From Sphyrna mokarran (lineage: Eukaryota): DNA of 64,000 nucleotides. The stretch is from NCBI GenBank assembly GCA_024679065.1, contig JAGIQG010000015.1, positions 64,914,001 to 64,978,000 of the forward strand, read 5' to 3'. Positions 1 through 64,000 of the stretch are shown one piece after another. Position numbers and translations under genes: made by a program. Position 1 is the stretch's first letter; every line of letters begins with the position of its first letter. Under the pieces are notes generated by a model, which was given only the letters and a program-made list of their open reading frames with translations, did not search any database and was not told the DNA's origin.

Positions 1-74
1 CGGATGGAGCAGAGTTGGCAGCTTCAGGCTGCTTAGATATTCCTGTCATAACAAATAACTAAATGAAACACAAA

Positions 75-441
75 CATATAAAATCCTGATGGGACTGGAC
101 AGTCTAGATGCGGGAAGAAAGCTCCCACTGCTGGGGAAGTCCTGGACTAGGGGTCACAGTCTAAGAATAAGGGGTAAGCCATTCAGGACTGAGATGAGAA
201 AGAATTTCTCCACTAAGTTGTGAACCTGTGGAATTTTCTACCACAGAAAGTGGTTGGGGCCAGTTCATTAGCTATGTTCAAGAGGGAGCTGGACATGGCC
301 CCTGCAGCTAAAGGGATCAAGAGGTATGAAGGGAAAGCAAGAATGAGATATTGAAAGTCCATGATCAGCCATAATCATATTGAATGATGGTGCAAGCTCA
401 AAGGGCCCAATGGCCTATTCCTGCACCTATTTTTTTCTATG
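75..441 (+). mobile_element. CR1-clade LINE 3' end fragment
   Basis: Typical CR1 tail: GAGATGAGAAAGAATTTC..GTGGAATT..CCATGATCAGCCATAATCATATTGAATG..GGCCTATTCCTGCACCTATT..CTATG. Confidence 0.75.
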
Positions 442-3004
442 AATACATTAATTAATGCAACTCAACGTCAATGTGTTTAGTTACACTTCAGGTACCATTT
501 TCTAAAAGGGCAGTGGCAACAATGGACTTTCACTAGATTGGTCTATGATTATGCTTGGCAAAGTACAACAGTACTTTGCCATTGCCTGCATTATAGCTGA
601 CCAGGAAATTCTCCTGCTCTTACTACCTGCCATGAGGTTAGTTGGAAGGATTTACAGGCTGATATTATGTATACATCTTCGGTGGTCATCGAGGCCTAAA
701 GCAGAACTTGAATACAAAGTTTGGCCCAATAGTATGAATGCTACCACTACTATAAGTATTTTTATAACTCTGAAGGTATGTTTTAAGTAAACAAAAGGAA
801 ACATTAGCTCTGTAGTGAGGCAGTAAGGAGTTGTCAGCATCTGTAGAATCATTAACCCAGTGATAATTAGGCTCTTCAGGAAGGAAAAAATGAAATGGGA
901 AAGCAGGGAAACTGGACTAATACTTCAAATTTTCAGGAACCACACACTTAAAATAGCTTTATAGTTAGCAGATCTCCTTGGACTAAACTAAGTTATTTTG
1001 AGGATATAACTGAAGTAATTATTATGAGAAAATTATTAAATATAATGTATTAAGGAGCCAATTTGCCTTGAGCCATTGGCATGTGCGCACTGGGCATGCA
1101 ATGGTGGCTTCTACTAACGGTTATGTGACAGTATCCAGGGTCAAAAGTATCACTGGGGTGTGGTGAGGTTAAATGGAAGATTGGCAGTTTTGTTTGCTGC
1201 TCAGTCACCACCCTTATCATCTTTCACCATTTTGTGTCTAATTGCACTCCTCCATTGTAAGGAGAGCTAATATTACTGCAGCTTCCCAGCGACATTGAAG
1301 AAATCTAGGCCACTAAGTGGTCTTCACTCACACTGCTCCACTAACCTGTACATTTCATTTAACCTATCCTCCAAGTCACTGATTTAATAGTAGGCTGAGG
1401 ACATTCCATCAACCCAAATTCCATTTGTTTCGGGTGAAATTTATGTGTGTGCAAACTGAGGGACAATAGGATTCTAGATAACAACCTTCTGTTGGATCAT
1501 GTCAAAATTCCAGCCTCCATCAGGTGTTTCATCTAACATGCACCCAGATCCACCACTGAAACTGAGACTTTTAGGCTAAACAAAAATACTTAATTTATAT
1601 TACACCTTTTATGATCCCAGGGTGTCTCAAAGCACTGTACCACCACTGAAATATTTTTTTTGTGTAGTCATTATGCAGTGCACAGCAAGTCACCACAAAA
1701 AAACAAGATTAATTAATAATTTTGCTAATGTCACTTGGGAGATAAATATTGACCAAATGGAAAACAAACCTTTCTATCAAATTATACCATAGGATCTTAT
1801 ATGCCCATCTGCAAGGCAAGTTAGGGCCTCAGTTTAACAAGAATAGCACATTCAACAGTGCAGTTCAATACTGTACTACATTGTCATTGAAAGCGGTTAT
1901 TTTACATTTTTCCTAGTTTTTACAGTATACATTAAAGCACTGACACAGCAGACAGTAAAGATTTAAATAATTCTTTAAACAAGAGAATAACTTATATACG
2001 TGAATGCAGAAAGAGAATTAAACAAGTAACTATGATTTGAAAACATACATGCTGATATTTTAGATATATTTTAAGTACTGTATGAATCATCATTCACTTT
2101 GTCAAAGCAAGTTACCGAAAGGCATAAAGGGACAGATAAATAGTTTAAAGCCAAAGGCTTGGGAACCCATTAGCCAGCAAAGCTCTTATCTGGAAGTTTT
2201 TTTATGAAGGAATATATTTTGCAACAATAATAAATAGATTCAGTCACTGCTCAGACACAGAACAGATAGGCTCCTGGATGCAGGAACACATGTCTATTCA
2301 GCTTGGCAGTGAGTTGGTAGGAAGATCCACTTTGGCCTTTATAGTAGCATCTAACATAACCTTGCAACAAAAGAAGTAGCTCAAATTTAATGAACGAATG
2401 AAATGTCTTCATGCTGGAAGGTACAGTGCAGTTGGCTGAGGTACTTGACAGATTAGTATTGACGTGTGTACTAAATGAAATTAATTTTAAAATAATAAAG
2501 GTGGGGAATCTGATAAAGAAAATGTATAACTTTTGCGTTTTTACTGATAACTTCAGAACTTGTCTGACAGGTCTGGGTATCCTATATCTGTTAATGTTGA
2601 GATAATTTCTCCCATCGATCACTGGTCTTTAATAATCTTTTACTTTTTGTACTGTGGCACTGGTTTCCTGAGTCTAATTGCTACCTTTTCAAAAATCCTG
2701 CTAACATTTGCGCACCTGCAGGGCAAGTCAGGGTCTCAGTTTTCGGTTGAGGCACGAACAGTGCAGTATACCTTCAATACTGCAGTTCAATGTCAGCCTA
2801 GGATTTGCAAGTCTGAGTGCACTCACAATATTTTAAATTTATCCTACCCTTGGCAGTCCTGTGGAGTTAAAATTTTCCCCCATTTCTCTCTGGATCTGCC
2901 GTCAACATTGGTGACTTTCATTTTTACACATTCAATGTGGACATCATTCTAACTCAAATGCCAACTTTCACAACTGTAGTCATGTCAGTAGAACTGTAGC
3001 TTAC

Positions 3005-3571
3005 CTGCAGATGTATTTGGTGTTGATGCCACAGACATAATGGTTGATCTTGTATTAACAGTATTGGTTAAAGCAGCAGTGCTCGTGGTAGACGAGCTGG
3101 GGGAGAGCACTGGAGTTAATATCGCCCTGACTCCTGAAGCACTTGCAGAGATCACAGCAACCACAGTTGTTGCTGTACTTTTTGCTGGAGTTTCAATTGT
3201 ACTTGTAAATTCAGCACTCTCTTCTGAAAATTTTTTTGTCAGCACTGCAGAAGATTTTGTCCCTAATGCATCTGTAGTCTTTGAGCTCTTCGATGAGGGG
3301 GAGACACCTGTGGTTACTGAAACAATCAAGCCATTGCTTTGTGATTGACCAGCTATAACAGGGATAGCACTCTGGGCAGCTGTAATAACCATAACTGTTG
3401 ATACAAGAGGAGAACCAATTGGTGCAGTAATGCTGGTTGGTGGTAATGCAGTACCACCCTGTTGCCCACTAAGCACTGGTTGCAATGACCTGAAACAGCA
3501 TGTTGACTGTTGCAAAGCTCTGTCTTTATTTATTACAAGATGAGTGTAGCCATCAGGTACAGCATGAATCC
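3005..3571 (-). CDS. MGA: MGA exon 15 (Ser/Thr/Val-rich); the gene continues beyond the left edge
   Basis: Inside ORF 2985..3629. ttgtttgcag| acceptor, CAG|GTAAGC donor, 567 nt. N-terminus PDGYTHLVINKDRALQQ resembles MGA PGGVFTQFVMSKVGALQQ. Confidence 0.88.
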
Positions 3572-3714
3572 CTGCAAACAAAGAAGATGCAGAAGAATTA
3601 AATCTCCACCTCCCTCTGTTGATTGACAATTCCTGACCCTAACAACTACTGAAGTTTGATTCTTACACCCAATCTCCCTCCAGATTGACTGCCTTCAGTT
3701 TCTGACCCCCTGCT

Positions 3715-3931
3715 GTAAACTATTCTCGATGTAGAGATGCCGGCGTTGGACTGGGGTAAACTCAGTAAAGTTTTACAACACCAATTTTAAATCCAACCAA
3801 TTTATTTGATAGTAAATCAGCGAGATTTCGACTTTCACTGATTTACTATCGAAAGCTCGCTGATTTACTATCAAATAAATTGGTTGGATTTAAAATTGGT
3901 GTTGTAAAACTTTACTGAGTAAACTATTCTC
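3715..3931. mobile_element. Fold-back element (probably Penelope-like pLTR-derived) with a 13-bp TSD
   Basis: Arms 3760-3831 and 3849-3920 are reverse complements with 1 mismatch. Direct repeat GTAAACTATTCTC at 3715-3727 and 3919-3931. Confidence 0.75.
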
Positions 3932-4705
3932 TCCAGCAATTGGCCTATTTGGTCAGGAACCAGGTGAAAAGCAGAAAGTGTATTGAAATCCTGCCATTAT
4001 TGTTTCCTCATGTTTTCCATCTTACCCTCCACTAGCATGCTCTCTCACTGTACTGTAGCCAAAGAACAGCATCCAAAGAACAAACTCCAATAAGCCTATG
4101 ATTATGATTCTGTGCAGTTCAGTGTCACAGAGCCAGTCATCTGGTTTCTTGGAATTAAGCTTGCGCCAAATTAGAAAGGTCCAGATAACAACTTCGATAC
4201 TTTTTTTCATCATCTCATTTCCGAACATGTCGCTGCTCCATATGATGCAGTAATAACTTGGATTTTAAACTGATATAGCAGGGGGAGAAATCCACTTATG
4301 TACCACTACTTCTAGTTGTTATAACATAACCAAAGATAAGATTGGAATCTATTATAATGTAACCAATGGTACATGCTGAGGGTCAGCTGACCAGTTGACC
4401 TGGGAGACAACATAACCAATGGCAAAATGATGTGGTGGTCAGCTGACCCAGTATAATAGAGAATAGATGGGAATTATGGAGATCTGGTGTGACCCCAAGT
4501 GTTGAGAGTAATGAATTTTCCATATTAAACTTTTTCTTTCAAGTTTGACCCTTTCACTTTATCAAGTTAGTTTTTTTTATTGCTTGCGATTGAAGTATCC
4601 TTACTACCGGATGAATATTAGTGGTGCTGCATCGACTAATTTGTATGCTCAGACAGTGTCACAGGTTGATAATTGCAAAGCGTATAAGCATTAAAGAGGA
4701 ATGCC

Positions 4706-4827
4706 ACGTTGGCTGCACTGCTAAAAGCCAACGTTGGCTGCACTGCTAAAAGCCAACGTTGGCTGCACTGCTAAAAGCCAACGTTGGCTGCACTGCTAAA
4801 AGCCAACGTTGGCTGCACTGCTAAAAG
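4706..4827. repeat. Perfect 25-bp tandem repeat, ~4.9 copies (ACGTTGGCTGCACTGCTAAAAGCCA)
   Basis: Four identical units plus a 22-nt partial unit, read directly. Confidence 0.97.
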
Positions 4828-5156
4828 TATTAATTGCCCCAGAGAACTGATAAAATCTGCATAGCATGGCTTCATGCTAAAAAACATCTTCCCCTTAACT
4901 TCCACCTCCAATTTATGGCTTAAATAATAAATGGTTATCTAATAAATGGCCACTATAATTTGTTCCACCTGTTATTTAGATCTTTGCATCACAAACTGGC
5001 ATTTATAATTGCACATAACCTTCTACAGTACTGCTGGCCACCTGTTAATCCATAGTATGCTGATCCCTACATTAACTTGTTTCTGTTGGCATGAGGTTTC
5101 TCATCCATATCTTCTTGTTTTTAACATGCATCTCGTTTTTTGGATATCCTCCTTAC

Positions 5157-5406
5157 CTGTGTCTTTGTTAACAGAAGTAACAAAGGTATTCTGTGAGACT
5201 TTGCTGTCAATGGGTGAGGTGAAAGATACTGCATCCTTTGAGGCAAATTGAGCTGAGGTTGAAGTGACCGTTGTACTCGAGATTGACTTGAATGATTCAG
5301 TAGATTTCACTTTCTTTGTAAGGTTAGCAATCACTCTATTGATTGAATGAAGTGCTCCAACCTGACCTAGTGTCAGCTTTGTCTCATCAGTTTCATTTCC
5401 ACTGAC
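5157..5406 (-). CDS. MGA: MGA exon 14 (VSGNETDETKLTLGQVGALHSINRVIANLTKK...)
   Basis: tttgattag| acceptor, CAG|GTAAGG donor, 250 nt, phase 0 to 1. KL.LGQ.GALH..NR matches the recalled MGA segment KLLLGQMGALHPANR. Confidence 0.88.
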
Positions 5407-5639
5407 CTAATCAAAGAAATAACAACAAAAAATAGAGACATAGGGAAAAACTATTCAATCATCAAAGGTTCATCATTGAAAGGAAATTTTGCTAACAGAA
5501 ATTCTTCTATAAATCATAAAGATTTGATAGAATTTAAGATTTTAATTTAATAACTATACTCAAGCCATTTATATTCAAGTGCAACAGCACAAGGCATCAT
5601 ATGAACTACATCATTTTTCTGTTCCCTCTTTCTACATAC

Positions 5640-6277
5640 CTGGATCATGCCACTTTGGAGAGAAGCAGATGCCGTAGCATTGGATACTGGCTTTATCTTA
5701 CTAGCCACTGGAAAGCCTGAACGAAAGGTGGTTAGCACAACTTTCTCTTTTGTACTGTTGATAGGTGTTGCTTTTGGTGCAATCAGTCGTGTTTCTGTAA
5801 GCTTGCGTCCTGAAGATTGGGAGATCTTTTGAATGGAAGCAGTGTGAACTGACACTTTGCCATCTTTCTCTTCATTGCCAGGTTGAGTAATTTTCACCAA
5901 GGAGCTATAAATTGGTACACCTCCAGGTGAAAGATCTTGACATTTACTGTAATTTGACATGATCTCAACAAGGAAGTTACCAGTGTATATTTTTTCTGAG
6001 GTCCCCTTATTGGCAGTGTGACATGCAATAACTTTAAGGATGTTTGCACGCTCTGCTTCCCAATTACAATTTGAAATAATCTCAATCAGTTTAGGTGTAT
6101 TCTTGGACTCCGCTGATGTCTGTGGCTCTGTTGAAGGAAGTTCTGCAATCTCTTTTTTTGGAATGTCACCTTGTACAGCCAAATCCATCTCCTGTGTCTT
6201 CTTTGAAATGCACATCTCAGCAGGATTTGATGTCGTCAAGTTGCTTTCACAATCTTCCAATTTCTCACAGTCCAGCA
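5640..6277 (-). CDS. MGA: MGA exon 13
   Basis: Inside ORF 5547..6290: PKLIEIISNCNWEAERANILKVI, G.FLVEI, P.YSSLVKI, ending SGMIQ|GTATGT. 638 nt, phase 1 to 0. Confidence 0.95.
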
Positions 6278-6629
6278 CTAGACAAGCCAAACAAAGTGAC
6301 TGACTTTGAGTTTTGAGTGATGAGGCTCAGGTAATGCATATAACATATTCTGCAGAGGCCAACCTCTGCAGATATATTTTAGATTACCTACTGGTGTTAT
6401 GTATTCCCTCATTATTTTTAAAATTCTTCACTATTAACATACAAATGAACAATACAAAACCACTATCCCAATGTTAGAAGTCTGAGTGAACAACTTTCCC
6501 TAGTCATCTTAAAACCTACAATCCTATCTTCTAATATACCTCAACTCTTTCCCAGTGAAAGGATGCATTTATTGTCCTATTACTGTACAAGGCATTTAAA
6601 GAGGATGACGCAAGTTAATGTGAAGATTG

Positions 6630-7500
6630 CAGAGGTCATTATTATAGCACAGAAAATGACCATTTTGGTTATCAGGACGCCAGCTCTCCACAGAGCAACC
6701 CAGTCAATCTCATACTACTGCTCTATTCCCGTTGCTCTACAAGTTTATTTCCCTCAAGCATCCATCCAATTTTTTTTTAAGAAATCAATGTTCACTCCCA
6801 TCACTCTTGGATAAGTTACTGAACATCACTGCTTTAAAAAAGTTCTTCCTCACATCTTCCCTGCATCTCTTGCCTAAATCCTTAAATGTGTCCTCTAGGC
6901 CTTTGTATCATCAGTTTATGGGAACGATTTCTTCTCATCTACCTTATCTAACTAAAAGTCATATTTTGGTACACCGTTTTCAAAATTTCTCTGAATCTCC
7001 TCTGCTCCAAGAATAACTACCGCAGCTTTTCCTACCTAGCCTTGTAGCTAAAATCCCTCATTCCTTGAATCATTCTAGTGAGTCTCCTATGCATTCTTGT
7101 AAAGACTCTCACATTCTTTCTGAAGTGTGGTGACCTAGAATTGACACAACACTCCGGTTGGAACTCAGCATATGTTTCTTCTACTCAATGCCTCTATTAA
7201 TGAAATCCAAGATCCTATATGCTTTGCTACCTATTAACCAATATGTCATGTCACCATCTTCAAGGATTTGAGAATAAAAATCTAACATTCCTCTGTCACT
7301 GTATGCTATTTAGAACTGTGCTGTTAAGTCTATGGTCTTTTGCCAAAATACATGACCTTACACTTTTCTGTATTGAATTCCATCTGCCACCTGAGTACCC
7401 ATGCTCCTAGCCTATGTCCTGCTGCAGTCATTTTCTATCTTCCTGTTTGCCTTACCTGCAGCTTTGGTATCATAGGCAAATTTTGAAATTTTACACTGGT
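6630..7500 (-). mobile_element. Decayed CR1 LINE fragment
   Basis: KFADDTKL-like remnant near 7460-7490 and CR1 3' motifs. Confidence 0.55.
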
Positions 7501-9503
7501 GAAAGGTCTATATATCTGATGACTGAAGAATAAAGAAGGCCCACAGTTGATAATTTAGTGCTCAACTTCCACACAAAGGTCAATTATGTCAAAGAAATAC
7601 AGAAAACAATCCAGGAGTCAGTTCAAAGTGTGTAACACCTCATGGTGCCACGCTGGACACTAATAGGAAACAAGCTATTTGTGCAAGGAAAGCAATATTG
7701 CCAAGCCCAATCTTTTTCTCACTTAATAGCCACATACAAATTATAAGGAGGATGGGGGAACGGAGAGCATAAACAGAAATTATGCTTGAGAACTCTGGCT
7801 CATTTTCCAATATCAAGTGAAAAGGGAGAGAGAGCAGAAGCAAATTATTGTCTAGTATCATACACAATTGATCCTGGAACCTTCTTGACCATATCACATA
7901 TAACAATGCAACACCAGATGGACACGTGGCATATCAGCCGATGGAAACCCCTTATCTTAAATTCTGTTGTATCTTAATTTAAATCCAAAATGGGTACGAT
8001 GTCATGTTTATATTACCTTTAACCACATCATGAACTTTATCTCCATTAACATCATTATTCAATCTCAATCTCATCATTGTTCCCAGTAAATCCCTCATTC
8101 CAACTCCACTAAACCCAAGGAACAGCCTGCAAGTTCTTTGGCAGAAAACCGGTCTAACCACCTACTGCTAGGTTTGACTGGACCAGTTCGACTGGTCCTG
8201 CTCTCACTAAAGCTGCTCAATATTCAAAATTCACCCAGGAATGCAAAGATAATCCCTGGCTTCTCTTTACTACAAACTGCCTTCTTAAAATCACTCTCCC
8301 TTGTCTCTCACCATTGCTGACAACAAATGCAAAGAGCTCATGAACTTGTTGTCAGAACAGACTGAGGACATCCATTCAACTGCTTCTGTTGCTTCCCTTC
8401 CTTTCCCTCGCCCAACTTAGCACACTGGACCAGACTTCCCTAATGTTTATCTAGCTTAGGACGCATGTCATTCGCTGGATTCTCTCTCAATTTTTGTCTT
8501 CCCCTCTAAGCTCATCTTGCCCACAAGACGCATCTTTTGCTCCTGCAATCTTTTTTTGACCAAGTAAAAGCAAATTGCTGTGGATGCTAGAATTTGAAGC
8601 CAAAAGAGAAAACAAAGGATCATCTGCACTCAAAAGGTTAGCTTTTTCCTCTCCTTGCAGATGCTGACAGACCTGCTGAGATTTTTCAGCGATTTCTTTT
8701 TTGGTTTTTCTGACCAAGCTGTTATAATTCAATTTCCCTTTCACTGCCCAATGTTAGCTGGTATTATTAATAGTTCCCTCTTTGGGTAAGATTCATTCCT
8801 CTGCAAATCTGCTATCATCATGTTGCTTCTCAAGCAAAGCCACTTTGCCCTCTCTGTTCATTCAAAGTAACCTCACCACCCAATCATCTCAAACCCTGCT
8901 TTCCTCTGCAAACTTCTTGAACAGGATGTCATCTCCCAAATCCATGCACATTTTTCTCCAAACTGAATGTCTTAGTTAGGTTTCCAGCCAGATGTAGTAT
9001 TGAAATAAGCCTCAAAAATCACAGATTATGTTCTTTCAGATTGTGTTAAAATATCCTTTTTTATCATTTTTAACTGATTTACAGCCTTTGATACAACTTA
9101 CCTGCAACTTTGGTATCATAAGCAAATTTTGAAATTTTACACTGGTCAAAAGTCTGTATATTTGATGACTGAAGAATAAAGAAGGCCCACAGTTGATAAT
9201 TTAGTGCTCAATTTCCATACAAAGGTAATTATGTCAAAGAATTACAGGAAACAGTCCAGGAAGCAGTTTCACCGAAGTGTGTAACACCGCGTATTGCCAT
9301 GCTGGACATTAATAGAAAACAAGCTATTTGTGCAAGAAAAGCAAAACTGTCAAGCCCAATCTTGTTCTCACATAATAGCCACATACAAATTCTAAGGGGT
9401 GGGAGAAAGGATAGTATAAACAGAGATTAGGCATGAGAAGTCTGGCTCATTTTCAAAAGGAAGAGAGAGCAGAAGCAAATTATTGTCTAGTACCATAAAC
9501 AAT
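7451..9503. repeat. Local direct duplication of ~410 bp (7451-7868 and 9097-9503)
   Basis: Long shared stretches, e.g. GATGACTGAAGAATAAAGAAGGCCCACAGTTGATAATTTAGTGCTCAA, in both copies. Confidence 0.92.
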
Positions 9504-9645
9504 CAGACTCCTCTAATATCTTGTCTCCATTGTCCAGCTAGGAGAATTGCCCTTGCTTGGCTCCATTCTTATTTGTTGAACATAGCCAGAAATTCAATTG
9601 TGGTGACTTCTTTTCCCACTCCCATATCATTGTCCCTGAAGTTTA

Positions 9646-9953
9646 TAGAATGCCTGTAGTGCAAAAGGAGGCCTTTCGGCCCATCAAGACTGAACCAATC
9701 ACAACACCATCCAGGACCTACTTCGGTAATCCCACATATTTACCCTGCTAATCCCCTCACAGTAGGGTCAATTTAGCATGGCCAATCAATCTAATCTGCA
9801 CATCTTTGGACTGTGGGAGGAAACTAGAGCACTCAGAGGAAACCCATGCAGACATGGGGAAAATGTGCAGACTCCAAACAGACAGTGAAACGAGGCCAGA
9901 TTTGAACCCAGGTCCCTGGCGCTTTGAAGGTGCAGTGCTAACCACTGTGCCAA
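9646..9953 (-). mobile_element. tRNA-derived shark SINE (HE1/V-SINE-like)
   Basis: CTGCACATCTTTGGACTGTGGGAGGAAAC..GAGGAAACCCATGCAGACATGGGGAAAATGTGCAGACTCC..GTGCTAACCACTGTGCC. Confidence 0.8.
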
Positions 9954-10821
9954 ATTCACCAAGGATTTTCCTTGGCTCCTTCCTATTTCTTTGCTATATG
10001 CTGCACTGCAGCAATATCAATCAAAATAGCATTACGCTCCACATATGCGTTGCCAACACCTACCTCTACCTCTCCACCATCTCTCTCAACCCTCCAAACT
10101 GTTTAGTGCTGAACTGGATGAGCAGAAATTTCCACGAACTGAACACTGGGAAGACAAAAGCCATTACCTTTGGTCCGCAACTCCGTTCACTAGCTACCAA
10201 TTCCATCCCTCTCCTAACTACTAATATAGGCTGAACGTGGCCTCAAGATGAACAACCGATTACATCACCATTTAAACAGTCTATTTCACCTCCACAACAT
10301 TGTCTAATTTCGTCCTACTCCTCTCGTCTGCTGCTGAAACCTCTAGATTTGATTACTCTAATGCACTATTTGCCGCACTCTCACATTTTCTTTCATGAGG
10401 GGAGATGTATCCCTCATGATCTACATCTCCCAAGTATTACCATTTCTGATTCCAGCAGTGATAAATAGGACATTGGGTTATCCAGCAAATGGAGTCGAAC
10501 TCAAATCATGCAATACTGTGCACATACAGGGATTCACGTCACCTCCTTCCCAATCTGGAATCTTGTGTACATTTCTGATCACAACATAACATGAAAGATA
10601 AATACTAGTTGATGCTCCAAGTGAAGTACGTTATTACACGTGGTTGTGAACCTATCAGTTCCTTCCTTGTATGATACATATTGGCGATTTGAGGGGGCTC
10701 AAGTGACTGCAATTCAATAAACCCAATTCTTATGGACATTTTCTTCCAGCAATCTTAAAAATTCTCTATTTCATTTCATTCACCTGGAGTTAGCATACAA
10801 TACGTACAAAATGATTCTTAC

Positions 10822-10909
10822 CCTCTCTCGAACTGGAGTCACTGCATTCTTTCAACTTGCAAGATTCAACTGTTTCTTTGTTATTCACCTTACTGTATGA
10901 GCTGCTTTC
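10822..10909 (-). CDS. MGA: MGA exon 12 (ESSSYSKVNNKETVESCKLKECSDSSSRE)
   Basis: Strong ccttttctgtttgtag| acceptor, AGG|GTAAGA donor, 88 nt open. Supplies the phase 0 to 1 shift needed between exons 11 and 13. The peptide itself is poorly conserved. Confidence 0.75.
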
Positions 10910-11094
10910 CTACAAACAGAAAAGGTGCTATTGAATAAACCCTTGGGAACTAAGCAGAATCATCTATTGACAAGGATGATGACTTGATTTGTAAGCTAAA
11001 GGCCAAGAACAAAGAAACGTGGGACAGATAAAAAGCGCCAATTTGAAACATTCATGTCCGAATGCAAAAATATAATAAATAAGACTTCACTTTT

Positions 11095-11458
11095 GTCATT
11101 GGACTAGTAATCAAGAGGTTAATGTTCAGGGCAAGGGCTATAAATCCCACAGTGGCAGTTGGTGAAATTTAAAGTCAATCAACAAAATCTTGAATTGAAA
11201 GTTAGTCATAGTTATGGTGATCACGAAACCATCGTTGATTGTTGTAAAAACCCATTTGGTTTGCTGACGGTCTTTAGGGAACAAATTCGGCCATCCTTAC
11301 CCAATCTGGCCTACGCATGATTCCTGATCCTCAGGAACGTGGTTGATTCTTAAATACCCTCTTCAAATGGCTTCAAAGCATGCAGTTCAAGAACAATTAA
11401 GGATGGGGAACAAATGGAGGCCGTGCCAGACACCCACATCCCATGAAAGAATTTAAAA
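11095..11458 (+). mobile_element. tRNA-related SINE of a second family (also ~16045-16410 and ~37138-37445)
   Basis: Shared GGACTAGTAA..AAATCCCAC..TGGCAG..GAAATTT..CCATCCTTACC..TCTGGCCTAC core. Its tail resembles the LINE tails at ~27190-27665 and ~50330-50830. Confidence 0.7.
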
Positions 11459-11554
11459 ACTTTTTAAAAACAACTTGAGATTTTTAAAAAGTTACATATC
11501 TTTCTTCTTCTGCAGCTGTCTTTGAACAGCTTGCACACATTTCTAATAAAATAT

Positions 11555-12099
11555 CAGCTGTGGCTCAGTATTAATACTCAAGAAGTCGCAGGTTCAAATC
11601 CCACTCCAAGCACTTGAGCACAAAATCTATTCTGACACTCATTACAGCACTGAGGAATTGTGGTGTATCATTACAGGTGCCATTTTTTGGATGAGACATT
11701 AGGATTTTCTAGCCACAATTTCCCCAAGGCCAGAAAATCTTGTCTGAGATCAATGGACTTTTGCATGGTCCATGACCTGCGGCTACGATTCTGGTGTCAG
11801 GATGAATGAGAAAATTCCACCTAAGTGTCTCAGGTGGATGTAAAAAATCCTCTGCAATTTTTTCAAAGAGCAGCAGAGTTTTCCTTTGTATCCTGCCTGA
11901 CTATCCCTGAACCAACACCTGAAAACAGATTATATGGCCTTTAGCTCTTTGCTCTATGTGGGAGTTTGCTGTGCTAAAACTGGTTGCCTCATTTCCTAAA
12001 ACAGTGATTACACTTAAAAACACTTTGCTGGCAAAAAGTACTTTGGGATGTCCTGAGGTTGAGAAACATGCCAATAAAATATAAATCTTACTTTCTTTC
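11555..12099 (+). mobile_element. DeuSINE-like element interrupted by a small TIR-bearing insert (~11702-11820); related copies on minus at ~1590-1890 and ~13200-13556
   Basis: GGTTCAAATCCCACTCC..CTTGAGCACAAAATCT..CTGACACTC..CAGCACTGAGG, CTCAGGTGGATGTAAAA..TCC, and tail CTTTGGGATGTCCTGAGGT. Confidence 0.6.
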
Positions 12100-13658
12100 A
12101 ACTCTCATGTTTCCAAGCTTTGCTCAATCGTAATCGCTCTTTGCATATCCCTCTGGATTCTTCTCACTGTTCGCATTCATTTTCAATTTCCCATGTTTGC
12201 TCACTGATCTTCATATCTTCTCTCTCTGCATACTATTCACACACACCTCACACTTTCTTTCTATACACTTCTCTATATGTTCTTCTCCTAATTTTAGAGA
12301 ACTTAAGGTAGACTCAAAGGTTGGGGGCAGAAAAGAACACATCTGTGTCCTGAAAAGTTAAATCTTGGAAGAATTTTGGCTTGGCTGAATTGCCACCTTG
12401 ACCCCCATAATCCATTTGCTGCTCTCACTGTTTGGTAAGATATCTGCATGACTGACAACTGCTGCAACATGCCAAGATAACAGAAAAACTGGGACGTTTT
12501 TGAACACTGAAAATTTGAACACAGTGGGCTCCAAACCTCTGCTGGGACTTGCGTTGGGCCTTGGATAAATTAAGAGAGATGGGAGTTGAAGGCAACGTCA
12601 ATCTATTTCCCAGGTGGTCAGCTCAAGTACAGAACTGCCTAATCCAAGATGAATGCAAGCAGCATGCAGATCTCCCCAGAGCTTTAGAACATGTTTATGG
12701 CTGACCTGGATACTGAAGGTAAGGCATTGGCTTTCCATTATTTTGCACCATTGAAGCTGCTGAGCTAAGGTACCCAAACATTTGACAGCCTAGCTTTATA
12801 ACTGGCTAAAAGTGATACTGAGGAAGAGAAGTGGTAAGCAGCCATTCTCTCATGCTCACCACAGCTGAGGTGGTTCCATGTTGAGACCATTTAGACGTGC
12901 ATACAATGGACTGGCACAATTATTTTCCTACTAAATTAAGAACAAAACAAAATTAATTCAGACCAGCAAGTTTTTCTCTAAACTGAAATTCAAACACCAC
13001 TAAAGCATTCTTCCTATACATTAAGAGACAGAAAACAGATACCCACTGCAGCAACCTCAGCACTTGCTGGAGGTAGTAAAGGACACTCCAATATTATCTT
13101 ACCTCACTTGCACAAAACAACAGGGAATCAAAATCCCTTTCCTAACCACTGATATTTCTCACCTGTGCTAAAAACAATATACTTTCATTGATATAGAGCT
13201 TCCTGCAGTCACAGGACATTAAAAAACACTTTTTAAACAATCAAGCAAAGTGCATTGAAGTGCAGCCATTGCTGTATTGTACTGTACTTTACTGTAGGAA
13301 AGCTAACAGCTAGTTTGCACACAGCAAGCTCCACAAAAAATAATGTGTTAATGACCACATTAGTGACGTTAGTTGAGGGATAAATAAAAGCCAGGACATT
13401 AGCAAACATTTCCCTGGTTGTTTTTGTATAGCGTAACGTCCATCTGACATGGCAGATGGGATCTTGGTTTATAGCATTGTCAGTAATGCTCCTTCAGCAC
13501 TTCATGGGAGTATCAACCTAGATTGTGTGTTCAAATTCCTGAGTGGGACTTGAGCATATAAAAAAGTAGTAATGGAGATACTATACCTGCACTCCAACTT
13601 CTGTTGCACTAAAAGAGACCTAACAGATGCCAGAAAGCCATATAGATTTGGAGTTTAC

Positions 13659-13790
13659 CTGTCCACAGCCATGCTCTGAACTGCAGGTGCATATTATTGG
13701 CCTCTCGACTTCCTTGCGTTCAAAGACACAAACACGAGCACACGTCATCATACTCTCAAAATACCAGTATACTGGTCCCTTCTCATCAGT
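13659..13790 (-). CDS. MGA: MGA exon 11 (TDEKGPVYWYFESMMTCARVCVFERKE...)
   Basis: Conserved PVY.YFESMMTCARV.V.ERK motif. AAG acceptor after a T-rich tract, CAG|GTAAAC donor, 132 nt. Not in the ORF track. Confidence 0.9.
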
Positions 13791-14212
13791 CTTGAGTAAG
13801 CATAAAAATAAAAAAAATGTTAAAGTAAAGACAAGTTTACCCAGGTAGCAAGGAACAAAATGCTCACCTATTATATGTTAATGTTTGATAACTAAATAGC
13901 TTTAAATAACATCACTGGCACATCCTGATAATCTGGAGGATGATTTTCAGGCCATGTATTTTTTGATGTAGAATTACAGAATGGAATTAAAATGTTTGTT
14001 ATTCAACATATTCCTGGAATAATTTTGCAATTTTTATCTTTCAGCAGCAATACTGCTATAGCCTTCAAAGGAATAAAAGGTTTGCAGAGTTTGCTGTGGT
14101 AGAGAAAGAGGCTCTCTGAGCTAAATGGTGCTACTGCAAAACCTCTCACTCAGCAGACAAAATGCACATTTCAGTATTTACAGAGAGATACTCTCTGTAA
14201 ACCCTATAATCA

Positions 14213-14520
14213 AGGCAGCACGGTGGCACAATGGTTAGCACCGCTTCCTCACTGCACCAGGAACCCAAGTTCAATTCCTGACTTGGGTCCTACTGGTCTG
14301 TGCAGAGTCTGCACATTCTTCCATGTCTGCGTGGGTTTCCTTTGGGTGTTCTGGTTTCCTCCCAGTCTGAACAGTGTGCTGATTAGGTGCATTGGCCATG
14401 CTAAATTTTCTCTCAGTATATCTGACCAGTCACCACTGTGGGGCAATTAGGGGATTTTCACAGTAACTTCATTGCAGTGTTAATGGAAGCTTACTTGTAA
14501 TAATAATAAATAAATAAACT
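14213..14520 (+). mobile_element. Shark SINE, tRNA head with an A-rich TAAA tail
   Basis: GGCAGCACGGTGGCACAATGGTTAGCAC (A box), GTTCAATTCC (B box), tail AATAAATAAATAAAC. Confidence 0.85.
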
Positions 14521-15784
14521 AGATCGCTAATATGTGTTTACAGGTCCATGAACAGGAAGCCCATCCAACCTAATTTTTTGCTTTTTTTGAGGGTGCGACA
14601 GAAAACAAACGAGTGTATGACAATGGATTTAGTGTTATGAGTCACAGGCATAATAGTTAAATTTTCAGATGCTCCAAAGCTAATAAATGTGGTCAACCCA
14701 AAAGCTGAAAAGAATAAAATTACAAGAAAATTTGAACACATCAGGAATTAGACTTGACAGGTGAAATTCAATGCAGGCAAATACTGAAAAAATGCATCAT
14801 GAGCAAGAATATAACACATTTTCTTGAAAAAAATGAGACACACATTGCAGGAAGTAGTACTGAAGTAGTCCTGAAAAAAAATTAGAGAATTTTTTCAATT
14901 TGTATTTGTAGCAGAGGCATTTTGGAAACTAATAGTTACTCCTACTAGAAGACCTTATCAAATGGTTACCATTTTTCAATAACTACTTAATTCAACCAGG
15001 ACGTCCGCAGATGCAGCTTCAACATTTGATTGCCCTCCCACTCCAACTAAGAAAGAAGGTTGCTCATGCAAGGCTAGGAAATTTTGTCTCTGCACTGTTA
15101 AAGGACTGTTATGGATAACATTGGAATAGTTTAGGTTAGAGGGTCATTAGATTGGTTCCGCAGGTCGGCGCAACATAGAGGGCTGACGGGCCTATACTGC
15201 GCTGTAATGTTCTATGTTCTACAGTGTGCAAAGCCAATAACCTTTTCCATATCTGCAAATATAGTATAAAATGGTCCATGGGACAACAAAAACTAAGAAA
15301 AAACAAACAAATTTCTGTGTCCATGAAAAGACCATTAGCCTCCTTAATCACAGCATCTCGACCCTCAGTCATAATGAGATGAGGTTATCCAGGAGGCCAA
15401 CATGTCTACCTTTGGTTTGCTCACATTTCTGAAAGTTCTCCTCTCAAGGTGAACATCTATTACTATTACTAATCCGTGCATCTGTGTGATAAAACTAGAA
15501 TTGAATTGGTGCAGTGTCCAGAAGGAATAGCGAAAAATAAAGCTGCAGTCTTAGTGGTGCTCCCCATTCAAAAGATAAATGCCAAGTTCTCCGTTGATCA
15601 TAAATGCATTATATCAATGAATCCGGTATGTTCCAAGAGTTCAGGTGAACCAATCAAATGGATTAACTGATGAAAAAGTTGACTAGATTGCTCCTGTTGT
15701 ATGCAAAAAACAAACTGCCAAAAAATATTGCTTATTCTGAAAGTACATTTCTTGGTCTTGTTCACATAATTTTCATCTGCTTAC

Positions 15785-16011
15785 CTCAGTAGGTTTTGGT
15801 GAACTACCAGGAGTTGACAATTCTGTGTGTGCTTCGATGGAGTCAGGCTCTTTTGGACTAAGTGGAGACTGTGGTTGTGATAAAGAGGGGCATTTGGTGG
15901 TATGACAGGATTCCAAATGAGGTGCAGTGTAGACTGGCTCAGGGTCCACTTCCCCTTCCTGCCGAACCCATAGAGGATATGAACGCACTGGTTGCTCTGG
16001 TTGAGGAACTG
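15785..16011 (-). CDS. MGA: MGA exon 10 (PEQPVRSYPLWVRQEGEVDPEPVY...)
   Basis: Conserved PLWV..EGEVDPEPVY motif. ttccctgcag| acceptor (NAGNAG), GAG|GTAAGC donor, 227 nt, phase 1 to 0. Confidence 0.95.
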
Positions 16012-17768
16012 CTGCAGGGAACAGAGAAAAATCTTAGTGGAAATGGTGGCTAATGGTAATGTCAGTGGACTAGTAACCCAGAGAACAAGTTAATAATCTG
16101 GGGACATGGGTTCAAATTCCACCATGGCAGCTTATGGAATTTAAATTCAGTTAATAGGCTAGTAATGATAACTATGAAACTATCACCGATTGTTAGGCAA
16201 AAGTACCTGATCACTAATGCCCTTTAGAGAAGGAAATCTGCCATCCCTATCTGGTCTGGCCTACACATCATTCCAAACCCACAGCAACGTGATTGACTCT
16301 TAGCAATCTTCTGAAATGGTCTAGTAAACCATTCAGTTAAAGAGCAGTTAGGGACAGGCAACAAAAACTGTTCCTGCCAGTAGCATCCACATCCATTTAA
16401 AGAATAAACTTGTGCACAATGCTGGCTTTCAGCCTCATTCTGCATATTTCTAGATGGATTTATGTCAATTCAGGAGTAGCCATTTGCCAACAATCAGGGA
16501 GCAACATTTATCAGTCTTGTAGGCCCAGGGAGGCTAAGATGGAAGTTTCGAAGCTTCTCAAATTTGTGATGGGACACCTGATAATAGAATACATGAAAAG
16601 AGTAACAAAGTGACAACAACACCAGCCTATGGAGGAAAAAGAAGTAATAATGAAGCAACATAGAGTGAGAAACAGACAGGACAGTAAAGGGCACCAAAGC
16701 AGACAAGACTAGATGATGAAGTCAAAATTAAAATGATAATTTAAGTATAGATTCTAGTGTATAGGAGTCTGCTAAGATTGTTAGTGTATGAGAGATGGGG
16801 CTTGGTATCATAAATAAAGGAACTTGTTCAAACATATGGAAACCAGAATTCCAGAGCCTGGGAAATTCTGAAAAATAAAAGAGGGTGCAGAGATAAAATA
16901 AAAATAAAAGAGGGTGCTTATGGGCCTGAAGGGGCCCATAAGCAGTTGCACTGTTTGTAGACTAGAAGTTGGAATTTTCCTTCTTCAGCACCACCACCAT
17001 ATCTACCCCCACTCCAAACAGATGTCAGACAATCACTCCGTGGTTTCTTTCCCAGCTAACAGGTATTAAAGCTGTCTCGCTGACTGGTTGTTGGCGAGGA
17101 ATTTCTAGAAAGAGATCTGGGATATCTGTATTTCCAGAGCTACGATGGCCGACATGGTTAATGTGTGGAATTCAAAATCCAACGAGGTTTATCCATTCAA
17201 GTTCAAACCCTGCTCAAAGCAATTGAGATTGAAGCTTGCCTATCCAGGACTGCCACTGACTGAGATTGAATTGGAACAGCCAAAAGTCAATTCCCATTCA
17301 AAACACCTTTATAAAGCACCATATCCATCTCCACTCCAGAGTCTTCCCAGTCCTGAGCAAACATCATGATCTTAAAAGTAGTAATATGAATTACCTCTAT
17401 TATCAAAATACCATACCATTACTGGCCATTAAACAAAAGAAAATCAGATCTTTTGGCATGTATAGAAAGTTCAACAGGAAGAACTATAAAATAAATTTAA
17501 GATTGAAAACTGTCTATAATGTTCATTAAGAATTTATTGCAAAATATTAGAAAGAATTACAATTTTCTCTAAGAATAGTTTGTCAGAAATGTAAGCTTTT
17601 CCATTGTAACTATTCTAATTGTATGTGAAGAACCAGTCACACAACCCATGAAATTTGGCCTGCAATCTGAAGAAATGCACAAGCTGTGTTTATGGACTAG
17701 TATTTTCAACTTCTATTCTGTTACTAAACCCTGCTCTCCATTAGATAGTTGATGTGGCAAGCACTAAC

Positions 17769-18087
17769 CATATTCAACCACTTTCTTCTTTTTTCTCTTT
17801 CTGGTTCTTGGTTTCCACTCTTCATCATCTGCCAGTGCATCGTAGAATATCAGATCTTCCCGCAGTGCCTTGCTCAGTTGCCTCCTGCGTCTTCCAAATG
17901 TCTTCAGTACCAACACCTCACGCTTTGGGCACTTACAGTTGAACATGCACTCTGGTTTACGACAATGTGTGGGTGGCTGCTTCATCTGTGATAGACTGGA
18001 ACAAACACAGCCTAAGCGGCAGAACTCATTTTTACACACTGGTGCCCGCTTTGGTATCACCCGATGTTTTCTTGATTGGAGCGTTCC
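17769..18087 (-). CDS. MGA: MGA exon 9, Cys-rich MGA conserved domain (DUF4801-type)
   Basis: KRAPVCKNEFCRLGCVCSSL...HCRKPECMFNCKC followed by basic RTRKRKKKKVVEY. catctag| acceptor, ATG|GTTAGT donor, 319 nt, phase 0 to 1. Confidence 0.96.
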
Positions 18088-18947
18088 CTAGATGAGAGGA
18101 ATATGCATTTTTATAACTTAATCAAATATTAAATCATACTCAGTTAATTTCAACTGAGGTGAGTGTAAACTTCACCACAGCATAAACTTCACCACAAAGG
18201 AAATGTTATCAATACTCTTATAGAAAAGAAAGCAATTTGCTTTAGAGTCCATTGAGGTGATTCTCAGGCCAGCTGTGCTGCTCTAGTGGGAGACGTAAAT
18301 GGAGGCCATGTAGCAAGCTTCCTGCCGAGCGCCATGGCTTCTGTGAGTTTCCAGCATCATCGGAAATCGGTATGGAGCTGATTTGAATATTGAAATTCGA
18401 ATTTAAGTCCCAGTAGCAGACCTGAGACTGAAACGGAGAACTGGTGGCCTGATCCCACTAGAGTGAAGGGAGGGCATGGAAGCCCCCAGGAGGTTCATGC
18501 GAGTGCACTCTGAGTGTGGGAGGTACATTTTGAAAGTCCCACTGAAAAAGGAGCGGGATTTACTCCAACTTTTACACAAATTCGGCACTTAGCATTTTTT
18601 GGGAGAATTCCATCCTAAGGCAATTTCACATTGGACCGGGAGATTCTTGCATCAGCCAGTTTGCTGGATTCGCAACAATGTACATGCCCCGCTTGCATTT
18701 CCCAGCGGAGTTTGCTCTGTACCAAAAATCAGCAGGGAGGCACAAAGACTATTTATAGTGCCAAGGGGATGGGGCATATGGGAGGGGTTCAGGGGTGATT
18801 GTTTATGGTGCGAGGGTCCTGTGGCCACTCTGCATAGGGATTGGTGGAGATAGGAGGGAAACCAGTAATCTGGGCAGGGGATGTATGCCATAGATCGTAG
18901 CACGGCCCGCAGCTGGGCCTGGGAGTGATCAAACCATTGGGGGGGGG

Positions 18948-18950
<3 letters not shown>

Positions 18951-18996
<46 letters not shown>
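18951..18996. repeat. (AG)23 microsatellite after a G-run, inside a GC-rich interspersed repeat (~18257-19307)
   Basis: Read directly. Confidence 0.9.
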
Positions 18997-18999
<3 letters not shown>

Positions 19000-20162
19000 G
19001 AGACAGCCCGCTTCACGAAGCTGGCCAGCGATCAAGCTGCCCAACAAATTGGGAGGCCAATGCAGAGCCACTGTGCATGTGCCAATCTCGGCGCTGACAG
19101 ATCAGTGGATATGCAGTGGCCCATTCAATGCAGTGATTTCAGCTTCTCCAATAGGTACAGGTACTCCCCCCTGAAATTTCACACTAGCAGCCTCTGCAGT
19201 GCACAAGAGTGTGGGAGATCTTCTCTGACCACCACTGGAAAAAAAGCATGAATTACTTCAGTTTTCACTCAAGTTTGACAGTTTGAATTTTTAGGGATAA
19301 TTCCGCACCATGTTTTTCTGTCTGTCTTCTGGAATTGGTTCAGCAAAAATCTACTGCTGTCTTTTGCAACACTATTTCACTTCTGCTGAGACCATAACTT
19401 CAGTATCCTACAACAATACTGCACAAATCTCTCGCTGGCTTCAAGCAGCACACGCATCTGGCATGTGCATCCTGCAAATTCACCTCATCAGTTAATCCAT
19501 CAGTGGAGAACAAAACAATGGCAATGGTACCTGGAGTACGACAGGCTTCTCTTGTACAAAGATAATTGGTTATTTTCCAAAATACAAGACACAAAATAAC
19601 TAGAAAGCAGGAAAACCAGACACTAGATATCAATAACTTGTTTAAAGTATAGTTTTTGATTATGGCTTCAGTGAACTGGAGTTTAAAGAAATTACTAAGC
19701 CTAACAAGGCAGCAATAGGTACACGTACATGCTTGCATATATACTGTATGGCAACCACAACTCTTCAGAAGGACTATGTGACATCATTCTCCCAGCTCAT
19801 GCCTACTCGTTTTCAAGTTGAACAATTCTGAAAATCACCACGGTCTACAATTAATAATATATTGTAGAATCAAAGCACAAGGTGTAGTCTTTAGTTTAAC
19901 AAGTACACACTTCCAATGTTTGAGTATTTGAAAATTGATTAAGATAGTCTTTTTTCCCCCCCAACTGCACATAACTTGATGAACAACATTTATTATAGGT
20001 GCATTACACTTTCTAATTAAAAATAGAGGTCAATTTCCTCGTGCTTTGAATTCATAAGAACATCCGAACAAGGAACAGTAGGTCATTCAGTTCCTCGAGC
20101 CCCATTTAGCCCTTTGTCAACATATTTCTCCAGTTTCTCTTCAATATAAAACTGAACTGTAC

Positions 20163-20707
20163 CTGTGCTGTTAGTAGGGTAATAAGCGATGCCTCTGCTC
20201 GTTCTTCTGTAATGTAAGTCCTTGACTTCCCATCCCAAAGGGCACTGTTCTCCAGATCCATCAACTTCATCTGCTTTTTGGATAGCGCTGGGGGTCTCAT
20301 ACGTGCAGAACAAATTGGAAAGCTGGAAGTTTTAATTGGCGGGCTCACTGTTTTTGAGGTTGGTTTTATGCTGTTTGCTGACTTCTGTTCTTTGCTAGCC
20401 AAGTTGGAACCCTGTTTCGTGGCTTTGGAAGCACAACCAACTGAAATGGGCTGCGGCGAATCCATAGTCTGACTGGATGAATGGGCCTGTTGAAGGGTAG
20501 CATCAGGTGCCCGGTGTTTTAACACGCTATCCAACGTTCGAACATAACTAGAGCTTTTGGTGGGCAGCTGATACACAACTTTTGATACTTTGTTTACACA
20601 CAAATCAGCTCGCTGTTTGATGATTTTCTCTTCATTTTCCAGGTATTCATCTAATTTGTCACTCAAGAAGGCAGAGCGATTTTTCATGGTGCTCTCCTGA
20701 CTGGTAC
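20163..20707 (-). CDS. MGA: MGA exon 8
   Basis: Inside ORF 20106..20732: KNRSAFLSDKLDEYLENE, YQLPTKSSSYVRTLDSVLK, KLMDLENSALWDGKSRTYITEERA..SL.TLLTAQ. 545 nt, phase 1 to 0. Confidence 0.96.
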
Positions 20708-21409
20708 CTGAAACACCACCAAAACAAAACATCAGTTCACTTCTTACTGCTGTCCAAAGAAACTTTCATCGATTGATTTGAGTAGTTCAGCTAAGATACC
20801 CTCCTCACCACAACTGTCTGATTGCAAGTGTGCAATTCTTTAACATACCTACTATCACATAATGAACCAAGTTGATTAGGGAAAGCTAGCTTTGACTTTG
20901 AATGGCAAAGTTTACATGGATTAGTTGCTATCTTGTATCAGCAAATACTCTGCACAAGAGATGCACTGATGTGCTGAAAATATAAAGCCTCAAATAAAAC
21001 AGTGTGTCCCTTCTCTGATGGCAAACTCCCACTATTATGCCCATATAGTGAAATACAAACATTACCGCTGGGAAGATTCAAGGCTCTCCTGCTGTTGTGC
21101 CTCATTTTCATGGAGCCATCACATTTGGCAAGATCAGGGTAGAACAGTTGAGGAGAGTATGGTACAAAGATCAACAGCAGCTTGTGTTCATTGAATGTGG
21201 GTTCAGGGTTCAGGTGGATCACTTTTGTTCTATATATGCTTCCAAGTAATAGACTGCTTGATAGTCCCACATTGATTTTTGTTCCACTGGTTTCAATGGA
21301 ATGAAAAAAACCAAGTGGCTTCCACACACAGTGGGATAAACCATACCACTTGGTTCCCAGTTGAAAGCTATCCCCATTAACTTTACACAGTCACAATTTA
21401 TGAACTTAC

Positions 21410-21529
21410 TTGCTTCAGTCTGTTTGGAAACAGATGTCCCAGACTGCTGTACCAGTTTTTGCTTCCAACCCTTTAGCTTTGTGAAATCATTTGTTTTTCC
21501 TGTTCTGGAAATAAAGGGAATTTCTTCTT
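21410..21529 (-). CDS. MGA: MGA exon 7 (IPFISRTGKTNDFTKLKGWKQK)
   Basis: Highly conserved MGA motif PF.SRTGKTNDFTK.KGW. cctgcag| acceptor, CAA|GTAAGT donor, 120 nt. Confidence 0.96.
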
Positions 21530-22519
21530 CTGCAGGATGTTTATTAAAAAAAAAAATTAGAGAAGATCACACCAACTGCAACCATACAAACATTATCAAA
21601 TCTAAAAGTGATGGTTGTTGCTCATGCAAAAGTAAAGATTGGAGGATAGGGAGAAATAAAGATTTTTAATAAAGGGCTCACTGCTGATCAATTCACTGGC
21701 TGTTAAGAATCTGGATTCACCGTTATTCACACTTCCAGCAAAATGCATTCTATTTATAAAAATGGAAAGGGAAAATAATGTCTGTGTGTCTCTTTTTAAA
21801 ATGACAGAAGTTATTTGAATAAGGTGAGGATGTGAACCAATAATCTAAGGCTGACTCAACTCTCCAACATTTGAGTTAAATAGCGGGAGCATGAGAATGG
21901 ACGAAGGGTGGACAGCTAATCCATCAGCTGTGCTACGTCTGAGGGGGAGGGGGAGGGATGGGGGACATTAGATTAATTTGCTTTTAGACGAAGAAAGGGA
22001 GTTATAAATCTTGCTTGAAAATATTGAGAAGCAAAACTTTTGTTCATACATCCAAATAGTGCTGGTTAGCTGGCCTCAACATGCAACAACAGCCTCTCAT
22101 CTCCCTCCAACTGCACTATTCCAAATTTCCTGGTTTCAGCTTGATGTCTCCTCATGACAGCATGTCATGGTAGACTAAATGTGTGAGAGTAGAACTGCTC
22201 TGGGCATAAATTGGTATTAGTTTGATTTCTTTTCAATTTCATTTCATTATAACGCTTTCATTGAAAAGGAAAACCATCTGGGTTTTGAATACTGATTTTT
22301 ATCCAAACTTTTTACAAATGGTGAAAATTTTTGATTTCACATTTCATTTCTCTTTTCCCTTTAAAATTTTTGTTTAAAAATTGTTTTCTTTCTCACAAAA
22401 CTCAGAAGTCTGCAATGAATTATATGAACACAAAAAATCAATTGCATGCAATTTCTAATATCAATTTTAAAAATGCTCTGGCCTACTAATCAGTACTTTA
22501 AATTCACAATTAAACTTGC

Positions 22520-23070
22520 AAGGATACCAATGTCAGGAGGAACGATAACTTTATATTATACGAAGAAGGTGCTGATTGGTTGGCAAGTGGATTCTGATTG
22601 ACAGAGGTGTAGCCATGGAAAATGCACTAATTGATGGTGACTCTCAGTTAACTGCCGAACATTGCTTGAAATTTGAATGTGACTGATTGGTCAGGGTACT
22701 ATCTTGTGGAAAGAACCAGAGAATGGCTATCGCTTATGTGTGTACAAGTTCTTCCTCTCTGCAAACAACAGGGCCTTGTGTATTAATATATTTAGCTTCC
22801 AGTATATGCAAACATGCCACACTACAAGCCTGACTGCCTATTTTAAATTGGTTCAGTATAATTTTTAGCATACTGTGTGAGGATTATTTAACAAATGTTG
22901 GAACTGGTCCATTCACCATAACAAGCTTCTATCAGAGTCCACCTGCCAACCAAATCTGCATCCTCTTTTCCTTCAGTATAAAGTTGTTGTTTCCCCTGAC
23001 ATTGGTCTTTTTGCGATTCTCCTCATAAATGCAAGATGAAAAGCTTTGACAAAAATGTCCTTTCAGCAAT
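22520..23070. mobile_element. Penelope-like repeat with imperfect inverted ends
   Basis: 22526-22555 is the inverse of 22977-23006; ~22567-22620 is the inverse of ~22909-22965. Confidence 0.5.
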
Positions 23071-23264
23071 TACCTTCAGTAAAAATTAGCATAAATCTTC
23101 ACGGTCATGACCAAAAGATAGAACGAATCAAGCCGATTCCCAATGATAAAATCAATACCGATATTGGGGTGAAACTGAACATGAGCCCCAAGGGTGCCTG
23201 ATGTCAAATATTTTTGTTTAATGTTTGGAGATATAATTTCTCACCAAATTGGTTGCTTACTCAC

Positions 23265-23411
23265 CCTGGTCAGTTTGTTTGGCGGGAAAATTTTCTAAGG
23301 AGTCTCTCCAATCAGGTTTAATGACTCCTGCTGATGAAGGCACTATTACCACTCCTAAGTGTTTAAGATTTAGGTTGACTGTTGACGTCAGGGAGCTCGG
23401 CTTAACACCAG
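23265..23411 (-). CDS. MGA: MGA exon 6 (AGVKPSSLTSTVNLNLKHLGVVIVP...)
   Basis: cctacag| acceptor, AGG|GTGAGT donor, 147 nt, open frame. Similar to MGA GLKL..VD....IDLKYLGV. Confidence 0.9.
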
Positions 23412-23669
23412 CTGTAGGAGGAATACATTCAGTTAGTCAAAGTTTTTTAAAGAATATATTAATCAGCATAGAAACAGGTCGCAGCTCATGTCTTATCTTT
23501 TGTTCAGAATACATTATAATACTGTAACATAAAAATGATCACATGAATTAGATTAAATTAAACTAGGAATCAAAACAACTAGATACATCTCAGATCAGCT
23601 TGGTACGTTTTAACATCTTTCGCAAGTATATTGGCATAACCTTCATGCAATGTTACAAGTACTAGTCAC

Positions 23670-23777
23670 CTGCTTTAAGTGATGGGTGGAGAATAACTCT
23701 GGGATTTAAATGAGTTAAGTCCTCAATCAGCTTCTCTTCTAGCCGTTCAATTTTCTCCTCATCATTTTCTTGAGGGA
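23670..23777 (-). CDS. MGA: MGA exon 5 (VPQENDEEKIERLEEKLIEDLTHLNPRVILHPSLKA)
   Basis: ttcttgcag| acceptor, CAG|GTGACT donor, 108 nt, phase 1 to 1. Matches the MGA motif LEKELIEDL...VIHP.L. Confidence 0.92.
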
Positions 23778-24460
23778 CTGCAAGAATGGAAAGTCACATA
23801 TCATACTAATTGTAAAGCACAGTGTTGAGTACAGAGAGAACATAAATAGGGCTCAAATTTGCTCACAGAATCACTTAAAACTTCAGTAGATACTAGGACT
23901 CCGAACAAAATTTGAAACATTGAGTTAATATCCCACCCTTCAATGTATGTGTGAGAATAGATACTCAGCTGACATATTAACATCCTGCTAAATAACATGA
24001 TTAAAAGGGAGCTGTTTGAATAATTGACTAGAAAAGGAACTGAAGGTTATAGATAAATAATTACATAAAATCAAAATACTGCGGATTCTGGAATCTGAAA
24101 CAAAAATAGAAAATCTCAGCAGCTCTGTCAGCATCCGTGGAGACAACAGAGCTGGCGTTTCAAGTCTAGATGATCTTTATTAGAGCTCTGATGCTTTCAC
24201 AACAACACAAAGTTCTGTTGCACATTCTCCCAGAAAGTTGTTTCCGACCAATTAGTTAAGAATTTTACATATTAATTTTCCACACATCTACCACTGAACT
24301 CAGGAATTGCCACACAGTTCTCAACAGAAGCAAAGGAAAGATTCTGATACAAAGAAAAGCTTGGGTTAATATTCTAAGAGAAATCATTCATGCTCAAATT
24401 AGAGTTTATGCGATTGATAGCTCAACACATACAAGTAAAAAGACTTGGCATAGTTAATAC

Positions 24461-24527
24461 CTGTCTGTTGGATGGAATCACTTGGCTCCTCTGGCACCTG
24501 CTCAACCAGGTGGGACTGCAAGGCATC
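24461..24527 (-). CDS. MGA: MGA exon 4 (DALQSHLVEQVPEEPSDSIQQT)
   Basis: tttgtacag| acceptor, CAG|GTATTA donor, 67 nt, phase 0 to 1. Resembles the vertebrate MGA segment EALDIHAVD (recalled). Confidence 0.8.
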
Positions 24528-25158
24528 CTGTACAAATATTAATCCAAATACTTAAATCAGATAAAGGCCAAACAAGTCGGAAATAAAGATATGGGCATGT
24601 ATCAGTCAGCAAAACCTGGTTAAAAAGACATGAAATTAAGAAGATGTGGCTTGGAGGCAAAACAAACAGCTATAATTGAGCCAATTCTTTCAAACCCTCA
24701 TTCAGCAGTTTGATTTGAGCTCTGAAGCAATGTCTCTATTCTCTAAACCCCTCCGTTTGGTTATCTCTCCAACCCCAATGCTCATTCTCCTTACCTTTTA
24801 CCAAAGCTGCTTCTGGCATTATAATGGCCTGGATTCCATGATCAGCAGCAAATGAATTGGAACTTAGTATGCTTACACTTGTCCACACAATATCTGTGGG
24901 CTTTTACAGTTTGATTAGTGATTTTCAGATAATCAATAGACTAGCATCACCTACAACTGAGACCAGTTTGAGCATGACAAGCGATGGCGCATCTCCTCAA
25001 CTAATCATACTGAAATTCTCACTTGTTAACTATTCTGTCAATAACATCTTAACTGGGGTAACTGTTGAAACAATATTCCAGTATTCTGACACACTCTTTA
25101 ACCATCTACACAAAGTCATTGAATGAGATACATGCCTAAAAATGAATAACAGCCTTAC

Positions 25159-26287
25159 CTGAGATGCATACGACACAAAAGTAACACCCTCCACATCATC
25201 CAGATCTGGACTAACATCACAGAACATTTCGTCCTGTTCTGGAAGCCGTTCAGGGGTGGCCAAAGAAACAGCTGCTTCAGAGACAGAAAGGGGAAGTTTT
25301 GTAGACTGCCGCAGTTTTTTCACTCGAACCCGTCTTTGAGCTCTGGCTGTGAACTGCTGCTTTGATACACGTGGTGACCTGGAACTGGTGCGTGGTTTCG
25401 GTGTTTCCTCAACACTATCGGTTGTGCCATCTGGAGGTCTCCAGATTCCAGAACTGAATGCCTTAGAGGACAAACGTGTTGACTTCGAACAGACAGGCAA
25501 ACTCTCAGTACAAACACCAGAAGCTGTTGTCTTCTCAGTACGTTTGATCTTGCAAAATTCAAAATCTTCTCCTGAGGCCTTTGGAGATGACATACTCTGA
25601 GACGCAATTGAACTATGTGCTGTTGCAGAGGTACTCCTTTTCTTCTCAGTTCTTCCAGACACAGAATCAGAGTCATTCTCTTTGTATTTGGTACATTCTG
25701 GTGATGAATCTACACTTCCTAATTTGGAAGTTTCAGTAGAGCTGGATGAGTGAGTAGGTTTTTCTGCTGAGTTCAGAGAGCCAAGAGCAACAGGTGTCAG
25801 AGATGTCCAATTCCTCCGACAAGGAGACAGTAGGTTTTGCGGAAGTTCAGATATTTTTATGGTACCCTTTGTAACAGTGCATGGTTCCAGGTAAACAACA
25901 GGCATTTTGCCACTTTCTATTCGCAACATTTTGGCTTTGGCTGTCCCTTCAGAGCTGCTTAATGGCCGCTTGGTGACCCCAGTAACAGTTGGATCCACTT
26001 CACTTGCACCATTTTTACCTATAGTTTTATTAACTAGCTCACGATTTGTTCCATCAAGCTGCGGCCTTGACACTGGAGTGCTGTGGCTAGAAGAAGAATC
26101 AAAATAATCCTCCTCTTCCTTGCACTTCAGTCTAGCACCATCAAGGTCCTCTGGGTTTGCTGTATGGTCATAGTCATCATCAGGTGGCTCTTCTTTGATA
26201 ATAATATTAAATGATTCTTCCTGGTCTTCAGATGATGCTGTATTGAATGGATGAGTTGAAAACACATGAGGGAGGTGTTTCAAGATG
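25159..26287 (-). CDS. MGA: MGA exon 3
   Basis: Inside ORF 25030..26283. Acceptor ttatttccag|, donor CAG|GTAAGG. MGA-like motifs IIKEEPPDDDYD, AKAKMLRIESGKMPVVYLEPCTVTK, PDLDDVEGVTFVSY. 1129 nt, phase 2 to 0. Confidence 0.95.
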
Positions 26288-29200
26288 CTGGAAATAAATA
26301 AAGAAAATAATGCTCAAGGACAATTCACACTGAACATACAATATGCTTCAGAATCCAATATATTTAAATCTATAACCCAACATTAACGAGGTGCAGGCAA
26401 TTTCAAATTAGCATAGCATTAATGAATATCAGTACGGTTAATTGGCATCCAAAAATGCTTACTGAAGAATTAGTTTTGATATTTATACTAAACAAATTCT
26501 ATTAGGGAATGTTAAAAGGATGCCATAGAATACTACATGCAGGGAAACCTTTTCTTCTGTTGGGGCAATCAAAAAAGGAGGGAACATTATCTTATAATTG
26601 GAGCTAGGCTATTTAGAATGGCTTCAGGAAGCAGTTCACCCTTCCTCCATAATGGAAGTAGGAAATTTTCTTCTCCAAAGTGCAATGGAACAACTGGAAC
26701 TTAAGGCTGAGATAAAGAGGCTATTGTTTGGTAAGGATATCAAGCAAAATGGAATGAGAGATAAATGGAATGAAGGTACAGATAAGGCATGAACTGAATG
26801 GCAAAGCAGATTCAAGAAGCTGAATAGTCTAACCCAGTTCCAAGAGCAATGTGGTTACAAATTAGATTCCTTTATCTTCATAACATTCACAAATTTTATT
26901 CTTCAAATATTGGGCTGCATTTTACATCAAAAACAATGGTTCTTTCTACAATTCACTAGGTGTCAAAGATTTAACAATTTTTGTAGTATAGTTTTCCTCT
27001 TTTGAAAGTCGGTTTGAATCAGCCTTCAAATCAACAGGATCTTCAGGGGTGCACCAACAGTCATGTCATCAAATAGGATAAGCAGCCAATCACATTTATG
27101 TATTCTCATACACAGCAAACCAGAAAGTATAGACAGTGAAATAAAATGATTGAGCCATGCACAAGTGTGACAATATAGTCTCCATTTGCCTGGATAAGTG
27201 CAGGTTCAACAACATAACACCATCCAAAACAAAACAGCCCACTTTATTGGCATGCCATTCACCACCTTAAACATTCACATCCTCTACCACCACTGGAAGC
27301 TGAATCTACTACATATATTAAGCACTGCAACAAATAACCAAATCTTCTTTGACAGCATCTTCCAAACCCACGACCTCCATCACTTAGAAGAACAAGGGCA
27401 GAAGATGCATAGATACACCACGACCTGCAAGTTCCCCTCCAAGTCACACACCATCCTGACTTGGAACTAAATCCTTATCCTTTACTGTCTATGGGCTTTC
27501 AGAACTCCCTTCCTGATAGCACTGTCAGCACACCCACATCATGTGGGTTGCAGTGGTTCAAGTCAGCCGCTCACTACGATCATCTCAAGAATCATTTGGG
27601 ATGAGCAATAAATACTGGCCTGCCCAGCAATGCCATGTTCCATGAAAGAATGAACAAAAAAAACTAAGCTAAAAATCATTAAATTTAAAATAATTAGGAT
27701 TGTGGAATTTAGTAATTATTAACTTAGTACATTAAAACTTACTTACTGCAACATTTTTTAAGAGTTCTTTCACTAAGACTAAGATTGTAGAGGTGTGCAT
27801 CAGTTCAATTTTTAATTAATTGCATTCAGGGGTACTTCAACAGTGCACCCTCATAACACAAACTTCTATATTTCCATTTTAAACTGTGCATGCACGGACT
27901 CCAGAAGTTACTGTCAGTTCAGAGGACTGAATGCTGACATTGTTGCTAACACTCCTACCATAAAATATGAGCCAATCATTTGATCCCTCAGGACACCTAA
28001 ACTAAATTAGAATAAAACATAAAATATTGAAAATTCAGAACATGGAAGACAAGGACGAGAATTCTCGTTCACCTCACCAGTGCTGCCAGCAAGAATGGAA
28101 AATTTGGCATTCAGCCAAATCTCCATCCAGGAGGACTGGAAAAGTTCAGCCACGAACAAAGTCAGAGAAATCCGGCCAAGATAGAATAACATACTAAAAA
28201 TTCCCACCCTTTCTTTTGAGATACTAACCAAATTTCTATTTTGTCCAGGAATTTTATGCCTTTAGATTCAATTTCCAGCTTTAGTCTTTATGCATATTAG
28301 ATATAAATAAAAATGTTGCATATAGTACACATTTTTCACCACACACCTTATTTCTTGCGTCATACATTTTAGTTAGTGTTCAAAAAGATATATACCGACA
28401 TTTATAATGGGAAGTTTTCTCTATGAAACGTTTATAACACAATATACTTGCAGGCTTTCATCACTAGATGGCAATGAAGCTCAAATAACTCAACGGTCTC
28501 TGCAATTTTGTCTATCTGACATCTTCCTTTTCACACAATTTTCAAAAACAAGATTTGATTTGTTAATTTTTTTACTTCCTAGATCTGATTCCCCTACCCC
28601 ACTTTTCTCCTGTCCTGCCTCTCAAAATCTGCAGCTACATTGCCTCCAAATCTCTTACAATTTACCCCACTGCTCTCCCCATCACAGCCTTTTCTGACCT
28701 TATTTGCCTCTTGCAAGACTCTAGTCCTTTGCGCGGAACTCCCCCGGCTTCCTTGTTCCTTTTCAGCCTTTCAGTATGTATCCCTGCCCCATGCCTTGTC
28801 TTCCTATGTTCTCTATTTCAGCCCAATGTTGTTCCCTTCCCATGGGTTTCTTCAGCCCTGTTAGCTCTAATTTTTTTTCTTGATTATTTATCTTTCGAGC
28901 CCTGCAGCTCATCTATCTACTGTTTCATAAACCACATCTTTAACCTGCCAGCATTCCTTTTTCCGATGCAGTGTATCATGTCAAAATTCAAAATAAGCCA
29001 TGCTCTTTGCTGTTTCCTAGGATTGTAGTGGCAATTCAAAACCTGATTTCAAAAGTCCTATTGCGGAATAAACTATTTGTCGTGTCATAATTAATTTATA
29101 AACAAATTGCTGCTTCCCGGTCTTTTAAGTGTGAGGCTTTATAACATAATTTCGCTTTAAACGACTTTCTTTAACTTAAGGTAAAATGGAATAAAGAAGA

Positions 29201-31949
29201 AAGTAATGTGAATTCTATGAGCTCTGCTTGACAAAAGCCTCTGTGCTGTGGTTACCACGGGGACAGGGACCCAGGTCAGATGTTACTGAAATGCAGATAC
29301 GTGCATTTAACTGAACACAGATTTTTTAAGGAGAAAATTTACTATTTCACACTTTGAACAACAGTGTGTGTGCACGCACAGGCAAAGAGGAGAAAGCCAG
29401 GCAGATGAGAAACAAAATTTGTTGCAGTCTGCAAAGGTAAAAGGCCGTTTTCACAGTTGGCTACAAGGCAGACTGCTCCTGCAAGCTTGTCCACCGGTTG
29501 AAGAGAAAGAACCTTCAGAAATTTACAGTTACTGTATGATTCACTACAGTTTGGCTGGAAGAATGGGCTTTACTGTTGAAAGTTAACTCAGAAACTCTGA
29601 GGGCAAGGACTTTGAGCAGTCACAATGAATCAGTGAAACAATGAGAAGTGAACTCATTTGAAGTGCAGAGTTACTGGTGGAGTAAGAGTTTGCAGAGGGA
29701 CACCTTTGATTTAGGCAGGAACCTATGGAGCGGAGCCCTTAATGCCCCTGAGGCATTAATTAAGGCAGTGGCTGAGAAAAAAGGGATATGGTCCTGGCAT
29801 CAAGCACACAAGAGATAAGAGCAGAAGATGAGTATCCAGCCTGTTGAGACTTCTCTGCCATTCAGCACAATCACGGCTGATCCTGGGGTTTTAGTGCCAC
29901 TCTGCTGCCTGCTCATGTTGGAGCATGCAGTCCTTTGTGATAGATGATTCTGAAGATTCCCAACCCTTTGAGTGCAGAAATTTCTCCACACTTCAATCCT
30001 AATTCATCATCCTCTCATACCTCATTCCCTCCTTCTCCTGCAGTAAAAGGAAGCTCACAATAGCCACAGGATGTCTCAAATGTGCAGAATCAGCATTGAG
30101 AGAGGGTGCCATTGTGGAAGACCATTGGTGAAGGCAAAACTGGAGTCCACGCAGAGCAAGATCCTTTGATGAAGAACATGGTGGATACATCTGCCCTGTG
30201 CCTATTTTGCTGTTTGACCACTATCATTTATTGAGCAGTACTGAGCTGCCAAAGTTCTCATCAACATCTTATTTAAACCTGACAGACAGGGAGGAGGAAA
30301 TTGAAGGCCCAAAGTCATTGCTGACCTCCCTAGCAGGGAGAAACTCCATTGTCACATCATACCTCTGCAGTATCCCTCAGTGCAGATACACTTATCTCAG
30401 TTGGGCCTAAATCAACTTAGAATGGACAGCACTAGATAGTCAGTATGTTACAAAAAAATCAAGAGTCAGACGTTTGCAGTATGGAAACAGGCCCTTCAGC
30501 CCAACTTGTCCACGCCACCCAATTTTTACCAATAAGCTAGTCCCAAGAGTGTGAGACTATCATTGTGGCCCCTGCCCATCAGAGGATGAGGACAGACACA
30601 GACATGCTTCACTAGATAAAGATTCCTTAAGTATCACAAACAAGGGTCTCTCTGGAGCATGAGGTAGATGAGCTCCCCAATGTTGGAGTTTTTGCGGTGT
30701 CATGGAAAGAATCTAGGCAGTGCATGTGCATCACATTGACTCACGGACTTGAGCCCAAGTTCATTCACTAAGAGAAGGCCAATCTCTTAGACATTAAGTG
30801 GATTCTAGAACATTGTGCTAATATGCGCACAAAGTGTAGCGACACTATTCAGCGGCACTTATGGGGCAAAGTTACTCATGGCCTCTTTCTGCACTGTAAT
30901 ATTCTATGATACTATGTGTCCCAGTTCTTGGGCTGTAGTGCCATATAAGGGCTGCGGCAGCTGAAGAGGCTGGTGAGAGCACCACCCCTCAGGGGAAACT
31001 GGCATCATCCTTCACCTTCTTGATTACTGACTCAGGGTCCATCCACACCATTAGAGGAAATGGATGGCAGAGGCAGTGTGTTGCTTCTGTTGAAAAAAAA
31101 ATCAGCATGTTTCTCTGCAGTAAATAATTGTTTTTTTTTCCTCCAGATTCAACCACACTGCCAAAAAAATAATTAAGGGAACATGAATTATGCTGTTACA
31201 GAGATGGATGGGACATAAACATGCTGGCAAAATCTGGCTGCTCAGAAATGAGGGTCTCATCTTTAATAGGCACCCCAACGAAAACTGCAGGAAACCTCTC
31301 CCACACCATCACTGAGGCCTCAGGGCATGCTGCTGCCCCCGCCCCATGCTCTCAATTGGAGCAATTAGCATGGTGCTAACCTGGCAGGGCCACATTCCTC
31401 TCCCCCTGAAGACCCTCATAACAGGTTGATGTCTATGTGAACTACACAGACATGATGATACTTCAGCACACTGTCAATATCTGGCGAGGCGGTCAAGATA
31501 CAAGCAGGAGAGGGTGGGGACACAGCAGGAATGGATTAATAAGACGCATGCTACATTTTTCCCACACTTCAAAGATGTGAAGGTTAGGTTGATTGATCAT
31601 GCTAAATTGACCACTAGAGTCAGTGGGGTTACAGGGATAGGGCCTGGATGGGATTGTTGTTGGTACATGCTTGATGGACTGAATGGCGTTCTTCTGCACT
31701 GTAGGGATGCTATGAAGAGATTTTTTGCAATTGTCTTGAGTTCTGCATTTGCCATCATTAATATAGCTTCTATCCAAAATAAATTAGGCTGAGTTCAAAA
31801 GCTGCATCCAGATACAGAGCAGCAAAGTTTAATCAATTGTTAATGATGTAACAATCCATAGTGAGAATAAAATAAGGGAGACAAACTTCAATGGGATGCC
31901 TCTGATATGCCTGTCAATCTTTGATTCCAGGTTAACTGCAACTGGACAA

Positions 31950-33660
31950 TGGACTGCCTCTAAAAGAGAATATGGTTTGGGTACAATTAAAGCACATCAG
32001 CAAATAAATCCATAACTCCCTGGATGATGAAAGAGGTGGAGAGTAAATCAAAGAAAAGATTAAATAGAACAAACATTAGGTGGAAAATACAATTGAGAAC
32101 CATCCTCAACATAGAAGGTACAGAAGAAAATTGAGAAAACAAAATTAAAGAAATAGAGATTTTGAGAAGAGACTAGCAGTGAATCCAAATATTCTATAGG
32201 CACTTAAACAGTAAAAGTAGTAAAGGGGAGTACTGAGGCTGATCAAGGAACTAAAAGGGAATTTAGTTTTACCGAGGGCATGCCTGAAGAAGTGAATGAG
32301 TATTTTGTATCTGACCTCATTAAGATGAAGGTCATACAACACCAGGTTACAGTCCAATAACTCTTAGCCTATAACCTAGTGTTGTGTGACCTCTCATCTT
32401 GTCACCTTAACCCAACATGGGCACGTCCACATCACGACCTCATTAAGGTAGAGGATGTTGCTCATGTCATACTAAAAGGGGATAGTTGAAACATGTGATG
32501 CATTTAAAACTGATTCGGAGAAAGTATTACTCAGGCTGGCTATACTTAAATTTGACAGGTCACTTGGGCCAGATGATATGAGGGTTGAAACACCACAGGT
32601 CCTGGCCATACTTTTCCAATCCACCTTGATCTCTAGTCAAATGTTCTACCATTGAGCTATACCCTGTCCCAGATAGAGAGGGCTTAGATAGAATGGTGGT
32701 GCCAAAGGACTAGAAAATTGTAAATGATATACAAGCGTATTCTACAGACAACTACAGTAACTACAGATAAGTCAGTTTAACCTCAGTGGTAGGGAAATTT
32801 TTAGAAACAGAATTAATGTGTTGCCTCAATAAATGTTGGTTAATTAAAGAAAACCAGCATAGTTCTGTTAAGGGCAAGTTGATTAACTAACTTGATTAAG
32901 TTTTTGATGAAGTAACAGAAAGGATTGATGAGGCTCCTGCAGCTGATGTTGTGTACATGAACTTCCAAAAGGAATTTGATAAAAATGTTACTAACTTGTG
33001 AGTAAACTTAGTAGAAAACAAAAGTGGCAATATGATCAAAACTGGCTGAGTAATTGGAAAGAGTAGTGATAAGTGGCTGTCTTTCAGAGTGGAGAAAAGT
33101 TTATAGAGATGATTGTTAGGATTCTTGTTCCTCTTTATATATACTAATAATCTAGACTTTGGTGTACTGTGTCTCGTCTGGGCACATGGTTTAGGAAGCA
33201 TGTAAGGGCATTATACAGGGTGCAGAAAAGAATCATTAGAATGGTATAAAGGATAAGAAATTCCAGTTACATAGATTGGTAAAACAAGCTGGGACTGCTC
33301 CCCTTGAAGAGAAGATTGCGAAAAATGGGTAAATTTGAGACATGACTTAGAGGTATCAAATCATGAAGTCAGGGTAGAGTCGATCAAAAAACTGTTTCCA
33401 TTGCTGGAAAGATCAAGAATCAGAGGTCACTGATTGAAGATATCTGGCTAAAGACATGATTTTTTTTTAATACAGTGAGTGGTTAGGGTCTAGAACACAT
33501 TACCTGGGAGTGGGTGAAGCCAGATTTCATTATGGTTTTCAAAAAAGAATTAAATTATTACTTAAAGAGGAACATATTGCAAGATTACATGGAAAAGGTC
33601 AGGGAGTGGAATTAGGTGAATTGGTCTTGCAGTGAACTGGTACAGATGCATCAGTTCAAA
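31950..33660 (+). mobile_element. Highly decayed CR1 LINE ORF2 and 3' remnants
   Basis: Remnants GATGTTGTGTACATGAACTTCCAAAAGGAATTTGATAA (D.VY..F.K.FDK) and CR1 3' motifs. Confidence 0.6.
32313..32447. mobile_element. Shorter, oppositely oriented member of the same fold-back family, 12-bp TSD GACCTCATTAAG
   Basis: ACAACACCAGGTTA ... TAACCTAGTGTTGT inverted pair. TSD at 32313-32324 and 32436-32447. Confidence 0.65.
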
Positions 33661-34689
33661 TGACCTACAACAGAATGACACACAACAATCACATTTGCAG
33701 TAGGTTTCTGCAACTTAAAGGACTTTGGTACAGAATTGATGAGATAATGGGTGAGCTTCAGATACTGATATGCATCAGGGAGGGAAATAGTTACCTGCAC
33801 ATGTTTGATCTTGGAGGCAGTTAAGAACTTTGGAGGAGAGCACTATATGGCTCATTCAACCTGCTCCGCCATTCAATGCAATCATTCCTGACCTCAGCCT
33901 CAAGTCTATTTTCCCACCCATTCCTTATATCCCTTAATTCTGACAGACCAACAAATTTCTGTCAGTTTTTAACACATTCAACAATAGAGCATCCACAATC
34001 CTCTGGGGTAGAAAATTCCAGGTTCACAATCCCTTGAGTGAAGTAATTTTTCCTCATCTTAGTCCTAAATGATCAGTCCCTTACCTCGAGACTGTGCCTC
34101 TGTTTTTGATTTCACCAACCAGCGTAAGCAATCTCTCACTGTCTACCCTATCAAGTCCCTTTAGAATTTTGTAGGTTTCAATGAGATCACATTCTTCTAA
34201 ACTCCGGAAAATGTAAGCCCAGTGTACTTAACCTCTCTTTATAGAACAATCCCTCCATAATAGAGAATAATTTAGGGAATGTCCTTTTATGTTAAATCCT
34301 ACAGATTTGTCCATGTTAAGGGACAGAGAGGTGTGATTATAAGTGGGTTTGTGATTTTTGTCCTTTGCAAAGAAGTGAGTGCACCACTGAGTTCAGGACC
34401 CTTTCAAGTTGCATTTCATCAACTGTAAAATGGCAGAAATTGAGTGGTAAATATGGGAGAACATAATTACAACAAAAAGAGTTCTCATAATATACAGGAG
34501 TTGTAATAGGTGAGAACATGAAACAGAAGTATTTGAAAATTGAACTACACAAAAAAGGCTTCAATAAAATTCATCCTGAACTGATTGGCTATCAATTACA
34601 ATAACATGCACTTGTATAACATGTTTAATAAAATAAAACATGGTCAGACATGACTTGCAAATTACTTTTCAAAATCGGAATGTGTGCTA

Positions 34690-35385
34690 TACTTTGCAGC
34701 ATTTATTATCCATCCTTGGTTGGCCTGAGGGCTGTAAGAATCAACCATTAGTGTGAAACGAGGCCACATGCAGGAGACACCTGCTTGCAAATGGCAAATT
34801 CTCTCCCGCAAGAACATAGTAACCCAGCGAGGTTTCCAAAGCATTCTGATGTTTTTATTTGGTGTCAGTCAGGAGGAAAGGAACAAGGGGTAGAGGAATA
34901 ACAATGGGAAACTTTTGAGAAGGCTTTTGAAACAAAGGAGAGGATAATAAGGCTTTAGGAGAGTGTTGAGTGCAAAACTGATGTAGTTGAAGGATTTGTG
35001 GCTTAAAATAGAGTAGTGAAGTTGAGCAAAAGTGAAGGAGAGCAGAGTTGGAACAGCAGATAACACATGTAAAGAAAACAGATTGAATGAAGTTATAATT
35101 GTAGGGAAGAGTGAAGGCATGGAGTTCAGGCAAAAGATTCTGAAATCAATAGGAAAATGAAGTAATGAAAGTTGACGTGTATTGGAGTTAACTGGGAATA
35201 GGACTGAAAATAAGATAGAATGATGGTTGCAGAGTTTTGATCGATAAAGGGAAGCTTTGCAATAATCAGAACTGTAGGCAAGGTACAGGTAAACTGCAGT
35301 GCAGTGAAAAAGAAGCAGCAACATTGTGGGGATGGAATAAGATGATACTGCTGGTGCAAAGAATGTAGGGATTGAGAATTAGTTC
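34690..35385 (-). mobile_element. Decayed L2-like LINE fragment
   Basis: Purine-rich plus strand typical of antisense L2 ORF2; remnant LNTLLKP..PL. Confidence 0.4.
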
Positions 35386-37469
35386 CACATCAAATAGGAC
35401 ATGGAGATACTGTACCACCTGAAGGAAAGTCAGATGCTGTTGTGCAGTTTTAGGTGGAAGCCTCTTGTTTTGTCAATGTTAATATGAAGATATTCCTTAT
35501 AATTCAAAATTTGATACTGTCCAAGCAGCTGAACAGCAGTGTAAAAAGTAGTACCAATGATAAATTAGCACACATGATGCCTGAGTAATGAAGCTAAGGG
35601 GCAGCAATCACATCAAGCCCCGAGAATAGAAAATTTCATGGATTCACAATCTGCCGAATGAAGAAATTTCTTATCTAGTCCCAAATGATTGGTCTAAACT
35701 TTATTCAGAGCCCATATTCTGGATTCCCCAACCAGGAGAAACAACCTTTCAATGCCTATGCTTAAGTTTCCTTTGTTATTCTTTCATGGGATGTGGGTGT
35801 CACTGGCAAGTTGCCTATCCCCAATTGCTCTTGAACTGAATGGCCATTGCAAGAGTGCATGCAAGAGTAAAACAGATTACAGGTTTTGTAAATGTTCATG
35901 TTTAAAGTGGTGTGCTCATACAGGAGATAGAAGGTTAGTATGCAGGTAAGGCAAGCAGTTAGGAAAGCCAATCACACGTTGGCTATTATTTCACCTTTTA
36001 AAGTTATATTCTGCTTTTCAATTCCTACTACCAAATGAATAACTTCACTCTTCCCATAAAGTGCAAGGTCTAGAAGACAGGAGAAATTAAATGATAAGAG
36101 CCAGTGGTGTAGGGCCAAAGGGATCACATTATTTTGTTATGGGACAAGTAAAGAAATCAAGATATTTCCTGGAGGTGTGAACAGTAGAATAATGAACAAT
36201 TGCCATCTGAAAACAAAAAACAAGAGTGCAACTGAAACCTGCAAAGAAAAATGAAATCAAATGAAAGCAGATGTTACAGTCTGAAAGGGCTGAACTCAAT
36301 ATTGCACCCGGAAGCTATCAAGTGCCTCGTTGAAAGAAAAGCTGCTATTCCTCGAGCTTACACTGAATTTCCCTAAAATACTGCAAAAAGCTGACAACCA
36401 AAAGATCAGCATGAGAGCAAGGTAGAAAGCTAAATGACAAGCAAACAGAAGCTAAGGGAGAAGCTTAGAACAGCCTATGCTTCTTGGAATGCACTAACTG
36501 GCATGAAAGTTTAGAAGAAGAAATGAACAGATATGATTGCAGGCTCAGAGTGCATTTATGATGATGGAAAAACTGTCACCATATCATAATTATTCAAACA
36601 GGCGGCATCTTTCAGGGCCCATATGTGCAATTCAACATGGAACTCGATGCTGCCATCAATGATTTCCTGCTGTTCCACAGGGTGCACTGACTCAGTAATC
36701 ACAAATGCAGTCATCACAGAATCATTGAGTTGATATGAATGTTTTGTGTGTCATTCTCATAAATATCATTGAAAATATTAAACCTTGTTGAAAAAGATGT
36801 AACTGAATTTTTAAACAGCAAACCCAGCCATAATTACTGAATAATTTGAGCCCAAAAACCTAACTTTATCCATGTACAGTGTCATTCTCTTTGTTCCACG
36901 TTAAAATTCTATGAGTTTTAAAACAGTTTACGTTTAGTACTTCATTTTTCACTTTAACCCCTGCGCATATGTCCGAATCTTCATTCTGCTTTGCATGAAA
37001 TCATTAAAAAGTACATCATTATCTGTGATTTTTACTTCCTGGTTTACTGCGTGTGTAGGAGTCCTTCAATTCGATTGGCTGCTCAGCCTACTTGATTGAA
37101 CATAAACACTGGAATAGGGTACATTAACCTCAAGGGAAGACAGTGGTGTAGTGGTATTGTCGCTCACCTAGTAATTCAGAAACCCAGGGACCCAGATTCG
37201 AATACCACCATGGCAGACAGTGAAATTTGAATGCAATAAAATTAGAAATCTAATGATGACCATAAAACATTAGTGAAATCAGATGGGTTTTTCCAACAAT
37301 GTCCTTCAGGGAAGGAAATCTGCCGTCGCTACCTAGTCTAGCTTACATGTGACTCCAGGTGCACAGTTGACTCTTAAATCCCTCAGGGATAGGCAATAAA
37401 TGCTAGCCCAGCCAGCAACATCCATATGAATGAATAAAAGAAAAATTCCACAAAATCTTTCATAGACTC

Positions 37470-37808
37470 ATAGAATTCCTAAAGTGCAGGAAGAGGCCAT
37501 TTGGTCCATCGAATCTGCACCAATCACAATCCCTCCCAGGTCCTACTCCCTTATCCCTACATATTTACCCTCTAATCCTTCTAACCTACGCATCTCAGGA
37601 CACTAAGGGGGCAATTTTTTGCATGGATGATCAATCTAACCTGCACATCTTTGGACTGTGGGAGGAAACCGGAACACCCAGAGGAAACCCGCGCAGATAT
37701 GACGAGAATGTGCAAACTCCACACATTCAGTGACTCAAGGTGGGAATTGAACCCAGGTCCCTGGAGCTGTGAATCAGCAGTTTTAGCCACTGTGCTACCA
37801 TGCTGCCC
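37470..37808 (-). mobile_element. HE1/V-SINE-like SINE
   Basis: Same core as 9646-9953; ends GCCACTGTGCTACCATGCTGCCC. Confidence 0.85.
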
Positions 37809-38224
37809 AAATATAGGCAACTTTCTTAGAGGTCAGTAAATGCCAACATGCCTTCATCTCTGACTGTAAAATCTGGTCTATTCCCTTAAATCAGTAAACT
37901 AGATCCACAAGTGAACAAAGCCAGATGTATTCCAATGTGCAGTTTTCTGATTTAAGGTTACAGAAAGGAGAATTATACTCTCAGAATGTGAAGTTGCTAA
38001 TAAATCAACAAAATACTGAAAGCAGAAACATGGGAACACTTGAAGAATTTGCACGTGGAATGCATGGGTGAAATGTGAAGACATCTAGACTATCAGAAGA
38101 TTTTTGGAACAATAGTAGAGCCATATTTTCTTTCAAGGAAAGAAGTTGCTTTTATATTTAAAGCAGCAAGAACTTATGTATACTAAGTGAAAAGAGATGG
38201 CTTTGGTGAAGAAAAATTTTCAAT

Positions 38225-39391
38225 TTGCACATGGGGACTAACTTCTTCTGCAGTCTTTTGGTGCATTAAGCCCTGCCCACTGGCTTATGCAGTGTGAATC
38301 TGACATGCTCAAACTTTTGCAGGCAGAATGAATATGAGGGGACTAAAAATGGGCCTAAAAGTCAGATCTGAAACTTTTCAAGTTTCAAGTCTGCCCAGCA
38401 CTTAGAATGAAAATGGTAAAAAATGCCCCCTAAATATTTGACCTTGTCAATTGGAATCGATGCCCTTTCCACAGATATAGTCATTTTTATGGATATTCCA
38501 CAACACCAGGTGATAAAGGATAGTACTGGAGCAAGATCTGTAGGGATAACACAAATCAAGAAGTGATTATGTGGGGAAGTACAGTGAGGACAAGAATCAA
38601 GAAAAAAGGGAAAGGGGCATGGAGAATTTGCAAGCAAAGTTGAAATCACCAAGGGTAAGAATGCAGAGTAGGATGTTTCCAGAAGGCTTAAAGGGCAATC
38701 AAATTAATACTGCAATGTACTGAAGTAGCAAAAATTTAAGGCAGTGAACTCTGGCCAAACTGTTACAACCAACTTAAAAGCACCACTGAATCCAAGCACT
38801 TATTGCCTTATTCATTAAGACGAAGTCAAAACATTCAGCAAAAGTATACCAGTTACTTTAGGTATCTGCCATGTAATGCTGAGAAGATCCTCCACATTGT
38901 ACATCAATTGTGTTTAATTACATGCAGGTGGAGGGTATTATTTGGAGTTTCATTTCAGCACACATATACAAAAAAAATTAAAATGATACTTATTGAAACT
39001 GTGGGTGGTTGCATTTGAAGATGTAGGATTAAAATGTTTCACTTTGTAAATGGGTAAGACTGAGTAAAGAACGGCTCCAGTGCTATCCTTTATCGCCTGG
39101 TATTGTGGAATACCCATAAAAATGACTACATCTGTGGCAAGGGCATTAATTTTTGATGACAGATTCTAATTGGCAAGGTCAAACATTTAGGGGGCATTTT
39201 TACCATTTTCATTCCAAGTACCAGGCAGACTTCAAACTGGGAAAGTTTCAGATCCGATTTTTAGGCCCGTTTTTAGTCCCCCCATATGCATTCTGCCTGC
39301 AAAAGTTTGAGCACATCAGATTCACGCTGCATAAGCCAGTAGGTAGGGCTTAATGCACCAAAAGACTGCAGAAGTTAGTCCTCATGTGCAA
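38225..39391. repeat. Local inverted duplication of ~310 bp (38225-38532 and 39074-39391)
   Basis: CTGCAGTCTTTTGGTGCATTAAGCCCT vs AGGGCTTAATGCACCAAAAGACTGCAG. The ORF track shows near-identical peptides FYHFHSK..ADxKLxKFQI on opposite strands. Confidence 0.92.
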
Positions 39392-41422
39392 GCCTCTGAT
39401 GCTGCACATGTACATTAGCAGTAGCAGCTTTCTGAAGACAAGAGAGAGCTGTGAGGCCCCTGCTATTGCAGGCTGCCTGAAGCAGCTCCCCCCACCAAAT
39501 TGGGGGACCCACGGCATGAGACTTAACCCCACCAACTTCCCATCGTCCAGGCCGATCAGAACAGCCTTTCCTCAACGATCGCAGACCCCCTCGTCTTTCC
39601 TCAACCGATTACTATACAGTGGCAGCAAACCCTCTCTCCTTCTCACCACTCCCCACCAATCCCTGCGAAGCGGCAGAGAGTCCCCTCTCCCCACCGATCC
39701 GAGTGGCAGTGGGCTCCTTTCATTAGCCCTGCCATGGTGGGTATTGCCCAGGTGTCAGGGTGGCACTGCCTATTTGGCACTGCCCATCGGGCAATGGGGA
39801 GCATGTCTATTCCTCAATGGCACGAACCTTTCCCAGAGAGGTCATAAGTGGGGGGAGCTAAGCCCAGACAATTGAGCGTCGGGCTCAGTAAGCAGATGCA
39901 AGTGTTCATTTTAATAGATTTAAATATATTAACCTGCTTCTCGCCATTTCCGGTGAGAGGCTGACCACGCCAAGTATTTGGTGCTTGTAAAATGATGCCT
40001 GCCACGGAAACTGGCACCAATCACACTCAGTACTTTATGGCCCACTTTAAGAAAATGGACACAACGCAACAGTAAAATTGCTTCCTTAGTTTTAGTTCTA
40101 ATATGTTGTTTGCCGATCTCATTCATGAGTTTTAAAATTATCTTCTCATAAGAAACAAAGATTTCAGTTCATTTAACCAAAATAGTTTTCATTCTGTCTT
40201 TGCTGGATATAAATGTTAAAAGTCACACTTCCTACAAATGCTCAGAACAATCAGACAAAACCTAATTACATTACACATGGTTTTATCTGCATGCCAATGA
40301 AGAGATGGTGAACCAATCACGAAGGCACGAAACTCACTAGTCTTGAATACTGAAATTAAATGCAACTGTCTCAAGTGAAGGGAATCTAGGCTGAAGCAAC
40401 ATTACTTGATCAAATGTATCTCAGATATGCCTACTTAAGACAAAATTCAAATTCCATATGTTACTTGTCAAATTGTTCAACTATCCAGTCACCATTCATG
40501 AATTGGGATAATATTATTCAACTGAACATCCTGCTGAGACAGAGCAACAGTTTGCAACAAAATACACAGGACTACACTGATAAACTCTTTCTGTGCTGCT
40601 CTATTCAGATTTTATTCCTCACAAGAAAGATATACTTTAAGTTTCTCTTGGCCACATGGGATGATGGGCTAAACAGCCCAACAAGTGGTTATACCACGTT
40701 TCAATGGATTTGTTAACACCATCAGGCTAACAACAATTCAGCACAACACACCAAATGCAGAAAGTTTCAACATTCTGAAACTAGAGTTAAGATAGATAGT
40801 TACAATTTAACTGAAAGCTGTTCTGGAAACATAAACTCAATAACTTTGAAATGGATTAGGTCTGCCAATTACATTGCCAGGCATCTCAAATAAACCCACT
40901 GTGCCACTTTCGAATTTACTACATATTTGACTCGTACTCTATATTAACTTGCCTATCCTTTGTTGAACCCTGCTAGTTAATCTTCTTCACAATAGCACAT
41001 CAGGTAATTTCTACAGCAAGAAAGTTAATGGGTGTTTGAAGACTGAATAACCTAATGGATCAATGCACTGTGTTAATTTATAGAAGCAACAAGGTCCGGA
41101 TTGAAAATGGAAATTTCACACTGTTGCAGTAGAGGTATTTTGGGACTGTATTAATACACCTTTAACCTATCCTACAAGTCCCATGAGCATGCTTGATGGA
41201 GGGAGGCAGTGAGTGAATTTTACTGATCTTAAAAAGTATGGAGTGCATCAAACCAAGTTAACAAAAAGAGCCAATTGTCTGAATATTAAAGGAAATAGAC
41301 AATAAGTTCAAGTTTTTATTGCCAATATAAAATAAAAAAGATTATTTTGTTGTAAAATTTGAAAAATTGCATGAAATAACAAGACATGGTATATTTGTTA
41401 TTCTTTTAAAGTCTTTGCTTAC

Positions 41423-42531
41423 CTTTCAGTTGTTCTCTTCGGTTTTGTGCTCATTTCTGCATTAAATTCACTTGTTTTTGGTATCTCAGTTTCTGGGGAT
41501 TCTTCCTCTTCATCAGTGTTATACAATTCCCCATCAAAACCTGCACCCGGAGATGCATGGATTTCACCCGGCATCTTCTTGTGCTTAGACTTTGTCTCAG
41601 ACTGTCCCTCACTTTTAATTTTCAAGTGCCCGCTGGACTCGGTTACACTTTTGGAAGAAGCAGAATCATCACTGCAACCTCCGTCTGTTGATTCATTGCT
41701 TCGGTGCCTCAACTCCCGCATTGGCTTACTGTTTAGCCCATCATCCCGAAAGCCTTTTGCAAATGGATTGAAGTCAATCTTCAGTTGAGTGATCTTTATG
41801 TTCTGATAAGCAGTCACTGCCACAAACTCAGTCTGTGGAAAAGTGAAGGTGAGTACATTTGGGCCATTAAGGGGAATTACATCAGTGAGTTTGTCAGCAG
41901 GAATGACATGCAAGCGTGGCAGGTACCGATGCATGGAATGCAGGATGATGTGACCTTCTTGGTCAAGAGTATTGTTGGTAAGTTTCAGTTTGTAAAAGGA
42001 GATAGGTTGCCTCATCCAGTAGCTCCCACTGGAAGGTGAATTAGGATGAATGTACACCCTGCCAAGGACATGTGGTTCCGCTTTACCATTTACCTCCCAC
42101 CAGCGCCCATTCCACTTATAGCGGTGGTTGTCAACAGGAGCAATATCCATTACTAAAATGTACTTCCGTGAAGAATCTAGCCCCGTGATGCAGAACCTAC
42201 AATTTGGGAACATGCGCCGGCCGTGTTTTGTGAGGATCATCTCTGTGCCACGCTTATAAAACTGACTCCACATCTCCTGGTTCTCTAAAGTGACGCAGAC
42301 ATTTCCAGAGTAGCACTCAAATGGGTGGCGGACTCTCCCTGGTCCCAATTTGTTCCTTTTTTCCAAGATGCAACCAACACCCCCGAGTTCTTGTTTAGCC
42401 ACCAACATACTGCGCTCAGTGCCACCACTCCCAGGTGCCTGCTTGAGAATGACAAAGTATGCAGCAGGTGTGCCCGAGTTTGATGAAGTATTGGTCTCCT
42501 GCTTTGCATACACTAACTGCTGATTCTCCAT
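41423..42531 (-). CDS. MGA: MGA coding exon 2 (start codon and entire T-box domain); exon including 5'UTR part spans 41423-42627
   Basis: ORF 41419..42531 has T-box motifs TLENQEMWSQF..GTEMILTKHGRRMFP, LKLTNN, HSMHRYLPRLH, FPQTEFVAVTAYQN..ITQLKIDFNPFAKGFRD. Acceptor tcttacag| at 42628, donor AAG|GTAAG at 41422. 1109 coding nt, ends phase 2. Confidence 0.97.
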
Positions 42532-43464
42532 ACTCTTTAGAGGTCAAAGCCCATCCGACAGAGAAAGAGAGAGAGAGAGAAAGAGAGACATCCAAAACCT
42601 GTCGTCAAGAGAGGCCCATTTACCACCCTGTAAGATACAAATAAAAACATTTACAGCATCAAATAAATTCCAGCAGGATCTTAAGATCAATTTCACTGCA
42701 GCTCATGTATCCAAGAACTTCAACTCTCAGCTCCAAATTAACATGCATCAGTGCCATACAATGAATTCTGATACTAAAAACAAAGCTTCCTGGCAGGGAG
42801 TGAAAATTCAATCATTTCAGGTGAATACTGTGTATTGCATGGGTTGGATCCACTTTTCTGATATGGATCACATTCAATTAGGGTCCCTGACGTCTTTCTT
42901 CCATAACCAGAAAGCAGGCTGTCAGACGCACAATATTTAATTTTCCCGGTGTATTTCATGAACGAGCACAGTACAGAAGAAACTTATTGCTATAAAAACG
43001 AAACCAACACATGCATCAGTCTTAAAGTCCTGTAACTGGCAAGTAACATGGAAAGTTTATTCAGTACTCCAATATTGTTTTTAAAAAGAACACACTTCTC
43101 TAGTATTAGGAAAAAATATTTATATGAATTAGGTTTTGTTTGTTATCTTCTAACCTGGAGCCAAAACCAAGATTTTCCTTTGTATTTCATCCCAAACAAG
43201 ACTGAAAAAAAATTGCAATGCTCGAACCCAGTTCTATAATCAAACAAACCAAAACTCATACCTGTGCAAGACCCACATGGAAAAGTCCCAAAGCCCAATT
43301 TCCATGACTGTTAATGAAACAATACAGTAGCAATACTTGGATAAATGTCCACCTATCTGATTCAACCAGTGGTTCAAAGCACAGAAATTTCTGAAAAGAA
43401 TATTCAGATACATGAAAAATTTCAACTGTTTCAAAGTTTACAAACACTACATTAATGGTGTCTT

Positions 43465-43730
43465 AGGGGTTAGAACCGCTGCCTCACAGCTCCATTCCAA
43501 CCTTGGACAATTGTCTGTGTGGAGTGTGAATTCTCCTCATACCTGCATGGTTTCCTCCAGATACTCCGGTTTCCTCCCACAGTTCAAAGATGAGCAGGTT
43601 AAGTGGATTAGCTATGGGAAATGCATAGAGTTACAGGGATAGGCTAGAGGAGAGGGTATGATGCTCTAGAGTTCGTGCAGACTTGATGGAACCAATGGTT
43701 TCTTCTGCACAGTAGAGGTTCTATAATTCT
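43465..43730 (+). mobile_element. HE1/V-SINE-like SINE
   Basis: GCTGCCTCACAGCTCC..TGTCTGTGTGGAGT..CTCCGGTTTCCTCCCACAG..AAAGATG.GCAGGTT. Confidence 0.8.
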
Positions 43731-43914
43731 GTGCATTAGGCAGAATAAAAATTACAAATAGTAATCTTGGAAAATGCATGTTGACTGCCACTAGCAATAG
43801 ACAGCAACAGTAAGACTGAAGTATTCCATCAGCTTCTCAGTGCAATCATAAATTGCTTCAGTTTCATAACTAGGCACTCTAGTCACATATACACTATCCT
43901 CTCAACTAAATACC

Positions 43915-44226
43915 ATCACTTCTTGGCCTTTTGGCTAGGATCAAATGTAGTATTGACATGCTGTGCTTAGTTGAAGTCATTAGGTTGCATTTTAGCTTCA
44001 TTTGAAACAATTTTTAAAAGCAGCAACTCAACCTTTTGGCTAAGATGCAAATGAGATCAAGCCTTGGAGAGGAGCTATGCCTACTCCAATCAGCTTGGAG
44101 TATGTTAATCAAGCCCAAGACAGGAGGTGAGAGTCCTGTCTTGTCAGCTTGGATAGCGAATATCTCAACTTGTTCAGACTCTGAATTGGATTTGATTTGA
44201 TTGAATTGGAATAAAAACAAAAAAAC
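43915..44226 (+). mobile_element. U2 snRNA-headed SINE-like element or U2 chimeric retrocopy
   Basis: 43915-43953 matches U2 nt 1-39 at 35/39. Second U2 fragment CCTTTTGGCTAAGAT at 44032-44046. 3' end of GATTT-like repeats then an A-rich tail. Confidence 0.75.
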
Positions 44227-45379
44227 AGATACCAGATGATATTTTGTTCGAACATCTAATATTATCTATAAACTATTCAAACTTCTCAATGAAATTCTAG
44301 CAACTTTCTCCCAGGCATCTATCAATCTACATACATATAAATTAACCTTAATTTTTCAAATTAAATTCCAGTCCACAGCTCATTTCAAAATATATTTAAT
44401 TCTGTACAGAACAAACAGAAAAAAAAGTAATTCTCGCAATGTTTTGCTGGCTATTTGGTGTAAACTCTAATTAAACAACTAAATAAAGAATGAGGAAATA
44501 GAAGTCAATTTCTGATCTTTTGCATAGTTACAATTTTGTTTACTCCACCTTTGGGCCCCTAACTCTGAAGACATCTCAAGTTCTGTCTCCCCTAACAAAG
44601 AATTTGAACACCTGTCCTTATCTTCTTCTATGAACTGGGATGATATTTTTGATTTGTTAACACTGCAAAGAGGTGCCTTGGAACATTTTATGTGCTAAAG
44701 ATGCTGTATAAATTTAAGTTGTTAAACAAAATGGTCATCTCAATTTGACCTATTATGTGTACAATTATAATATTTGTCAAGTGAGTAATGCAAAGATGGT
44801 TAGTAGCAGAGCATAAAATACAGATGATAAATGAAGTAAATCAGATTCTAATTCATTAATAACTATTCCTAAAACTATTAAACATCGTTTTAAATGTGTG
44901 GAATAGATTGATCAAACAATTCTGCAATGCTCCAAGAAGAACTGACCCCGTGACTAAAAATGTGTTTATCTGCTGTGTAGTACAGGAAATATTCAAGTTT
45001 ATCTCAAAATATTAGTATGCGGAATAAAAAGTTACACATTAAATTGTTAAACTGTAAAACATAAAATTTAAACTTCTGTTTCTCTATTGGCTATTGGGTT
45101 TTGTTATTGTTCCATCAAATACTGTTTTTTTAAAAATAAACATATAAACAAGCTCATAACTCAGGACAATCATGGGTCTACTAATGTCACAACCACCAAT
45201 GTGCTTTTCAGATCTCCAATCTGCAAAACGACAACATTCAAATTGTGTAAATACCTACTTGCATACATCCAATTATCCACGGGACAAAATTGATGAACAA
45301 AAACAATTTTCACCAGTCTGATTACGCTACACGAATCAGAGGGAGAATGTGGAGGATACATAGCTTCTCTAAAAGAGAG

Positions 45380-45860
45380 GGGCTGAGCGACCAGGGACTG
45401 AAATCGACAGAGAGCGTACTGCGCTCGATGTACTCTGCCTTGTTCAGACAGGTTTCACTCTGATGGTCCCTCTGCAGCGCCCTAGACTCCGGTGGATCAG
45501 GCCGTCACCGGGAAGGGGTTGAGTAGGTGGCTCAGTGCGAATACTGCCGGTCAATCACCGGAGCCGCTTTCAGTTTCCTCCTCCCCACGTGAACGGGAGT
45601 TGTTGCCGCCTCAGGCCCCTCCAATCGAGCTCCCGCGACCCGATTTGGCGCCTTCTTCAATCCACCTCGGCCCCGACTCGGAGCTTTGAGACCCCCACCC
45701 ACAAACTCTCAACTCCCATCTCTGAGCCATGATAAGCTGCCCGACCCTACCCAGCGACAGAGAGGGCGAAGGGCAGGAACAGCTCAGCCGAGCGGCCCCC
45801 AGACTCGGCGACACTGTCAGCGGTCAGGTACGGCGACCAGCAGCGGTGCTGGAGGCATTG
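45380..45860. promoter_or_regulatory. Second CpG-rich block in intron 1 with an E-box (CACGTGA 45586-45592)
   Basis: CpG-dense and GC-rich; E-box read directly. Confidence 0.45.
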
Positions 45861-46500
45861 GATCCCGAGACAACAACAACATCCAGAGGCGTGACAATAA
45901 CCCACCCCGACCCTGGGGATCAGAACCCGGGACAATATCTCACCCCGACCCTGGGGATCAGAGCCCGGGACAATAACCCACCCCGACCCTGAGGATCAGA
46001 ACCCGGGACAATAATCCCGACCCTGGGGATCAGAGCCCAGGATAACCACCCCGACCCTGGGGATCAAAGCCCGGGACAATAATTCACTCCGATCCTAGGA
46101 TCAGAGCCCAGGACAATAACTCACCTCGACCTAGGAATCAGAGTCCAAGACAACTACACCCAGAGCCTGAAACAATTAGCCACCCCGGCAGCCTGACCCT
46201 TGGCAACAAAGCCGGGGGCAACAACCCACTCCGACCCCGGGGATCAAAGCCCAGGATAATAATACCTAGAGCCCGGGACAATAACACATCCCCCGACCCT
46301 GGGGATCAGAATCCGGCACAACAATCTACCCCGACTCTGGATCCGAGCCGGGTACAATAACCCACTCCGACTCTGGAGATCAGAGCCCAGGAAAACAACT
46401 CCTCCAAGGGATCAGGGCTCGGTACAATAATCACCACCCTCCCCAACCCGAAGGATCAGAGCCTGGACAAACCAACACCAACACCCTCCCCCATCCCAAA
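45860..46500. repeat. GC-rich minisatellite, ~35-39 bp unit (CCCCGACCCTGGGGATCAGAGCCCGGGACAATAA..), degenerating rightwards
   Basis: GACCCTGGGGATCAGA and CCCGGGACAATA blocks recur from ~45900 to ~46450. Confidence 0.9.
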
Positions 46501-47749
46501 CAATCCCCGTCAGAGCGCGGGGCAATACCACCATTCCTCCCCCCCCCCAACTTAACATATGCACACTGGGGTTCAAATTCCGGAAAAATAGCGCCTTCCC
46601 ATCGTGGGATCAGAGCCATGGAAAACAACGCGCTTTCAACACCCCAGCACTAGGAATGAGAGCCCGGAATCTCCACCAGCTTGACACAACGTGGCCCCAT
46701 TTAGTTCCTTTCCGAAGAGGAAGGGAGGCACTAACGACCCTACTTGATTCTTGAATCTCCTTCCTGGGGAGAAGCCAACTCCTTTCCTTTCCCCCATTAC
46801 TGACGCCCATATCCCAACTCAAAAGGAAGGAATTAGGGGTTCATCAAGCCCCAGAACAAAAAACAAAACGGTTTCCCCGGGAGCCAAAAGCATTTAAGGG
46901 TCTGTGTTCCTCCCAGTGACGATCCCCATGATTGGTGTTTGTGTGAACAAACCTGGGCGGGGTGGGCGTTACCACATCTGTCAACACCAAAAGATGCTGT
47001 TTGTTACCATTCTTTCCAGAGCCGAAAGATGCCCTGGCTTTGCATCCTGGGTTTCACACTTCCATCCCAGATTCCCTCCTCCCAAAGCAACTCAACCTCT
47101 TTTCAACCCGGTAATTTTACTGGGCACAGGCCAGGGTTCAAGCCGTGGGCCTCTCGATTTACCAGCAAACACGATGCCAAAACAAATCTGCAGGAATTGA
47201 AAATTAAGGATTGCAAACTCCCGCTCTGGTAAGGCACCTTGCATCAATGCATAGGAATCACAAACAAAAGCATGCCGTTCGTTATTTTTCTTAAAGAAAT
47301 AAATACAATCAACATCCGCTCCACTGTCCTTTAAACCTTTGGGACCTGAAATCCAGGCGATACTATCGTTTAAGTGAGACAGACCTCTTACCCTATTATG
47401 TGGAAAATAGTCCCCGCTCTCGTTTGCCTCCTGCAAATTCACATCCATCAACGAGACCCTTGAATCTGGGAGCGGTCCTGTGTCAATCGCCAAAGCAAAC
47501 TCTTCCACCGTTGACAAGTCCTTTCCCTCTTTATTTCTCAACCACAAGGCCACGATGCTCACAATGAAACTTTGTGCTGTGTGAATTTAGAGGGATAGGA
47601 AGTGGTAAACATCCCAACCGGTGCTGGGTGTCCCTATCCTTGCAATATGGGGTGGCAGAGTTTTTCGCATGCGATTGTTCCCAGACTGGGGACAAGGGCG
47701 GTTTCCCACTAGGTGCTAATTTCTGCACCAACTCCGCCTTGATGGCCAA

Positions 47750-48600
47750 TTCCCCTCCCCCGCGCCCAAAGAAAAACCAGATCCTTTCCGCACAGCCACC
47801 TCCTACGGCTCTCTGGTCGCTTTCTGTTTACCTCTCTTCGCTCCCCCTTTTGGTTTTAATCTCAGGGCTACTTTGCTATCTTCCTCCACCCTCTCCTGCT
47901 CCCAGATCCCGCTCCCTCTCTCGCCCGCCCCCCCACACCTCGCTCGCTATCACGTGCTCCCTGCCTTGTTTTGTTGCTGCTGCCGCCCGTCGAGCGGTGC
48001 ACCCTGGGAAGGTGGAGGAGTGGGATTTGTAACAGCAGCTGGCCCGCCTGGGCGCGTGTGAAAAACCAGGGGCCTGGCCCGTGCGCGCTGCGCCTGCGTG
48101 CGTGCGTGCCTCCTCCCTCACCCCACTTCACACGCGACACCAAAGCCGAGAAAAAAAATTGCAACCCCCGTCCCTTCCAATCTACGATACCTTTTTCGGC
48201 CTTCCCCCAAACCCTTCGGGCTATCTCATCGGGTTATCTTGGTTTATACGACCAAAGCATCCCCCCACCCCTCTGCTTTCTTCCGCTCCAACTCTATTGC
48301 TGCGTGTGACCTAACGGCTGGGAACATGCGTGCGCACTGACGCTGACGGCAGCAGCGCGCCTGCGCCGTGGGCTTGGGCTCCCACCTGCGCCTGCGCGCA
48401 GCCTCCCCGCCTTACACCGCTCGGCCCGATGATCGCCCCCTCCCCAGTACGCATGCGCGCGACGGGGGCGAGGCAGGCAGGCCTCCACCGATAGCGCATG
48501 CGCAGAGAGAGGAAGAGCCGAGGGGAGTCCGCGCCTCGAGGAGACGCGAGGGGTCTCTGGTGAGCATGCGCATTCCTCAGCTGACAGCCCTGCGGGCTAA
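47750..48600. promoter_or_regulatory. CpG-island promoter of MGA with multiple NRF1-type motifs
   Basis: Dense CpG in a CpG-poor background. GCGCATGCGC 48494-48503, ACGCATGCGC 48449-48458, GCGCCTGCGC 48357-48366 and 48388-48397, GAGCATGCGCA 48562-48572. ZNF143/THAP11-like TTACAAATCCCA (minus strand) 48021-48032. Confidence 0.8.
47832..48060 (-). other. MGA: Putative non-coding MGA exon 1 (TSS position approximate)
   Basis: Donor GAG|GTAAAC at 47831 at the edge of the CpG island; GC-rich and directly downstream (minus strand) of the NRF1 cluster. Inferred, no transcript evidence. Confidence 0.5.
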
Positions 48601-49440
48601 AATTAGGGAGTTCTGGAGCGCAAAACGTTGGTGCAAAGTAATGACTTCGACGGTGGGAGTCAGGGGATGGGGAATTGAAGTAGGAGCATGTCCCCTCTGC
48701 AAAAGAACTGACCAGTTAGTGGAAGCACTGGCTAAGGGGCTCTACAAACAGAGCGGGAAGCACGCAGTGCTGTTTGCCATCATTGTAACACTTCGCAACA
48801 CTGACAATGTATCCGGCATTCATTCACACAGGCAGCACCAGTTCACTAGATCCACTCTTCATCCATTAATCTGATCCTTTATGTATGAATCTCTTCCCCT
48901 CCCCCCCAGCACTTTCCTTCCACCTTGAAATGCCAACATTGATCATTCTCTTTGCCTGGGAGAGTCATTTTGTTTGGAGTTGTTAAAGGGCGTCATATAA
49001 ATACTTTTTTTCTGACATCCCAGTGTGTAGTGAGCGAATTGATGGTGTACCTTTTTTCTGCAAAGTTGTTTATTGTTTAGTGAGGTTATTTCCGTGCATT
49101 AAACCTACTTTTATATTCTTACGAGTCATTTTTGGCAGTTACTGATAAAGGAACAAGAGGTAGCACGGAACTCGTCCGAACTGTTTGAAGCTTCAAGTCC
49201 ATCATTATTCCATATACATTCCAATGAACGTACAAATGTCCGTACGTTTCAATTATTAACGTTTGTAACTGCTTATGTTCTAGGTAAGACATATATTAGA
49301 AAGACAAATGTAATGATCTCCTTTTATTGCAAGAGAATTGGAATGTAGCGCTTTCGTACAACCTGGAGTATATAGTTTTGGTCTTATCTAAGTACTCCAA
49401 ATAAGGTCTCACCAATGCCTTATACAACTGAAGCATAAGG

Positions 49441-49645
49441 CAACAGAAAACGCTGGAAAATCTCAGCAAATCTGAGTAGGTCTGCCAGCATCTGTGGAGA
49501 GAGAAAAGAGCCACTGTTTCGAATCAGGATTTTGAGTTATCCTAACTGGAAACGATGGCTCTGTTCTCTCTCCCACAGATGCTGTCAGATTTGTTGAGAT
49601 TTTCCAGCATTTTCTATTTTTGTTTCATCCGCACTACTTTGCTTT
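49441..49645. mobile_element. Inverted pair of a common shark Penelope-like repeat (related single arms at ~8620-8710 and ~24068-24195)
   Basis: ACAGAAAACGCTGGAAAATCTCAGC..CAGCATCTGTGGAGAGAGAA followed by its reverse complement. Confidence 0.6.
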
Positions 49646-52169
49646 GATCTTAAGCATAACATCCCTACTTTTGTAATCAATTCATCAATTCCCCCCCCCC
49701 GCCCCCATATAAAAAAACATTCCATTCGCTTTCTGATTGAGGCTGTTAGATTACTCGGTACTAAGAGAATCCAGGGATACTGGGGGAGGATGAGAACATG
49801 GAGTTCATATAAAAGTTCAGACATTGTTTTATCTTACCAGTGACCTCCTTCTGCACCAAAGCAATTTTATGATGGTTCAATGGAGAAACAGAGTCAAGGG
49901 GTCGTTCGGTTTTTGCTATTGTTTTATACGATCTGAAAACTTCAAACCTTTTGATTAGATCCCACCCTATAGGTTACTGCAAGAAAATCCTATAATTCTA
50001 TACAAAAAGCTTCTAAACTCCTGATACCCAGCCCATATTCATATTCTAATTCGACTGCTCTGCATATGAATCATCTAAAACCCTATCAACCTGCAATACC
50101 CTGGATTAGATAATGCATTATTTGATATAAACTACAGACCAAAACTAATGTCAAGTAGTCAGAGGATTCATATGTAAACTTAAAAAAACTCTAAATTTTC
50201 CCCTTTGACAGCCCCCAGTTAATCAGAAATTAGCCTAGACCAGCTACCGAAAATCCAACGTTACTAAAGCAGACTCGGTATAATGGAGCCACTGGCTTGC
50301 CTACTGACTCCCCAAAGACTTTTTCACCAAATATTCAAGATACAAGTCATGAGTGTGATGGGATACTCTTCCTTTATCCAGATAGGTGCAGATCCAAAAA
50401 CACTCAAGAAGCTCAATACCATCCAGGATAAAGCAAAGATGGTATTGATCAATATCCCAACCACTGGCTACATCCACTCTTCCAGCACCAGCATTCTGAG
50501 GTATAATGTGTGCTATCTGCATTGCCATAAGTTGCCAATGCATCTTTGGCAGCACTTTCCAAACCCACAACCTCCACCATCTAGGAAGGCCAGGACAGCA
50601 GGCACATGGGAACAATAACAGGTTTCCTGACAAGTCACACACCACCCCAAATTGAACATACAATCATTGTTCCTTTATGGTCATGGGGTCAAAATTCTGG
50701 AGCTCCCTGCCAACAGCACTATAGATGTACCTTCATCATATAGACTGCAGTAGTTCAAGAAGAAGGCCCACTACCATCTCCTTGTGGATACCTACAGTGT
50801 TGGATAATAAATGCAGGTCTTATGAACAATGTCCAGATTTTAAGTCTGAATATTTTTGAACAGTTCCTGTTGGTCACAATTCAGTAACACTTGGTAATGT
50901 CTCACAGTAATGCTCAATACAATTTGGTAGGTATTACCACAAATCTGGCTGTTTGCTTCTTCCATCATTGGTGGCATTGTGATATTCATCTCTCAATTGT
51001 GTCTCTGTCCATTTTTTTTACCCGAGCAGATGATTGTAGGTGTTGGAAGTCAGCCTTTCCAGCACCAGAACTTCAGGAGTTGTCTACGGCAATGACCTAG
51101 GCTCAGTCATGTTTGCTGCCACATCAGTTATCTTGCCTCCATGTTTGTTGCACATTATTATTGTATGCTGTATGGTTTCATTTACAATTCCTCATAATGA
51201 GGCAATCCATGCCTTCATGTGGCAAACATTTGCACCATGCAAGTGGCGAGGAATGACGATCTCCAACACAAGAGAGTCTAACCACCTTCCGTTGACATTC
51301 AATAGCAGTCACAAAATAAAGTACCCTATTATCAGCATCCTGGTGCAGTCACCATTATCCAGGAATGTAATTGGACTAGCCATATAAATAGAATGGCTAC
51401 AAGCACAGTTCAGAGTGTATTCCGTGAAGAGTAACTCACCTTCTCACTCCTCAAAGCGTGTCCACCATTTACAAAGCACAAGTCAGGAGTGTGAAGAAAC
51501 ACTTGCCTAAATAAATGTATTGCAACAAAATTCAAGAACTTAACACCATCCTTGTCAAAGCAGATCAAGAGATCATCCACCACCTCAAAACATTTACCTC
51601 CTGTACCAGCAGTGCATTGAGTCTGCAGTGTGTACTATATACAAGATACAATGCAGAGCTCACCATCAACAGCAACCTCCAAAATACATGACTTCTGCTT
51701 TCGAGTAAAGCAGAAACAGCTAGAATGGGAATACCACAATCTCTAAATTCCCCTCCAAGTCATACAAAAGCCTGCTTGGAAATATGCCAACGTTCCTTTG
51801 GAAAAAACTTATCATTTTCTCATTGATTCCATGACTTTTAATTTTATGACCGGTCGACCATATGGGGACTTAGTCAAAAGTATTGCTAAAATCTATGTAA
51901 GCTACATCAAATGTGAAACTTTTCTTGTTACCTCCTCAAAAATTTATTGTGGTAGATGCAAACTTCTCTTAATTCCATGCTAACTTTCTTTGATTAATAT
52001 GTGCATTTGTAAATGATAATTAATTTAATAGTATTCTTTGATTTATTTTCAATATATTTATTTCAATATATTGAAATAACTGGCTCCTAATTAATTAGGC
52101 TATACCTCTCCTCATGTTCTAAACAGTGTTACAATGTTGATACCTGTTCTTAAACCCTTTGTACCTCTT

Positions 52170-53240
52170 ACATAGAAACATAGAAAATAGAAGCAGGAGT
52201 AGGCCATACGACCCTTTGAGTCTGCTCTGCCATTCATTATGATCATGGCTGATGATCAAACTTAATATTCTGATCCTGCTTTCCACCCATATCACTTGAT
52301 CCGTCTAGCCCCAAGAGCCATATCTAATTTCTTCTTGAAATCACACAACATTTTGCCATCAGTTACTTCTGTGGTAGTGAATTCCACAGATTCACCACTC
52401 TTTGGGTGAAGAAATTTCTCCTCACTTCAGTCTTTAAAGGTTTACCTCTCATCCTCAAACTGTGACCCTTAGTTCTGGATTCTTTGAGAATCTACCCCGT
52501 CTAATCCTGTTAGAATTTTATAAGTCCCTATGAGATCCCCTGTCAATTCCAATGAATACAATGCTAACCTACTTAGTTTCTCCTCATGTGACAGACCTGC
52601 CATCCCAGGAATCAGCCAGGTAAACTTTCGCTGTACTTCCTCTATAGCAAGGACATCTTCCTCTGATAAGCTCACCAAAACTGCACAAAGTGCTCCAGGT
52701 GTGGCCTCACTAATGCCCTGTATAATTCCAGTAAAATATCCCTATTCCAATACTCAAATTCTCTTGCTACGAAGGCCAACATACCATTTGCCTTCTTTAC
52801 TGCCTACCGTAACTGTGTGTTTACATTCAGTGACTGATGCACAAGGATACCAAGGTTTTGCTGAGTGTCCACCTCTCTCAATTTACATCAATCAAATAAT
52901 AATTTGCCTTTCTATTTTTGCTGCTGAGGTAGATAACCTTACATTTAGCCACATTATACTGTGTCTGCCATACATAAGCCCATACAATCAGCCTGCGACT
53001 GCCTCACATATCATTCTCCCGCCCAACTTTGTATCATCTGCAAATTTAGAGATAAAACACTTAGTTCCTTCTTCTAAATCATGAATATATGATGTGAACT
53101 GTTGGGCTTCAAACACAGATCCACTAGTCACTGTCTGCCAAATGGAAAAATACCCATCTATACCAACTCTTTGCTTGCTATCTGCTAACCAGTGTTTAAT
53201 CCATCTCAAAATTCTATCCACAATCCCATGCACTTTAACT
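52170..53240 (-). mobile_element. CR1 LINE 3' fragment (RT C-terminus)
   Basis: ORF 52988..53233 WIKHWLADSKQRVGIDG..ISKFADDTKLGG; ORF 52469..52678 IEEVQRKFTWLIPGM; (CATAGAAA)n tail. Confidence 0.88.
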
Positions 53241-53324
53241 TTACTTGAACGCTTTACTATGCTCTGGCACTGATTAATCTATAAGTTTTGTCACTTGTCT
53301 GACACCTATATCAGATTCCTATTT

Positions 53325-55330
53325 ATTGACTACAGTTAGGCTTTCAACACCATTATTCCTATGAAACTCACTTCAAAACTCCATGGCTGAGGGCTTGGCT
53401 CCTCTCTCTGCGACTGGTTCCTGAACTTCCTAACCCACAGACCGCAATCAGTAAGGATAGGCAACAACACCTCCTGCGTGATTATCCTCAACACTGGTGC
53501 CCCACAAGGCTGTGTCCTCAACCTCCCCTTACTTTAATCCTGATACACCTATGTGTATAATTGTCCTCCAATTCAATTTTCAAGTTTGCTGATGACCAGC
53601 TGGTTGGATCTCAAACAATGACAAGACTGAGTATAGGAATGAGATAGAGAATCTGTGAATTGGTGCGACAATAATAATCTCTTCCTCGATGTCAACATAA
53701 TGAAGGAGATTGGCGTCAACTTCAGGAAGCATAGTGGAGAATATCAATGGGAGCAAAGTAGAAATGGTTGAGAACTTCATGTTTTTAGGATCACCAACAA
53801 TCTGGTCGCCCAATGCCTCTACTTTCTCAGAAGACTAGAAGTAGGCAGTATGGTGACACAGTGATTAGCACTGTTGCATCACAGTGCGAGGGACCCAGGT
53901 TCGATTCCCTGCTTGGGTCACTATCTGTGTGGAGTTTGCACGTTTTCCCCATATCTGTGTGGGTTTCCTCTGGTGCTCCATTTCCCTCCCACAGTCTGAA
54001 AGACATCCTAGTTAGTTGCATTGACCGAAACACGTGCTGGAGTGTGAATACTAGGGAATATCATGGTAACTTCATTGCAGCATTAACATAGGCCTTACTT
54101 GTGACTAATAAATAAACCTTTAATTTTAAAACTAAGGAAATCTGGCATGCTAGCTATGAGTCTTCTAATAATCCCACAGAGATGAAAATCCCATCACCGA
54201 GTTACTTTATTTACACCATACATCTGTGCACACCTCCGATTGTTCCCTGCTGAATGGAGGCTGGGAGTTTGACATACCTGCGTTAAATAGGCAGCATGAG
54301 GTTCCCTGATTTTACTGTCAATCAGGACCCATCACATAATCTAGCAAGCCAACCTCAGCCTGGCTGAAGTCATCACAACTCTCACCAACTTTTACAGATG
54401 CACCATTGAAAGAATTTTTTCTGGTTGTATCACAGCTTGGTATAGTTCTTGCTCTGCCCAAGACCTCAAAAAACTATGAAAGGTCCTGAATGAAGCCCAG
54501 TCCATCATGCAAACCAGCCTCCCATCCATTAACACTATCTACACTTCCCACTGCCTGGGAAAAGCAGCCGGCGTAATCAACAATCCCATGCACTAAGGAC
54601 ATTCTCTCTTTCACTTTCTTCTGTCAGGAAAAAGATACAAAAGTTTGAAGTCACGTACCAATTGTGATCTGGCAGATGGCTGATCGTCGAATACAAAATC
54701 CTGATCCCCCTCCTTCCCCCCATCCCTTGACCTCCTTAGTCCCAAGAGCAATAGGAAGTAAATTACGATGAATAGAAACAATAGGGCATGAATACTATTG
54801 GATTTCAACTCCCTAATATTAACAGGGATGAATTCAGTGTAAACAGTGCAGAGGACATAAAATTCTTAAAGTACATTCAGGAGAAACATTTTAACCAGCA
54901 TGTAGCAAGCCTAACAACAGAATGGCAGTTCTGGACTTTAGGGAGTGAATTCTGGCAGGGGCCAGCAGTATTAGACGGCCAACATGTTAATCTGATACTA
55001 TTTGATTCTGTGGAGATATTCACTCAGAACACAATGTCACATTGGCAAGGTTGAAAGGTAAATATATCTTACTTTTTAATAGTGTTTTTAAAATTATTTT
55101 CTGATGAGTTTATAACACTTAATTATCTTCTTCCTTGCTGCCATCAGACTTTTGAATGGCCCTACCTCGCACTAAATTGATCTTTCTCTACACCCTAGCC
55201 ATGAATGTAACACTACATTCTGCACTCTCTCCTTTCCTTCTCTATGAACGGTATGCCTTGTCTGTACAGCATGCAACAATACTTTTCACTGTATACTAAT
55301 ACATGTGACAATATTAAATCAAATCAAATC
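53325..55330 (+). mobile_element. Rex1/Babar-like LINE fragment interrupted by several inserts
   Basis: GACTACAG..GCTTTCAACACCATTATTCC (DYS.AFNTII), CTCAACACTGGTGCCCCACAAGGCTGTGTCCTC ([11 protein letters not shown]), AAGTTTGCTGATGAC (KFADD); (AAATC)n tail at ~55317-55330. Confidence 0.7.
53844..54122 (+). mobile_element. Shark SINE nested in the Rex1-like LINE
   Basis: Same family as 14213-14520. Confidence 0.8.
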
Positions 55331-57559
55331 TCAGCTGACTAAAATTGACTGAGAAAATTCCCCAATTTAAACCTTTTATCTTTAACCTGTCTTTATCTTT
55401 AAACCTAGGGGAATTTCACAGTTAACTTCATTGCAGTCTTACTTGTGACTAATAAATTTACTGTCTTTGCTCTTTTCCACACTGAATCTAACTGAATTGT
55501 GAACACCACCATTAACACGCTGTCCGTCTGATACCCCTCCCCCTGCCGAAATCCACTCCCTAAAGTCCAGAACTGCCATTCTGTTTTGGGCTTGCTACAT
55601 GCTGATTAAAATGTTTTCCTTGAATGCACTTTAAGAATTTTATGTCCTCTGCATTGTTTACACTGAATTCATTCCCGTTAATATTAGGGTAGCTGAATCC
55701 AATTGTATTCAAGCCCTATTGTTTCTATTCTTCTCAGTGATTTACTTATGTATTTGCTTTCCTATTGCTTTTGGGGCTAAGGGGATCAAGGGATTGGAGG
55801 GGGAAGGAGGGAATCAGGATATTGAATTTTATGATCAACCATGATCAAGGTGGAGCAGGCTTAAAGGACTAAATGGCCTACTCCTGTTTCTAATTTCTAT
55901 GTTTCTATAGCTTTTCTATTTCCCCCTGACTGCCTGGCAACCTGTAGTGTACTGTCAGCAGTGTGAATGTCCCTCTTTTATTCCTCAGTTGAATTCATGT
56001 AGCCTCATTTAGCATTATTTGGAAATTCTACCAACCTATATTCAATGGTCCAGCCTCCACTGTTCTTCGGGGTCTAGAATTCCAAAGATTAACTAATCTC
56101 AGTCAAGAAATCCCTCCTCATCTCCATCCCTTACTTTGAAACAGTGACTCCCTAATTCTTGGTTCTCCTGTGACAGGAAACATCCTCTTAGCATCTATCC
56201 TTTCAATTCCCGCAGAATTAATAGGTCTCATTCTTCTAAATTCCAAAGTGTATAGGCTTTACATTTCTTTATAATACAACATCTTCATTCTAGGAAATCT
56301 CTAGAACCTCTTCATTCGAGGAAATGCCTCAAAGCAAGTATATCCCTCCTTAAATAAGATCAAAATTACGTACTGCTGTAGATGCAAACTCACCAATATT
56401 CTGTATAGTTGCATGTTTATGTTCCATTCTCTTTGCAATAAAGGCCTAGTGATGTGGGTGAAATGGTTTTTGGTGATGTGTCCCAGGCTCTAAACCCAGT
56501 GATCATCGGCTGCAGACATCTTGTAAGTCAGAGCAGGAATCTGGGCAGTACGTTCATAGCTCTGTTGAAGCAGTGATTGCACTACATCGGAGTGAGAACG
56601 GAAAGTAAACAATGTGTAGTTCTCCAAGAGTATGCACATGGATGTTTGTAAAAGTATTGCATACTTTATTTAGTCGCATAAAATTTATTAATTTTTACCA
56701 TTTTCCCCCGTGTTGCCCATTCTCACCTGGCAAGTGGCAACTCGTGTTCTCAGTAGTTGATGAATGTGAAGACATGCAATGGGTGGATGGATGGTGACAG
56801 AACTGCATTGTGTCAGTGAGGGGGCTTGAGTTTGATCATCCAAATACTTACTTTAGTCCAGTCTGACTGACCAACAAATCTTTGAGCTATTAGAGCATCC
56901 CTTGCATCCTGAGAAGCAATGTGATCAGCTGGTGTATCATTGGGTTTCATTGTTATCCTCCACTCCTCTGGGATCCACATCACATTAAGAGTGCTGAGTA
57001 AGTTGTTCCTCCTACGTATCTAGTCTTCATTGCTGTGCACTTAGTTGTGCAGAGTGCAACATCCTACAAATACCCTAGAGCCCTTGCTGGCAAGTATTGA
57101 AGGATTCTCTAGAGCTATCTAGACACCTGAAGCACATATTGATCATGATCATGGCTTGCCTGATGATATATCTAGTTGTCAAATGGCTCATATCGTAGCA
57201 GTCCTTGTGTCATTAGGAGTTGATCATCTAACAGTAACAAGATTACCAGGTGTCCAGGAAAGAGGTGTAAATTGCCATATCAGAATCATTGTTTACCAGA
57301 AATCAGTGGGGCTACTCTGTCTTATAGATAGATTTTTGAACAGTAAAAGAAATGAGGATTATGATGCATGGTGGATAAGTGGAGCTGAGTCCACAAAATT
57401 ATCAGTCTTGGTCTTGTTGAATAGCGGAGCAGACTTGAGAGGCCATATGGCTACTCCTGCTCCTAGTTCTTATGTTTTGTACAAATGATAAATTCTAAAG
57501 GCAGGGAGTTTGAGAGAAAGACAGCCAAATCCCTGGGGGGGCATATCATAATGGCAGCT

Positions 57560-58300
57560 AGTAATATAAGTTCTAGTATCCTCTTTGAGGAAGGAGGCTA
57601 GTCTTCCATCCAACAGCTAAATAAGCCAAAATCTTCAGAGAGGCCCATGTTAATTAGTGGAGTTCCTCAAAGTTGCTGTCAGCTAGGTTTGAAATGGATA
57701 TGCATTATTGCCTTTCAGCCACCCCTTAACACAGGTTCCACCCCTTAACACAGGTTCCAATGAGTCAGGATGTTGGGCTCTTGTAGTGTGAAAGTTTCCT
57801 GACAGCTCCCAGGGAATCTGGCACAGACTTGCATAAATTTTTCCTTGTGGTTGCAGGCCAGCTGAATATTGATGGAATGAAATCCCTTGTAGTCTAAAAA
57901 TATGGTTGGTTGATTTGGAGATGCTTGCATGGTCACATGTGTGTAGTCAATGATATTCTGTTCTGGCAAGCTAAACAAATATGCCAATCTGAGTGTCTAC
58001 TCATTTTGGCATCAGAGGACGAGTTTATGTATTACTCAACCCCAGAAAACAACCCATCTGTCCCTAATTTATGTTGTTATATGTAGCTGTTTGACTGCTC
58101 CTTGCTGTGTCTCTAGTCATGCTCTAGAAGGCACCAAATAAAAAGTAATTGAAGATGGTGGTGCTTTAGTAACACATGGCAACCAGGACTGCTTCTAGGA
58201 CTTTGAAGATGTCTGTGACCACCTGACATGTAATCTCAGCGTTCAGATACATTGCCCTTTCAATGAGTCAAGAAAGCTGACCATCAGGGGCAGTGCATCT
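57560..58300 (-). pseudogene. Harbinger/PIF DDE transposase fossil (HARBI1-like)
   Basis: ORF 57745..57987 FLDYKGFHSINIQLAC...VCARFPGSCQETFTL matches the Harbinger motif NRKG.HSINVQ..CD....V.A..PGS.HD. Confidence 0.75.
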
Positions 58301-59277
58301 GAATGCTGAGAGACAGATCTGATACCTCTAATGCTTCCCTCTCTGTTGCTGATCTGTAGCTCCTCCAGAACGCAGTCTTGTTGCTATGGGCTTTTTTTCT
58401 GCATCTGAGGTCCAATCAAAAGTAATCATTACTCTGCCCACCCTAACATTGTCTGTGTGAAAACAATAACAACTGACATTTATACAGTGCCTTTAATGTA
58501 ACAAAATGTTACAAGGTGTTTCAGAGCAGCATTATGAAACAAAATATGACACTGGGCCCCAGAAGCAGGTGCTAAGTCAGATAATCAAAAATTTGATCAA
58601 TGGGGTAGACTTTAAATAATGGCTTAAGGCAGGCAAACAAGGTAGAAAATGGAGAGGTTTAAGGAAGGGTTTCTATAGTTTAGAACCAAAGCAACATAGG
58701 ACTTGGTCACCAATGGTGATGTAATTATAATTGGCAATGGATAAGAGGCCAGAAATAGAGGAGTGCAGGTGTCTCAGAGGGTTGTAGGACTGGAGGGTAT
58801 TTTTATCCTCTCACGGGATGCGGCATCGTGCTAGGCCATCATTTATTGCCCATTTCTAATTGTCCTTGAGATGGCGGTGAGCTGCCTTCTTTAAACACTG
58901 CTGTTCATGTGGGATTGGTACACCCAGAGTGCTATTAGGAAGAGAGTTTCAGGTTTTTGAGACAATGACTATGAAGGAATTGCAGAGATGGGAAGACGTT
59001 AAAGGGATTTGAAAACAAGGAAGAGAATCTTAAAATCAATACGTCGTTTGAATGTGGAACCACTTCTGTTCCCAAATATTTTATACACTGCCCCTTTCTA
59101 GAAAGTGCACAGTAAGAGCCAATTTCAGGAAAATGCATTCATTTTCAGTCACTCTTTTTTCCTCTTGTTCAGTTTATTTAGTTATTACTGAGGACAATCA
59201 TTTGATTGACTGAAAGCTCCATATCCTATTATTCATCAAGTTCTTGCGGACAAGAGTTCAGTCTTTCCCCTTAACAG

Positions 59278-61595
59278 TGGTGATTGTCTCTTTAAGGATT
59301 CATTAACAGAGTAAGGGTCACATGAACCACAGAATCAATCGAGAACAGGGTGGGGATTATCCCATGAGTTTGACTTCCTGTTTGAGAACCTTCTTGGCCT
59401 CTTTTAAGGTCAAATCAAATAAACAAACTCAAGTTAAATCAGGACAAAATAAAAGGGATAGCACCCCAAAATGAAGGGGAACAGCCTGAACAAAATCAAA
59501 GTACAAAGGAAACTTGAAAACATCAAACTGAAATGTAATTATTAGGATCAATAATGCACCCCAGCCCCTGCGGTGCCCAACAGGCGTGGAAGGCATCAAC
59601 TGCACATGTGGACACCACATGCTCCCTCTCCAGGATACCTGACTGCGAACATAGCCGCGATAGAGGGGCAGTCAGTCAGGATGGATGGCCCCCTCCATCG
59701 CCCACTGCCTGGAGCTGTAAATGGTGTGTTTCGCCAGGCCCAGGAGCAGGTTCACAAGGAGCTTGCCATCCCAACCCGCTCCTCTCCGCACCAGGTGTCT
59801 GTAGATCAGGACCATGGGACTGAAGTGCAAACAAAACATTTGTAAAAGGTTTATCAGGAAAATGAAAAGGGAGTGCAATCTAAGACACGAAACGTAGTCA
59901 TGATCCATGGACTCAACAGAAAGGGCAAGCTTTGAAGCCCGTGAACCAGTGAATCCTACAGTTGTGCAGAACTGCTGCATGCATCACCCTCCACCCCAGG
60001 TGCCCGATGTAATTCCATAAAGGGACCTCCACTGCCCAATGGCAGTACTAAGCTGTATCTGAGCGACAGGCGAGGACGTAACAATGGAAGGTATGCAGCA
60101 GCAGCCTGTACAGGAAACACCTCCGAACGGTGGAAAAAGGCATGGAAGACATTCCCTCATGCTATGGGGCATCGGACCCGAGGAGGGAGGCTGAGGCTTT
60201 AGGCCAATGTGGAATTCCATCCGAGCTGGGGAATATTCGGGCGAGATCCCACTGCACGGCTGCACAGAACCTTCTTGGAAGCTAGTTAGCAGTCATGAAG
60301 CTGCAATCCTCTGTATTATAGTAATATGTAAATAAATGTTAAAGCTGTTGTTTACAAGAATTATTGCATTGATGATGGGAATAAAAGGAAAAAGGTCCCA
60401 AGATAGTGAGTATAAAGTTATGTTAATGTTTGGTTCAAGCTGAGAAACAGAAGTGTTTGCAAATATGCCCCTACTTGGACACATGGACTCTTTTCATGCC
60501 TCTGTGAGAATTAGATACAAAATGTTGAATGTTGGGCTATTTTTATGCCAACAGAACAGAGGAGGAGGGGAAGAGATAGATAATCCTCCTGAGTACTTGT
60601 GGGACCTGGACCCACAACTTAATACGCAGTCTCACATCTCCAAGCACATTTGACTCCAAGTCATTCGCTGAGATAGTGAATTGATAAAAACTTGTTACCT
60701 CCCAAAGCTATCAGTATTTTGCAGTGATTTAAGTTTAACTCAGTTAGGAGAGGAAACTTATTATATTTTATATTACCAAGTTTAGACAGATCTCAGTGCA
60801 GTGCAACTTTAGAGCCACACTCAATGATATTCTGTTGGACTGTTTAGTTTGTGGGGTAAACAATGAGGTTATCCAAACAAAGTTATTGGTAGAGGCAGAG
60901 ATAGATTTTAAGAAGATGCTGAAGAGCATTGAGAAGGGTGCACAGGAGCTTCGGAGTGAACAGAACAGTGCAGTTCACCAGTTAGGACGAGAAGCTACAA
61001 TCAGCAGTGGTGCCAAAAATGAAGATGTAGTTTTAGTATGGGAAGCAAATGCATCCACAAACAGAACTCGAAGATTTAAATAAGCTCACTACTCAGGATT
61101 GAACTAGAGTGTTACTTGTGCAGGGTAATCACTCCGCTGAAGCCTATAGATATAAGGAGTCTAAATTTTTTTTTCTGCCACAGGAAAGGTCACTTAGGCA
61201 CCAATGTAAATGTAAATCAAGTTTACTCAGTAACAGAGTTAGCAAATGAGATGATGTTCTTGGAATAGGTCTCATAACCAGAAGTGTATAATATGGAAGA
61301 GTCCAGTACTAAGGATTTAAATGTTCACTCATTGTTCAGCATGAGAGTGGTAAGACAGTCCCCGTAACTCAGATGCTTTTAGTAACTCTACCTTTAAGGG
61401 TCAAATCTTAAAGGTAGAAGTTCATATAAGAGCCTGTGCCCCAGTGATAGGAGAAGACACATTTCGATATTTAAAAGGAGGAATACAATCACTGAGTTTG
61501 AGGGATACTGTAGCTAAACTAACTTAGACAGGAGAAGCTATCCAGATAAAGGGTACAGCCTCAGTAAGCTATCGGCAGCAGTCTGCACAGCTCCC
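59278..61595 (+). mobile_element. Decayed Gypsy LTR retrotransposon (LTR, gag and protease remnants)
   Basis: gag-like start MPLLGHMDSF at 60465. ORF 60796..61083 CNF..TLNDILLDCLVCGVNNEVIQTKLL. Zn-knuckle remnant TGCCACAGGAAAGGTCAC ~61176. Protease-like remnant ~61410-61435. Confidence 0.7.
59398..60265 (-). mobile_element. Tx1-clade non-LTR retrotransposon 3' fragment with a 13-bp TSD
   Basis: ORF 59672..59980 ESMDHDYVSCLRL..LLVNLLLGLAKHTIYSSR resembles the Tx1 ORF2 C-terminus. TSD AGAACCTTCTTGG at 59385-59397 and 60266-60278. Confidence 0.75.
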
Positions 61596-62537
61596 AAAAC
61601 ACCCATCAGAATACAAAACATACGTGTTGTCTATGTACAAAAAGTATAGTTATTGCAACCTCAGAGCAATAAAATAAGACAGGTCAAGTTCATTTTATTT
61701 TAGAATGTTAACATGCTCATTGAATTGAAGATAGTGCAACGTCCTTTTAAATACAAACATTTTCAAATGAAAAAATACATTTTTCTGTACTTGGTGTCCA
61801 AAGAAAATGGATTTCGTCACAGAATTGCAGAACTGAGACTGAACACATCTTCAAATATTCGTTACTTAGACCAGGAATGCAATCCAAAGACTGGGACAAA
61901 AATTAACTTATGAAAATCTGACAAAAGGTGTTTGGTTAACAAGCTAGCACACACAACGAATGGTATATTGCCAACACTAATACACTTCTATTTGATTCTT
62001 TATTGGAAGTTATATTTGATTGTACATTTCGAGCAATATTTTTAATATTTTGCATGCTTTCCAAAATCTCAATCTGACTCTTTTACAAACAGCTCCAATG
62101 TTTCAGGAATATGCAATGAACCATTAGGAATTAGAATACGTCACCTGATAAAGTGGTGGATACAGATTCAATAGATTTAACTTTTAGAGGGGATAAATAT
62201 ATATGGGGAATATTTTGCAAGGATGAGGGTAAACAGAAGGGGAATGGAATGAACTGGATTGCTTCTCAGAAACGCTGACACAGATTCAATGTGCTGAACA
62301 GCCTTCTTCATTGTCATATTATTCAATGATTCCATTATATAAATGCAGCTGCTTCGTAATAACACCTTCAGAACCCATGGAAGTTTAGCATAGGCAAACT
62401 GGAGAGGACTGGAGTACTGATAGTAGACTTTGTGAGGAAGGATCAGTGACTGCAGTTTTGGTGGGCATAGGCATTTGGAGAATGGTAAAAGTACGTTGAG
62501 TAGGAGATAGTCGGGTTGACTTAGGTCTCATAACCTA

Positions 62538-62840
62538 GGGTGGCAGGGTGGCACAGTAGTTAGCGCCAGGTACCTGGGTTCAATTCTAGCTTCGGGTCAC
62601 TATATGGAGTTTACACAATCTCCTCGTGTCTGCTTGAGTTTTCTCCAGGTGCTCTGATTTCCTTCCACATTCTGAAAATGTGTGGGTTAGGTTGATTCAC
62701 TATGCAAAATTGCCACTTCGTGTCAAGCAGACTAGCAGGATAAATATGTGGAGTTACAGCGATAGGGTGAGATTGCTGTTGGTGTAGGCTTGATGGACTG
62801 AATGGCCTCATTCTGCATTACAGGGATTCTATAATTCTGT
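62538..62840 (+). mobile_element. HE1/V-SINE-like SINE
   Basis: GGTGGCACAGTAGTTAGC..GGGTTCAATTC..GGAGTTTACAC..GGTTAGGTTGATT. Confidence 0.75.
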
Positions 62841-63529
62841 GATAACCAGAGATGAACCTGATCTCCCATGCAAGAGCTGAACAATTCAAAACTAGAGCTC
62901 CTGAGCCATCACCCTGCCATTATAGGAATAAAATAATGATAAAGCAATATGTTAAACTATGTATTCAGGCAATTACATGCTGCAAACTCTCCTCAACATA
63001 TAACGTACCTTGTTTAAAATGAACATTTCAAATTGCAGATCCGTAAAAGAATCACAGATTTTCGGCAACGCTGAATTTATTAGTTCTGAATTAACTCAAC
63101 AAATATGTTTTGTTTCCCTGTCAACATTTACAAAGCATTTGAATTGTAAAATGCCAAAGCTTTTCAAGAAACTTGAGCCGTGGGAATAAAACTAGAATCA
63201 CAGAATATTGCACAGAAGAGGCAATTCATCCTGTTGTATCTATGCTGGGATTCTATGAGAGCAATTCACCTAGTGCCACTCCCTATAGCTTTACAAATCA
63301 TAGAATGGTTACAGCACAGAAAGCCATTCGGTCCATGTTCGTTCATCTGGTGCCACTCCCACCTTTCTCCCATAATCCTGCAATTTGTTTCTCTTCAGAT
63401 AATGATCCAAATCCATTTTAAAAATGACAATTGAATATCCTTCCCTTGTATTCAGTAATATTTAATACCCAGTCCTGGCCTTCTTTTGAACCAGATTTTG
63501 TTATTATTTTTATTCATTTACAGGATATT

Positions 63530-63842
63530 CATTTAGCAGGACGAGAGGGCACAGCCTCAAGATTGGGGGGGGCAGCGTTCAGATCAGAGTTGCGGAGAGT
63601 TTCTTCACGCAAAGGGTGGTGAATCTTTGGAATTCTCTACCCGATGAGGTGGTGGAGGCTTCCTCGCTGAATATGTTCAAGTCAAGAGTGGATAGGCTTT
63701 TGATTGACAAGGGAATTAATGGTTACGGGGAGAAAGCGGGAAAGTGGTACTGAACCACTACAGATCAGCCATGATCTTATTGAATGGCGGGGCAGGCTCG
63801 AGGGGCTGGATAGCCTACACCTATTTGTTATGTTCTTACATG
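63530..63842 (+). mobile_element. CR1 LINE 3' end
   Basis: TTCTTCACGCAAAGGGTGGTGAATCTTTGGAATTCTCTACC..GATCAGCCATGATCTTATTGAATGGCGG. Confidence 0.85.
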
Positions 63843-64000
63843 GGTGTCATTGGCGAGGGAAGCACTTCTTGCTCATTCCTAATTATTTTTGAGAACGTAA
63901 TAGTGAGCTGCATTCTTGAACTCTGAAATCCATGTGGTGCAAGTACACGCATAATGCTGTAAGGGAGAGAGTGTCTAGGATTTTGATCCAGCAATAGGGA

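Follow-up and report, generated by a model that had tools for sequence, protein, structure and literature searches.

A U2-headed SINE family in a shark genome, with copies inside U2 genes and a Tx1-type LINE as its likely partner

SINEs that carry an snRNA sequence at their 5' end have been described from crocodilians as SINEU-1/-2/-3, families of 1,000-8,000 copies each (PMC4494074, cited here, like the other papers below, from excerpts). In that excerpt no SINEU was detected outside crocodilians, and PMC5381603, PMC4758252, PMC5786205 and PMC8455134, as far as their excerpts go, either name SINEU for crocodilians alone or do not have it. The mode of transcription of snRNA-headed SINEs was left open in the original description, a question that arises because snRNA genes have no internal promoter; the proximal element of snRNA genes lies at about -60 (PMC4494074). 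Two other retrotransposons, Keno (Tx1 clade) and Utopia, occupy the U2 gene itself: downstream of Utopia, U2 begins at nt 39, a site identical to that of Keno (PMC4640811, PMC6136364), and Tx1-Mar clusters with Keno (PMC4494074). Our search of the literature, Repbase and Dfam entries lying outside it, found no report of a U2-headed SINE for cartilaginous fishes.

The element analysed here, 312 nt long, is the sole copy of a U2-headed SINE within a 64,000-nt stretch of shark DNA (the window), and its features are collected in Table 1. It resembles SINEU-1/-2/-3 in being non-coding and shorter than 500 bp, with a U2 head, repeated snRNA pieces, an A-rich tail, oligo-T runs, no tail in common with a LINE and an snRNA-headed Tx1 partner (PMC4494074). 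All that defines SINEU (a U1 or U2 head, a fixed multicopy unit of less than 500 bp, an A-rich tail, target site duplications (TSDs) and, on indirect evidence, a Tx1 partner) was found here, whereas the named families require a crocodilian host, which the shark is not. Moreover, SINEU-1/-2/-3 prefer Mariner-N4_AMi, while the flanks of dispersed shark copies are, by eye, mutually unrelated; and the excerpt of PMC4494074 reports neither residence in U2 at the Keno site behind a U2 promoter nor an antisense fold-back over the head in the crocodilian families. With Keno and Utopia the shark element has in common an A-run after which U2 takes up again at nt 39 (PMC4640811, PMC6136364), and Keno has an APE endonuclease, as does the partner LINE; but Keno and Utopia are LINEs, while the shark element is non-coding and its partner LINE mostly dispersed. 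R2 is co-transcribed with its 28S rRNA target (PMC4494074), whereas the target here is a low-copy Pol II snRNA gene; unlike R2, the shark element is non-autonomous, the 5' part of the target stays as the head of its RNA, and most copies leave the target. Finally, U2 processed pseudogenes and snRNA-LINE chimeras likewise start at the snRNA 5' end and have TSDs (PMC4494074), but in the shark element the head-body junction and the body itself are constant over about a thousand copies, and the body is not a LINE fragment. What the present analysis contributes for this genome is the copy count, the two subfamilies with promoter-abutting junctions, a test of U2 residence blind to the upstream side and the counts of LINE junctions. 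From the arrangement of these sequences, we regard it as probable that source copies lying in U2 genes were transcribed from the U2 promoter and spread by a U2-headed, Keno-like Tx1 LINE.

Table 1. Position of the element, its parts and the neighbouring exon in the window
Feature	Position	Strand	Basis
Whole element, U2-headed SINE of subfamily A, a dead and dispersed copy	43915..44226	+	
Head, U2 snRNA nt 1-39 (to nt 40 in subfamily A consensus)	43915..43953	+	
Antisense copy of U2 nt 11-39, predicted fold-back over the head	43958..43986	+	
AT-rich linker with T5 run	43987..44022	+	sequence
Second U2 piece (consensus: U2 nt 4-27)	44023..44046	+	
Hairpin module 1, opening with U2 nt 24-31	44054..44101	+	folding and end-to-end alignment to module 2
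Hairpin module 2, holding the 10-bp hairpin 44116-44143	44106..44155	+	folding, alignment
Small hairpin	44163..44178	+	inverted repeat in consensus, self-match at consensus 249-266, E 0.003
3' region: short repeats, polyadenylation-type hexamer 44210-44215, A-rich tail	44183..44226	+	3' end common to the family
Proposed left TSD, partner 44229-44233	43910..43914	.	chance level
T-box exon of the MGA gene	41422..42543	-	Pfam T-box E 3e-75; MGA among best named hits

The preliminary description of this locus had the element begin at U2 nt 1 (43915) and match U2 nt 1-39 at 35/39, with two mismatches due to CpG decay. The same value was obtained against an intact U2 gene of the same genome (L031), the mismatches at nt 4 and 10 being CpG decay and those at nt 24 and 31 not; the head of the consensus matches the genome's U2 at 38/39. 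The second U2 piece, said to lie at 44032, is present there and is longer in the consensus (element nt 109-132, U2 nt 4-27, 23/24, E 9e-8). The duplicated motifs were likewise located, at 44056/44108 and 44090/44144, as were the arms of the 10-bp hairpin, at 44116 and 44134, and a repeat-type 3' region with an A-rich tail lies at the place claimed for it. The fold of the window copy is better than that of 100/100 shuffles (z -3.41). Two claims stood in part. The element had been called internally dimeric: a hairpin module of 49-50 nt in its right part is indeed doubled, the two modules aligning end to end over 49 nt, but the halves of the element have only a U2 piece in common (a 21-nt self-match), and it is best described as a patchwork of U2 5' fragments rather than an internal dimer. 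Both 5-nt ends of a weak possible TSD, ATACC, are in place, but they are no better than chance: the best duplication around this copy, 8 nt with 1 mismatch, was equalled by 31/238 mismatched control pairs.

Rfam detects U2 in the window copy at 42.9 bits (E 5.7e-7, under the gathering score), in an alignment that spans the whole U2 model, and on the element it returns nothing but U2 at a meaningful E-value. A diverged full-length U2 variant was ruled out, as similarity is limited to nt 1-39, nt 4-27 and 8-nt words; the T5 run of the element is without the G of what we take to be the Sm-site consensus. A U1-derived body was also discarded, with no match better than E 0.87, and the linker had no significant match to the Tx1-type LINE.

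A search of the genome with the element gave 3189 candidates, and the 40 that were scored were all near full length (40/40) and 89-92% identical to the window copy, itself excluded. The exact 21-nt head-body junction occurs 239 times in the genome, the reversed control 0 times. These counts rule out a single-copy truncated U2 pseudogene and bear out the proposal of a U2-headed SINE family, with many dispersed copies having head, body and tail in common. Since the junction is exact in 13/59 loci chosen by other means, subfamily A may be put at about 1,100 copies or more, an estimate from two sets that overlap in a few loci and are biased to well-kept copies. The fetched loci hold 131 distinct copies, 114 of them near full length, and 11 linked positions divide the latter into subfamilies A (n = 86) and B (n = 28, a number enriched by a targeted search). 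The median identity to the own consensus is 93.4% in A and 91.6% in B; the two consensuses are 90.6% alike, with the head junction at nt 40 in A and nt 37 in B. The window copy is 93.1% identical to the A consensus and 84.8% to that of B. No copy comes near its consensus (maximum identity 96.4%), so that the family looks inactive.

TSDs of at least 11 nt were found in 13/114 near-full copies, compared with 7/1500 control pairs, so that the expected duplications exist in the family; they span 11-17 nt in some copies, the window copy not among these. A start exactly at U2 nt 1 is seen in 22/131 copies, and other upstream sequence common to copies was seen in 0/114, LINE tails excepted, the comparison being computed for promoter and LINE only and the flanks otherwise judged by eye. 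A U2-like site preference was not apparent among dispersed copies: 8/52 go on with TC after the A-run, against a background of 8.8%. Single copies (L008, L107, L109, L152) carry extra U2 pieces with variable ends, a sign that individual copies can gain U2 sequence as well. Some loci (L078, L160, L162, L243, L257, L269) hold SINE copies in tandem or inverted pairs. A word search of sequencing runs listed no RNA run with the element, a result that speaks neither for nor against expression; 14 rows (organisms A-F and other samples) held 0.21-0.36 of the element's words, and the presence of the element in other species may be taken only as a lead.

Besides the dispersed copies, the body is found inside U2. 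The genome's intact U2 forms a four-gene array at G000:C949:17.33-17.35 Mb. The genome has 11 matches to a pattern in which U2 nt 39-55 come directly after an A-run: 5 SINE copies, 1 older relative, 4 Tx1 LINE tails and 1 unclear. Since this pattern selects the insertion site itself, a second search was run with U2 nt 50-140, blind to the upstream side; it gave 71 candidates, 40 of which were scored and the best 30 taken. These comprised 6 intact genes with promoter, 7 loci in which U2 follows the SINE body and an A-run, 1 in which it follows a LINE tail, and 16 plain pseudogenes or fragments. In the 7 body-preceded loci, U2 resumes by BLAST at nt 38, 39, 40, 42, 42, 46 and 52, the later values belonging to decayed junctions. 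The two lists together give nine distinct loci with the body in U2, resuming near nt 39. The link to the U2 site of Keno and Utopia drawn in the preliminary description is thereby borne out, with the SINE body at the published site. Older relatives of the SINE body stop at the U2 nt 39 site too, L106 (G000:C827:37,348,656; 82% over 116 nt) and, by its tail alone, L104, so that the association with U2 predates subfamilies A and B.

Most body-plus-U2 copies are without promoter. In L186, L192 and L200, head, body and U2 are followed by about 40 nt of genomic U2 flank, and plain U2 retrocopies likewise carry about 40 nt of 3' flank. Pooled over 7 loci, the non-CpG divergence is 6.1% in the U2 part and 7.2% in the body, so that the U2 part is no older, and the value of plain U2 pseudogenes is 7.2%. 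As flank and similar age also occur in plain retrocopies, body-plus-U2 copies could be later insertions into pseudogenes. The one observation in favour of read-through from a source gene is that 7/8 promoterless copies have a single, seamless head; the remaining one, L107, has a duplicated U2 6-47. 

The plain retrocopies deserve a separate remark. In most of them (L184-L207) the genomic 3' flank of about 40 nt ends at nearly one base, and this common flank suggests an unprocessed or 3'-extended U2 RNA as template; the array as it stands now has another variant of this flank. Three loci, L138 (G000:C113:19,962,700-19,963,700), L103 and L104, have a divergent U2 3' part, 76-82% identical to the array U2, after a LINE tail or SINE, possibly from a second, older U2 paralog; in L138 a second U2 1-52 and another LINE fragment follow about 200 nt past this part. 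Two solitary U2 genes with promoter, L035 (G000:C224:27,346,613) and L036 (G000:C113:64,711,766), are 93% identical to the array U2.

The LINE found in the U2 tails is a Tx1-type family with 2366 candidates in the genome. The ORF fragments of its decayed copies contain, by Pfam, Exo_endo_phos (APE endonuclease), RVT_1, zf-RVT and a ZCCHC3-like ORF1; the APE endonuclease, RT, zinc finger and Tx1-type ORF1/ORF2 expected of a Keno element are present. U2 resumes at nt 39 after the LINE in L099, L100, L102 and L109, and after decay in L138 and L188. The last of these (G000:C949:17,393,462) is a second interrupted U2 beside the array, in which the Tx1 3' end is followed by U2 46-191 and the 5' half of U2 and the promoter are missing. 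Among 30 LINE 3' ends (four being segmental duplicates of one another and one the query, itself also one of the two in U2), 4/30 have a SINE within 20 nt downstream and 2/30 continue into U2 from nt 39/41. In a genome of 2.8 Gb that holds a few thousand SINE copies, we estimate that chance adjacency of SINE and LINE would occur about once per 100,000 sites; compared with this, 4/30 junctions suggest that a single enzyme jumped between templates or used one nick repeatedly. The 2/30 3' flanks in U2 fall below the share of more than 20% of flanks used as a rule for target specificity (PMC4494074) and, the LINE being mostly dispersed, its specificity appears relaxed.

At the 5' ends of the LINE (30 fetched of 35 candidates, two loci overlapping) a U2 piece comes first in 22/30, and U1 pieces also occur at 6 of the loci. 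The U2 heads stop at nt 30-35 or at nt 51-58, and we infer that those ending at 51-58 fit a target duplication of 12-20 nt at the U2 site. A U2 promoter was found at 0/30 of these ends. Full-length copies with interchangeable snRNA heads occur among L210-L239 (an example is L174, G000:C760:34,170,983-34,176,349), the types being U2 1-35 (with a fixed junction, about ten copies), U2 1-51/58, and patchworks of U1 and U2. Taken together, the U2 site, the U2 heads in common and the 4/30 junctions indicate that the SINE was likely mobilised by the Tx1-type LINE.

The preliminary description had offered two origins, an independent U2-headed SINE or a derivative of a U2-targeting LINE. The second would make the element a non-autonomous form of the Keno-like LINE, left by internal deletion, instead of a SINE with its own body. 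U2 heads occur on both, the LINE 5' UTR opens with 13 nt in antisense to U2 nt 17-29 (9-11/13 in 12/12 copies examined, rough p 0.004), and one of four LINE tails reached 4/300 shuffles against the SINE tail. On the other hand, the fold-back duplex of the LINE is not significant (67/1000 shuffles), a profile of 15 LINE 5' UTRs found nothing in the SINE body, and the remaining shuffle tests of the body against 5' UTR and 3' tail were not significant either. The LINE with a common 3' tail envisaged at the outset did not emerge, and the U2 head is the only end that SINE and LINE were found to have in common. A LINE derivative is thus very improbable, while an independent U2-headed SINE fits.

Copies of both subfamilies were found behind the U2 promoter. 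Beside the U2 array, at G000:C949:17,389,7xx, a U2 upstream region, matching at 85% over 48 nt (E 3e-9) and at 81% over 57 nt, is followed by U2 4-37, the body, an A-run, U2 40-191 and the U2 3' flank, the genomic U2 flank continuing for several hundred bases. This copy belongs to subfamily B (89.2% to the B consensus) and has a repeat inserted in its upstream region; none of the 27 further B copies fetched has a U2 promoter, and no copy among 40 scored is more than 84% identical to this one. At G000:C557:766,5xx a U2 upstream region, matching at 78% over 77 nt (E 2e-13), precedes the head and the subfamily A junction; 12-14 nt of the A body are kept, then a 400-nt Tx1 ORF2 fragment follows, and the remainder of the A body is absent within the 18 kb read. 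A third copy near the array, L054 (G000:C949:17,313,200-17,313,900), is A-type and internally deleted, and its head is preceded by 24 nt of promoter-proximal sequence (22/24). L054 is also bordered by a 149-nt direct repeat, the copies of which are 74% alike. The retained upstream region spans about -60, with a short motif common, by eye, to U1 upstream regions. Source copies with a promoter had been foreseen for such a family, and in 2 of the 8 U2-promoter loci found a head-body junction stands behind the U2 upstream region, the other 6 having intact U2; both searches being insensitive, 2/8 is a count of promoter loci found. The two are evidently decayed fossils, and an intact subfamily A source copy was not among the U2-promoter loci. 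The window copy has no U2 promoter upstream.

These few, dead promoter-bearing loci can also be seen differently. U2 genes might merely be a preferred landing site, the head having been gained once by template switching to U2 RNA and the sources relying on a different Pol II promoter upstream, by read-through from the host, a proposal made for the crocodilian SINEU. The variable extra U2 pieces on single SINE copies and the U1 pieces on LINE 5' ends do indicate frequent snRNA capture, and insertion into U2 pseudogenes may explain the body-plus-U2 copies. However, the head stops at the Keno site in both subfamilies, a promoter-abutting junction exists for each of them, and, while a number of copies start exactly at U2 nt 1, the near-full copies have no alternative upstream sequence in common save LINE tails; we therefore consider this explanation unlikely. 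Still less credible is a Pol III SINE whose internal promoter is built from U2 words resembling A and B boxes. A regular-expression scan, with patterns that we take to be the box consensuses, does find one A-box-like and two B-box-like words per consensus, but these are U2's own sequence (nt 18-31). Moreover, each consensus has four T4-T6 runs, of which one falls in the first 20 nt and another, 5-6 long, in mid-element, which disfavours Pol III; there is no excess of copies starting at the second U2 piece, and 26/29 tail-selected loci reach the head region. An internal promoter from tRNA, 5S or 7SL, as in classical SINEs, was not found by Rfam.

Next to the head lies the antisense stretch, element nt 44-72, complementary to U2 nt 11-39. 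Of its 29 positions, 16 are identical in A, 17 in B, 18 in the promoter copy and 15 in the window copy, values reached by 18, 3, 1 and 78 of 1000 shuffles, respectively. The mismatches are mostly A>G and C>T, by which G-U pairs are kept, and the energy of the head/antisense duplex is better than 1000/1000 shuffles in A, B, the promoter copy and the window copy. The fold-back would cover what is presumably the branch-point pairing region of U2.

With sources in U2 genes, the life of the SINE may be pictured as follows. The body is found inserted in U2, which takes up again near nt 39; one such locus has kept both the promoter and the 3' flank. Pol II would start at U2 nt 1, giving an RNA of U2 nt 1-39 plus the body that may end at the A-rich tail or read on through the remaining U2. 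The antisense stretch is predicted to cover the head and so to hide U2's branch-point pairing part. The enzymes of the Tx1 LINE, as the junctions suggest, would then copy the RNA mostly into unrelated sites with duplications of 11-17 nt, where the insertions would be promoterless dead copies such as the one in the window; a rare return into a U2 gene would renew the source. The genome still holds the arrangement predicted for a source, in the order promoter, U2 head, body and remainder of U2. If this picture is right, spread across the whole genome is possible for a U2-targeting LINE and its SINE with an essential RNA gene kept as the promoter, and a similar origin would be predicted for the U2 heads of the crocodilian SINEU and of Tx1-Mar. 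To a stronger version we give about an even chance: a closed cycle of a Pol II SINE on an snRNA gene, with homing to U2 by way of the Keno-like LINE, the U2 promoter, the U2 5' end serving as a homology arm when the SINE seamlessly re-enters the gene, and an antisense hairpin hiding the head so that thousands of copies can arise and the spliceosome is not poisoned, the same trick being used by the LINE. Such a cycle, of an origin independent of crocodilians, would, if true, supply the missing mechanism of SINEU transcription.

As for its surroundings, the window copy lies about 1.4 kb 5' of the MGA T-box exon, antisense to it, and we infer that it is intronic in MGA. Turtle and bird MGA, among the best hits, match this exon at 63-67% identity; at this level a crocodilian host is unlikely and a cartilaginous fish fits. 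The window appears to hold much of MGA, the T-box exon being the sole one identified, and further long ORFs were observed on the minus strand at 25033-26313, 20109-20765 and 5550-6326. Another short repeat, at 43470-43720, is placed just upstream of the element and may resemble the common tRNA-derived SINEs of cartilaginous fishes.
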